Assembly: GCA_965644295.1 (NCBI GenBank)
Contig: CBFFRP010000338.1
Location: 1 to 64,000, forward strand
Origin: Paraphysomonas bandaiensis
Taxonomy: Eukaryota > Protista > Chrysophyceae
Reading direction: 5' to 3'
Length of the DNA stretch: 64,000 nucleotides
Positions 1 to 64,000 of this stretch are shown here, in pieces. The position numbers and the translations under genes are program-made. The notes below the pieces were generated by a model. The model did not search any database and was not told where the DNA came from. It saw only the letters and a list, made by a program, of their open reading frames with translations. Each line of letters starts with the position of its first letter. Within the stretch, counting starts at the first letter, position 1.

Positions 1-61
1 GGTACGACGACACGAACCTGTCTGCCATGAATGTCTGTTATGCTTGATTACATGTACGTAC

Positions 62-1099
62 GTATATATAATGGTTGCGGAAGGAAACCTGTGACTTCAA
101 CTCGCCTCAATAGCGGTGGCGACTGCTATTGGGACAGTGTCGTCATGAAAAGATGTGACCTTCCCAACCTTCATATGTTATACTTGTTTGTTCGGTCACC
201 TGTGATATCCACTCGTGTCAGTAGCGGTGGCGACTGCTATTGGCGCAGGGTTGTCATGAAAAGATGTCGACAGAACTTACTTGTATGTTATACTGTATAT
301 ATAATGGTTGCGGAAGGAAACCTGTGACTTCAACTCGCCTCAATAGCGGTGGCGACTGCTATTGGGACAGTGTCGTCATGAAAAGATGTGACCTTCCCAA
401 CCTTCATATGTTATACTTGTTTGTTCGGTCACCTGTGATATCCACTCGTGTCAGTAGCGGTGGCGACTGCTATTGGCGCAGGGTTGTCATGAAAAGATGT
501 CGACAGAACTTACTTGTATGTTATACTGTATATATAATGGTTGCGGAAGGAAACCTGTGACTTCAACTCGCCTCAATAGCGGTGGCGACTGCTATTGGGA
601 CAGTGTCGTCATGAAAAGATGTGACCTTCCCAACCTTCATATGTTATACTTGTTTGTTCGGTCACCTGTGATATCCACTCGTGTCAGTAGCGGTGGCGAC
701 TGCTATTGGCGCAGGGTTGTCATGAAAAGATGTCGACAGAACTTACTTGTATGTTATACTGTATATATAATGGTTGCGGAAGGAAACCTGTGACTTCAAC
801 TCGCCTCAATAGCGGTGGCGACTGCTATTGGGACAGTGTCGTCATGAAAAGATGTGACCTTCCCAACCTTCATATGTTATACTTGTTTGTTCGGTCACCT
901 GTGATATCCACTCGTGTCAGTAGCGGTGGCGACTGCTATTGGCGCAGGGTTGTCATGAAAAGATGTCGACAGAACTTACTTGTATGTTATACTGTATATA
1001 TAATGGTTGCGGAAGGAAACCTGTGACTTCAACTCGCCTCAATAGCGGTGGCGACTGCTATTGGGACAGTGTCGTCATGAAAAGATGTGACCTTCCCAA
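62..1099 (+). repeat. 233-bp tandem satellite (~4.5 apparently identical units); each unit is a dimer of two related hairpin-forming subunits A and B
   Basis: Identical ORFs recur at 240/473/706 and start again at 939 (period 233). The 70-nt cores ACCTGTGA...CATGAAAAGATGT at 87-156 (A) and 198-267 (B) are 60/70 identical. Confidence 0.97.
73..276 (+). ncRNA. Candidate structured RNA hairpins (first A and B subunits; 5 A and 4 B copies in the array), function unknown
   Basis: Long bulged stem-loop with compensatory pairs between A and B (C106-G133 vs G217-C244; A99-T138 vs C210-G249). G-U pairs favour the + strand, and each subunit has its own closing stem. No expression evidence. Confidence 0.35.
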
Positions 1100-1283
1100 T
1101 CTGCACGTGTTGCATCCGTGTATTCTGTGCCCATGGTCTTTTGCTTGCAGTAAAATACATATCTATTATAAATATACATTAACTATTGAAATATATTGTA
1201 CAGATATATTTACTATTAGCATGAAAGAACCAGTGCCATGTTGAAGACCTTTATGTCCGCCTGCTGCATGCATTATGTGGTAA

Positions 1284-4200
1284 GAGTGAGATGGTATAGT
1301 GTATATAGTTAGATGGTATAGGGATGTATAGTGAGATAGTATAGTGGCATATATTGAGATGGTATAGTGGTATATATTGATATGGTATAGTGGTATATAG
1401 TGATATGGTATAGTGGTATATTGTGAGATGGTATAGTGGTATATTGTGATATGGTATAGTGGTATATTGTGAGATGGTATAGTGGTATATTGTGAGATGG
1501 TATAGTGGTATATAGTGATATGGTATAGTGTTATATAGTGAGATGGTATAGTGGTATATAGTGGGATGGTATCTGCGTGTATTGTGAGATGGTACAATGG
1601 TTGTATAGTGAGATGGTATAGTGTATATAGTTAGATGGTATATGGGTGAATCGTAATATGGTATAGTGGCATATGGTGAGATGGTATAGTGATATGGTAT
1701 AGTAGTGGTATATAGTGAGATGGTATAGTGGTATATAGTGAGATGGTATAGTGGTGAATAGTAATATGGTGTAGGGATGTATAGTGAGATGGTATATTAG
1801 CATAGTTAGATGGCATAGTGATATATAGTTAGATGGTATAGTGCTATAATATAGTGAGATGGTATAGTGATGTATAGTGAGATAGTATAGTGACATATGG
1901 TGAGATGGTATAGTGGTATATAGTGAGATGGTATAGTGGTATATAGTGGGATGGTATCTGGGTATATAGTGAGATGGTACAGTGGTTGTATAGTGAGATG
2001 GTATAGTGGTATATTGTGAGATGGTATAGTGGTATATTGTGAGATGGTATAGTGGTATATAGTGATATGGTATAGTGTTATATAGTGAGATGGTATAGTG
2101 GTATATAGTGAGATGGTACAGTGGTTGTATAGTGCGATGGTACAGTGGTTGTATAGTGAGATGGTATAGTGTATATAGTTAGATGGTATATGGGTGAATC
2201 GTAATATGGTATAGTGGCATATGGTGAGATGGTATAGTGATATGGTATAGTAGTGGTATATAGTGAGATGGTATAGTGGTATATAGTGGGATGGTATAGT
2301 GGTGAATAGTAATATGGTGTAGGGATGTATAGTGAGATGGTATATTAGCATAGTTAGATGGCATAGTGATATAATATAGTGAGATGGTATAGTGATGTAT
2401 AGTGAGATAGTATAGTGACATATGGTGAGATGGTATAGTGGTATATAGTGAGATGGTATAGTGGTATATAGTGGGATGGTATCTGGGTGTATAGTGAGAT
2501 GGTACAGTGGTTGTATAGTGAGATGGTATCTGGATGTATAGTGAGATGGTATAGTGACATATGGTGAGATGGTATCGTGGTATATAGTGAGATGGTATAG
2601 TGGGATGGTATCTGGGTGTGTAGTGATATGGTACAGTGGTTGTATAGTGAGATGGTGTAGTGGTATATAGTGAGATGGTATATTAGCATAGTTAGATGGC
2701 ATAGTGATATATAGTTAGATGGTATAGTGGTATAATATAGTGAGATAGTATAGTGGCATATGGTGAGATGGTATAGTGATATATAGTGATATGGTATAGT
2801 AGTGGTATATAGTGAGATGGTATAGTGGTATATAGTGAGATGGTATAGTGGTATATAGTGGGATGGTATAGTGGTGAATAGTAATATGGTATCTGGATGT
2901 ATAGTGAGATGGTATATTAGCATAGTTAGATGGCATAGTGATATATAGTTAGATGGTGCAGTGGTTGTATAGTGAGATGGTATAGTGGTATATAGTGAGA
3001 TAGTATAGTGGTATATAGTGAGATGGTATAGTGATGTATAGTGAGATGGTATAGTGGTATAATATAGTGATGTATAGTGAGGTAGTATATGGGTGTATAG
3101 TGAAATATAAAAGAATATCTGATTATTACATGAGAACGGTTGCGTACAGAAACTAGTTTTACATCTATAGAATAACTAATAACTCGACTTACTATATACT
3201 ACTATTAGCGGGCTACCGTCTCGGGACTGCTTGTGCATCGCTGCGAGCACCATGGTTCAACCGTCCCTTGCAGTGAGGTTAATCGGGGGGTCTGCCTTTG
3301 GGCAGTGTGTCTGCCGGGCCTGTATCGTGAGTTTTACGGGGGATGGTTGGGGCTAGATGTATATGAGAGTGTAAGTCGGTGGTGTAGATGGTGCTCGTTG
3401 TCGAGGTGGGATTTCGACCACAAGTAAGGAGGAGTTGTTTCCGGAGTGGTGGTGCTTGTCTCTGTCGGGTTCGGACTCTTGCAGCGGATAGAATTCTTGG
3501 GGTGGATGTCGCTAGGAGTAGTTGGAGTATTTTTGGTGTCGGGTGAGTATCCTGCGACGGGCGTTGCTGTGAGTGTGGTGGGGTCGTAATCGGTGTTACT
3601 GATGCCGTGTCTGTGTTGTGATGTCTGAGACCTCTGTTTCGAAGCATGCGGAGCCCTCCACCATATAGGGGAAGGAGGATAGAGGTTACGGATTTTTCGA
3701 GAACGTGGAACTGATGTTCGAGCAGTGAGCTGGATATGTGGCGTCCGAATGCGTCGGTCAATTGTGTGGCAGTAATGTGGCCGGTCCAGTAGCGCTCAGC
3801 CTGGGGTGTGTGTGGATTCCATGCGGCTTTTGCTAGTTTGATTATGGCGGTGTGGAACCAGGGATGGGGGAGCGTGCGTGTGCGAAGTTTGTCGAACTTG
3901 TGGTGTGCTTGGTGAACATCTTCACGTATGTGAGTGAGGTCGGGGTGTGTGCAGGTGAGAAGCATGTGTGCCATGTTGTCGATTGGGAGTGCACAGTCTG
4001 CGCATGCTGAGGCCGTTGTTATGTGATCAGGCCCGGTTTTCCCTTTGGCTTGATTTCTGCCCATCGCGTATGATTTGTCCCATACGTAGGTGTATAGTGA
4101 AATGGTATATGGGTGTATAGTGAGATAGTGTAGTGATGTATAGTTAGGTGGTATAGTGGTATACAGTAGATAGTATAGTGGTATAATATAGTGGGATGGT

Positions 4201-4480
4201 ATAGTGATGCATAGTAATATGGTATGGGTGTATAGTGAGATGGTATATGGGTGTATAGTGAGATGGTATATGGGTGTATAGTGAGATAGTGTAGTGATGT
4301 ATAGTTAGGTGGTATAGTGGCATACAGTAGATGGTATAGTGGTATAATATAGTGGGATGGTATAGTGATGCATAGTAATATGGTATGGGTGTATAGTGAG
4401 ATGGTATATGGGTGTATAGTGAGATGGTATGTGGGTGTATTCTGAGATGGTGTAGTGGTGTTTAGTGAGATGGTTATAGT
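1284..4480. repeat. G/T-rich ~23-bp minisatellite (consensus TAGTGAGATGGTATAGTGGTATA) with a ~548-bp higher-order repeat, interrupted by a LINE fragment at 3107-4088
   Basis: Read directly. The + strand is almost C-free. Matching reverse ORFs end at 1631 and 2179 (offset 548). Confidence 0.95.
3107..4088 (-). mobile_element. 5'-truncated non-LTR retrotransposon (LINE): ORF2 C-terminus with a Cys/His zinc-binding region, plus 3' UTR
   Basis: ORF 3279-4064 contains CADC..DNMAHMLLTC and is open up to the insertion edge. It is flanked by a 15-bp direct repeat GGTGTATAGTGAAAT (3092-3106, 4089-4103), a variant of the surrounding minisatellite unit. Confidence 0.85.
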
Positions 4481-4711
4481 TCATACTTGTGAACTGTATG
4501 TAATATATATGTGTAGTCGGTGACTTTTATTGCTGTAAAACTGAAGTAATATGGAAGAAATTAGTAAAAAATATTATAAATAATACTCTTCACACTGTTA
4601 TTAACTTCATAGTTACTTATTGTGCATAGTTATACCCTTTTCCGACCATCACCAAAAATTTCACCAGGTTTTACATCAAAACCCAGGTTTTGGTATTACC
4701 TCGACTTTGTG

Positions 4712-4895
4712 TAGACGTCTTTGGACCCTGACGAATAAACAGGCATCCGGGAATGGGCCCACATAAATAGTAGGATAAAAAAAGTGTGTACTGATTAGTT
4801 ACAGGTAGAGGTCTAACTAGTTTGTCTAGCATTCATCTAGCTACTAAGTTGGTGCAGGTTTTTAACGCCTATTGCTTATAATAAGACTTTCAATA
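4712..4895 (+). mobile_element. Fragment of the SINE-like family (GC-rich body plus LINE-type 3' tail)
   Basis: 4712-4762 matches the reverse complement of 16025-16078 and 47720-47775. 4765-4895 matches the LINE 3' UTR at 34380-34506. Confidence 0.6.
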
Positions 4896-4899
4896 TACG

Positions 4900-5560
4900 A
4901 CTAAAAATCATCTCAGCAACATTAGATTGTGCTTCGATATGACGCAAGATTCATAGGTAATGAGTCTAACACGCTGTGCAAAGTTAGTTCCTTCTTTACC
5001 TTTTTCGTCATGATTGCTGTCACAGAAGCATATTATCATCAATTGATTAAACTAGTTGCAGATGTGTAACCGATCTTTTTTCATTGCTTGTCAGTTTGCT
5101 TCCATCATTGTTTACCTGAATTTTAGCTACTGTCTCTCAAAGCACTGGCAACAATGCTTGCATTCGGACAGCAACAGGTTATAAATATGTCATCATAGTC
5201 GTCACAGAGATGTGTTCAAAATTAGTGTTCTTTCAAACATACTTGTTCTCGTTGCAGTAGAAAACAAACATAGAGAATGTCCCGCTGTTCATGACAGTTA
5301 TTTCCAGCCGTAGAAATAAATTAATCGCAGCAGGATTCGTATGAACATTTCTACAGTTTCCTCAGAAAATAAAAGAGATACTATATATATACTATATACA
5401 CTATATCTTAAAAGTAATTAATTCATTTGCATATACCATACTATATCACTATATCAGCACCATTAAATTCCATTAATGGGTCCATAGCTCCCCGCAATTA
5501 TAGTACCTAATATGGCCCACCGATGATAATATTGCAATATATGTTTACTCCCCCTAACCT
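4900..5560 (-). mobile_element. Degenerate hAT-derived relic
   Basis: 4908-4970 resembles the hAT C-terminal relic at 10535-10610. The CCATTAATGG subterminal motif at 5460-5500 resembles 10200-10245. Confidence 0.45.
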
Positions 5561-5864
5561 CTAACTAATGCTATATTTCTTTTCTGTTATCATCTCTTCA
5601 AATCCTATTAAAATAAGCACTTAAGTGTTTCGTAGGTCTTCTATACTAATGCAAGCAACTGTGGCCATTATATAGTCATCACGTAAGTACACACACCCTG
5701 CACAAAACAATACACTGGAAAAGGGCATGGCTTTTTATCGCTATAATACATAGCCACAATACCTCCCAGATAACTACGTACTAGCACACAATCTACAAAT
5801 CAAAACTGAAAGCACGACAACATTCGTTATGAGATCGAAAGATCTGCCACTAAAATTGCACTGT

Positions 5865-6710
5865 TTAATAGTAGGAGTTGTAGTAGCCTCTACCGCCGGA
5901 TCGCCCCCCTCTAATGTAACAACCACGCCCACGACCTCGCCCCCTCAGAGGCCCACGGCCTCGTCCACGCCCACGACCTCGACCGCCTCGAACTGGAATG
6001 TTGTGTCTCTTGGGAAGAACCTACAATTCATCAACATTAGGCTATAATATGAGAATACACCTATGAAGTTTGAATAGTAAATAAACATGGTGGGCACAAC
6101 AACCGACATGACTCAGCACATGGAATCTGCAGTGATATACCTTAAGCTGTCGACCTGAGAAGGTGGAGTCGTCTAATCGCAATGCATTTTCAACAGAGGC
6201 TTTATCATAAAACTCAACGTAAGCAAATCTGTCACGATTTCATGATACGTTATGTCGTGCCGTAAATTCTATCATACCCTTTCGCATGACCAGTAAATTT
6301 ATCACAGAGTATAGTCACTCTCTTTATCGTACCACATGGGGTAAAATGTCCTCGAAGCTCATCAGTGGTAGCTTCATAATCAACCTGGCCGACATATCTG
6401 AAATATATCTAGTCATCGAAGTAGCAGATCTAAGCATAGTGCAATTACACTGAATTTTCGTCAATGCCGTCTGCTGCATTATTTATCTGTTTCTCCACTT
6501 GCTGTTGTAGTTGCGTTAATTTCTCTTGTTCTTGTTCCATTTCTTGCACACGTCTTTCATTTCCTCGAGTTCAGGGTCATCATCCTCGTTATCTTGCTCT
6601 ACACCTTCGTCCACCCCGTATAATTCTTCGTCATCAAGCTGACCTTCATACTCCTCTGTGTCTGGAAGGTGCTCTTCATCTGCTTTCACGTTCTCTGACG
6701 TGAGCGGCAT
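5865..6710 (-). CDS. PABPN1: Nuclear poly(A)-binding protein PABPN1/PABN; 4 exons; apparent 1-nt frameshift near 6555
   Basis: Spliced translation gives [33 protein letters not shown] (coiled coil), [51 protein letters not shown], and an RG-rich tail ending RGYYNSYY*. Introns are GT-AG. Largely missed by the ORF track. Confidence 0.93.
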
Positions 6711-7209
6711 CACTCTCTAAAACTCAGAGTTCGAAACGGTTTGTAATTCTTTGAAGAGTGATTATCAGCACACAAGAGGTAGAGGTCGATAATTCAAGAA
6801 GAAAACAAGAATGATGGTTGTCTAGCTTCCAAGGCCACAATGATCACTGTTTCCTTTTTTTTGCTACCAGAAGCAGTATACCGGTGGTATACGGTATTCT
6901 GGTTTATGAAGCAAGAAACCCCACAAAAGTAGTATTTCGCGCAGTTCTGTAGGTACAAGTAGAAGTCCGGAAGACAACAACGACTCTCCTCCCTGGAGTT
7001 GAAAGGACAGCGCAGGGTATTCTATTCCATATCTAGATAATAGCTATCGATGCACTGATCGTGTTTTTTTTGCTTCTATATTACTCACTCATCATACTTC
7101 CAACACTTTGCGTCGAATGTGCTCCATGCCTTAAAAGTGGAATCTACGTCTCAAGTTAGGTGCTGCTTTACTTTTTTGTGTCTTTTCTCTGCTCTGATTT
7201 AACACCACT

Positions 7210-8193
7210 ATGCAATCAAAGCCCCTCGTTTGTGTCAATATAATTGAGGGCAGATACCTCAAAAACACACAGATATTCGGTAAACAGAGTCCTTATGTAA
7301 TCGTGTGCGTGTCATCATCTCCTCGAATTACATTGAAAACGCGGACATACTGCGATGGTGGAGAAAGGGCAATATGGAACGAGGAGAAACTACTACCAGC
7401 TGATATGAAAAAAGATTCAATCTTAGTTACAGTTAAAAATGCGAAGAAGGAGGCTACAATTGGCCGCTTGAGAATAGCCTGCTCTGAGATCCCTGACCAG
7501 CACGTTCAGGGTTGGCACACAATCTATGACAGTGGTGGATCTCCTGCTGGGGAATTGCTTCTTAGTGTGAGTGTAAGCCTACAACAACTGCATACTACTT
7601 TAAGCGAACCTAGTATACCAACTGCAGTTGCTGTTCAAGGCGCGACCAGTAGCATGAAACAGCAGTCGTCGATTGGCGAGTTTTTGCAGCCAGCCTGTGG
7701 TACAGCTCATTCTTCTAAATATTCAATTATTGGAGGTTTCCAACAGCCGTCTACTGGAACAGTGCAACACCCTTTGGGAGGGTTTCGCACAGTTTCGAAC
7801 TATGCTCCGGGTGGTGTGAACGCTCAGAAAAGTACGTATTCTGGGATGATTACCCCACACTCTGTACCAGGCAACTCTGAAGGTGAAACAGGTGGGACTG
7901 CCCAACCAAATGCATGCTTGCGCGGCCCCTATGTACCACAGACCAATGCAGCGGCAGGTGGTCATACTCTATATGACACACAGTCAATTTCACATTCGGA
8001 ATACACAACTATGAATAGCGCGCAAACTTCTGTGCAGTCAGTTCCGCTGCCTACGCCACCTTCTATGACAAACAATGAACCCACCACCCTGACCCACCTT
8101 CCTCCAGGATGGGAAATGCGCACAACCCCTGATGGAAGGCCCTACTATGTCGATCACAACAGCCGAAGCACTACATGGCATCGACCGTTGTGA
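7210..8193 (+). CDS. C2 domain plus C-terminal WW domain protein (327 aa, intronless)
   Basis: N-terminal C2-like [22 protein letters not shown]...AIWNEE; Ser/Thr/Pro/Gly linker; canonical [32 protein letters not shown]. Confidence 0.9.
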
Positions 8194-8594
8194 TGATATT
8201 ATTTTGTAATAGTCACTACTATAGACTTTTAGCTTTATTTATTTCAATTCTGATTATTGCTGTTGGATTCCGCCCTTCCGTTGCATTTCTAGCCATTAGA
8301 TGTTATATCGACGTTGATGTCACGTGCTGTACACTGGTAAGTAAGGTATCGCATGTATTCTTCTCCTTTGTTCCTATTGTTGTACTTCTCTAGTGCATAC
8401 TTTCAGCATAAATAAAAAACTATATGCTACTTGTATAGCTGAATCAAGTACTAGCTGAATGTTTCTAAATGTGATATAGTACCTTACCGCATACCCCCCT
8501 ATCCGCCATCGTCTGATTTCGGAGTCATGGGATGTATATAATATAAAACCCAACCTCGTTAAGTAGATAACGATTTTCGTCACAAATATTAATT

Positions 8595-10028
8595 GGGAAA
8601 TATTATCCAACCTAGTCAAATTGGTGCAATTTCCTAGTCACTTTATTTGTGGTGTAAATACCTAGTCAAGTAATTAATGAATCAACCTAGTCAATTTTAG
8701 TTATAAATCTAGTCATAATTTGTGCTCGTATATAACTACATAACTACGCATTACAGAACGATGAAGTCACACAGCTGGTAAAGTGAAACCAACGCAGTAT
8801 AAATCAGGTCAAAGCAAAGTTAGATTACAGAAAAAGAGATATTTTATAGTAGAATAGACAGGACTCCACTCTTCTTCGTTCTCTGTACAGAACATTCATA
8901 TATTTCTTCAAGTTCCCTTCGAACCAAACGTTATAAAATCTTGCCGTCTGGGGGGTTATCAGTGTCACTTATGTTTATATCAATTACAATGCACAAATAT
9001 GACAACAATATGCAGCGACCTCACACTGAAATATATATGACAACATACTGAAATATGATTGGTTATGAAACCAAACCGCATCTTGAAAGGATATGCAGTT
9101 CGTTTGATACATCGTAGCTGAAAGATTCTGCCTATCCAAGATACTTGCTCTCTACCATTCAAAATGTTACTGTTTCGGAGATCATCTAAAGAAGCACCCA
9201 AATACTAATAAGAAGTATACATTATTATTGAAGAAGTGTAGCTTATATCATATAATACATATAGCTTACTACTCATGGAGTCCTCCACAGGCAGTTGTCA
9301 GAGTCTAAAAAAGGAAGAAGAAGATTATTTGATCAAAGAGGTAGTTGACAGAACTCCAGATAAATCATCAGATCTTCCAAGTTGCTTGGATAAACGACCA
9401 TTTCTATCTTGGATAAAATAGAAAAAGCGGTCCCCTCGCAATGCAGACAATAGTCCCTTGATGTCATGACCCTCAAGCCAGGGAACTGGAAATATTCTTA
9501 CGTTGTTACGTTCGCCATCCGTATTACCTGAATGGCATTTGCGTTGATTACCGCGTAGTGCCGAATTACAATACTCAAAATCTCCTTTGATGATGGCAGT
9601 GTCGGTTCTCGGATGCCCCTCTGATGACATCTTTCCCCATTCCTAAGATTGTTGGGTTCGATGCCCATGAAATAAAGGGGGCTGTAGAAGGACTTGATTG
9701 GTCACGAGAAACTGCCCAATTCTCGTTTGATTGCGAAGATGAAATGTGATATATTATATTGAATGTGTACAATGGTTACATTTTTTCATTAATTATTATT
9801 GATGGCTAGAGTATGCTCTCATGTTTGAGTGAAAGTTACTATATATTTGACTAGGTGAATACTCTAAAACACCTCTCTAGTCGACCTAATCAACCTAGTC
9901 ATTATTGTAAACTGTAAATATGAATTTTTGAATGCTTGACTATAGGTTATTACACCAAAAATAGTGTGACTATGAAGAAGTTACACCAAACTGACTATAG
10001 GTTGAATAGTAGTATTTTAGTAGATCTC
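8595..10028 (+). mobile_element. Non-autonomous Mutator-like (MULE) element, copy 1
   Basis: Ends GGGAAATATTATCCAACCTAGTCAA...TAGATCTC with multiple ACCTAGTCA/TGACTAGGT subterminal repeats. Decayed transposase 3' end at ~9455-9750. Imperfect 9-bp flanks ATATTAATT/GAATTAATT. Confidence 0.8.
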
Positions 10029-10092
10029 GAATTAATTAATTATTTGAGGTCAAAAATGAGTGCTTTATGAGGCTAATATGATACACAAGGAT

Positions 10093-11890
10093 CGGGGCTG
10101 CGTATATCAATTAATTTTTGTCACTTAATTGACACAGGTTGTAGCAAATTATAATTGCAATAATTATTTAGTACTAATTAGCTCAGGGCCTGCTGGTAAC
10201 CATTAATGGCCCATTAATGGTAGTCCAGTTCTTCCCGGCAATTATGTAGGCATTATATTGAAAATATCCCTGCAATTATAATGGCCATTAATACCTAAAA
10301 GTAGATAATACTGCTCATATAGGCACTAATTTAGTGTATTAACAGACTGCGAATCCTAAATACTTCTAGCTATCCACTGGCACATCAGGATCTTCTTTTG
10401 CAGGGCTTCATGGAGGGCATAAGCTTTCCACTACATGAAATAAATGGCTCGTAGGAATAACAACGATTCTAGAGGATATATATGGGTTCATGTAACTACG
10501 CTCAGGTGTCATAATCAATTTTGCACGACTACAGAGCCTCTCAACAACAACATTAGATTATGCATTGATATGAAGCAAGCAGCGGTAGCTGGACTCATAG
10601 GTACCAAGTCGAGCTCTCTTTTAGTGACGTCGGCGCTGTCCAGAATTTTTGTCGTGTGATTGCTGTCGGATGAGAGCAAACGGGCATTCTTTCATCAAGA
10701 AATGTCAGTTTGCTCGCTCAGTGTGTCAGAAAACAAACATAAAGCTCGAATGAAGGAAGATGGCTCAGTGGTCCTGGAAGAATACTCTGTACAACATTAA
10801 GTAAACAATATAATGCAAACGTGGGAAAAAAAATCCCACGTTTTTGACGTACATTCCTTGTTAAAACTATCTAGTTACTAGAGTGCTAATAAATAGTTCT
10901 CTGCATTTGTATTGATATATTATTGACTACTATTGCAAATTAATATTATTTTCAGTATAAAAATGGGCTCAACTAACCGTTTGATTGCTATATACGTGAA
11001 TGAGCTACAAACAAGTTCTAGCTAGTCATTGCATAAACATAACACCACATAATTATTGAAAAGAAGAGCAATAAACATACAATGCACACTCTACTCTTCT
11101 CTATATTTCAATAACATTCTACAGAATTCCTTGCTCTTTTCCTTCCGGTTCTGATGCTCGAGGAGCTGGGCTTCAGCTTTGAAGTTGTCACGTTCATAAG
11201 CCAACAACTTTTCTTGACCATCATCGTTACTTAAAATATAATATGAGATAAATAAATAGTATAATTATTTTGTTTAGTTGTGTACTGCAGCTTCTTTCAA
11301 CTTTGGGAGAAAAGAATATTTTCATGAATGTTTGTTTCTAAGTGATAAAATATGCATACTTTCAATACTTTTTTAGAGTTTTTGAGTAAGAGTAGGTTGC
11401 TACGTTGTTGTTGCTCAGGAAACTATTTTCTAACTCTTATATAGCATTAAGTTGGCCGCTGATAATGAACAAAATCGCCACAAAGTAGCTGTAGAGTTGC
11501 ATGAACATCGTTTAACATATATATATATATTATATATTCTATATAATATAGTGCCATTAGTGGTACATTAATAGTAGTCCAGTTCCCGGCAATTTTAATT
11601 CCAATACCATTAACGGTTCCCAGGCCCAATATAGCTACCTCAACTGTCATTTCATGCGTAAAAACAAAAGTATTACTCTTGCGCATATCAGTCATAACAA
11701 TCTTAGCTCTACTGAACAACCTTTCAACCCTATTGGTGGTGGCATGAAAGTGCTTTATGCTGCGGTAACGAGTTTGCTGATTAAAAAGGGCGTGCTCGCT
11801 TTCCTGTTACCATGAATCTAACGTTGCGCTGCGCCGTCATTCTGAACTAGACTCTCACTGTCATCATTTTCTTCATCCTCATATTTTTAT
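10093..11890 (-). mobile_element. Degenerate hAT relic with a second hAT relic nested at ~10184-11627
   Basis: End CGGGGCTGCGTA matches TACGCAGCCCTG at 30688 and 48484. Relic peptides LFSRAKIVMTDMRKS and SNVVVERLCSRAKLIMT resemble the hAT motif SNTCERLFSAAKLII. The nested copy has imperfect TIRs CAGGGCCTG..AACCATTAATGG / CCATTAACGGTTCCCAGGCCC. Confidence 0.7.
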
Positions 11891-12574
11891 TTTAATGTTC
11901 CTTGCTGCACGTCCACCCATCAACAATAAAACCGAAATGAATTGAAAGCATTGCAACCTCTTCGTTATTATCATTTATTTTCTCAACGAACACTCGTTCA
12001 TTGACTTCAGGTTCCAGTTTATCGTTTATATCGCCAATTATTTAAGCGAATTATTATGTCAGATGATCCTATGAATATTATAGTTTTTTATTAATCTTCG
12101 AGTTTTATCTTGGATTTTCGCAATCAACTTTTCAGCATAAAATGATGATATTTTATATTTTATATCAATTAATTGAAGCAAGCTGGAGTCAATTATAATT
12201 GCAATTATATTTGATGTCCCAATTTCAATAAATAGATACACAGCCGTGACAAGGATGAGGATGCAGAAGCGTAGGTAGTAGTACGTTGACTTTTGCTGTT
12301 TGTGAGCAATGAGCAATACCTAGTTGTACTTTTAAGGTATTTGAATTGGTGTGACCGTTTCTTGGAGAATACAGTTGTGGTTAACCGTAAGACATAAACT
12401 GATGATATGATAGAAATAATGTGAATATGTTGACTGTAGAAGACCGTGTCTATCTAATATCTGATAATATCGAATGTTTGTTGAGAGAATATAATTATAG
12501 CGAATATCTAAAAATGATGAGAGATTTCAATATCGCTTACTGTGAGAGTTAATCGGTCAGTTATATATTTATTT

Positions 12575-12985
12575 CTGCATATAGAGTGAACACATATATC
12601 TTATAATACTTTGACAGACCCTATCTACTATACGGCACACAGAGAGTGCACATAGAGGTCACGAAACACTTAAATAGTCTCTGTATATAGTATGAAGCAC
12701 ACAGAGCAGACATACACATCATATATCACTTAAAACAGTCCTTACGTGTTAAATGAAGAACAGAGTGAACACATACGTCATATACCACATACATGGTCCC
12801 TGCGTGTTGTGTGAAGCACACACAGCGAACATACAGATTACATACCATATACATAGTCACAGTGTGTTGTTTGAAGCACACAGGGCGACGACACTGAACA
12901 TATACCACATATCTAAACCTCGAATTGTTGTATGAACACATAGTGCATACAGATGTCATGTACCACACATAGTCATCATATAGCT
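12575..12985. repeat. Degenerate ~60-bp minisatellite (~7 units)
   Basis: Recurring GAAGCACACAGAG(C/T)GAACATAC..TCATATACCACATACATAGTC units. Confidence 0.75.
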
Positions 12986-13879
12986 AGTGAATAGTCATCT
13001 ACGCTGAGATACCATATGATGGTGACTATAAAATTCGTGAAAAAGCAGTTTTATAATATTGAAATTTTAATACGTATAAATAACAAGGTTACGTGTCGGC
13101 AATAACATCTACAATAATATAAAGCAGTAGAGCAGAATAAGAGAGAGTGTAACACACTTATGTACACTTCCACTTAAATACATGATCTTAAATACAGATC
13201 ACAAACCAAATATCACATTGATGTAAGAACCTTTTCTGGAAGCTTCAATATCGACTGCAATGATATGCTTCATATTCTCCAATCACAGCAAGGAGTTTGT
13301 ATCCAGATATATACTATGAATGTGACTAATAATGATTTAAGATCCATGGAAGACGCGGGCGATATTCTACGTAGCAATTAAATGATTATAACGGCACCAA
13401 AAAATGCACCAGGAACTGTCAGCATTGATTAGACTGACTTGACCATTCGAAGGATCTGCTTATATGTCGCATGTGTGGGCGGGACATGATATCGTCCCAG
13501 CAGTAGAAACAGCAGTGTCGTACAAAAAATGTAAAAATGCGGTTTTTGTAATAAGGTTTGTAGGACTATACCATACGGCGGTATACGCTCCTGCTTGTGG
13601 TTGTCGAAATATACGAAAATGTGTAGTTTTTAAGCTTCAAATGGCATCAAAAGAGGTCACAGGTTCGAAAGAACACGGACTGCTTGTTTCGCATCAAATG
13701 AAATATCGTGATCCAGACCTATTTCAGTTGATCGATATCGGTGTGCTCTATTAGTGTCAGTTTCAGTGCATATCCGCATTGTATGTGTTCATAACCCTGC
13801 AGAACAACTTCAGTTCCTCCTTGTAATCACCATGCCTTAATAGATTTATAAGTATACATGTGCTCTACATTTAAGATTT

Positions 13880-15346
13880 ATGTTTGAGAACAACTCAGAA
13901 GATAAGTTTTTAGATTTACTTGTTGACCAGAATGGTCAAACCTGTTGGCAATATCGGTCAGAGTTCAACATTAACAGTACCATCTATCCTTGCAGCATAA
14001 GAAAAAGTGTTGAAAGTGGTTTACACATTGTGTCTAACAGAACCTTCCGCCGGGGGGATAAAGTATTGGAGGACTTCTCTCTAGTAGCTGTGCCGTATGG
14101 CCCTCACAGTAATCGTATATGCTGGGCGTGCTTGCAACATGGGCATTCAAAAGTAAAAGTTTTCCCCAACATACCTTCTCTCTATTTTTGCAGTATGAAG
14201 TGCTTGCAAGAAACTGAACACTTTGTGGATATGTGTGGCAAGCTTCTAGTTCGACTAGCTTCGATAGAAAATTCTGAACAGTCGCACTTACTTCACCTCG
14301 CCGTGAAGGTTTTGTACTTGAGAGCAAAGAGTTGCACGGGTGTTGCTCTGCATTCATTCGGTAGAGTCGTTTGCCACGAGCAACATCGTGAGTGCCCTGT
14401 TCGTGGGCTAGAAACTGCGGTTGATATCTTATTTAACGGTATCTGCTCTGATGCACCTTTCCTGCTGTCGTGGTGTAGTGTAGATCGGAAGGCGGCTATT
14501 GTGGAGGAGGTTCTACGAAGTGTTCATTTTAATGCGCAGTCATGCCCTGTGCCACACCTTCTCTCCTCAGGATTACTGTGCGTATTTGATACCTTATCTC
14601 GAATGAACCACTCGTGTGACCCCAACACTGTAGTGTGTACCAGGGTGGAGAGAGGAATAATCTGCGGGAGTATTGTTGCCCTAAGATCACTAAAATCAGG
14701 GGAAGAAATCACGATGTCCTACTTGAGCCAACTCTGTCTTCCGGTGTCAGAGCGCCGTGAACTACTCTTATCTGCTTTCCTTTTCACTTGTCAATGCCAA
14801 CGGTGTTCCGCGGAGTCCTCGATTACCTCTAAACCATCAGCGGATATTATTGAACTACAAACTAATGCTCGTGTTGACGGGAGAAACCTTGTATATGTTG
14901 CTGATTCACTGGAAAAGCTAATACGAGAGGCACGATGTAAACGCGGTGCGCAGGTGTATGCCATCCACGACGTTACTCTGTATGGTATGGAGCAACTGAC
15001 TAGAGGAGCAGAGAAACTTGCCACTCATACCGCCATGCTCCTTACAATTCGCTTTGCCTCTATACTAGTTGCCTGTTGGGATATTTCAGGGATAGTAATT
15101 ACCCAACCCTCTCAGATCGTTGTACTTATGGCAGCAGCTAATGCTGCGCGTCAGTTGATGGCATCGAAATTGGTAGAGGATGTATCGAATCATATTTCCA
15201 CAGGGCGATCGCTAGCAAAGCTTGCTGTATTGCAGCTGTCAATGCTTTGCAACACTAAGAGTAGTAGTACTAACGGAGAGATGCATTTTTATTCTACGTT
15301 GAGAATGAGGGCAATGAAACTTTTGAGCCTATTAAGTCAGAATTGA
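13880..15346 (+). CDS. SMYD-like SET-domain lysine methyltransferase; may have short upstream exons from ~13641
   Basis: SET motifs GLHIVSNRTFRRGDKVL, RMNHSCDPN, GEEITMSY; post-SET FTCQCQRC; partial MYND-like CWAC...FCSMKC. Confidence 0.88.
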   Translation: MFENNSEDKFLDLLVDQNGQTCWQYRSEFNINSTIYPCSIRKSVESGLHIVSNRTFRRGDKVLEDFSLVAVPYGPHSNRICWACLQHGHSKVKVFPNIPSLYFCSMKCLQETEHFVDMCGKLLVRLASIENSEQSHLLHLAVKVLYLRAKSCTGVALHSFGRVVCHEQHRECPVRGLETAVDILFNGICSDAPFLLSWCSVDRKAAIVEEVLRSVHFNAQSCPVPHLLSSGLLCVFDTLSRMNHSCDPNTVVCTRVERGIICGSIVALRSLKSGEEITMSYLSQLCLPVSERRELLLSAFLFTCQCQRCSAESSITSKPSADIIELQTNARVDGRNLVYVADSLEKLIREARCKRGAQVYAIHDVTLYGMEQLTRGAEKLATHTAMLLTIRFASILVACWDISGIVITQPSQIVVLMAAANAARQLMASKLVEDVSNHISTGRSLAKLAVLQLSMLCNTKSSSTNGEMHFYSTLRMRAMKLLSLLSQN

Positions 15347-15987
15347 TATTTAGTTTGTTTGTAGTAGTTCAAGGTTAACATGATTGAAGATGTTGTGGCA
15401 CTTTGGAGACGTAGAAACTATAAGTATTGAAACAAGCTATCATCCACGCACTTAACGCGTGACGTAACGTTAATCAACGTCACATTGACGTTGCATAAAA
15501 ACATCTGAGTTTCAGACACCAAATTATGCAACTGCAATATATTATGTTGAATATTGCTGTTATGAGAAACTAGAAGCAGTGTGTGAAGGTACTTTGAATT
15601 ATAACCGTCACTTGAATAGTTGAATAGTACAGTGTTTAGAGACGAGGTTACATCTTATGAAAGTTTAGGGTTAGGGTTACATTCACTGTAGAAGATTGTG
15701 TCTAATATCTGATATATTCATTGGCAATAGTGAGAATATAAATTTAGAATTTAGTGAACGACAATAAATAATGATAAAAGATTTTTACCACAAATTTTAA
15801 TTGATTGAGTGTGTGTGGTATTACAGGTTCAGTTACTTTACATGTAATCTAAATGTCGAAATATGTACAGACAGAAAGATACTTTGTCTTTTGACAGATT
15901 TCTGTCCTCCTATAATTCCTGCTTTACATGTTCAGGATTTGTATCACTATAATTTGTGGCCTAAGGTGAACAGCATGGATGCTTAAA

Positions 15988-16087
15988 TTAAGCAGGAAGC
16001 CCAATTGCCCTGGAGACCCTTAAGGTGGGCCCATTCCTGGAAGCCTGCCTATTCGTCAGGGCCCAAAGATGACTACACAAGAGACAT
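15988..16087 (-). mobile_element. Fragment of the SINE-like GC-rich family
   Basis: Matches 47690-47785 (GGTGGGCCCATTCC..CTATTCGTCAGGGCCCAAAGATG). Confidence 0.6.
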
Positions 16088-16099
16088 ATATTACTTCTA

Positions 16100-17558
16100 T
16101 ATATATATGCGCTCCGAGAGCAGGAATGGCACACCCTACTCTCTAGAATGCAGTCTTCACCACGGAAACACCTCATTCTCCCCGACCCCCCACCTAGTCC
16201 ACTGACACACGCCACACACTACAAATTCTCTACGTAGAACGTCAACGGCAACCCCTCCAGTGACCCCGGAGAAATAGAAGCCATACTCCACTTCATCCGA
16301 TCTCAAAGTATAGATTGCCTCTATCTCCTCGAAGTACGGCTCTCACAGCGACAAGCAGTCTATCTGGCTGACTACATACAAGACCAGATTCCAGGGGTTC
16401 TCGTTTCTTAACACGAAGCCGACGCTCGGACCCACCGATCCACACATGGGGGGCGCAATCGCGGTAATAAGTGAAGCATGGAAAGGACGCATCCGATATA
16501 CCAGATCCGATTGTACGGGCCTCGGCCTCATATCACGCATTGAATTTCACACCGGCAAACCAGACACCGACGATCGACTCACCATTGTAGGAGCATTCCT
16601 CCCCCCTAAACCTGCAACAGATGGCCCGTGCACGCTATTGGCATCATTACGAGCATTTGGAAGAGCGACTCCCAAAAACGGTGCCTCACAACCGTACACC
16701 ATCCTCACAAACATCCTCACTAAATGGATTGTTATGGCCAGGGCTAACGACCACACATTCCTTCTTGTAGGCCGAGACTTCACTGCCTCGCTCGAAGGCC
16801 ACACTGGAAAGCAGCCTCCCTCCAACTCACAGCCCCCCTCATACAGTTCCTCAATACTGAGGACTTATACTTTAACTTCTTGCAGAATCTCTAGAATAGA
16901 CCACATCCTTCACACCCCTCGTACATTCACATCTCTGGCAACGGGTGCTACACCTCGGACGCCCTCGCGGCAGCAACTTTGGACCACAGACCGGTCTGGA
17001 CCGACATCTGCAAGGATCCCCCAGCCGAAGGATCAACACCCACTCCCTCCCGGAGCCCTCGGAACATCTACACCCTGCTGACCACGCCGCAACCACACTA
17101 ACACTAATCCACCGCATCACCATCAAAGCAACTCAGGACACACGTACCGCGGATAGAAAGCACGCATTTACCACCCAACGCAAGCGCTCCCGATTCAAAG
17201 ACGGCTTTTCTGCAGAAATGAGAGTCATACAGACAGCACTACACTAGACTTAGTCATCTACCTCAAAAGAAAGTTTTTCACTAGCTGTGAACCCACGTCA
17301 AATGTTGACATGGACGGTCGCGACAACCAATAGCACACAGTTTTACACCCTGCGGGATGACGTTACCCGATTGTACAGATCAGAAATGCGGAAGCGCATG
17401 ACCCATAGGACCCACACCATCCAGGCCTATCTGGTACTCCAACACATCGGGAAAGTCCTAATACGCAACACCGGATTGTAAGCTCCTCGTCCTCAATACT
17501 TGACAAGGCCACCAAAGCATCTTGGACATACGACAAACTACTTGCGATGGCCGCTAGG
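16100..17558 (+). pseudogene. Decayed LINE ORF2 N-terminus: apurinic-endonuclease (APE) domain
   Basis: YKFST*NVNG..IDCLYLLE, GGAIAVI, LTIVGAFLPP, LLVGRDF, SRIDHIL and LDHRPVW occur across shifted frames, in the APE motif order. Confidence 0.8.
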
Positions 17559-20500
17559 AACATAATTCGTCTCCCTCATGGATACCCCACGGATATTTTA
17601 CACCTTCCCATGCTTGGACTGCGAAACCCACGCCCAAACTCTTCAACGAGCCCTCACACTCGGAGAGTGCTGCCGACACGTACATCACTAGCCTGGTCCA
17701 ATAGGGGCGTCCGTAGTTGGCAATAAACCTCCAGGATTTTTTCCGCCGCGTCCAGACCGCTAAAAAAAGTTGAGAAAAACGCACTAGAAGCGATCCAACA
17801 TTATGTGTCCCCAACCTGAGCAATACGAGCGCTTTCTGTCCGCGCTTGAAGCAGCCTTTAAAAAAGACTTGTACGAAGACGACAGAGGCCCTACTTATCA
17901 GTCAAACGACTTATGCTCCTCTTCGCCTGGAATAACTGACGGCTTCAAACCCAAGAATAAGTGAAAGATTTATGCAAGGTTTCTAAGTATCATCAAGAAG
18001 AAACGGGATTAGCAGCCGCGAATATACTCATACAAAAAGGTACAAAAACTTTGCTGAATGACGCATCTGTGTCGTGGTAGTAGTTTATTAATGTCATTTG
18101 CTGCTCCGATCTCTATGGCTTTGGAGACTAGTGTGTTCATAATACATTAACACTTACTCCAATTTACCTGGTTAGTTCTAGATATATCGAAGCCTTTGAT
18201 TCTTCTGTAGGGCAAGATATTTCAATGAGGCTCTCCCCCCCACCATAGATCCCACAACATTTTGAGAAGCACATGAGCCATATACTTTTCCATTACAACG
18301 TCAGGTATTGGAAGTATTGGTGATAACTTATTATAGTTGTCTCTTTCTACCCAAGCAGGGTAATTCTCATCAACAAGCCAATGCGAAAATGCCTTGATCC
18401 TATCTGCATACTGCCTGAGGGTACTATCCGTTAAGCGCATCTGCTTGGTTTGCAGTGTAATCTCATCTCTGAACTCACTTTGCTCTCTAATAATATCCAT
18501 TGTTCTTTGCTTATTCTAAGTGCTTGGTTCCTAAAGTTTGCAGTTTATGGACATTAGTGTGGTATCGTTTAGATGGCGATAGTGGCCAAACGGTAAAAAA
18601 ATGCCGAAATATATTGTGTTCGTAAAATCCTGATATTCTAGATATCATAAATATATGGTCGAGATAATCCGATTTTCCGAACATCTTATTTTTCGGCAAG
18701 CCCGTTATACGGTGATCCAAATATTCGTAAAAGTGGGATATTTATTATTAATTCACTATTACAACACACAAACTATGAATTCTTTACTTCATATTAGCCT
18801 CTCTAACTAAACGTTATATGTGAATTCAATGCCAGATACTAAGAATCGCAGTTTTGTGCTGTTACGCACCGTGGCAGCTGGTAGAGTCCTTTCTAAAGGA
18901 TTTAATAAGTTCAGGAGGGATAACATCAATACTCTGTAAAAAGACGTTCTTGGCGTTCCAGACATGACTATCAGAAGTGATGTATTATTGAGGTACGAGT
19001 AGTATGTGAGTGTATCTTATCGTAAATTCGTATTTATAATTGGCTGGAACTCGAAACTTCACACCAAACTTCCAGGCGTCCAGACTTCTCACTTTCTCTC
19101 CAGGTTTTTTCAGAGGTGTCCGGACATAATTCGTCTCCCTCATGGATACCCCACGGATATTTTACACCTTCCCATGCTTGGACTGCGAAACCCACGCCCA
19201 AACTCTTCAACGAGCCCTCACACTCGGAAAGTGCTGCCGACACGTACATCACTAGCCTGGTCCAATAGGGGCGTCCGTGGTTGGCAATAAACCTCCAGGA
19301 TTTTTTCCACCGCTAAAAAAAGTTGAGAAAAATCGCACTAGAAGCGATCCAACATTATGTGTCCCCAACCTGAGCAATACGAGCGCTTTCTGTCCGCGCT
19401 TGAAGCAGCCTTTAAAAAAGACTTGTACGAAGACGACAGAGGCCCTACTTATCAGTCAAACGACTTATGCTCCTCTTCGCCTGGAATAACTGACGGCTTC
19501 AAACCCATGAATAAGTGAGAGATTTATGCAAGGTTTCTAAGTATCATCAAGAAGAAACGGGATTAGCAGCCGCGAATATACTGCTGTTGTATGGTGAACT
19601 GCCATATGAACTCTGTATATGTCAACTAACGTTCATCTCTATATGTTACTTTAAACTGTCAATGGTGCCATGAAACAAGATGATTTCTACACCAGAAGTC
19701 GATATCTATCTACTTGACCGTCATATTCTCATCAACCCCTCCACTAATGAGATGCCTGTTCATATATGTACGTGAGGGGGTCTGTGAGACTACGACACTA
19801 ACAATGACGTGTGCCAGTCAATTATCTTACGCATATTACTCTGGCGTCCCTTCACGTAATCGTAGAATGTCGTATATGACATTTCTCCGATGCGCATATT
19901 GTCAAGAAGAACGGGATTAGCAGCCGCGAATATACTCATACAAAAAGGTACAAAAACTTTGCTGAATGACGCATCTGTGTCGTGGTAGTAGTTTATTAAT
20001 GTCATTTGCTCCGATCTCGTTTATCTCTATGGCTTTGGAGACTAGTGTGTTCATAATACATTAGTTCTAGATATATCGAAGCCTTTGATTCTTCTGTAGG
20101 GCAAGATATTTCAATGAGGCTCTCCCCCCCACCATAGATCCCACAACATTTTGAGAAGCACATGAGCCATATACTTTTCCATTACAACGTCAGGTATTGG
20201 AAGTATCCGTTAACCGCATCTGCTTGGTTTGCAGTGTAATCTCATCTCTGAACTCACTTTGCTCTCTAATAATATCCATTGTTCTTTGCTTATTCTAAGT
20301 GCTTGGTTCTTAAAGTTTGCAGTTTATGGACATTAGTGTGATATCGTTTAAATGGCGATAGTGGCCAAACGGTAAAAAAATGCCGAAATATATTGTGTTC
20401 GTAAAATCCTGATATTCTAGATATCATAAATATATGGTCGAGATAATCCGATTTTCCGAACATCTTATTTTTCGGCAAGCCCGTTATACGGTGATCCAAA

Positions 20501-20581
20501 TATTCGTAAAAGTGGGATATTTATTATTAATTCACTATTACAACACACAAACTATGAATTCTTTACTTCATATTAGCCTCT
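17559..20581 (-). mobile_element. Head-to-tail tandem of an internally deleted Crypton-like (tyrosine recombinase) element: 18802-20581 plus a partial copy at 17559-18801
   Basis: 17560-18801 is near-identical to 19123-20581 apart from indels. ORF 18222-18500 (TDSTLRQYADRIKAFSHWL) resembles a YR N-terminal core-binding domain. No TIRs seen. Confidence 0.55.
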
Positions 20582-20920
20582 GTACAACGCCCCTGGGCAT
20601 ATTTTACTAATGCCTCGCCACCACACCACTCTAATAGCGCTCTATAAAATGGACGCGCTCACACCCCGAACGCAGAAATGAAGATCAAAGCAACTGGACC
20701 TACAACGACCGCGGCATCTATATATCGCCGGCGCTGCCGCCAGTGGCGATTGGAGCCTCCAACTACAGTGTACGCTACACACATACTGGAAGAATTCTTC
20801 ACCACTGTCGAAGATACGTTACACACCTCCTCGGTCCCATGCTAGAAGACGTCACAGACTACCAATTGGCCGACGCATTCGGACGCCACATATCCAGCTC
20901 ACTGCCCGATCATCAGTTTC
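20582..20920 (+). mobile_element. Decayed LINE ORF2 3' fragment
   Basis: QLADAFGRHISSSLPDHQFH matches QLTDAFGRHISSSLLEHQFH of the LINE at 3279-4064. Confidence 0.8.
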
Positions 20921-21469
20921 ATTTTCAATAATCGGCGATGTGAGCAAATATATTATAGGCGATATTAGATGTGGGAACTTGCTATAGCGAATATCTCCAT
21001 GTTGAAGACATAATTCTACAGCACGTATATATGTTTTATGTAGCACTTTATAACATGAACTTTTCAACCATGTATGTAACGTTTTATAAGAACCCCCGAT
21101 TTTTTATGCTTATAACATCTTGAAACCACCTTTAAAATGTAAATAAACTAGATGAGTAGGTAGTGCATGTCCTATACTATGTGTATGCAACATAGCATTA
21201 GCTAAATTGTAAAGATAGTTAGAGTGTTCCACATCAGTATAATCCATAACCTAAGAACAAACACCCTCCTCGCAATATCTAACTTCTTGTGTTATTGTAT
21301 GATCAATCTTAATCTGTCTCTTAGGGTAGAGACATCGTACAGATTTTGTAGCAACTTAGTGTAGGCATAATCGTACACTTCTTGATCGTTGTTCCTTGTT
21401 ATATCCTGTCTGACTTCTCTGGACACAAGGATCAAAGCAGGAACTCCCGTAGCGTACATATTATTACTC

Positions 21470-22330
21470 TTCTCACACTCCCCAAAAAACATAGCATAGG
21501 TTTATCTTTGAGTACATCGTACACAATAGGATCAGTGAATAGTGTTGATTGAATATTGGATGATCATGAGGATACATCTTTTGAAGGTCACCATGATGCT
21601 TATGATGATATATTACGGATGCTAATCGAAATCGTCCGGGATACGCTGGTATAATATTTGACCATTCCAGCATAGTTCTTATGTATTGCAATGTTTCCAA
21701 TCAAAATGTAGTGGCAGAACGTCAAACTCATCGCCAGTAAACTTTAGTTGAGCAACTGTTCTTCCAACCATTGCGTCACCATCCTGCTCTGCCGACATGT
21801 AGCAGTCTTGAGTTTTTCCAACTGACTGACCAAGCTCTTAAACATACCTGGGCTTTACTTGGCCCATCAATACGAGACTCTGAAGTCGCATGCAATGGCT
21901 CGTTTGTAACTTGATATAGATTTCTTTAGGGCTTCGTCCATTCCACCTGGCCATTGGGATCCTATTTTGTCCATGTCAGGACGATCGTAACAGTGCCACC
22001 ATTTAAGGGCTGACTTATAGTTCTGATACGTCTGTGCACTAACCGTTACTTTATTTGCAGCAGGGTTGTGAGTGTCATCCACTGCAGGATCATCAAGGTT
22101 CTCCACTGTGTCTTGCCCACCGTGTTTCCGCTTCTTTGGTAATGTGGTGTCTACAGAAATTTTGGCGAACAAGAGTTTAGCTGTTTGTACTGCCATCGGA
22201 AGTTTCAGTACATCTTTGGCTAGTCCAGTATGTTTCCTTGCCACTCCAGTCTCATCGATATCAAGAGCCAGTTCACGTAACCATTCAATGTCATTTGATG
22301 GTCATAGTCTCTCATTGAAGAATATAAAAT
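21470..22330 (-). pseudogene. Crypton-type tyrosine recombinase relic
   Basis: TVSAQTYQNYKSALKWW...SSYKRAIA, then VGKTQDCYMSAEQDGDAMVGRTVAQL...FDVLPLHF (catalytic-Tyr region), then LASVIYHH..HPIF. Motif order recalled from stramenopile Cryptons. Frameshifted and centrally deleted. Confidence 0.7.
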
Positions 22331-23168
22331 ATTCGTTCCTGCTGAAATTGCACTACCAAGCACAAGTCTTCCATCATGATGTTAGTAATTTAATTGAAAT
22401 GTGAAATAGCTCAAATTGCTTAATACTGATAGTGTGTTAACCGCTATAGTTATGGACACTTTTAGACACCATGGAGATATGGCGATAACGAGCGCTAGAC
22501 TATAAATACACTGTACTACACAATACTGAACTGTATAATAGAATAATGTATAATGTAATTTAGAATAAGCACGATTTCGACTGACTGTTTAATAAACTAA
22601 GGCTTCACTAACCACTCAAAGAAAATTTGCGTTCATGTTCTTATAGTAATTACCAGCTCCTTTTTGTGTGATTTTTATACGAGTAATGTCTCTGTCCTAT
22701 CATGGTCTACAATATTACGACGCAGCATCCTTTGTGCAGTGAGTAGTAGTACCAGTTGTTCGCCTTTACCTGACACTATTATAGCAGCAGAACCATATTC
22801 ATCGTCATAGACAGAAGTTGGTTCGATTGAGGACCAACTCGTCCTGTATTCTGCCACCTTTGGCGTTCATCAATACGCCTATTGCATTTCAAACACTCTA
22901 GTTAAATCAATCAAAACGGAAACCCATTAAACCTTCGAAGTTATGAATATCCTTAAACCACCTCTAAATTGAAACTTAATATTTGTTCTAATTCTGCATA
23001 TCTAACTGCATGTAAATTTCTCTTAAATCATATGATATACGTACCTACCTGGGACCTGGTACTACCAGCGACTTGCGGTTGGTAACAATATACACCACAA
23101 CAAGTAGTAGAAATTGTATAACAATGGGAACTTACACATATAATTTGGCCAGAAAGCTCTGCAATAAG

Positions 23169-25090
23169 TTACTTTGCCTCACTTGAGGATTCAGGATTGT
23201 AATTATTTTCGAAATTCCAACGAACTATTGCCGCTTCATTTCTTCCAGACTTTAAGCGATTACCATACACAACAATAACTTGACCATCGCATTCGGTGTC
23301 AACAAGCTTTATATCAGGCTGCGGAGTTCGTAAAAACTGAGCTACGATATTTGGAATGCTTTGCGAAGATATCTGTAAAGCGGAGAGTGAAAATACTTTC
23401 AATAGGCTGGAAATGCAATCATACCATATTATATTGACAGTTAATATGCATCGGGTGCACTCTATCCATCAAGTCACTGCTGGTCAAAGACAGTAGCCAA
23501 GTAGCCAAGTAGGATGCCGCTTTAATGGTGAGCAAATTAGATCTGAAATCGATCAGCTTTATATCGTTAACGGGCATTAGTCTGAACCAGTCAACCAGTT
23601 GCAATACATCGTCGTCTGTTAATGCGCATCGTGAAAAGTCAATAGCATCGTACTTTAAGGATTGAGGAACTGTAACAGTGTTATTTATTGAAGCTATACA
23701 TCTCATGTACTTTGCAAGTAAACACTTCTTTCCCTGGTATTGTACGGAATGCGAGGTTTGATGTTCTATTCTTGTTAAACTTTCATCCTCTGACGCCAAC
23801 GCACTAGATGATGTATGAGGTGCCGTATCTTCGCCCAACGTGAGGCCGTTCTGAGACCCGTCAACACAATCAAACGGATGAATAACACTTTCACTTGTTT
23901 CTGAAATACTGGTGTCTTCTCGTAATCGTGTTCGAACAGACAACTCATCGCTTAGAATTCCTCGACTCCGAAATCCACTGTTTGCATTTTTTCTCAACGA
24001 CACCGCCTGTGGCAGTGATACACTGGAAGCCTCGTAATCCAAGTATGCGCTACCACCATTCCTTTTTTTACTAGACCATTTATCGACGCGAGTTAAACTG
24101 TCAACTTTCCTCTCTAAAAACTGATTGTGCTCTGTCATATCTCTCAAAGTCAACTTCAGAGATACAACCCTCTGCTGCAAAATTTCGTTCTCTTTGCGAA
24201 GTCGTCTTTCAAGAACCTTCGCCATACTACTGCTTTCTTCTGCTTTCGAAACAAAGCTGTGTAACATTTCATTGCTATCGTCTGCCTTCTTGAGGGCATC
24301 TGCAAGGCGGCTCTTCAATATATTAGTATGGTTAGCAGATAAATGAAGGGTATCTACAATCATTTCATTATCATCCTTAAATTTCTGCAGCTCCAGTAAA
24401 GCCATTTCTGCTTTCAACAAGGTCTTATACTCTGTTTGTCTTGAGCGCGCTATCTCATCACTTTTCAGCTCACTTTGAGTTTGCATTGAAGTTCTATACT
24501 GCGCAATGGTGTTGCTTTGGTCGTTGACAACACTGCGTAGCTCTAACACCAGTTTCTTCTCCAGTGCAAGTTTTTCTTTCAGCTTACGCAATTCCGTCGT
24601 GTATTCGATTTCTTTTTCAGTCATACATTTTGACCGATTTTCTATTGCAGCTTTCATACTATCTGCATCACGACCAATTCTCTCTGCCTCACTACGTGCA
24701 GCCACAGCATCTTTTTGCTCTCTCAAAAGTTTATCAAGTAACATTTTATTTTGACTGGAAAATTTTTCAAAAGATTTACTTTCAATTTTTGCGGCTTTGA
24801 GTTCTTCTTCCAATTGATTAATCTTACCATCTCGTTCAAATATAATGTCGTTGCTTGAATTGAGTTGTTTCTGAAGCTTTTCGTACAAAATCCTGCTGTC
24901 GTCTAACTCTGTTTCCAACAAATTAACAGTTTCTTGGAGTTGTCTGTTTTCATCTTGTTGCAGTGTTACCACCTGAGTGATTTTTTAGTTCAACATTCCA
25001 GTACTTTGACTGGTGTACCTTTTGAAGGGACCTAATCTCTTGCCTTAAAGACTCATGTGTAACTTCTTTTCCACTCACTTCCAGTGACAT
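23169..25090 (-). CDS. Long coiled-coil protein with a short C-terminal LRR-like segment; at least 3 exons; the 3' end may extend to ~22675
   Basis: Exon 1 25090-25019 (MSLEVSGKE..LQK), 46-nt intron, then the 517-aa ORF. Heptad-rich N-terminal half; LRR-like IDFSRCALTDDDV and IDFRSNLLTIKAA. Confidence 0.8.
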
Positions 25091-25461
25091 TTCCGCCAAC
25101 AATGGCCCGAACAAGTGGATGAATTACCCCTTGAGCAATTACCAATCTGCTCACTCCTTTCCGAACTCGTCTATATATATAACTACACCATACCCGCAAC
25201 TGATGCAACCCTCAGTGCCACACCGTCTCTTTTCTAAAAACGTTACTCTAGAGATATACTGATATACTGTATATATACTGCTGTATTCCACACACTTTCA
25301 GAGCTCCCAACACACAGCATACTGCTGTACAGCACAGCGTACCGTTCCTACAATTCTGAATTCAATTCTGCAGTGATGTTGATGTAAATCTGAAGCTACT
25401 GCACTTCTCCCCGTTTGGAATGACCACACCTCTGGAATTTTGGTAATAGAAGAGTTATCAT

Positions 25462-28400
25462 ATGGATTCTTTCGGTGATGTTTTGAAGGAAGACACCCCT
25501 TCACAACATATCCAGCGCAAAGCCGAGTATGTGTGTGACGACTACTTAAAAAACGCGAGAGATAAACTTCAGGAAGTTATAGATACTCGAGCAGCGGACT
25601 TTTCTGAAAGGCAGGCCGATCTCGAACTGAAGCATGATAACATTATCAAGGAAAGGAATGTAGTCGAAGACCAGCAACGTGCAATCAAGAGAGAAAAAAG
25701 GAGTGTTTCCCATCATCAAAATAGAATTATTGATTTAAAGAAGAATGAAATGGTATATTTTGCTTTTGTCTTCTGCTTTATGAACCCACCTGTTTTAGTT
25801 AAGCAAACTCCTGACCAAACAGCGACTCCATATTGAAACAGCTCGACATTTGGAAACGGCGGTATAGCATTTATAATTCCTGGTTTGATATGATTTTGAA
25901 TGTTACAGAGAATGAAGAGAATCTCTCTTCTCCAAAAGTTAGAGCTTGTTCATTGTGAGAAAAATATTAGGAGTTCCAATCGGAGTGACAGTACTCGACC
26001 GCGTACAGAACAATTTTTAGATGAAGGCGATGGCAACTTGAATAACGGTGACCAAAGAGAGTCAATATCACAGCATAATGATTACACAGTTCATAATATT
26101 AGGCGGTACGTTACGAGGTATGATGATATATGACTAATTTCTTAGTGAGGCACAACAATCATTGAGAAGTTCGTTAGCACGAACTATGGATACGATTTCT
26201 GAAGGTACATCGAGTATCACACGGTCAAGATTTCAAGCTGAATGCGATTTACGAGGTGCACGCGACCTAAGGCCTGATGGTATGAAGTTGATGTAGTCGA
26301 CATGTATGTAATCTCCCTTTTCGTGTTCAAGGTCAACACAGCCATGTCACTATTGATGAGTTACAATTAAGTGCTCAAAATTTGGAAATGAACTTGTCAT
26401 CGAAAACCAAACTTCTGGATAAGACTTCTTCAATGTTGGAAGTAAGTGGGGCTACAACGATACATATATCTAAGTGCCTGTTGTATTAGGATGAACTGGA
26501 ATGGATGGATAGTTCGCCTGCTACTCCTTTTTGGGTATGTACTAAGTCCTATTTCGATATCGGTTAACAATCGAGTAGGAATTCAAAGAAAGTGTGAAGG
26601 CTTCTATGGTTATTAGCCATAGTGCTGCGAAAGACACGGTGGAATCAAGGTATCTTTAAAATCTTCATAGTGTTTGTCTCAGTCCCACCTAGGGATTACC
26701 TTGAATTATTACGCCTCAATGATGAGATGATGAGCGTCGAAAGAGATAACTTAGTGCTAGAAATCATTGCCCTCCACTTATGCAAAACCATAGCAATTGA
26801 TCAATGCGACAAAATCATAAGAGAAATTTCAAAGGAAGTCATAAATGAGAGAAAGAAATCAATGAATCGTGTCTCTGGGCTAATCAGCGAGGTATATTCT
26901 ACTTGATATCGATGAAATACTTATCGTGAGTTTTTATAGTCGTCTTCTTGCGTTACTCCTGAATATAATGGCTACTTGAAATCCAGTGGACGTTTGCATC
27001 TAGCGAAAGGTAATGCGAAATTGATCCAGGGATTTCAAATGATTGTGAATATAGGCTGTCTTTTGTCTCTTGTTAATTCGCATAGTAAGAATTGCAAGCA
27101 ACATGAGTTTTGCAGTAGAAGAACTCAATACTCTGTAAATGGTATGGAGCTATACTGGTATAATATTTACCTTTTAATATTTGGTTGCAGCCTTTAGTTC
27201 AATTCCCAAGAAGTATTATTCTGAGAGTGCTATAGATAAGACACTTTCATTGCGTCAAGCTTTGATGCATACAGATGACGAAGTCAAGCGTGGGCCTCTT
27301 ATTGGCTTTGAGAAATCTTATTGGCGAAATGTAATGAATAGAAATCCTTGTCAAGGCATCAATGATAGTATGTGTAGGTCCGATTTGCATTGTGTTGTGA
27401 TCAACATGTGCATTTGCCTGCAGAGATAAGGGACCTGTGTATCATAAGGTATTTTTTCAATCTGATGAAGTTTCTCACTACTGGGTGGTAGGATTTTTGC
27501 TCGCCCAAGCCAATATCTATCTTTACTTGTGGTGGGCTCTCGTTGCGGTCGAATGGCAGTATGGTCTGTTCCATGGAACAGTAATGTACCAAATACTCCA
27601 ACTTTGTTGTCAATATCACCTCGGCTACCTATGCGGGAGGAGTGTTGTCTGGTATTTATGAATCTTTATTAGTTTTCAAGTTTTATATTTCTATAATAGG
27701 TTGACGTCAGGGAATGTGCATCTGCAGTCAATCAGCTCTTAACATTGGATGAAAAGGTTTTATGCCAAGTATCATAAACTTTTAATAATGTATTGCAGGG
27801 TGCTGTACGCGTGTGGTGTTTAAATCCTGTAAGCCGGAGAAAGGATCATACCAGAAACATGTTTCCTTCGATGTATGAGACGCTTATTTTAAACGTGACC
27901 GTAATCTTTGTTTAGATGTAAAAGGTTTGCTCCTATAGTACCATCGTGTCTATTTTATATGGCACCCTCGGAGTACAATATGCCCAAACCTAGTGTGTTT
28001 GGATTGCACTATAAGGTTATATATCTAGTCGTCGCACCGTCTCTCATCGTTTTAAATAGATGTCAAGCATCGATTACAAGTCAATTGTTTCACCACAACA
28101 TGGAACATTTCCGCAACGGGCGATTTTTTTCCCGTCTTCTACGTTCACTTCGCGGTTTAAATATACTGATAATACCCGACGTTATAACATATTCTCTTAG
28201 CAATTGCAGTTTGCTCATAGGTAGTAGCGGAGGAGGCGTTGTAAAAGTTAACATGGACTTCAAAGAAGCGTACTTTTCTTCACGAATTGTTTATCCTCGA
28301 CGATTTGTCAATGTGGAGTATATGCACTCTGCAAGTATTGTTCAGGTAAACAATCAGATTGTAGCCTATTGTTATAATTCAGTTGAGTGGACATTCAGGC

Positions 28401-30329
28401 GAGCAATGGACAAAATATCGAACTAGTTCAAGCGGCTGGGGATGAAAACAAAAAAGCGAATAGGGTATGTTCCCTGATTGTGTACCCACCTCTTGATGTG
28501 CACATGTGTCAAGGTTTACAGAGAATACTTTCACTATCATAAGTTCCCTATTGTATTTATGGAAGCTGTTGGGAAAGTATCCGACACAGTGATAACCATT
28601 GGTAAAGCGTATGTCCTCCGCCGTATGGAATGAAACCTAATATATATTAGATTCTCATGGGGACGCTGCTTTGTGGAACTACACTCCTGGTTTACTACAG
28701 CCCGAAGGGTGGTTTACCCCACGATCTACAGCATCTTTGGATTTACGGTTAGTGCCATATAGTTCACTGTCGATTCTCATATGTTTAGGTGGTTGACATT
28801 ATCAAAATTACATTCGAAATCGGTTCCTGATCCCCCTCAAGTACCACCACGTTCTGTTCTTGACAAACTTAAGGTATATTATTTTATTTATGATAAATAT
28901 CTGCGGTACCTATACTTTAAATTGCAGATTTTACGCCGGAAGTACAGCAGCAATGAAGAGTATATCGTGGATTCTTATCGTCCTGTTTCGAATGTTCCAG
29001 GCCATCCACCTCATTTAGAGGTCTGCATGACGTTTTATTTTGGAGTAATTTGCTTACTTGTTGGTGATCAGGTTATGTTCGAGCACAGCATGAAGAGTGA
29101 TGTAACTGGAGATCATAACTATGATAAGAAAGATAAAGAAGTATGGTCATCATATAATGTGGTGTCTTCCCTCGAGTCTGCTGGGTATCGCTATACGTGT
29201 AGTGGTATTACTTTAAGCTTTTCTATGTAGTGTAGTAGGGGCACACATGTCTGGTGATGGAGAAGAAATTGTCATGCTTATCAGCTACAGTGTCGTGAAT
29301 TCTCGGAGCGTCGAAGAAGGTGACTTTCGGCATTCATCCCCAGTTGATCGAGATGAGCATTGTTCTACATTGTCGGTGGGTCATACACAAATAGCTAAAT
29401 TTTATCTATTATCTGCTTTGTATGTGTCAGAATGAACCAAGATCTCAGTCTGACGATCCTCAGGAAGTGGTAAAAAACTTTTGCTTTATTCTAGTAGTCA
29501 TTTACCTGCGAAGCATTGCAGAATCAATCAGTTGCGAATACTCAAACTGAGACTATTCTTGCCGCCATTGTGTGTATCGATTCGAGAAACCTTGAGGTGA
29601 GTGTATACCACATATTTATCGAGATTTTTCATACGTGCTTAGTTTCATATGCCCGCATCACTCTTCGAGGTAAAGAAGGGTGAACTTTTACTTGGAATCA
29701 GTGCTGGCCCAGTTATTGCTACTACACGCACTCGAACAGCTATTGTACAAACTGATTCTCTTTTGCGTTTATTTAGTCTGGAGACTGGTCAGGTAAACTG
29801 CAGGATAAGTGCATTTTATAATGATGTAATGTAATACACACTGTAGGAATTGATTGTTGGTGCGTTTCCATTCAGCTTACGTGGTCCATCCGATTACAAC
29901 GCTCAACCAATGATTAGTGCAATATGTCCCAGACAGAAAATTGCAGCCTTTGGATGCTCTAGTCGCTCCAAATTATCAGGTTTTCTTCTTCTTGCCATAT
30001 TTGCTAATGCTAATTTCAATTGAATAATGGTAGTCCACGTTTTTGATGCCACAGAGGCTGAGAATGAGCTTCGTGATATTCCACCAGCTGTAGTGGATGG
30101 TCATTCCAGACCACTTGATTATTTAGAAAGAATAATTTTCAGAGATCACGGTATTTCACGAAGTTCGAGTAAAAATGATGCGAGAATAATCTGTGAAGAG
30201 ATTATTGGTGATCTTCTACTTCATACTTTTCGGAGTATTACTCAACTAGAAAATGTGGAATGTGTATACGAGAATTTAGGAGTTATACCGCCAACAAAAT
30301 GGCCATCACATGGTGGAAAGAAAGTATAA
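25462..30329 (+). CDS. Many-exon gene: N-terminal coiled coil plus WD40-like repeats, unknown function
   Basis: Chain of short ORFs joined by ~45-55 nt GT-AG introns. Spliced segments LTLDEKGAVRVW, DSHGDAALWNY and TDSLLRLFSLETG are WD-like. Exon structure not fully resolved. Confidence 0.7.
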
Positions 30330-30910
30330 TATTCAGATTTTTTAAAATAGAATTAGACTAGTTGAATGCATACTAGGTTCATCGTACAGAGAATTAATTC
30401 ACAGTGCAAGGAAGTAGTTCAAGAAACACTCTCGAAACGTAAGAAAAGAAATTATGTGGACGACTATATTTCGCAACTGTAGATTTTGAAAAACTTCTGA
30501 GGTGCAATATGTAATTTAGAGTAGTTAGGATACGTACAATGACGGCGAGTTGTAGGTGTAGAGCTTATCACATTTTACATCAATAAATCAATGATGAGAT
30601 ATGCATGTCAAATAAAATACCTCACGGACCAAATGTATGTCTTTTTAAGTTTTGTTGCTTATCTGTTATTGCAATTCAATTAATTGTTACGCAGCCCTGG
30701 TTAAAATAGAATCCTTCTCAATCAGTTACGCATCGGTTACTCTTTTTGTTGAATTGACGAATCAGTGTCACAATCTTTACATGGTATAACAAATATGGGC
30801 GATATATATATAATCTGTCGGGATCTATTTTTCGACATAGTCAATTTAGTGGAATTTCATAGTCACACCAAAATTGGTGTAAAAACCTAGTCAAAAAGGT
30901 AGAAAAAAAA

Positions 30911-33300
30911 AAGGGATAGGGAACAATATATTGCAATACTATTGTTAGGTAGCGTTCCATCAATAGTATTGATGGATTTTTTAAACCGGCCCTACAATAC
31001 TATTGCAATATATTGCAATATATTGTACAATATATTGCAATATATTAGTATGACTAATCAGTAAGTAAACACATCCGTAGTTTTCATTTTTAGTACTTGC
31101 CATATTTTATAAGGTCTAAGGTCACTTGATAATCAAACCCACTACTCTTAACTAATTAAAAGTTTCCTCATACTCATCCTCTGAGCCATCATCGGTGACA
31201 TCATCATCACCATATTCATTCAATATTGATTGAAATATGCTTGCATCCGGCCACAACTGTCGGTTAGCTTTCAGAAACAACAGCATATTAAGTGTAGTAG
31301 GATGCATACGTTTGCGCAACACTGATATAATCAGTTTTGCTGCGCTGAACAGGCGTTCACACGTATTGGAAGTACATACTACATGACTCGTGCACCTGTA
31401 CTTAGATATTTCAACTTTTCGCTTCTTAAGTTTTTGAGCTGATTGAAGAATTTTTTCCGCATAGCCAACTTCAGCTTCATCATCCTCTGTATTGTTGCAA
31501 TAATCACTGTCTGAACGGAGATATATTCTAACAGCATCTTTCTCAGATCTTGTCAAGTCCAATTCTTCGCCTGCTTGGAGTTTTGCAATTCCATTCTCGA
31601 AATTCGGATCATTAACAATGGGACTGTTTTTCTGTAAAGCAGATAGTGGATACTTTGGCCTAAAGTCCCTCAATAAGCCATCAAATATGTTCCGGCATTC
31701 ATAAAGATTCACTTGACTTGATCCTCCAGTTTGAAGCAATTTCGAGACGCTTTCAAACTTCCTCAGGTCGTCTACAAGGGCGATTATTTCGGTATTCTGT
31801 CGAGGAGTAGGAATCATATCAGTAACTGCAAGCGGTAAGTCTTCAATTTTTAATACATGATCTTTTATACGCATCCACTTTACGAGAACCTGAAACATAG
31901 AAGACCATCTTGTGACATTTACCCTTTCTGGTAGCAGACTGGTTTGGCCACGTAGCAATGCAGCATTCTTAATCTGCTTCAACTTCCCCATTAGTAGGTC
32001 TACTTTGCGAATAAGAGGCCTAATGCCTTCGTCAGATCTTGTCACATCTCCTTGGTTATTCCTCTTCTCTTTGCTGCCAATGAGTTCATTGACAGCGAGA
32101 TTTAGTCGGTGAGATGCACATCCAACTAGGGGTACACCTAATATATATTATAACATTCGACAATTTCACACAAGTAATACGGTGTTACCAGAATCAGTAG
32201 CCAATTTTCTGTTTGTAGCACAGTTATCTCCAAGATAAAACTCAACAATGTCGCAAACATTGTCAGCGTTAACCTCAACTCCAAATTTATTGAGAACTTC
32301 TACGATAGTATCAAACCAATCCGCAGCAGTGAATCCGTAGAATTTCTCTTCATCAGGTAGATCTTCATCGAAAACAGTGTTGTCATCAATATCCTCTTGC
32401 ACATTACAAGACAACAATAACAAATTCGGAGTATTGGTTCGGTCGCAAAAGGTTGCAAATATTGCACTGTAGTGGTGGGAGTCCGACGTCCAACCGTCCA
32501 TGACTAGACCAAATGTTGGTGGTAATATATCTTTAATCATATCACGTAGCTTCAGTTCCAACAGTCTCATATATTTTTTCAGTGTTTTTGTAGTTATCTT
32601 ACCCAAAGAAGTCTTATTTCTAGTTAATTTCTTCTCACAGAAATTTAATGGAAGATTTTCCTCGACAATCCACTCCACCCACTCATAAATTGTTTTCGCC
32701 TTGTCTGAAGGCTGCAGAACAAAAGCATCCATGGGACCATTGGTGCAGACAGCCCGTAAATACCTCTTCAATGTCTCCTCCCACACATCATGAGAGAAAG
32801 TGTGATCCTTTAGATTGTTGTATCCATTCCGAATATTCTGTTGTCGTTTACGTCCGCAGATTTTACACTCGTGTATGTTCGGGACACCTTCGACCGGACT
32901 CCAAAAACAGCGGTAAATGTCCCTACTCTTGTATGCACTCATCATTCAGTTGTCTCTTCTTGTCACTATAGGATATATATACTATATTAAGAGAAGTACT
33001 GTACATACATGTGGAGAGGTGTAGAGTGCTGTTTGAGCTGGCGATACATAAAAAATAGAAAATAACATCAAAAATAGGCTTTTTTTCTTATTTTCCGGAT
33101 ATTTGTATACAGAGGCGTATATTTTGCACCATACAGTTGAGGATCTTCTCTTATATGACTATCATAATATTGATTGCAATATATTGCAATAGTATTGTGA
33201 GCTCTATTAACAGAAACACTATTGATGGAATATTTGACCAGTCCACCAATCAATATATTGTACAATATATTGCAATACAATATATTGTTCCCTATCCCTG
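30911..33300 (-). mobile_element. Full-length, apparently autonomous hAT DNA transposon (~2.39 kb)
   Basis: TIRs (C)AGGGATAGGGAACAATATATTG at both ends and ATATTGCAATA subterminal repeats. Flanks are GAAAAAAA.. and GAAAAAAC (degenerate 8-bp TSD). The empty site is visible at ~54070. Confidence 0.93.
31152..32945 (-). CDS. hAT transposase, 580 aa, one 51-nt intron (32138-32188)
   Basis: BED finger CKIC..HTFSH; D in LVMDGWT; D in LGDNCATN; GCASHRLNLAV restored by splicing; NVTRWSS; E in SNTCERLFS. 757+986 nt = 581 codons with no disruption. Confidence 0.93.
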
Positions 33301-33709
33301 GAAAAAACTAGTCATTAAATAATTAGATTTTTAACATTACAATGACTAGGTAGAAGTGGGTATTCACCTAGTCAAACAGGGGAGCATACTGTAGTAATGT
33401 AGCCATAAATTCAAAAATTCAAATGCTATATGCCTCACACTTCGTCGTCACAGTCGAATGAAAATTGGGCTGTTTCTGATGACCAAGTCCGGTGTAGCTC
33501 CACAGCAATCTTTATTCATAGGCATCGAACCCCACAATCTTCGGATGAGCCAGGATGTGATTAGGAACATCAGAAAACCGACACTGCCAGCGAAGAATGT
33601 TTTATTTCTGTGGTTAGATACCACGCGGTAATCCACGCACATACCATTCAGGTACTGCGCGTGCCGTACGTACGTGTTCTCCAGTCCCCTGGCCTAAGGG
33701 CCATGACAT

Positions 33710-34506
33710 GACTGCACAACTAGAGACGATTTTTGGAGATCACATCCATCAGCCCTTGACAACCCATGGTCTGCGCAATCTCGAAACAGCGGTCATCAGC
33801 TTGCTTCAACCGCTTTTCGACGCCGCTAAGTTAATGATTCAGGACCGAAGTCGACGATACATTACCTCACACAAAGGACCCCATAGGTTACTCCCGCGAC
33901 CGCGCCCACAACACAAACGGAAATGGAAACGCCCAAGGGTGCTACGATTACTAGGAGCCCAAAGACGACCAGAGACGGGACTACCATCCACTGCAACCAC
34001 ATGCACCACCTCTCATGCACGCAGGAATAAAGCACCGCACTGCTTGAAAACATCTGGTCCTCGACAAAGACGCCGTCTCCGGCAACTACACCTATGCCTG
34101 ATGCCCAAGTGATGCAAGGAAACAACAACGACACCCTCCACCACTCCACTCCCCTCACAGAACACCCATCTAGTACTTGGTACACTTCGGACATTAATGC
34201 AAAACCCTGTACCACAGAGCCTGGTAGAGCCGTATCCTAAGGGAAGACAGACCCCCCAGACATCACGCGCCAGTGAGTCAAAGACGCATAAGCAGGGCGA
34301 AACTCACAAACAAAATTTAGAACGGAAGTGGTTGCACCTTGGTGCTTGCGGCGACGCACAAGCAGCTTCTGTAGCGTTAAATATAGTAGGATAATGGAAT
34401 TTGTACGGATTAGTTATGGGTAGAGGTCTAACTAGCATGACTAGCATTCAACTAACCACTTGGTACAGGTTTCTAACGCCTACTGCTAAATAAAAAGACG
34501 TTTAAT
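33710..34506 (+). mobile_element. 5'-truncated LINE 3' fragment flanked by a ~368-bp direct duplication
   Basis: TAQLETIFGDHIHQPL..SLLQPLF and PKGRQTP are homologous to the LINE at 3279-4064. Flanks 33342-33709 and 34507-34876. Confidence 0.85.
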
Positions 34507-36505
34507 ATGACTAGGTGTAGAAGTGGGTATTCACCTAGTCAAACAGGGGAGCATACTGTAGTAATGTAGCCATAAATTCAAAAATTCAAATGCTATATGC
34601 CTCACACTTCGTCGTCACAGTCGAATGAAAATTGGGCTGTTTCTGATGACCAAGTCCGGTGTAGCTCCACAGCAATCTTTATTCATGGGCATCGAACCCC
34701 ACAATCTTCGGATGAGCCAGGATGTGATTAGGAACATCAGAAAACCGACACTGCCAGCGAAGAATGTTTTATTTCTGTGGTTAGATACCACGCGGTAATC
34801 CACGCACATACCATTCAGGTACTGCGCGTGCCGTACGTACGTGTTCTCCAGTCCCCTGGCCTAAGGGCCATGACATCTACGGATTCATCGTTGATAAGTG
34901 CCCTAGCTGAATTGCGAAGCCGGCCGCCTTTCCTTGCAGGCCTGATAGTGCTCGCCATGTGCTTTACATCAATGTCTCCTAAGGAGAAATTAAGATGTTT
35001 AAGGAGCTATAAATGACACACACATACCTCGCAAGTGATGCACGGTGGCTAGGGAGTGGGAGCAGTAACGACCATTGTCCCAAAACCGCGGGCAGCTGCA
35101 AATGAGAGAGGTATAGGTCCTACGATTTATTTTGTAAGGAACTTCTCGAACAACAAACATACTGAGGTATCTATAATATAGAGAGTGATTAATACCTAGT
35201 AAACGAAGTACAATATATATTTTACCTCTCCCTACATTCCTCCACTTGATACGTATCTCTTCCTTTGACGCAATGGAACATATCTATGAATGACTTTTCT
35301 TCATTCGATTCTCACCTGTGTGTTCAATGAACAGGTTTTTCTTTGAGTTAACATACCTACTAAAACTTATGTTAATGACGCGTATTATTTCATAAATAAG
35401 AGTTGCTAACCAATGAACTTCCGTTTTACCCTTCACTAATACGCCCATCTGTTTGCAGTTTTGCGGACCTGGATCGATAATAGAGCATGTGCCGAGGAGA
35501 CACTCTCGATGCACGTGATCATGTAGTAAAGCAAGCTGACCATTACATAAGAAATTGACCCTTGCGACCCGGTACTGCTCTCGCAGATGTCTCAACATAA
35601 AACAGGAATAGATACCTCAAGAAAATGTGACATAACCGCTCTTTCCTGTATCTGTAGCTTAATAGATCGAAATAATGACTCCGAGGTATTGTTCTGCGGG
35701 GCGTGGCCAGGTATGCCCGGTGCCCCAACGTTGAATGTACCCCCATGAATGTTTTCAGTGTGTAGAGTGGTATGTAAGAGGTTGTAGCGTGTTGTTGTCA
35801 TACTTGTGCCTTATAATTCATAGTTAAATAAGTGATGCTGATAGACCCCCAGAGAGTAAGATTTCATCGATGTTTTCAAAGGTAACTGAAGGACATGCAT
35901 GAAGATTGTGTTGAGAGAAAGAATGGTCTACCAGCCTACTTCAGCATTGGAGAGATCTATGGAGTCCTGCCTATGCTGCTATATACAGCTCTTTAGCTTA
36001 GTTTTGACCTGATGTATGTTGCATTGGTTCTACGTCACCTGCTATGACCTCATGCTTCTGTAATGCATAACTATATGCCTGTAACGTGTAGCTATAGGCA
36101 TGTAATGCGTAGCTATATGCGAGTACAAGTCATGAATAGGTTTAATACTATAATTGGCTAGGTTGAGTCATTTATTGACTAGGTTTTTACACTATAACAT
36201 TTTTCAAAATCAAAATCATTTTTCTATTTTCACACTATAACACATAAAGCGCATTAATTATATACTTGCTTGGAAACTTGCCGAAAGAGTTGTTATTAAT
36301 ACACTTACTATTACAAGTCATTCTAGTCGAGAATCTTGGTATAATCGAGGAATCATAAGGTAGCTGGACATAGCCATGGTATTATGGATTATAGAAGATT
36401 GGATATATGCAATTTATAGCTTATTATAAGTATAAATACTAACAAGGATGTGATAGCGACACATTTTATAATATTACTACTCCTTGTAATAAATTTCGTT
36501 TGCAA

Positions 36506-37279
36506 TCAAGATTCATCACCATTCTCATGGGCCTCGTCGTTGTCATCATCATCCGCTTCAGCATACTCATCATCATCGCTTTCTTCGAGGCTACCCCAAA
36601 GGCCCTGAACCATATTACTCATTTCCTCGTCACTGGGCTCGCGATGATACTTTTCAACAAAACCGTCGTGTAGCCGCGTTACGAGAAGCGCCATCGCGTC
36701 ATCGTCGTCTTCGTCGAGGTCATCCTCACTGTCTTCTTCTTCAGGATCACCGTCACTATCTTCTTCTTCGTCTCCCTCTTCTATAAGGTCTAACTTACCC
36801 TCCTGATCCTCAACATGCCACGGTTGGATCTCACGCTTCGTGAATTCCTCGTACTCATCCATAGAGAAGTCCAGCGGCATGCCATCATCATCGCTCCTAG
36901 TCAGAAGAATATCGCCATATACTTTAGCATCATGGAAAGGAGGTTGAAGTTTATGTTTATTGGCATTGTCATTGGAAGATGACGAGAGCTGATCTGCTCG
37001 AATGAGAAGTATAACCTGGATATCTTCCCACTGCCCGAGAAAAGTGATTTCTCCTCCTAACAACTCCTGAGGCGCTTTCACAGAGGGAGTCATATTCAAC
37101 ATAACTTCTAATTTCGTGCCATCCTTTTTCAGTAATACGTTCTTTACACTAGGGCAGGTTTGGGACATCAGTTTCTTTATGTCGACATGTTGCAAACTGT
37201 TGCATGCATCAGCCTCAATTTCGGTCTTTGCACGCTTCTCTGGTGAACCGTTTTTAATATGAGCAGGCCTTTTTGACAT
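36506..37279 (-). CDS. Conserved-looking uncharacterised protein (possibly DUF5880-like) with an acidic C-terminus; intronless
   Basis: Likely start MSKRPAHIK. Globular core LGGEITFLGQW..NKHKLQPPF..VYGDILLTRSDDDGMPLDF, then a D/E-rich tail. Domain name from recall only. Confidence 0.8.
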   Translation of the reverse strand: MSKRPAHIKNGSPEKRAKTEIEADACNSLQHVDIKKLMSQTCPSVKNVLLKKDGTKLEVMLNMTPSVKAPQELLGGEITFLGQWEDIQVILLIRADQLSSSSNDNANKHKLQPPFHDAKVYGDILLTRSDDDGMPLDFSMDEYEEFTKREIQPWHVEDQEGKLDLIEEGDEEEDSDGDPEEEDSEDDLDEDDDDAMALLVTRLHDGFVEKYHREPSDEEMSNMVQGLWGSLEESDDDEYAEADDDDNDEAHENGDES

Positions 37280-37794
37280 TTTAAATAATAGGATTGATGA
37301 GTGCCCCGCATATGTGGTGTGAAATATGCTGTTGTGTCCACAGAGCTCATATGTAGCGACAGTGTCATATCGGCATCCTTCGTACATTTTTGTTCATAGA
37401 TGCCTCTTATATTGAGTCAACAATTATCTGTATTTCAGCCGTAGTTGTATTGCAGTAATATAGAGAATATTGACTTCGTTATATTTCCGAAAACTAAGAT
37501 GCTGACTGCCGATAATCGTACTTGGATATCAGTGTGAGAGCTAGAAATGCCCACGACTACGATATCTACTACAGGGTTGTATACCATACAACAGGAGAGT
37601 GTGTACACAACAGAGTATCCCTGTACCGTATAGCTGTCATGCGGCATGCGTTCTCATCAACCATCAATCTGAGTATACATTGTATTTACATCAGTATTCT
37701 CCTATTTTGTATACATTTCCACGCTCTGTCCACTGATGAGACGGCCACTCCATACCACTTTAAAATATCACCTATAGTCAACTCACTCCGAATA

Positions 37795-38464
37795 ATGGGT
37801 GACCTGTATTTTGATAACAGCGCTGATAAAATAATAGATGATTGGATCAACGATGTACAACAGGGAGATGCTGGGGATGTGGGGGTTGCTGTAGATGCCA
37901 CAGTCATCGATGACGGTACAACGAAACTCGGTATAGGCTATGACGCCTCAAAAGATACAAATAAAACGAAGAAAGGAGTATCTTTAACAGAAAGGTTAAC
38001 CAAGGCGAACAAAAGAAAGAATAATGTTAAAATGTACGAGACTTTTGAAGAACATGGAATTGTAGAAGAAAATCTGGAGAGTCGTGTGGGTGCTGTTCGC
38101 AGCAAAACCAAAAGTGGTACGAAGCCCCCTTCAAGCGAGCGAGATAACCCTAAGTTCCAGAATGACAGTTCTAACTGTCAGGGACCAGAAACTAGTAAGA
38201 GAAAGCGAGTGAAAACTCGCTCCAAACAGAAGAATATTAGGCGAGATAAACGTGGACTTGAGTTTAAACCTTGTCACCTACAACCCGGATCGAAGAATTA
38301 TCGTGGCCGACCTCTCACTGCGGTATGTAGACGGTTTTGCATTTCTGACATCTATCTGACATTGCTTACAGGAAACGAAGCAGATTTTGGGAATGTCAAC
38401 TAGTACAAAGAAAAGAAAAATATCGCATGAATATGGACAAGATAAAGTTGATGAAGGGTCGTGA
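37795..38464 (+). CDS. Lys/Arg-rich uncharacterised protein, 206 aa, one intron (38323-38371)
   Basis: KRKRVKTRSKQKNIRRDKR..YRGRPLTA/ETKQILG. Splicing gives a clean frame to TGA at 38464. Confidence 0.8.
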
Positions 38465-39237
38465 ATATAGCATAACTGTAGCTGATGATTGTATAAAATT
38501 TTATCTTATCCGATATGCGACTGTCTTCGATTTCTAACGTCGATTAATAGAAATGGCTAATAGGTTGCACCTTCTTCGTACAAACAAGTAGCTTCCTTCC
38601 AAGTCAACGATAGTGTGCTATCAGTACAGTCTGATATGTGGAGTTACCATTATGTTCATGGATTCATATTTAGTTCGAATCTCCTTCCATCAAGGCAAGA
38701 CCTCTTACTATGCAATAACATGCTTGTTTAGTTCAGTTTACATAGAAACTCCACAATCGTCGTGCACACGGAACAAAAGTTATTCATTGAGAATTGAGAT
38801 ATGTAATCAACATATGGTGATATTTAAAGTGATATATAGCGTATTTGAATCACGAGAAGTTTACTTAAAATTCCGTCATAGTTATTTAAGAACTAGTCAA
38901 CACAGCAGCACAATTACTTAATAGATTGACGTAAGACGAAGGTAAAATGCCCATTTTCTAACATGAACATACCACCTATTGTTACGAAATGTTCGGCTTC
39001 ATCTTCAACTATATTGCACCAGTGTAAATAGTAGTGCGTGCCAATATAAATACCTCTCAGTGTGTGAAGCGTGAATCATTTTATTGGTTATTTTCAATTT
39101 GCATGAACTTACATGATATATTCCTATATGTACTCACTTCATATGGTAATAGATATATATTACCTCTCCCTAAAATAAACCTACATAGCGTAGAATCCTG
39201 TAGGTAGAGGACTTGAAATTCTTATAATTATATTGCA

Positions 39238-39510
39238 CCCTTAACAAAGTTGGACTCGCACCTTTTCATGGTGCTCTGTGGGGGATAAGTATCGGAGATA
39301 TTTCTCCGGGAAACTAACGTAAGCCACATATTATATATATAGTCAAGTATTGTTCTGCCTACTCACAGCCAAATGGTTGTGTGGTACAAGGAACATTAAT
39401 AAATGTCACTTGTGAAGACGTCTTTGGGCTGTGACGAGTAAACAGGTATCCGGGCTATATTGGGCTACCTGCAGAAGTCAGTCATCCGGGGATGAGTTCA
39501 CCGTAACCCT
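39238..39510 (+). mobile_element. SINE-like family copy (head and body), followed by an inverted LINE 3'-end motif at ~39525-39570
   Basis: Closely matches the reverse complement of 47600-47947. 39528-39569 matches 3115-3156. Confidence 0.7.
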
Positions 39511-40876
39511 ATCCCTCTAATCGAATAATATCCGATTATTACATGAGATCGGTTGTGTACAGAAACTAGATTATATAATAATAAAACATTTTCATGATAA
39601 TTTCAGAACCTCCAGATGATACCCACCAGCATGGAGTCTATGAGGTCGACTCAGCAGTAGAATTATCTAAAGTGGATGAGAAAAAGTGAAAAATGTCAGT
39701 AGAATATTAAAAAATGTTGTAGTGTTACTACAGTGATGATGTAAGTTGCGATGATGTATGGTAGTATATTGATGACCGTATTGGTAGAAGTAAGCCATTG
39801 TATTTAAGAGCACGTATTGTTATAAAGTAAGTATTTATCGTCTTTCTATTTTAATTTGTTAATTATATAATATTAAAGAAGACTGACATTATGCTTATTA
39901 ATAATAACATTCACTTGTAGTTAAAATATTTGATTATCAAACTCTTGTCTTGAACACTAGGATATACAGAACGCAGTAGTCAACTATATAACCTTACCCC
40001 TTTTTCGTAAAAACTGTAGTTGTGAATGTCTTATTATTAGTAATATCTAAACGTTTAAAAGTCAGTGTTTAACACTGATATTCTACTGTTTAACTCTACG
40101 AAGTGTTTACTCTGCTTGTATGTCACCGCAAGCATTTTTATATTTTATTTACTTAATTGTTTGTGGTAAAGATGGACCCTGCAGTGCTTGTGATGGAAGC
40201 GGATAAATTCAACTGTCTAAGGAGTTACTTCAAGTACTTGAGCAGTCTCTCATCATGTGGAGTGTAGCCAATATGAAGAGAGAACTGAACAACTTAACTA
40301 GAAGATTGAGGTAAAAATCATGTGGTAAACTTTTTTTGGGCAGATATATATCAGACTGTAAGTTTAGTATTTGCAGATAGTACGTCTCCAGTGTTATTCA
40401 GATGTTTCTGTGCTACTTTTTATCCAATTTGCTTGTGCACATGGAAGCGAAAGATAAGACTAGCAGTCTTTATGTTATGTGTTTATCATCATTGTAATGC
40501 TGAGATGCCCCAGGTCAAGTCACTTCATATTATATTCATGTAGTGTTTGGTGGGCAACTGTTTATTAACTTTCACTAGTCAGCCCCACGTATCTTACATC
40601 AGAAACTGAATTTATCTTTCGCAACTACTTCGCCGTTTCCTATTTTTAAGATATTCAGTTTATCTATTGTACACTATTGACTATTTTTTCAATCATATTA
40701 CTTGTAACGGGATATTTAGGGATGTTTTGTCAATCTGGTTGAAATTAAATGGCTGCCAAAAACGCTTACAGGAATAACTACTTCCACATTTATTAAGTAT
40801 AAATGTATTAACTACATTAAGTATATTAACTACAACGAATATAAAATAATACGAATCACTAGAACATGACGGTTAC

Positions 40877-42745
40877 TTAGGAAAAAACACCAGGTTGACA
40901 CCACGTGGGGGTCGCCCTGCCGGTGAACTGGAGATCTCTTCCAGAGGAGAATACGCGTCTGTTATGTGCGCTTTGTTCATTTCGTTGTCGATCCTTTATA
41001 TTCAAATCTTCCGATGTCAATCGGTGAGAAAGGTATGCCCGTGTTGGTTGTGACAATTTGGATTCAACCCGATCACCAACTACTTCTAGAGTGGCCCGTT
41101 TGGCCAAAGCGTCCTGCTTCAATTCCCTGGATCGAGATGCTTGGTGGTGAGATATCACGCGCTGTCTTTTCTGTTTCGCATTATGTATACTATCCGCCTG
41201 TCGTCGTCGCAACTCTGCTACATTTACACATCAAAATATGAACATAAACATGATAATACTGCTACCAGGATCAACAGAGCGAGCTCGAGGCTGTGAATTA
41301 CTTGAAGCATATTCAGAATTTCGTTTTTCTTTGCTTTTTTTTTCTTTCCATAAATTCAACATGGCCTTATTTTCCTGTTGTCTCTCTAAAAGCTTGACAA
41401 GAAAATATAAGAGTTTTTACATTAATGATCTCAACATCGTACCCTCGCTTCTGCTTCTCTTCTGCTGGACTCATGTTGTAACTTTACCTTCGCCTACATA
41501 CAGTCATAAACTACAATAATTGTAGGATACAAAAATTACTTCACGATGTGCTTCATCTTCTGCCTTTTTCTTTTGCCAAGCTTGCACCCTAGATTTCTTT
41601 TGTTGTTTCCTCCAGGCAATTTCCTCAGTATTCTTACCACTTGACGAGGTACCGTTTTCGTTGTCACCAATCAGGGCGGAAGACACGTGCCCTAACTCTT
41701 CTGAATTGCTCCTTGTTTTATTTCGCTTCCATATGGAAAGAATCTCTTTTTTTTCTGCCAGCAGGCGCTGTATCTTCACATACCTATATATTGAGTGCGA
41801 CATATTATTTAGGCAGACATACACCAGCGAAGTTGCAAACCATTGAATGTGTTCACGAATGTCATCTGCACTTTTGCAGGAAAGAGAAGCGGCTAAACGT
41901 CTTTCCAACTCAATTTCTTGTCTTTCAGACAACTCAACCTTTGGACTCTCGTCAATATTCTTGGCGACAATCTGAGTCCAATTTCGGAGAAACACGTCGT
42001 GATCCCGACTGTCCCAGCCTCGATGGTGACGGATGCCCAATTCAGCAAGCTGTAGCACATTGAGACTTCATCACAGAGTTAACTAAATTACTACCTTTCT
42101 CTCGATAGCACCAATGGTGTGTTGCTGCACACTCAGGGTTTCATTTCGATGTTTTAATCGTTGAGAAATATCGCGATCGTTAGGTGCAGAACGAAGCTGT
42201 GACGTACCACTCATATCCCATGTCCCAATTCTTTCTTCCAGTGCTAGTATCTCTCGATTAAGCTTTCCTTCCTGCACGCAAGAACGTAACATAGTTGCAT
42301 TTGCAAGAATATAAGCTATACCTGTTCTACTAAGCTTTCATACTCTTGGGCCATCTGGGTTTTAAAGAGAGAGAGTTTGGACTGCATAGCTATCAATTTA
42401 ATGATATAAAATATGGAGACAATAACCTCAAAAGATTCTAATAGATTGTAGAAGCAAGATAAATCCGGCTGCGAACCTTCTGTGCGCTTCATAGTATTCT
42501 TTATGTCAGACAATGATCTCTAAGACACCATGTTAGGTATTCGTTTCATGCTTCGCACAAACCTTCAACAAAGATATTCGTCTTGCCCTCTTCTTATCAA
42601 GAGTTGATCTCTCACCCTGGCTTCGAGTATCTCGCATTTCTTTCAGTGAATCAATTTTAAACAGGGAATGGTTTAACTTTTCTAGCGCAACCGCTTCCGC
42701 TGCTAACTTTCTATAACATGACTGCCACTCGACAGCGTTCGTCAT
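40877..42745 (-). CDS. CCDC112: Coiled-coil domain-containing protein 112 homologue (multi-exon)
   Basis: GWDSRDHDVFLRNW, IREHIQW..LLAEKKEILSIWK, KLSQPTRAY and terminal RATPTW match the recalled CCDC112 motif order. Confidence 0.75.
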
Positions 42746-43141
42746 GTGTTTTACAAATGAAGAAACGATACACAATTAACACTTGTTTATTCTGGGTTGA
42801 ATTCAATTTGAAAGTTGGTAATACAACTGACATGGATGAGCTAAACTGTGATAATATAAGTAGTACTGTACATATATTGAATGTACAGAGTGGATTGGAC
42901 GTGCGATATATCGATATGTTGGAAGTTTTCAGTATAAAAAACGGTATTTTTGTGCACCAAAAGGTTACCAATGTAGTTTTGTAGACATACGGTATACCAT
43001 ATCATACACTGCTTGTATCGGATTACTCACAACACTGGAAAGATGTGAGCATAAATGTACAGGATTTAAGAATTAAAATGACGAAGTGATAGAAAAAACT
43101 GTTTAGTTCCTATAATCTTCATATCGAGAAACGAGCTGGTG

Positions 43142-45057
43142 ATGTCAAGGGCCGAATATAACGTCCTTCGTTTATTTCATTCAGTGATTGGTTTTGATAT
43201 CGTGGAGCTGTGGGCACGTGATGCCGGGATAGGAGTGAAATGCTTATTTGAATTCATTTCAGATAGTTGTCCTGTTAGGAGTGATGCTATGCCTGATTTA
43301 AATATGGCGTGGAAGGATTATGTCCTCGAGGTAAGCACTGATACGAATAGAAACCACAAAGTGTCGTATAACATGGACCATGCAGTTGTGCGATCAGAGT
43401 GACTCGAATGTAAATGGATTTATTTGGCATACTCATACAGAACAGCACATTTTAAGTGGCAACACATGTCCTTTGTTTCGTGGATTTCGTATTTTTACTT
43501 CTATGTCTCACCGCATGCAGCTAATTTGCGATGAGCAACTATACGTTGTTTGTCATTCGATAGTTGGTGAAGTTGAATACAACTCTAGGGCTGCTGATTT
43601 CATCGTGAATATTTGTCATGCTTTTTGCTTGGCAGCGAATACTCTGCACAATTTGGAAACAAAGACTGATGCCGGATGCAGGGAACTCTTCTTTGTGGAT
43701 ATGTCTCCCCAAGATGTCTCACTGCCTTCTTTAAAAGAATTGTCATTATCTTCAAGAGAAGTTGGAGACAATAATCGAGCCGCTTCCACAAGTGACGGGT
43801 GTTTTCTGGCGTCCGCAGATAGTGGTTCTTATGTTCATGACTCCTTATTGGAAACTAGAGCACGATCTCGTGGATGTCGCATCAGCTGTAGTAACGATAC
43901 TACGGGTTCGAAATTTATTGTACCTCCGAATTCTAAAAAGCCTAGTGGAAGTACACACATATTTCCAATAGAAGAATTGCCTGTTTCGAATGACGCTTCA
44001 GATGATTTTTCTTTTCAAGAGCTTTCAGAACTTTGTCACATTGCGTTTGGTAGAAACAGTGCTGTTTACTCCGCAGTTTATAGAGGCGAAAAGGTCGCCG
44101 TGAAAGTGATGATGCCAGGCCTGGAGTCGTCAATGATTGCGCAACAAGAATTTGACAATGAGCAAGCTATATTGCGTAGGACAGTTCACCCGAATATTGT
44201 TAAAATTATTGGTACAGGTGTAACAACATTTACAAGTGGTAGACAACAGCGTTTTACTGTTTTGGAATGGTTGAGTAGTGGTCTAGGAGATATGCTGAGC
44301 AGTTCAACATATAGACATATACTATTTCGAAAGTTGCGTCGAAAGAAGGCTATCCCTTTCTTTTATATGCTTTCGATTGCGAAAGACTTGGCTTCAGCTT
44401 TGAGGTATCTGCACTCCGGCTTATCGTTTGGAGTAACGCTGATTCATCGTGAGTTCATTTTTTGGTGCTGTTTTTAGATTTTAATTTGCTTCTGTAGGCG
44501 AGATTGAGCCTGACAACATACGATTTACAGCAACAGGAGTTCCCAAACTGATTGGATTTGGGAGGTGTTTATGTCTGAATTCGGCATCCCTAGTTGCTGG
44601 AAATGGTTGCCCAGTATTAGAATACTACGGGACCATGAGCTACATGGCTCCCGAGATTGCATTGCGCTTATCTCAATCCGAGAAAAGCGATGTTTATGCA
44701 TATGGAATGCTTATTTGGCATATTGCTAGGAATAAGATTCCGTTTGGTGGAATGACGAAGTCTGAGTTCATGAATAGAGTTGTATATCACAATGAACGAC
44801 CTAAAGTGGAAAAGATATACCCGCCAGAACTAGCTTCTCTTTTGTGTAACTGCTGGTTATATGATATGTATCAGAGACCATCATTTCAAGATATCGAAGA
44901 TGAGCTCAACAGAATTATAAGCGGGCTATCTAATTCCAGCTCTGCAACACATAAATCATTTAGGAAACTTTCTGTTGAACAATGTGCAAGTATTGAGGCT
45001 CCATCAATGAGATCGAACCGGAAATTTGTTAGTGAAAGGAAGAGTGCCTGGTTTTAA
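43142..45057 (+). CDS. Tyrosine-kinase-like (TKL) fold protein, probable pseudokinase; 3 exons
   Basis: VAVK, HPNIV, YLH, YMAPE, SDVYAYG and RPSF are present. After removing intron 44449-44497 the catalytic loop reads HREIEPDN and the DFG position reads GFG. Confidence 0.9.
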
Positions 45058-45237
45058 TTTATGTAATGGGAGACACGTATATTAATGAAATTAACACATG
45101 TAACTTTATTTATGAGGTGGAATTATTTAGAAAAGTAAACTCGGCAATAGGATAGTTCACTTTCTTTATCTCTCCCAATTCTTACATACTTAGATTTAAT
45201 TTTTGTGGTCGTCTGACTGTAGGGAATAGTGAAGTCC

Positions 45238-45495
45238 TATTACTAGCAATATATAGGCGTTTAAGAGTCAGTGCTTAACTCTTATATCCTACTATTTAAT
45301 GCTACGAAAGGTGCATCCAATTTCGCTCTATCACTCAAAGCAAACGCAGTGAGATTGCTAAAAGTTGACATCTGCTGACTTCAGGATTTTGGAGTCATTA
45401 CGGTGAACTCATTCCGGGTGCTTGACTTCTGCAAGCAACCTAATACCCCGGGTGCCCTTGAGGTGGGCCCAAAGACGTTTACACAAGTGACACAT
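45238..45495 (-). mobile_element. SINE-like family copy (body plus LINE tail), degenerate
   Basis: Same arrangement as 47495-47785. Confidence 0.6.
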
Positions 45496-45699
45496 ATCAT
45501 TTTATAATATTACATAGTTTTAGGTAAATCACAATGATGATTCCGCTTTCAAAATTTGATCACCAAACACTCCAAACTATATAATATTTTCCATCCTTCG
45601 TCTGATGTATAGAAGATCATAATGATGATCGTGCAAGCGATCTAGTTTCATAACCCGGACTTTGAAATTGATTAAATGTTGTCTGCTGATTAGTAGTGT

Positions 45700-46140
45700 T
45701 AACTGTACTATTCTAGGGTTTAGATTGTCTACTCTTGTTCAAAAATGCAGTTGTATTATCTGGGAGTATTTCTCCTTTTTGTCTCAATGCATTATTTGGT
45801 AAAGACTATGTACCGCTTTAGATCTGCTTGCGCGTTGCTCCGAGCACCATGATGCAACCATTCCGATAACGGTATTTAGTCAGGGGTCTCCCTTTGATGG
45901 GTAGTACCTCTGTATACTGCTGGGTGGTCGTTGTTTTTCAGGGTGTGTTGTGAGTTGATGGTTAGTGTGGAGATCAGAGGGGTGGAGGAGTGTTTTGAAT
46001 GTGTGGGACTGCGGTCTGATATGTAGTAATATTTGTCCCCTGAGGGGGGCGGCAGAGTGTGGTCGCCCTGGGGCAGGTCTAGCGGATAACACTCTTCTCT
46101 AGTAGAAGATGTAGTGACGTGTTGACTATAGGGTAAGTAT
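45700..46140 (-). mobile_element. Decayed LINE 3' fragment
   Basis: ORF end YPSKGDP, then the conserved 3' UTR motif GGTTGCATCATGGTGCTC..CAAGCAG at 45823-45860. Confidence 0.65.
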
Positions 46141-47494
46141 GTTCGGTTAGGGTGCTGAAATGCCATATCTGAGCAGTAGCACCCAGTTCTTTCAGGGATT
46201 AGGTCACGTCTTTTACCTATCATGATTATGTTCGTACATATACATCCAAACTATTTGATTTGGGTTATATACACACTATACATACACTGTACACATACAT
46301 CATTCAGTCAGTTGTGTTAGAATTGGACATTTCACTGAAGTTAACTTTGCTCTACACGTAAACCTTAACCTTGCTATGTTGAACACAATGCACTCTCAAG
46401 TAAGATAATATTATAATTATTATTCTGAACACTTCACTACATATTCGTGTAACATATGTTGAAACATCTGTTCTCAGCAACATCTGTTTATCATATGTTC
46501 ATCAGTCAGTTCTATATCTTGTATAGTCACACATCAGTAACTGAATTTAGTTCCTTTGTACCTATAATCACCCGTTACACCTAAGGGTTGACTTCACCTA
46601 TTGCACACTATTAACTCACTTCATTTGCACAATATATATATCACATCATATTGCAGAACTTAACAAGTTGTATTTTTTAGCAGTTTGTTTCTGTACACGA
46701 CCGTTCTCATGTAATAATCAAACATTTTATATGTATTTTAGCAGGTAATAATCGTAATGTTTTACATAAATGTGGAGATTAAGGTTTCAACATCATGAGG
46801 ATAAAAACTACAATTTTATATAATAGGGATATATAAGGAGTATCATCCCTCTTGTCTAAATTTTAAAACTCGTGCTTCTTGTCCCAAATTCTGCCTCCAT
46901 ATTAAACGTGTTTAAATATAAACTGACGGTACACATAGTCATAAGCGGTATAAGCTACATGCATATGACTAGTTATGGTTAAAATTACTGTATTACCTTA
47001 AACATGTATGTATTCAAATGTGCTCATTCTTAAATTCGACGGGATTCTGGAAAAAGCTTCATCAACGACGTGTGCCAAAAAATCAGATAACTGAATAAGA
47101 AAATCTAAGCCATTCATGACGGTGAACAATAGTTTTCAACACATCAAAATTGTTTGAATGCAAATAATAACAAATAATCACAACTAGGCAATTCCGATAA
47201 TGTTCTGTAGAAAAGGTATATTGTGAGGAGGCGAAAGAAAGGTTATATAGGTGGACCAAGCTTCTGCAGCATACCATCGACCAGAGGCTGGATGGAAAGA
47301 GATTGATTAGAGTTAGGGTTAGGAATTCTGACATATGCTCCGACTAATTCCAAGTAAAATAGAGCATGCGAAGCTGGTGCAATATTACTGGACGAAATGC
47401 TTTCAATACAAGTCGTAGTGAATGTCTGATTATTAACAATAACTCCAGTTATTATAACCGTGTAAGAGTCAGAACTAATGTAGCGAAACAATTT

Positions 47495-47947
47495 TAACTA
47501 ACTAGTGCTTAACTTTGATATCCTACTATTTTGCGCTACGAAAGCTGCTTGTACGTCACCACAAGCACCAAGGTGCAACCACTTTTGCTTTCTGTCCTCA
47601 AGGTGAACACCCTGGATGCTTGACTTTAGTAGGCAGCCCAATACCCCGGATGCCCTTGAGGTGGGCCCATTTCCGGATGCTTGACTTCAGCAGGCAGCTC
47701 AATAGCCCGGATGCCCTTGAGGCGGGCCCCTTCTTGGATGCCTGTCTATTCGTCAAGGCCCAAAGATGTCTTCACAAGTGACATTTATTAGTGTTCCTTG
47801 TACCACACAACCATTGGCTGTGAGTGGGCAGAACAATACTTGACTATATGTATAATATGCAGGTCATGTCAGTTTCCCGGAGAAATATCTCCGATACTTA
47901 ACCCCCAGAGCACCACGAAAAGGTGAGAGTCCAACTTTGTAAAGGGA
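47495..47947 (-). mobile_element. Most complete SINE-like copy: non-coding head, ~63-bp internal duplication, LINE-derived 3' tail
   Basis: 47600-47947 matches 39238-39510. 47505-47585 matches the LINE 3' UTR at 34325-34395. Confidence 0.7.
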
Positions 47948-48029
47948 ATACGAATCAATACAATTACAATACAGAAGAAAGTTGAACATATAATCACGAC
48001 GTTCGTACATTATTCATTTGACATCACAA

Positions 48030-48495
48030 GGCACTTGATTGCCGACAGTGCTGCTATTATTAATTATTAATATCGCTTCTTTCAAAAAATCAGTAATGAT
48101 GATGCCAGACGGAAGCAAAGCCTCACTTACCCTGACGAAAAATGATAAAAATAATTTTTTGCTCAATGAGGAAGAAGATGTTGATGACAGTGGCGGACAA
48201 GTGCAGAATGTCAACACAGCACAACGTTCGATGGTAACACAGGCAGTGGAAGCGAGCACATCTTGACAAGCAAACTCAATATCGCAGCATGAGGTACTTG
48301 CACGCCAATATGGTTGAAAGAGATAGTTATGACTGATTTACGCATAAGCATGGCTCCTCGACATTTAGTTGGCAGCTAGCAGCTACTGTATAGCTACTTA
48401 AGTAAGTTGTAGTTTGGGCCAGCAGAGAATAGCTGCAATTATAATTGACTAAAACCTGCGTCAATTAGTTGACAATAAATTGTTACGCAGCCCTG
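48030..48495 (+). mobile_element. hAT 3'-end relic
   Basis: QYRSMRYLHANMVER..IVMTDLRISMAPRHL. Ends in TTACGCAGCCCTG. Homologous to the outer element at 10093-11890. Confidence 0.7.
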
Positions 48496-48689
48496 CCAAT
48501 GAGGTACCTCTCAAGGCCTGTAGGTATCAAGTAAGGCGGACCGCCGACATCCAATGATACTTATAACCATAACCAGTCAAGATCATATTATACAGTCACT
48601 ATATTTCAACCACCACATTTTAGTAATAACGGTTACGAATGAGAATTCGTCCAAGCTAATTAGTAACAATATATTTTTATACCTAATAC

Positions 48690-51600
48690 TCACTTTTCAG
48701 GTATCAACTTAAGAAAATGCAATAGCTCATCGCATTCCTTGATATCCCTTGGGTATATTTCTATGAACGATTTCAAATTGGCGATATGCTCTGTCAAGAA
48801 TGTTAAAAGTGCAATAAACACCGCATCAGCAATATCGTGAAAGCGTGTATCACTTTTCGACTTTCTATAGTCGTGGATAACAGCCAGGACAATACTCCAC
48901 CGTGGACCAATCGCGCTACCAGAACTGTCAAAGCCGCATATATATTTGGATATACAAATAATAACTTCAATATATGTAGAGTATTCAGCATTAGAATGAG
49001 AATACGTCTGGAAGATTAGTCCAAACAACTCCCTCGCTTCGCGTTTCCACCTTCAAGCTACGTGACTGACAGAGTAAAGAGCAACACCCATACCTATCAG
49101 TGGGCCCATCAAACTCTTGCGAATCAGAAATCCCAGTGCATACACTGATGAGCCTTACCCACCACGCCATTATGGTAAGAATAGTGCTCTAGATAGCCAT
49201 CACATACTATAGTCATTTCACAGTACGAAACAGGTACTTGATCATCTACCTGATGCTTAGCAGTGGTGTCGCCAAGACCTCGTCGTGTAACATTGAATCG
49301 CATGACTTCGAAGGAATTAATGAATTGGCTCAGAGCTTCGTGACATTCCAACAACGGAAATAAGTCGACAGCCTCCATGACGGTACACAAATCACACAAA
49401 GTAGAAATAGGGGCAGATTCACTGGCACTGCCACCAGACAAAAGCCTCCATACTTCATGAAGAACTTCAGATAATGCTGAGTAGCTGACAGATTGTGATT
49501 TCGAGTCCACATTACCGTCATACGCATCGAGAGCTTGTTTGTATACGTTACAAAATACCGAATACATATATACAACAATCACACAAGGCGGAATTTCAAT
49601 TGGCCTATTATTCTGTCTCGCATGTAAGGAGTGAGATATTCTGTCTCTGTCTTCATATAAGAAAACCCTTGCATGTGATAATGACACCTGCAAGTAGTCA
49701 TGCAAGTAGCGCACTAATTTTTCGCATGAAGACGAAAACCAGAAAGAGTTACAACCACAGAGCGCTATGTTAAGATTTGGTTTGACAGTGTCACTGGAAT
49801 CAACATCAGTTAGCAGATTCAAAACTGCAGAAACGTCGTCGCAAATCCGATTCAATTCCAAGGGAAGAAAGAAATGAATGGCCTTTTCAGGAGGAATGTA
49901 AAAATTCACCAAAATTGAAAAATCGCGAGGGTATATTGCGCGGTACTGAGTCCCATTCAAAATATGTAATTTTCTGTTTACAGAGTCACATGACGTCAAG
50001 GCTGATCCCCACAGCAGCAGGTCGTGAATGTACGAATCCTTATCACAATTGGTGACCTGATATTGTATAAAACCACACAATCGAGATATTTTACTGCTAC
50101 TTCCGTCGAAACAAACACGCAGTAATGTGGTAATCCATCCATAACATACACACCAATCATTCACCAAAATTGACGTATTCATGCTTTCGCTTGACTTCTC
50201 TAACCCCGCATCAATGTACTCTGCGATGTCCAAATTAGATAAAACATGAAATAAACCTATATCGTGCCCACAGAGTCTACAAACAAGGTCTAACAGGGTC
50301 GCCGCTCCATAGCCACAGAAGGTTTCGTTATCCCAGACATCGTCTACAGAATCTGAGCACGAGGACTCAAAATTACAATGTTGATCCATCTGTACTCTCA
50401 GGACATCAGGTACAGATGATAAATACACCCCGAGATATATTCGAATTTTTTCAAGATTTCTCTGCTCTAACTTGGTCGCATGGCTCAAGATACGTAGCCC
50501 CACAGGGCATAACTCCCATGGTATACCAGTTAAACACACAAATTCAAGTAATTCTTTTTCCCAATCTTGATCGCTTTCAGACAGAGCAGACGCTGATAAA
50601 TACAGCCCCAGTACAACCGTAACTACGACATCTATAGAAGTTGTACTAACAGACATTCCATTTATACAAAAAGGGTGTGCACTTCCATCCAATTCAGATT
50701 GCTTGAGTACGTTAACTTGGGTGCAGCATATATATTTCATTAGTTTCCATGAGTACAGGAGAACCAAATTGCTATCTGGACAGCATGGCAAGTACACCAT
50801 CCAATGGTATATGCGCTTAAAAATCGAATATACACATGGACATTCCAACCTCGTCAACGCAATAGACGACTTCACAATCGATATACATGTAAGGGTGAGC
50901 TCGTGGTTATTTTCTGTACGTCTTTGCAATTCGACATCCACTAAGCTATCTCGGAGGTCGGAGATGAGTCGAACACAGCGCTCACTACGTGATATTAAGG
51001 CTTGCACATCTGGATCCATACCCTTTCCTATCGTTCGAACTGATGATTCATCCACATGGCCACTTGAATGACAGGAAATCAGTTTACTTTTCACTGTGCA
51101 CAATGAATGAAGATGAATATTCTCTAATAAGCTTATCAAGCGCTCAGCTACTAAGATAGCACGACCCATGTCACAATCGTTTGGAAATTTCATCAGTTTC
51201 TCGATTGTGACAAGAAAAGTACTTAGTAAAGACTCACTGAGATATATTCCAGATGACACTTGTGGAATTACGTACACAGCACTCAGGTGTCTTCTGCCGT
51301 AAGTCTCGTAGAGGGGTTCCCATGAATACGCATCAGATGCAGGGCAGGGGTCGTAGAACAAAGGGACACACATTTGAGTCATGCTACATACAGGTCTAGC
51401 ATATATACGACATCTAGAGTCACTTTTTGGGAACGACAAGGTACTTCCTATATCTGAGACAGATTGAAACCGACATCGTGAAGCAAGAGATGGCAGCATA
51501 GCTCCATTTATATCAAACGACCTTATTGATTTCAGTAGATATTCTTCATATGTACATATGTCCTCAACTCTATCAAGCGAAATTGCATCTACTGCACGAT

Positions 51601-53700
51601 GAGATGCAGTGTACACCGACCATAGAGGAAATATCCATGAGTCAATAAAGCTGTCAGAAAATATATATAGCATTTGAAAGTGATAATCATTTCCGACAGT
51701 AACTTCACCTCCGAATGGTAACCGTGATAGCACACATGCAATAGCAGGCACACTTAGCGCCATGGAACACAAGCACGAAGAAATCCACAAAGGCGAAGTT
51801 GCAGTTGAGTCAGGGTCGGGGCTAGCCATGTGCACGACCATCTGGCGCTCCTCCACTAGCACCACGACCACGAAATTTGATTTGAGTCGAGGGTACACAA
51901 CAGTACTAACAGAGTCATTGTCGTATTCAACAATGAACGAATCAATGAAGCCCTTCCCACTGCACTCAAAGGATTGCAGAAATTGGAATTGATGCTTGTA
52001 TGCAGAGTTATCGTTGCTATCGCGATACAGACTAGGCTTACCACACCGAAAGAGATATACTGCACACAAGAGTTCGGACGATTACATAAGTACTCATTAA
52101 CGCCTACCTTTACGGCTACTGCAAATTAGGATATAATCATCGTACAAACGGGCACTCTGAATCGAGTTAGATGACAATTCTGGTATTGGCTGTCTACAAG
52201 TGAAGAAAAAGTGAAATTACATAGCTGAACCGCACCTTGGAAGAAATCAGATCGAGCTTGTCACCAGTCACTTGCCAGAATTTAAGAACATTATCTGTGG
52301 CAGTGGTAACAGAGCCTCGAATACAGCCTGACACTATGCAACCAAAGGAACTGTTAAGGCAGCAACTCCAAGCAAATATATAATCAAACTCAAATCTAGA
52401 ATACAACGCAAGATGCACGCCTCTCACAGAGTCACACTCAAGCGTTATAATCCTGTTACTGTAGCAGAATTAATAGATGTGGATGTTCTTAAATACACAA
52501 ATATACCTAGCCTGGACGCCATTGACATCCACTACAGTCCCACACTTCAATGCCAGCGAATACTTCTCATCGCCATTGACTGAGAAAATATTCATTACCC
52601 CTACGCGAGTCGTCACTTCAAAATAAGGAGGATAAGGTATACCATAATACATGGATAAGATACACTCAGTTCCAAGATAAAGTTATCGCAAGAATCGTCA
52701 ATAATAAGAGGCGAAATGGCGGACAGTCCAGGCCGAACAAGAAGCCTGGACAATTCTGGTATCAGTGAGGACATGGTATTCAGAGGTTGTAGAGAGCAAT
52801 AATATACGATAGCTGCATCATAAGGTGGTTTTAGTCGCAGAAGTTACTGTACTGTACATGCGTGAGAAGGAATTACTTAAAGTTGTCGGAATTGTGAGTA
52901 CCAGCACTGAGCACTGGAGTGGGTGCAGGAATCCCAATTTTCACATAAAACATAATTTTTTTAAGCAGCCAAAACTCGATTTTTTTTATTCAATTGGAAA
53001 AATCCACAAGGGCGTGTCATAGTTGACACTTTTTAGCCGACACTCTGTACAGCCAGTTTAAGCCTCACCCTTTCTCTGTATGGTTACAAACTCAACTAAC
53101 TTCACTGCTGTGAAGCCAGATGCTCAAACTGGAGTGCGAGTACCCAACAACCTTAATATATCTGCGTCTACAATGAGCTTGGTCTAATGAAATTTTCTGA
53201 TATCTGAAAATTGGGATCCCTCCAGAGGGTCATCATACTGGGAGGGCTGCCAAACAATCTGCGAATGTACTCATCCTCGGCACCACTCAAGAACCCACCG
53301 AACATGTCCTACTCACGCTGTTTGATTTGGGAGACGACCGGGTTTTACTACTCCAACGACATAATTTTGCTGCAACTCCACAAGATCAACAACTACACGA
53401 AGTTCGTAACTCTACAATTACAAAATGCTGCCAAAGACACCTTTATGTGATTACAGTATTTTGCAAAATTCTACATCGATATATTCCCCTATACTGAATC
53501 CTGTTATGCTGAAGCATTCCAGTTCTGATGTAATCTTGTTCACGATCACTGGAAGAAACACACCATACCATCCAAATCTTCGCGTCTTCATATTTACACT
53601 ACCGACTTTCTTGCTGATTTATTTTCCAAGTCTGTTACTATTAAATTATTAACGAATCTGCAAGTAAAATGATGGGGTGAGCTGTGGGCTGATATCCCAT
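48690..53700 (-). CDS. Large uncharacterised protein (>1200 aa) with a WD40-like N-terminus and a helical C-terminus; 5' end approximate
   Basis: 981-aa ORF, plus upstream exons (VTTATDNVLKFWQV) and a downstream exon (48690-49028) joinable by short GT-AG introns. Confidence 0.75.
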
Positions 53701-53987
53701 CAGTCACCAAGAACTTCGGACCAGACCTTCAAATTATGTTCTGATACTCTACATTATATTCGTCCTTATTGGATCACCTATCCACCATTGAGATCACGTT
53801 TTTTTTAACCTGATGATGATATCTACCTGCGTGGCATCCTTGAAGTTCGCATTCTGGTGACTGCATTACTTAAAAGTGCGAATTTAACTTCGGATTGTAG
53901 ATTATTTTGGTGTGTGTGTATATATTCATAATATAAATCCTATCATTGCTTATTTATACGATGGATACGTTACTATCATATAATTTC

Positions 53988-55426
53988 GGGATCTATTTTT
54001 CAACCTACTAGTCAAATTGGTTGAATTTCCTAGGCACACCGAAATGTAGTCAAAACGTAGTCAAAATGTAGAAAAACCTAGTCACTAAATAATTAGATTT
54101 TTAACATTACAATGACTAGGTAGAAGTGGGTATTCACCTAGTCAAACAGGAGAGCATAATGTAGCCATAAATTCAAAAATTTAAATGCTATATGCCTCAC
54201 ACTTGGGCTGTTTCTGATGACCAAGTCCGGTGTAGCTCCACAGCAATCTTCAGATGAGCCAGGATGTGATAAGGAACATCAGAAAACCGACACTGCCAGC
54301 GAAGAATACTTTATATCTGTGGTTTGTTACCACGCGGTAATCCACGCACATACCATTCAGGAACTGCGCGTGCCGTACGTACGTGTTCTCCAGTCCCCTG
54401 GCATAAGGGCCATGACATCTACGGATTCATCGTTGATAAGTGCCCTAGCTGAATTGCGAAGCCGGCCGCCTTTCCTTGCAGGCCTGATAGTGCTCGCCAT
54501 GTGCTTTACATCAATGTCTCCTAAGGAGAAATTAAGATGTTTAAGGAGATATAAATGACACACACATACCTCGCAAGTGATGTACGGCGGCTAGGGAGTG
54601 GGAGCAGTAACGACCATTGTCCCAAAACCGCGGGCAGCTGCAAATGAGAGAGGTATAGGTCCTACGATTTATTTTGTAAGGAACTTCTCGAACAACAAAC
54701 ATACTGAGGAATCTGTCATATATAGAGTGATTAATACCTAGTAAACGAAGTACAATATATATTTCACCTCTCCCTACATTCCTCCACTTGATACGTATCG
54801 TTTCCTTTAACGCAATGGAACATATCTATGAATAACTTGTTCATTCGATTCTCACCTGTGTGTTCAATGAACAGGTTTTTCTTTGAGTTAACATACAGTC
54901 AGAATGTTCCAGCTTTGATGCATCAAGCAAACTGCGAATCCTTTCAAGATGCGATTTGGTTTCCAAACTAGTCGTTTTCAGTATGTAGATTGATGTTAAG
55001 AGGTTGTAGCGTGTTGTTGTCATACTTGTGCCTTATAATTCATAGTTAAATAAGTGATGCTGATAGATGATAGACCCCCAGAGAGTAAGATTTCATCGAT
55101 GTTTTCAAAGGTAACTGAAGGACATGCATGAAGTTTGTGTTGAGAGAAAGAATGGTACCAGTCTACTTCAGCATTGGAGAGATCTATAGAGTCCTGCCTA
55201 TGCTGCTATATACAGCTCTTTAGCAACGTTTTGACCTTATGTATGTTGCATTGGTTCTACTTCACCTGCTATGACCTCATGCTTCTGTAATTGTAACACC
55301 CTCCTATTAGTGTTTAATACTATAATTGGCTAGGTTGAGTCATTTATTGCTTTGACTAGTTTTTTACACTGAAAATAGTATGACTACGAAATTCAACCAA
55401 TTTGACTAGGTTGAATAATATTTCCC
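53988..55426 (-). mobile_element. MULE copy 3, both ends intact, internally deleted
   Basis: GGGATCTATTTTTCAACC...GGTTGAATAATATTTCCC. Highly similar to 33301-36195. Carries the SWIM and AT-hook relic. Confidence 0.88.
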
Positions 55427-55872
55427 TAATATATCTCTATAATTTCACCCCGTGAATTGATGTATATGTTTCCTTATTGATTATTGAAGGTATGTGTGTC
55501 TATTCAAACAGCCACGTTTCTAAGTTTCTAGCCATTTGTTGCGTTACGTTTGACGATGGCGAATGGGATCTAGTTATTATCTTCACGTTGTGGCGATATC
55601 TATACGTAGTAAACAGATCAGTCTCTTCTAACTGCCTTAAACTAGCATTTTTTTCTTATTTGAAAGCATTCTTTTTACCGTACTCAGTATGGTTAGCACA
55701 TCAATTTCTAACCTCTGAACTTCTCAGTTACTATCTATTCTATGTCAGCCCTGGTAGATATACACTACATAGATGGTCTCTGAGGTGTGCCCCCATATCA
55801 GCAATAGTTTCGACCGATAGACAGCAAATGGTGGAACACGAATATTAATGTAGCACTATATTATAAATACAA

Positions 55873-56366
55873 TTAAACTGAATTGTTGGCAATTCTTTCG
55901 GCTGATTTTAATTGGGCTTCGGCTTTAGGGTTTACCCACTCTCCGTGTTTTTCGAACCATTCATTTGCTTCACTTACGATATTATCTACGTCTTCATTCT
56001 TCCCTTTGAAATGACGGTAGTCCGGCACCTCGACAAGTTTCCATTGATGTTTTCGGGCAGAATGGATTCTTTGGTCGTGAGATTGTGGACGTCCTCTCCA
56101 AACTAATCGTCCCCAGGCTTTGCCATGATCCTGGTCCTTTGAGAGCACCACCCTACAATACATTATTCGCAAATACGTAATTTATGTGTGCACTGACCTA
56201 CGTAGAATCCAATATGTTTCAGGAAAATGGTAAATATCTCGCGTCACTTTACATCCCATACCATAGTATCGCATCCCGTTAACAACCTGCACGTGTGCAT
56301 CATCCACATTCGGCTTCACCATTGCAGGCACCAACCCACCTTAAATAAATTAGTAAGCTCTGGCAT
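55873..56366 (-). CDS. MRPS34: Mitochondrial ribosomal protein mS34; 3 exons
   Basis: Spliced MPELTNLFKVVNGMRYYGMGCKVTRDIYHFPETYWILRRVVLSKDQDHGKAWGRLVWRG matches the mS34 signature (NLF..G.G..V.R..YW..HGKAWG.L.W.G). Confidence 0.8.
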
Positions 56367-57049
56367 GCCGAAAATAAAAAATATTTAAGTCTCGAGGTAC
56401 AAATAAAGTAGATATGTAATTAGATGCAATGTAGAAGATGCTGCATGAATATATATGGAGTTCTAGAGTTCAATGAGACCCAGGACTAATCGGAGCAGTC
56501 CAGTATAAAATATACGTGTATGAAGCATTTCAGCCAAGAGTGATAAAACCTTGCGTTTTGACATGGAAAAGCGATATACTGTACAGCAGTACATGAACGA
56601 CGTGTATCACCTCTCACAAAAGACTGAAAACCCCCAATTTTTGGTAGTTGTGTTTATGATGTCATACGTTGTGTTCTTTGCTTGAACAACTGGAACGGCA
56701 GTGCAATGGGGTGCAGTTGGCTTAGCCAGTCAACAATACCCAGTCCTGCGTCACCTGACACATCAGTGTGATAGATTATTTGGAGACACCCAGTTGGGTT
56801 GTAGGATGAGTTAGGCGACTTCGCTATTTACTATCTAGCACCAGATAGCTAGAATTTGTTGCTAATTATTAGTATGAATCAACTCATGTTTGCGGTAGTC
56901 TTTTTGTAGAGGATTCGTACTCATTTCTTCTTATCATTCGTTTGTGGAGCAAGTTTGGAACGTAGTTGTATATAGTAGATAATCACTATCTGTGGCTCTA
57001 TTAGTGGCAAACTTACACGTATACATTGTGTGTTAAGTTTTATTTTGAA

Positions 57050-60000
57050 ATGTCTCGTGGTGCTCAAGCCCCAAATAAGACATCGAAAACAGGAAATGTA
57101 CCGAAATCTCCGATGGAAGTTGAGTTGAATCACATCAAGTTCGATGAGTTGCTCGGGCATGACCTTACTGCTGATCAGGTTGGGATAATGAAGTTATATC
57201 TGAAAGAACATGCCACTAAAGTCAGCCTGAATCCTCTGCTAAAGCCGCGACTGCATTGGGATTTTTTTCTTAGTGCGCTTCTTTTCTTTAATAGTATTGC
57301 TGTGCCTTTGTCTGTGGCGTATGCTATTGGCGAGACTGCTGAGGAACCGTTGTTCTGGGTCAACAGAATTGTGGACTTATTTTTTATTGGTACATATTGT
57401 ATTCATCGCATATTTTTACTAATCTCTGTGTAGCTGATGTATTTATTAACTTTGAAACTGGCATATACGCTGGAGAGCAGATTATAATGAGCCGGTATGT
57501 AGCCATGGGAAGCACGATGTATTGACGTTTTTACACATCAGTGGCACTGTTTTTTCTTCTTACATCAAATCATGGTTCGTTCCTGATCTTGTTACCGCTG
57601 TTCCAATCGATGTAAGCCTCGATTTTGTGTTCTGATCTGATTAGTTGGTTACTTATTTTGCATAGCTCATCCTCTTCTGGGCACTTGCTGGAGGACAGCA
57701 GAATGCGGATAATGTGTATGCAAGTGGCACTGGCGTTGTGATTCACGGAACACTCACAGTTGTTCGGTTGATGAAGTTGGTACGCCTACTGCGACTAGTG
57801 AAAACTGTGACGCTATTGACTGTACTCGAGAAAGCGTTGGTATTCCGTTATGAGGATATGGCTATGGTCAAGTTTGCGTTATTCGTATTCTTCTGTCTGC
57901 ACTGGTCTGCATGTATATTCTCGTGGTTGGACGAGAACTTGTGTGAAAATTCGGAAGACCATTCTGTATTTTATGATACCGGGATATCTGATTCTCCTAT
58001 TAGCACTAAATATCTGGCCTCACTCTATTGGGCCCTAGCAACTATGACCACAATTGGATACGGTGGGTTGTAGTTTGCCTTTACTGATTTTATACTTGTC
58101 ATCTTATTCATGAGGACAGGGGATGTTAGCGCTAGATGTTCTTCGACTCGCACTTTCTCCCTCATTGTCATGCTGGTTGCCAGGTGTGATCAGTGTGTGT
58201 CTCTGAATACTGTTCTGAACTGTACTAACAGCGCGGTCTACGCTTATGGCCTTTCTTATGTTATGGATGTTATTCGTAAAAACAGAAAGCACAAATCAGA
58301 GTTTAGGTGTGTACTATGAGTCTATTTGTCACTTATAATATGTGTCGCTTACATACAGAGAATTGATGGATATGGCCAACAAGTATATGGATTTCAGGCA
58401 GTAAGTAGACACTCACATCCATCTCGCTGTTTCGTGATGTTTTGCGCAGAATTCCTGGTGACCTCAGAGAGGAAATGCGGAAGTTCTTTAATTTCATGTC
58501 AGAGAGCGAGGCTCGGCGAAATGAGCTGTTAACAGAACGCGTCATCCTCAACGAGCTCTCACCAGAACTCAGGTTTGCGGTGAGTAAACACAGGGAAGTG
58601 TGCATGTTGAATGATACGTATATGTGCAGGTCCTGAGGCACGTCAATAGTGGTCTGCTGGACAAAGTTCCGATATTCCGGGAAATTCAGGAGGCTATATC
58701 TGAATTTACTATTCTACAGACCGCAGTGATGCATATGCAATACCAGGTGTTCAGGTGTGTATTCGTGTACCTTCATAATGCATGTGTATATTAGTCGCTA
58801 CTCTTTCATCAAGTATTCCTTGTGGTGCAGGCCACAAGAAATTGTAATTAGAGAGGGAGGGCTCAGTGATGAAATATTTTTTATAACGAAAGGAGCTTGT
58901 ATACTGGTCAAATGGTATGTGTCGTATATGACTACTTCAGAATTGTTCTTACTTGATGTGGGCGACCAGGGGGCGTATTACAGTTAACGTTCTCACTGAG
59001 GGGTCGTACTATGGAGAGAGCGGGTTTCTAGCGAACTCCAATGCGAAAACTTCGGTCGCACGGTTCAGTTTGCCGATGCATGAGTCGCATTTGAGTATGC
59101 GCAGTGCCCTGATGACGGGCGACACCAACAATGTATCCGAAGCTAATCTTTCCACAAACTCTGGTCCCGGGGGTGGGGGATCTGGGTATGGTACGACTGC
59201 CACGAACAGCCCTTCTCCACCAGAGGGGCATATGCAGAGCTACTCCTTTGTGACGCAATCCTATGCCGACCTCAGGTATCTCACACGAGCGGTATGTTGA
59301 TACGAGTCGCTACCTAATTTGATATTAATACTGCCACAGACTTTCAATGATATTATCAACTCTCTACCGCGGCTGAAGTTAGAGAAGATAATCCGCATAA
59401 TGGCAAAGCGATACGATGCCCTTGTGAAACAGGAAAAAAGGGAGGAGGATGAGCTCGTAAAGATGTACCCCAATGCTTATGAGGTACGATGCAGTGGAGG
59501 TATATACGCCTGACATTTCTTGATACAGGAGTATATGTTCAAAGAGGACGATTCAGATGACTGTGAAGTCGACTGGAGAGACCAGGTTTGACATACGCTT
59601 AATCTCTTGCCGTAACATTGTATCGCAGGAGGTAGATACACTTGACGACGAACTTGACGAGGATATTTGTTGGGGCGCAGTTGGCACCACCGGTGGAGGA
59701 CTTCTACGGCGTGTGCTCTCCAGAAAGCTGTCCAATGCCAGTGTACCCTCATCAGGACCAGCGCACACTCCGCTACGACCAGTCGGAAGCCCAAGGAAAA
59801 TGTCTGCTCCCACACTGTCCAATACCCCCCCTGTACCGAGGCCCAGGCGGGTATCATATCAACCTGGAACCAAAGGTCAACTTGCAGCTCCTGCTCATGG
59901 AAACCGCAAAAATAGCCTGTGCAAGCTTCAAGAGCAGGGCTTTGTACATGCCCCCTCCCCGACTCCTGTTATATACCACAAGATTGTTCCGTCTAACAAT

Positions 60001-60679
60001 CATGCGGCTTATATATTGCGGCAACGGTCTGTTGAGCCCTTGGAAGGGGACGATATGCCACGCCCTAGTAGAAGATCTGAAAAGCTGATCAACACACCTG
60101 GAAGGAGGAGATACAGGAACACCCGAAGTCATGTGTTTTCATCTGACGAATCTGCAACTCCTCCCATACCGGTCGGATTGTTTTCTCCTGAAGATGATGA
60201 CGGGAGTGCCCTCGTTCAAGAAATCGACGGGCTAATGAGCCAACTGGGAAATATTAAACGACGCTTATCTCTTGTAGATGATCACATGCAACATATCCCA
60301 GACTCAAACCTTTCAGCTAGCCCCGATACGATAGTGCAACGTCGGTTCTCCGCTGTCAACGAGGAAGGTTTGTGAGTGCGCTCTGGTGTGTACTATGTAA
60401 TCTGTATTCACAGGGGAGTCGGAGACAGATACGGGGGATTGTATCCTAAGTTTACCACCACGAGATATATCTCCTAATACGAGGGCTGAGAATAATTATA
60501 CCGATGGGAAATCGGTGCCAAGTAGTGATATGCTCGGCGCTCATGGCAGTGTTGACGCTGGGTCAAAATTTGAGTCGGGAGAATATGAATCAGATTGTTC
60601 CTCTGAGAAGTCAACACAAGCCACGCGTATGCCTCCGCATTCTTCATCTCCTGTCATGATGCGCGGAAATGGTTCTTAA
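57050..60679 (+). CDS. Voltage-gated K+ channel of the CNBD (EAG/HCN/plant Shaker-like) superfamily, ~14 introns
   Basis: S1 WDFFLSALLFF; S4 VRLMKLVRLLRLVK; pore YWALATMTTIGYGD (across an intron); C-linker ILNELSPELR; CNBD EIVIREG..EIFFITKG..GSYYGE. Last exon ends at TAA 60679. Confidence 0.93.
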
Positions 60680-61956
60680 TTACCTGTGAGATTTTGCATG
60701 GTGAGCAAGTAGTGTGGAATGCTGGTGGCAACTTTTGACGTTTTTAGATTTCCTATGCTTAGCGTATATATTGATGTATAAGTGCAGTGTTTTATAGTGT
60801 ACGAATGATGCTGGCAAGTAACGTGGATGGGCGATATAATATAATTCCTGTCACCTCATAGAGGCGAATACGTTGTATCGGTAGCTTTACAGTGTTAATG
60901 CTTCCTATAAATGAATAGTATATATCGCGGCAGTATGGTTGTATTTCTCTCTCACGCGTGTCAAAATGTATCCTACTATACCACTGAGTTTTTCTTGATA
61001 TTAAAGTTGTAGTGGCAGTTGCCTTGATCAAAAGTATATTTTACTGCTATTCTCAAAATGACACCTTAGTATTATCCCCATTTTGTCTCAAAGAAAGCTT
61101 TTTTGACCTAATTTTGGCTCAACAGAGCGCTCATATTAGTACCGGGCAATTATAGACATTCAGCTTCAATATTCGGTGCAATAGAAGCTCACTTCTATCT
61201 TAATTATGATATCGACAGTCATTTGTATGTGATTTCATTATATTTTACATTTGTAGGGAAACCACAGTGATGAGCCACTACCCAAAACTGATCATCAAAC
61301 ACTCCAAGTTATATTCCATCCTTCGACTGCTGTAGAAGCTCAAAATGATGTCAGTGCAAGCGATCTACTTTCATGACCAGGACTTCGAAACAACTTCAAG
61401 AATATTTCAGGAGAGTTTAAGTGCCATATCCTATGCTAAGTCGAGGTAATACCAAAACCTGGTAAAGCAATTTCACCAGGTTTCATATATAAGTATTGAG
61501 TTATTATTTTACTGTAATTTGTATCTGAGAGGTTAAAGATAAAGAAAAAGTCGCAAGTATAGTTGTTATTAGCAGTATTTATTGCGTTAAAAGTTGGCCC
61601 TGCTATTATTACTTGTGTTTTGTAATATCATATTCTCATATAGCTACATCTGCTTCGCTTGAGACTGTATAGGTGGTTAAGGGCAGTGGCACCCAGTTCT
61701 TTCAGGGTTCGGGTTACATATAGTGCTAATTAGAGGATATTATGTTCCTCATGTCATACACACATCATTCTTCCAGGTGCACTAACAGAGGTTAAGCGTA
61801 TTGTATATATAAATCTGATGATTAATAAGACGCCTTTCATGCGACTACAACTGTTCACATTCATCATCACACTTATTTACGAATTTCAACACCACGCAGT
61901 TGCTATTCCTCAGTATCTTTCTATGGCAGTGCACTTGTTGTGTAGCTATTACATAT

Positions 61957-64000
61957 GGGAAATATTATTCAACCTAGTCAAATTGGTTGAATTACCTAGT
62001 CACGCTATTTTTGGTGGAATAACCTAGTCAAAGTAATAAATGACTCAACCTAGTCAACTTTGGTATTCAACCTAGTCGTTCTTATATCCATTGATTACAC
62101 ACTGTGACTGTCTAAGATACCATCTCACACCACACAATATATTAGTGGCTTACAGAGCATCACAACAAACACTCAAACATAACAATAAGCTCATGTATAC
62201 ATATCTACATAACACAGATGTACGTGTATGTCTATCTAGCCTATCTGTAGCATGTATGCATATAGCGATGGGTCCCTGTGAGTGTTATGGGGAGGAGGGT
62301 CCATGAAGCTGTGGGCATAACTCACTCTATGATCCGCAGGACATCTTGAGATCTTCATATGCTGGGAGTGATGGCGCTCATCTTCCTTCACTTCAGCACT
62401 GAATGAATGACTTCGATTGCTGCATTGGCTTTCAGGGGTGCATAAATCTCCCTATTTTTAGTCCAACGGAAAAAAAAGGAGGTTTTCAGGGAACAAAATT
62501 CTAAAAGCAGCATCATTGAAGTGGACTGTAGAGCAGCATCAGAACATCAGCATCATGAGTGTGTCATCAGTCTTACAGCATCATGAGTGTGTCATCAGTC
62601 TTACAGTATCATGAGTGTGTCATCAGTCTTACAGCATCATGAGTGTGTCATCAGTCTTACAGCATCATGAGTGTGTCATCAGTCTTACAGCATCATGAGT
62701 GTGTCATCAGTCTTACAGCATCATGAGTGTGTCATCAGAACATCAGCATCATGAGTGTGTCATCAGTCTTACAGCATCATGAGTGTGTCATCAGTCTTAC
62801 AGTATCATGAGTGTGTCATCAGTCTTACAGCATCATGAGTGTGTCATCAGTCTTACAGCATCATGAGTGTGTCATTTGTCTTACAGTATCATGAGTGTGT
62901 CATCAGTCTTACAGCATCATGAGTGTGTCATTTGTCTTACAGTATCATGAGTGTGTCATCAGTCTTACAGCATCATGAGTGTGTCATCAGAACATCAGCA
63001 TCATGAGTGTGTCATCAGTCTTACAGCATCATGAGTGTGTCATCAGTCTTACAGCATCATGAGTGTGTCATCAGTCTTACAGTATCATGAGTGTGTCATC
63101 AGTCTTACAGCATCATGAGTGTGTCATCAGTCTTACAGCATCATGAGTGTGTCATCAGAACATCAGCATCATGAGTGCGTCATCAGTCTTACAGTATCAT
63201 CATGAGTGTGTCATCAGTCTTACAGTATCATCATGGTCATGTGCATCGAGACTGCCTCCCTGGCGCATGCGCAATTGTAGACCCCGGTCCTCAAAACTGT
63301 AAGCGCATGGATGTTATAGTCCAGGGTAGAAATGAGGTTCATTGGTAAGTATAACGACTCATGGATTATTCATCATTAACAGCGGATAAATTTTTATAGG
63401 TACGTGAACTCAAAGAGGAACTTGTTCATTATTGAACATACGAGGGAGAACAGAATGTGCAAATCTTATATAGATATGTTTCATTCCGTCAAAAGGAAAG
63501 ATCGACTTGCAGTACATCACTTGAGAGGTATGGGTAGTACATTTCTTTCTTAATTATATTTCTTAATATTGCCACCAGGGGACATTGATGTGAAGCACAT
63601 GTCCAGCTCGATCAGGCCTGCTAGGAAACGCGGCCGGCCTCGCAATGCAGCAAAAGCTTTAATCAATGATGAATCCATTGATGTCATGGCCCTCAAGCCA
63701 GGGAACTGGAAGAATACGTACGTTCGCCACCCCCAGTACCTGAATGGTATGTGCGTAGATTACCGCGTAGTGCCAAATCACAAGAATGAAAAACTCCTTC
63801 GATGGCAGTGTCGGTTCTCGGATGCCCTGATGACATACTTCCACACCCTAAGATTGTTGGGTTCGATGTCCATGAAATGAAGGAGGCTGTCGAACTTCAC
63901 CGGACTTGGTCACGAGAAACTGCGCATTTCTCGTTCGATTGCGAAGACGAAATGTGATGCATTGCATGTGTACAATAGATGCATTTGCATTAATTGATGG
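61957..64000 (+). mobile_element. MULE copy 4 (diverged subfamily), runs off the window end
   Basis: End GGGAAATATTATTCAACCTAGTCAAATTGGTTGAATT is the reverse complement of 55390-55426. Spliced LAVHHLRGDIDVKHM..RKRGRPR (AT-hook). Confidence 0.85.
62537..63235. repeat. 28-bp minisatellite CATCATGAGTGTGTCATCAGTCTTACAG (~24 units) inside MULE copy 4
   Basis: Read directly. Recurrent variants ..AGAACATCAG, ..ACAGTATC and ..CATTTGTC. Confidence 0.97.

What the first reader, a model, noticed from the sequence alone, without database searches (positions are those of the whole stretch)
62..1099. Tandem array of hairpins with covariation: candidate unrecognised structured-RNA cluster
Seen: each 233-bp unit holds two 70-nt cores (87-156, 198-267) that fold into the same long stem with a bulged A, a bulged C and a GGCG loop. 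Of their 10 differences, 8 fall as four facing pairs: C-G to G-C, A-U to C-G, C.A to U-G and U.C to A-U. The other 2 are Watson-Crick to G-U changes. The unpaired parts (ACCUG, the asymmetric loop GAAAAGAUGU, the bulges, the apical loop) are invariant. Each core also has its own closing stem of different sequence: GGTTGCGGAAGG/CCTTCCCAACC for A and GTTC.GTC/GAC.GAAC for B. G-U pairs favour the + strand. Inference: selection on RNA structure, giving 9 copies of a processed RNA (pre-miRNA cluster, guide/sno-like RNA, unknown ribozyme or protein-binding element). I do not recognise the family.
Basis: partly seen in the sequence, partly recalled or inferred. Interest (0 to 1): 0.85.

Follow-up and report, generated by a model that had tools for sequence, protein, structure and literature searches.

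The report
Transposon-carried array of covarying RNA hairpins
The hairpin array is real and looks shaped by selection on RNA folding, but it is not a lone gene cluster: it is cargo inside a recently active 6.9-kb DNA transposon that has spread over 100 copies of the hairpin through this marine protist genome, and its RNA function is still unknown.

Summary
Observation confirmed. Window 62-1099 holds 4.5 perfect copies of a 233-bp unit, each made of two diverged ~100-nt imperfect hairpins, A and B. All 10 core differences lie in the stem. Eight of them form four facing pairs (random placement p about 1e-4), and three more compensated pairs lie in the outer stems. The unpaired motifs are identical.

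B has six G-U pairs. It folds better than shuffles only as + strand RNA, not as DNA and not on the - strand.

The array is internal cargo of a ~6.87-kb non-autonomous DNA transposon with perfect 25-bp terminal inverted repeats and 3-bp target-site duplications. About 10-14 near-identical copies carry the array, and about 140 elements share the ends. The window holds only the right 4.7 kb of one copy.

No Rfam family, tRNA, metagenome, viral or protein relative was found. Pattern and covariance-model searches found the hairpin only in this element family.

Six runs on record as RNA or guessed to be RNA hold the unit's words but little or none of its flanks. In two of them (RNA only by guess) the unit's k-mer depth is 459 and 239. 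Strand and ends are unknown.

Best reading: a transposon-borne, transcribed, structure-constrained hairpin RNA of unknown role, possibly a Dicer substrate. The same 233-bp array was noted before by this scan on another piece of the genome.

The parts
1..4706 (+). Right-hand 4.7 kb of one copy of a ~6.87-kb non-autonomous TIR DNA transposon. The contig starts inside the element. The missing left 2.2 kb is seen in full copies such as C146:131842-138711.
   Evidence: Window 1/10-4706/4708 matches other contigs at >99%. The boundaries are shared and the flanks differ.
62..1099 (+). Tandem array of 4.5 x 233 bp, 100% identical. Each unit is hairpin A plus hairpin B.
   Evidence: TRF. The same array sits at 14 contig places with 3.5-5.5 units.
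72..172 (+). Hairpin A, first copy. Further copies are at 305-405, 538-638 and 771-871, and 1004-1099 has an altered 3' closing stem. The core is 87-156.
   Evidence: RNA fold -41.3 kcal/mol, z -5.0. DNA parameters give z -3.7.
185..285 (+). Hairpin B, first copy. Further copies are at 418-518, 651-751 and 884-984. The core is 198-267. It has six G-U pairs.
   Evidence: RNA fold -39.0, z -3.8 on the + strand and z -0.2 on the - strand. DNA parameters give z -0.3 (+) and +1.0 (-).
1100..1276 (+). Unique stretch that has followed the last A hairpin since before the array expanded. Both old relics (C26, C297) have it.
   Evidence: Alignment to the relics: 93% and 89% substitution identity, the same as the hairpins. 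The contig of poly(A) metatranscriptome run X17 runs from the array to 1150.
1277..3061 (+). G-rich 23-bp minisatellite inside the transposon.
   Evidence: TRF.
3279..4064 (-). ORF that is a 3' fragment of a LINE ORF2, nested in reverse orientation. It is not a transposase.
   Evidence: ORF list. By eye it resembles the C-terminus of the second long open frame (773 aa, no Pfam hit) that follows the RT/endonuclease frame of the LINE nested in sibling element L048. It has no Pfam hit itself.
4089..4480 (+). Second block of the 23-bp minisatellite.
   Evidence: TRF.
4682..4706 (-). Right 25-bp terminal inverted repeat of the transposon.
   Evidence: Boundary alignment. The TIR pattern occurs 285 times in the genome and the control 0 times.

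Best explanation
The array is an internal tandem repeat carried by a recently active, non-autonomous TIR DNA transposon. The element has 25-bp perfect TIRs, 3-bp target-site duplications and no transposase of its own. Each 233-bp unit is an old duplication of a ~115-nt module. The + strand transcript of that module folds into a ~100-nt imperfect hairpin with fixed unpaired motifs: ACCUG, the 3'-side loop GAAAAGAUGU, a bulged A, a bulged C and a GGCG loop. I take the hairpins to be a transposon-borne structured non-coding RNA whose pairing has been kept by selection at the RNA level.

Shown:
- the array and its fold;
- the compensatory pattern between A and B;
- the transposon context and copy number;
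- unit sequence in contigs of runs on record as RNA or guessed to be RNA.

Inferred:
- that the + strand is the transcribed strand;
- that selection, rather than a mutational mechanism, kept the pairing;
- the role of the RNA.

My best guess for the role, about 30% on its own, is a long-hairpin substrate for the cell's Dicer/Argonaute machinery (hpRNA or miRNA-like small-RNA precursor). A protein-binding or exonuclease-resistant stable RNA is the next option.
For: Transposon context:
- Shared element boundaries with unrelated flanks.
- Perfect 25-bp TIRs and matching 3-bp TSDs in 8 of 9 element pairs, including the hairpin-bearing copies C146 (TTC) and C433 (TTA).
- The TIR occurs 141 times forward and 144 times reverse, against 0 for the control.
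- The array lies at 14 contig places at 99-100% identity.

Structure:
- z -5.0 and -3.8 for A and B as + strand RNA, and z -6.1 for the unit.
- All 10 core differences are in pairs and 4 are facing doubles (p = 9e-5).
- 93.5% of pair cells are paired across 19 distinct copies.
- Pair 13/52 shows A-U, G-U and C-G in different copies.
- Three further compensated pairs lie in the outer stems (read and the sequence).

RNA rather than DNA:
- 8 G-U pairs on the + strand.
- With DNA parameters B is no better than shuffles on either strand (z -0.3 and +1.0).

Transcription:
- Six runs on record as RNA or guessed to be RNA hold 0.33-0.43 of the sampled words. DNA runs hold 0.69-0.92. By my own estimate 0.43 is about the share of the words that belong to the unit.
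- Two runs of one organism, RNA only by guess, have a 263-nt self-closing contig (233 + k-1) at k-mer depth 459 and 239, and nothing laid on the right flank.
- Two metatranscriptomes (poly(A) and random-primed) also carry it at depth ~3-4.

RNAi machinery: two Piwi-domain genes and a 1695-aa frame with tandem RNase III domains.
Against: - Only two independent sequence types exist, so the covariation is one pairwise comparison.
- The energy test depends on direction: A->B p = 0.004, but B->A p = 0.2.
- The old relics (C26, C297) are no better conserved in the hairpins than in the adjacent flank.
- No relative exists outside this element family.
- The RNA evidence comes from contigs only. There is no strand, no ends and no silent-stretch control. 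Three runs are 'RNA' only by guess, and the tool warns that holes in coverage prove nothing.
- No arm carries a conserved 21-nt segment, which is unlike canonical miRNA precursors.
- Tandem repeats inside DNA transposons are common and usually have no function. A sibling element carries an unrelated 347-bp array that folds only slightly better than shuffles (z about -2.5 on both strands), with no pair of discrete hairpins.
Confidence: 0.5

Rival explanations
1. Neutral palindromic satellite. The hairpin-forming monomers have no function and were simply amplified inside a transposon. The facing double changes come from DNA-level template switching or arm-to-arm copying in an imperfect palindrome. 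That mechanism makes multi-base compensatory changes without selection. Transcription is read-through noise of a multi-copy element.
For: - Template-switch mutations are documented to create and repair stems (PMC8794818).
- The outer-stem change is a block of three adjacent pairs and the core has one block of two adjacent pairs. Few-event copying would give such blocks.
- The relics show no extra conservation of the hairpins.
- There are no homologues elsewhere.
- TIR-family siblings carry other, non-hairpin arrays.
Against: - Template switching gives perfect Watson-Crick arms. B instead has six G-U pairs, one of them next to a swapped pair (U-G beside G-C).
- The bulges and the asymmetric loop are kept identical in A and B rather than erased.
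- None of the 10 core changes lies in the 22 unpaired positions (p = 0.016).
- As DNA, B is not a significant hairpin.
- Run contigs hold the unit at high depth without the flanks. Simple read-through does not predict that.
Confidence: 0.3
2. Single-stranded DNA or cruciform element that acts in cis on the transposon, for example as extra binding sites for the transposase or its partner, or as a replication or repair signal.
For: - The array has travelled with the element lineage for a long time: relics at ~89-92% identity already have the A and B types.
- The invariant basal motif (A)ACCTG resembles the AAACCTGG / CCAGGTTT motif, which otherwise occurs only in the TIRs and subterminal regions.
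Against: - With DNA parameters B is no more stable than shuffles on either strand, and the - strand B hairpin does not form. A cruciform is therefore unlikely.
- The array lies 2.2 kb from the left end and 3.6 kb from the right end.
- About 90% of elements with the same TIRs lack it.
- The motif similarity is only 5-6 nt.
Confidence: 0.07
3. A new self-processing RNA. The conserved asymmetric loop plus the apical loop form a small self-cleaving ribozyme or a specific nuclease site. It cuts multimeric array transcripts into unit-length, possibly circular, RNAs, as satellite and retrozyme hammerheads do.
For: - It is a tandem array of ~230-nt units with two conserved-loop hairpins per unit.
- The run contigs are exactly one unit closed on itself, at high depth and without flanks.
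- The unpaired nucleotides are invariant while the stems vary.
Against: - No known ribozyme model matches even at E <= 10.
- A self-closing contig is what any tandem repeat gives in a de Bruijn assembly.
- The unit contains no hammerhead core motif (CUGANGA) (read).
- There is no conservation outside one genome.
Confidence: 0.06

Closest known systems
Internal tandem repeats (satellite-like arrays) inside non-autonomous TIR DNA transposons
   Same: The array sits between intact TIRs of an element with TSDs. Copy number varies between insertions (3.5-5.5 units). Sibling elements with the same ends carry other arrays: 225-bp, 347-bp and a 23-bp minisatellite.
   Different: Here the monomer is a pair of diverged hairpins with compensated stems, invariant loops, a strand-specific G-U bias and an apparent abundant RNA. 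Ordinary TE-internal satellites are not reported with that combination.
Hairpin-RNA (hpRNA) loci and tandem miRNA clusters (for example Drosophila hpRNAs built from tandem hairpin repeats, the zebrafish miR-430 array, repeat-associated clusters such as Sfmbt2; named from my own knowledge and PMC3212979, PMC10317233 listed)
   Same: Tandemly duplicated hairpins of ~100 nt, linked to mobile or repetitive DNA, in a genome that has Dicer-like and Argonaute genes.
   Different: No arm has a conserved 21-24-nt segment. The best-conserved stretch includes the loop. No small-RNA data exist, and no target was identified.
Satellite and retrozyme ribozyme repeats (hammerhead-bearing tandem repeats of newts, schistosomes and others; from my own knowledge)
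   Same: Tandem units of ~200-400 nt, transcribed, and seen as unit-length self-closing contigs in RNA assemblies.
   Different: No hammerhead, twister, hairpin, HDV-like or other Rfam ribozyme was detected. The carrier is a cut-and-paste TIR element, not a retroelement.
PIF/Harbinger-type DNA transposons
   Same: 3-bp target-site duplication and short TIRs. The genome holds 38 DDE_Tnp_4 matches.
   Different: The TSDs are not restricted to TWA (TTC, CAA, AAA and TAC occur). No transposase could be linked to these TIRs, so the superfamily is unresolved. CACTA, Zator or Academ types, which also give 3-bp TSDs, are not excluded.

Membership tests
TIR (class II) DNA transposon, non-autonomous | Terminal inverted repeats at shared boundaries, with unrelated flanks at different insertions | tested here: met
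   Perfect 25-bp TIRs. The flanks differ at every copy. There are 285 TIR hits against 0 for the control.
TIR (class II) DNA transposon, non-autonomous | Target-site duplication of fixed length | tested here: met
   Identical 3-bp duplications flank 8 of 9 elements examined.
TIR (class II) DNA transposon, non-autonomous | No transposase ORF inside the element | tested here: met
   The only long non-repeat ORF is a reversed LINE 3' fragment with no Pfam hit.
PIF/Harbinger superfamily | DDE_Tnp_4 transposase (plus Myb-like partner) in an autonomous element with the same ends | not tested
   38 DDE_Tnp_4 matches exist in the genome.
PIF/Harbinger superfamily | 3-bp TSD, typically TWA | tested here: inconclusive
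   The length of 3 bp is met. The sequences are TTC, TTA, CTA, TAA, CAA, AAA, TAC and AAT, so only some are TWA.
Any curated RNA family (Rfam 15) | Covariance-model score at or above the gathering threshold | tested here: not met
   The only hit is MIR7526 at 22 bits against a gathering score of 110, E = 0.15. It bridges two different hairpins.
miRNA precursor | Stable hairpin of suitable length | tested here: met
   A ~45-bp imperfect stem, z -5.0 and -3.8.
miRNA precursor | A conserved ~21-nt mature arm with a more variable loop | tested here: not met
   The longest A/B-invariant stretch is 22 nt and spans the apical loop. Each arm carries substitutions.
miRNA precursor | Discrete 21-24-nt duplex reads with 2-nt 3' overhangs | not testable with these tools
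   No small-RNA run was offered. Only contigs were available.
H/ACA or C/D box snoRNA | H box (ANANNA) between the hairpins and ACA 3 nt from the 3' end, or C (RUGAUGA) and D (CUGA) boxes at the termini | tested here: not met
   Read from the sequence. The A-B spacer has no ANANNA, no terminal ACA is present, and there is no RUGAUGA/CUGA pair. Rfam also found nothing.
Known self-cleaving ribozymes (hammerhead, twister, twister-sister, pistol, hatchet, hairpin, HDV-like) | Match to the family's conserved core and structure | tested here: not met
   cmscan at E <= 10 on both strands gave none. The unit has no CUGANGA.
tRNA / tRNA-derived SINE | Cloverleaf detectable by ARAGORN | tested here: not met
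   0 genes in 1-1400.

The most novel reading that the evidence does not exclude
The hairpin is a new kind of self-processing or protein-recruiting RNA module that a cut-and-paste DNA transposon carries for its own benefit. Array transcripts would be cut at the conserved asymmetric loop into stable unit-length, possibly circular, RNAs. That would explain why run contigs hold the 233-nt unit at high depth with little or none of its flanks. It may be one instance of a wider, undescribed habit of transposons in this genome to carry covarying hairpin arrays; other first-stage notes list at least six more such arrays.
Probability: 0.07. Interest if true: 0.85.

Novelty: new member of a known kind. 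Interest (0 to 1): 0.42.

Why it matters
If the RNA-level constraint is real, this is an orphan structured RNA that spreads by riding a DNA transposon in a little-studied marine heterotroph. Earlier notes of this scan call the organism a Paraphysomonas-like chrysophyte; I did not check that. It would give a concrete and abundant candidate for studying how small-RNA or other RNA-based systems deal with transposons in stramenopiles, where almost nothing is known.

It also serves as a caution. A striking covariation signal came from only two paralogous sequences inside a repeat. The right next step is stranded RNA data, not a family name.

Tried and rejected
- Rfam at E <= 10 on 1-1400, both strands: only a sub-threshold MIR7526 hit that bridges two hairpins.
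- ARAGORN: nothing.
- Genome-wide pattern that fixes only the loops and covariance model R1: 106 and 115 hits, all in the same element family. Only 150 of 1159 first-look candidates were scored, so very distant copies could have been missed.
- JGI metagenome scan with a loops-only pattern: 3 hits, none forms a hairpin and all look like chance matches. Records of this genome may be left out of that scan.
- IMG/VR scans for the apical 22-mer and for the TIR: none.
- Translation of the array's 106-aa ORF against 5.8 billion proteins: none. The unit length of 233 is not a multiple of 3, so coding is rejected.
- H/ACA, C/D, k-turn and hammerhead motifs looked for by eye: absent.
- Test of extra conservation of the hairpins against the flank in the relic copies: none found.
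- Another array in a sibling element (347 bp) folded to see whether hairpins are a family habit: only weakly structured, with no discrete hairpin pair.
- The sigma-70 promoter/terminator scan was not used because the genome is eukaryotic.

Full report
1. THE OBSERVATION

Window 62-1099 is a tandem array of period 233, 4.5 copies, with 100% matches. Each unit holds two ~100-nt imperfect hairpins:
- A at 72-172, core 87-156;
- B at 185-285, core 198-267.

As + strand RNA, A folds at -41.3 kcal/mol (z -5.0) and B at -39.0 kcal/mol (z -3.8). The whole unit folds at -87.8 (z -6.1) on the + strand and -61.1 (z -3.1) on the - strand.

The two 70-nt cores differ at 10 positions. On the common structure:
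- all 10 lie in paired positions;
- 8 form four facing pairs (A-U>C-G, C-G>G-C, C.A>U-G, U.C>A-U);
- the other two are C-G>U-G and A-U>G-U.

Random placement of 10 changes gives four or more facing doubles in 9e-5 of trials, and all ten in paired positions in 0.016 of trials.

The energy test depends on direction. Mutating A at random reaches B's stability in 0.4% of trials. Mutating B at random keeps A's stability in 20% of trials.

I aligned the outer closing stems by hand on a shared GAC 3' of the core. Three further adjacent pairs are swapped with pairing kept (A-U>C-G, A-U>U-A, G-C>U-A). The spacer motif ATGTTATACT is shared by both half-units. The 233-bp unit is therefore an old duplication of a ~115-nt module.

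2. RNA OR DNA, AND WHICH STRAND

- A has 2 G-U pairs and B has 6. On the - strand these become C.A mismatches, and the - strand B hairpin is not better than shuffles (z -0.2).
- With DNA parameters B is not significant on either strand (z -0.3 and +1.0). A stays moderately stable (z -3.7 and -2.1).

So only a + strand RNA makes both hairpins good. This argues against a cruciform or single-stranded DNA role. It also argues against a purely DNA-level process that keeps the arms complementary.

The genome (G000) has 62.6 Mb in 669 contigs, and the window is C338:1-64000. The unit occurs at 14 contig places at 99-100% identity with 3.5-5.5 units, plus two decayed relics at C26 and C297.

Comparison of the flanks shows a shared ~6.87-kb element:
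- It begins 2.2 kb left of the array and ends at window 4706.
- It has perfect 25-bp terminal inverted repeats.
- Unrelated DNA lies outside it, and identical 3-bp duplications flank it: TTC at C146 and TTA at C433. In sibling elements they are CTA, TAA, CAA, AAA, TAC and AAT, which makes 8 of 9 pairs.
- The TIR occurs 141 times forward and 144 times reverse in the genome, and the reversed control 0 times. About 140 elements of 0.6 to more than 8 kb share these ends.

Several contigs, this one among them, start inside the element. Those starts are assembly breaks, so the number of distinct array-bearing copies is about 10-14.

The full copy C146:131842-138711 (L046) contains, in order:
- a 225-bp x 2.7 repeat;
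- a dispersed duplicate that carries a perfect 16-bp hairpin;
- the 233-bp array;
- 1.8 kb of a 23-bp minisatellite;
- a reversed 3' fragment of a LINE ORF2;
- more minisatellite.

It has no transposase. It is a non-autonomous cut-and-paste transposon that was active very recently. The superfamily is open. A 3-bp TSD fits PIF/Harbinger, and the genome has 38 DDE_Tnp_4 matches.

4. IS THE HAIRPIN KNOWN, OR FOUND ELSEWHERE?

- Rfam at E <= 10 gave only a far sub-threshold MIR7526 match that bridges two hairpins.
- ARAGORN found nothing.
- A pattern that fixes only the basal motifs found 106 sites. A covariance model built from A, B and a relic found 115. All lie in this element family.
- A loops-only pattern in JGI metagenome contigs gave three hits that form no hairpin and look like chance matches.
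- IMG/VR had neither the apical 22-mer nor the TIR.
- The array's 106-aa ORF has no protein relatives, and 233 is not a multiple of 3.

The hairpin is an orphan confined to one transposon lineage.

5. HISTORY

The C26 relic holds the tail of an A copy, then B, then A, then the right flank, at about 92% substitution identity. The C297 relic holds a single A copy plus the same flank at about 89%. Two things follow:
- The A/B split and the link to the flank 1100-1276 predate these insertions.
- The perfect 4.5-unit array is a recent expansion.

In both relics the hairpins are no better conserved than the flank. That is expected if most of the changes happened in the dead copies, so it gives no support for constraint.

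With the relics as outgroups, the active lineage changed:
- G>A at core position 13 (G-U to A-U);
- A>G at core position 46 in both A and B (U-A to U-G);
- U>C at core position 55, which is unpaired in A.

None of these breaks a pair. Across 19 distinct copies 93.5% of pair cells are paired, and pair 13/52 shows A-U, G-U and C-G.

6. RNA EVIDENCE

Fourteen DNA-type runs, carrying three coded organism labels and several marine metagenome labels, hold 0.69-0.92 of the sampled words of window 1-1300. Six runs on record as RNA or guessed to be RNA hold only 0.33-0.43. By my own estimate 0.43 is about the fraction of the sampled words contributed by the unit alone.

Laid on window 830-1290:
- Two 'RNA?' runs of one organism each give one 263-nt contig that closes on itself (233 + k-1), at k-mer depth 459 and 239, and nothing on the right flank.
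- A random-primed metatranscriptome gives the same 263-nt contig at depth 3.9.
- A poly(A) metatranscriptome gives a contig over 865-1150 at depth 3.

A whole-genome DNA library would also contain the flanks. These runs therefore most likely are RNA, and they contain array sequence with little or no flank.

Limits of this evidence:
- Contigs give no strand, no ends and no expression level.
- Three of the runs are RNA only by guess.
- The tool warns that holes in coverage prove nothing.

7. MECHANISM

The best-supported reading is a transposon-borne, transcribed hairpin RNA whose pairing is constrained on the + strand. I put that at about 0.5.

What the RNA does is inference. The genome has two Piwi-domain genes and a 1695-aa frame with tandem RNase III domains. 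A ~45-bp imperfect hairpin is therefore a plausible Dicer substrate (hpRNA or miRNA-like). Against a canonical miRNA, the longest invariant stretch spans the loop and neither arm is conserved over 21 nt. The identical unpaired motifs would fit a protein-binding or self-processing module equally well.

Rivals:
- A neutral palindromic satellite whose compensatory blocks come from template switching (PMC8794818), at 0.3. The G-U pairs, the preserved bulges and the absence of loop changes weaken it.
- A DNA-level cis element, at 0.07. B's lack of DNA stability weakens it. The only hint in its favour is a 5-6-nt resemblance between the basal ACCTG and the terminal AAACCTGG/CCAGGTTT motifs.
- A new ribozyme or circular-RNA system, at 0.06. 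No known core is present, and a self-closing contig is what any tandem repeat gives.

8. COMPARISON AND NOVELTY

Tandem repeats inside DNA transposons, and hairpin-RNA or miRNA clusters born from repeats, are both known kinds of thing. This is an orphan member that combines the two, with unusually clean pairwise covariation and an apparently abundant RNA.

Earlier first-stage notes of this scan list the same 233-bp array on another piece of the genome (s1-439230) and several other 'covarying hairpin arrays' in transposons of this genome (s1-445100, s1-443562, s1-440826, s1-445189, s1-440921, s1-443482). I did not check those. If they hold, the phenomenon may be genome-wide and worth a joint analysis.

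The identification of the organism as a Paraphysomonas-like chrysophyte comes from another note (s1-436727) and was not tested here.

9. VERDICT

The key correction is that this is multi-copy transposon cargo. The function is untested. Interest is moderate.

Noticed in passing
window 1277-3061 and 4089-4480: Strongly G-rich 23-bp minisatellite (unit GTGGTATATAGTGAGATGGTATA) that fills about 2.2 kb of the transposon. GC skew is +0.47 over the first 4 kb. Its reverse strand gives long spurious ORFs such as 1806-2702.
   Followed up: partly
window 3279-4064 (-): A 261-aa ORF that is a 5'-truncated LINE ORF2 tail nested in reverse inside the transposon. A sibling TIR element (L048 = C159:104100-111450) holds a LINE with two long open frames: RT plus endonuclease (890 aa) and a second frame of 773 aa.
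   Followed up: partly
window 4707-4770: The DNA just outside the right TIR resembles the DNA just outside the left TIR of two other copies (C432, C263). This transposon seems to have landed repeatedly in another repeat family.
   Followed up: no
L046:1588-1653 and 2141-2206 (C146, left part of the element, outside the window): Two copies of a perfect 16-bp stem with a 34-nt loop (GTGCTCAGGAGGTGTG ... CACACCTCCTGAGCAC) inside a dispersed internal duplication.
   Followed up: no
L047:3496-4871 (C73, sibling element with the same TIRs): A different internal tandem array, 347 bp x 4 at 99% identity, only weakly structured (z about -2.5 on both strands). The TIR family picks up varied arrays.
   Followed up: partly
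window 62548-63231: 28-bp minisatellite, 24 copies, 92% matches.
   Followed up: no
window 13880-15346 (+), 31152-32045 (-), 36506-37387 (-): ORFs with a SET domain (E = 5e-8), a weak hAT dimerisation domain (below cut-off) and DUF5880 (E = 3e-26). These are probably further mobile-element genes in the window.
   Followed up: no
whole genome (C119:289883-290803, C212:91577-92526, C377:216520-217656): Two Piwi-domain genes and one long frame with two RNase III domains. An RNAi pathway is probably present.
   Followed up: partly
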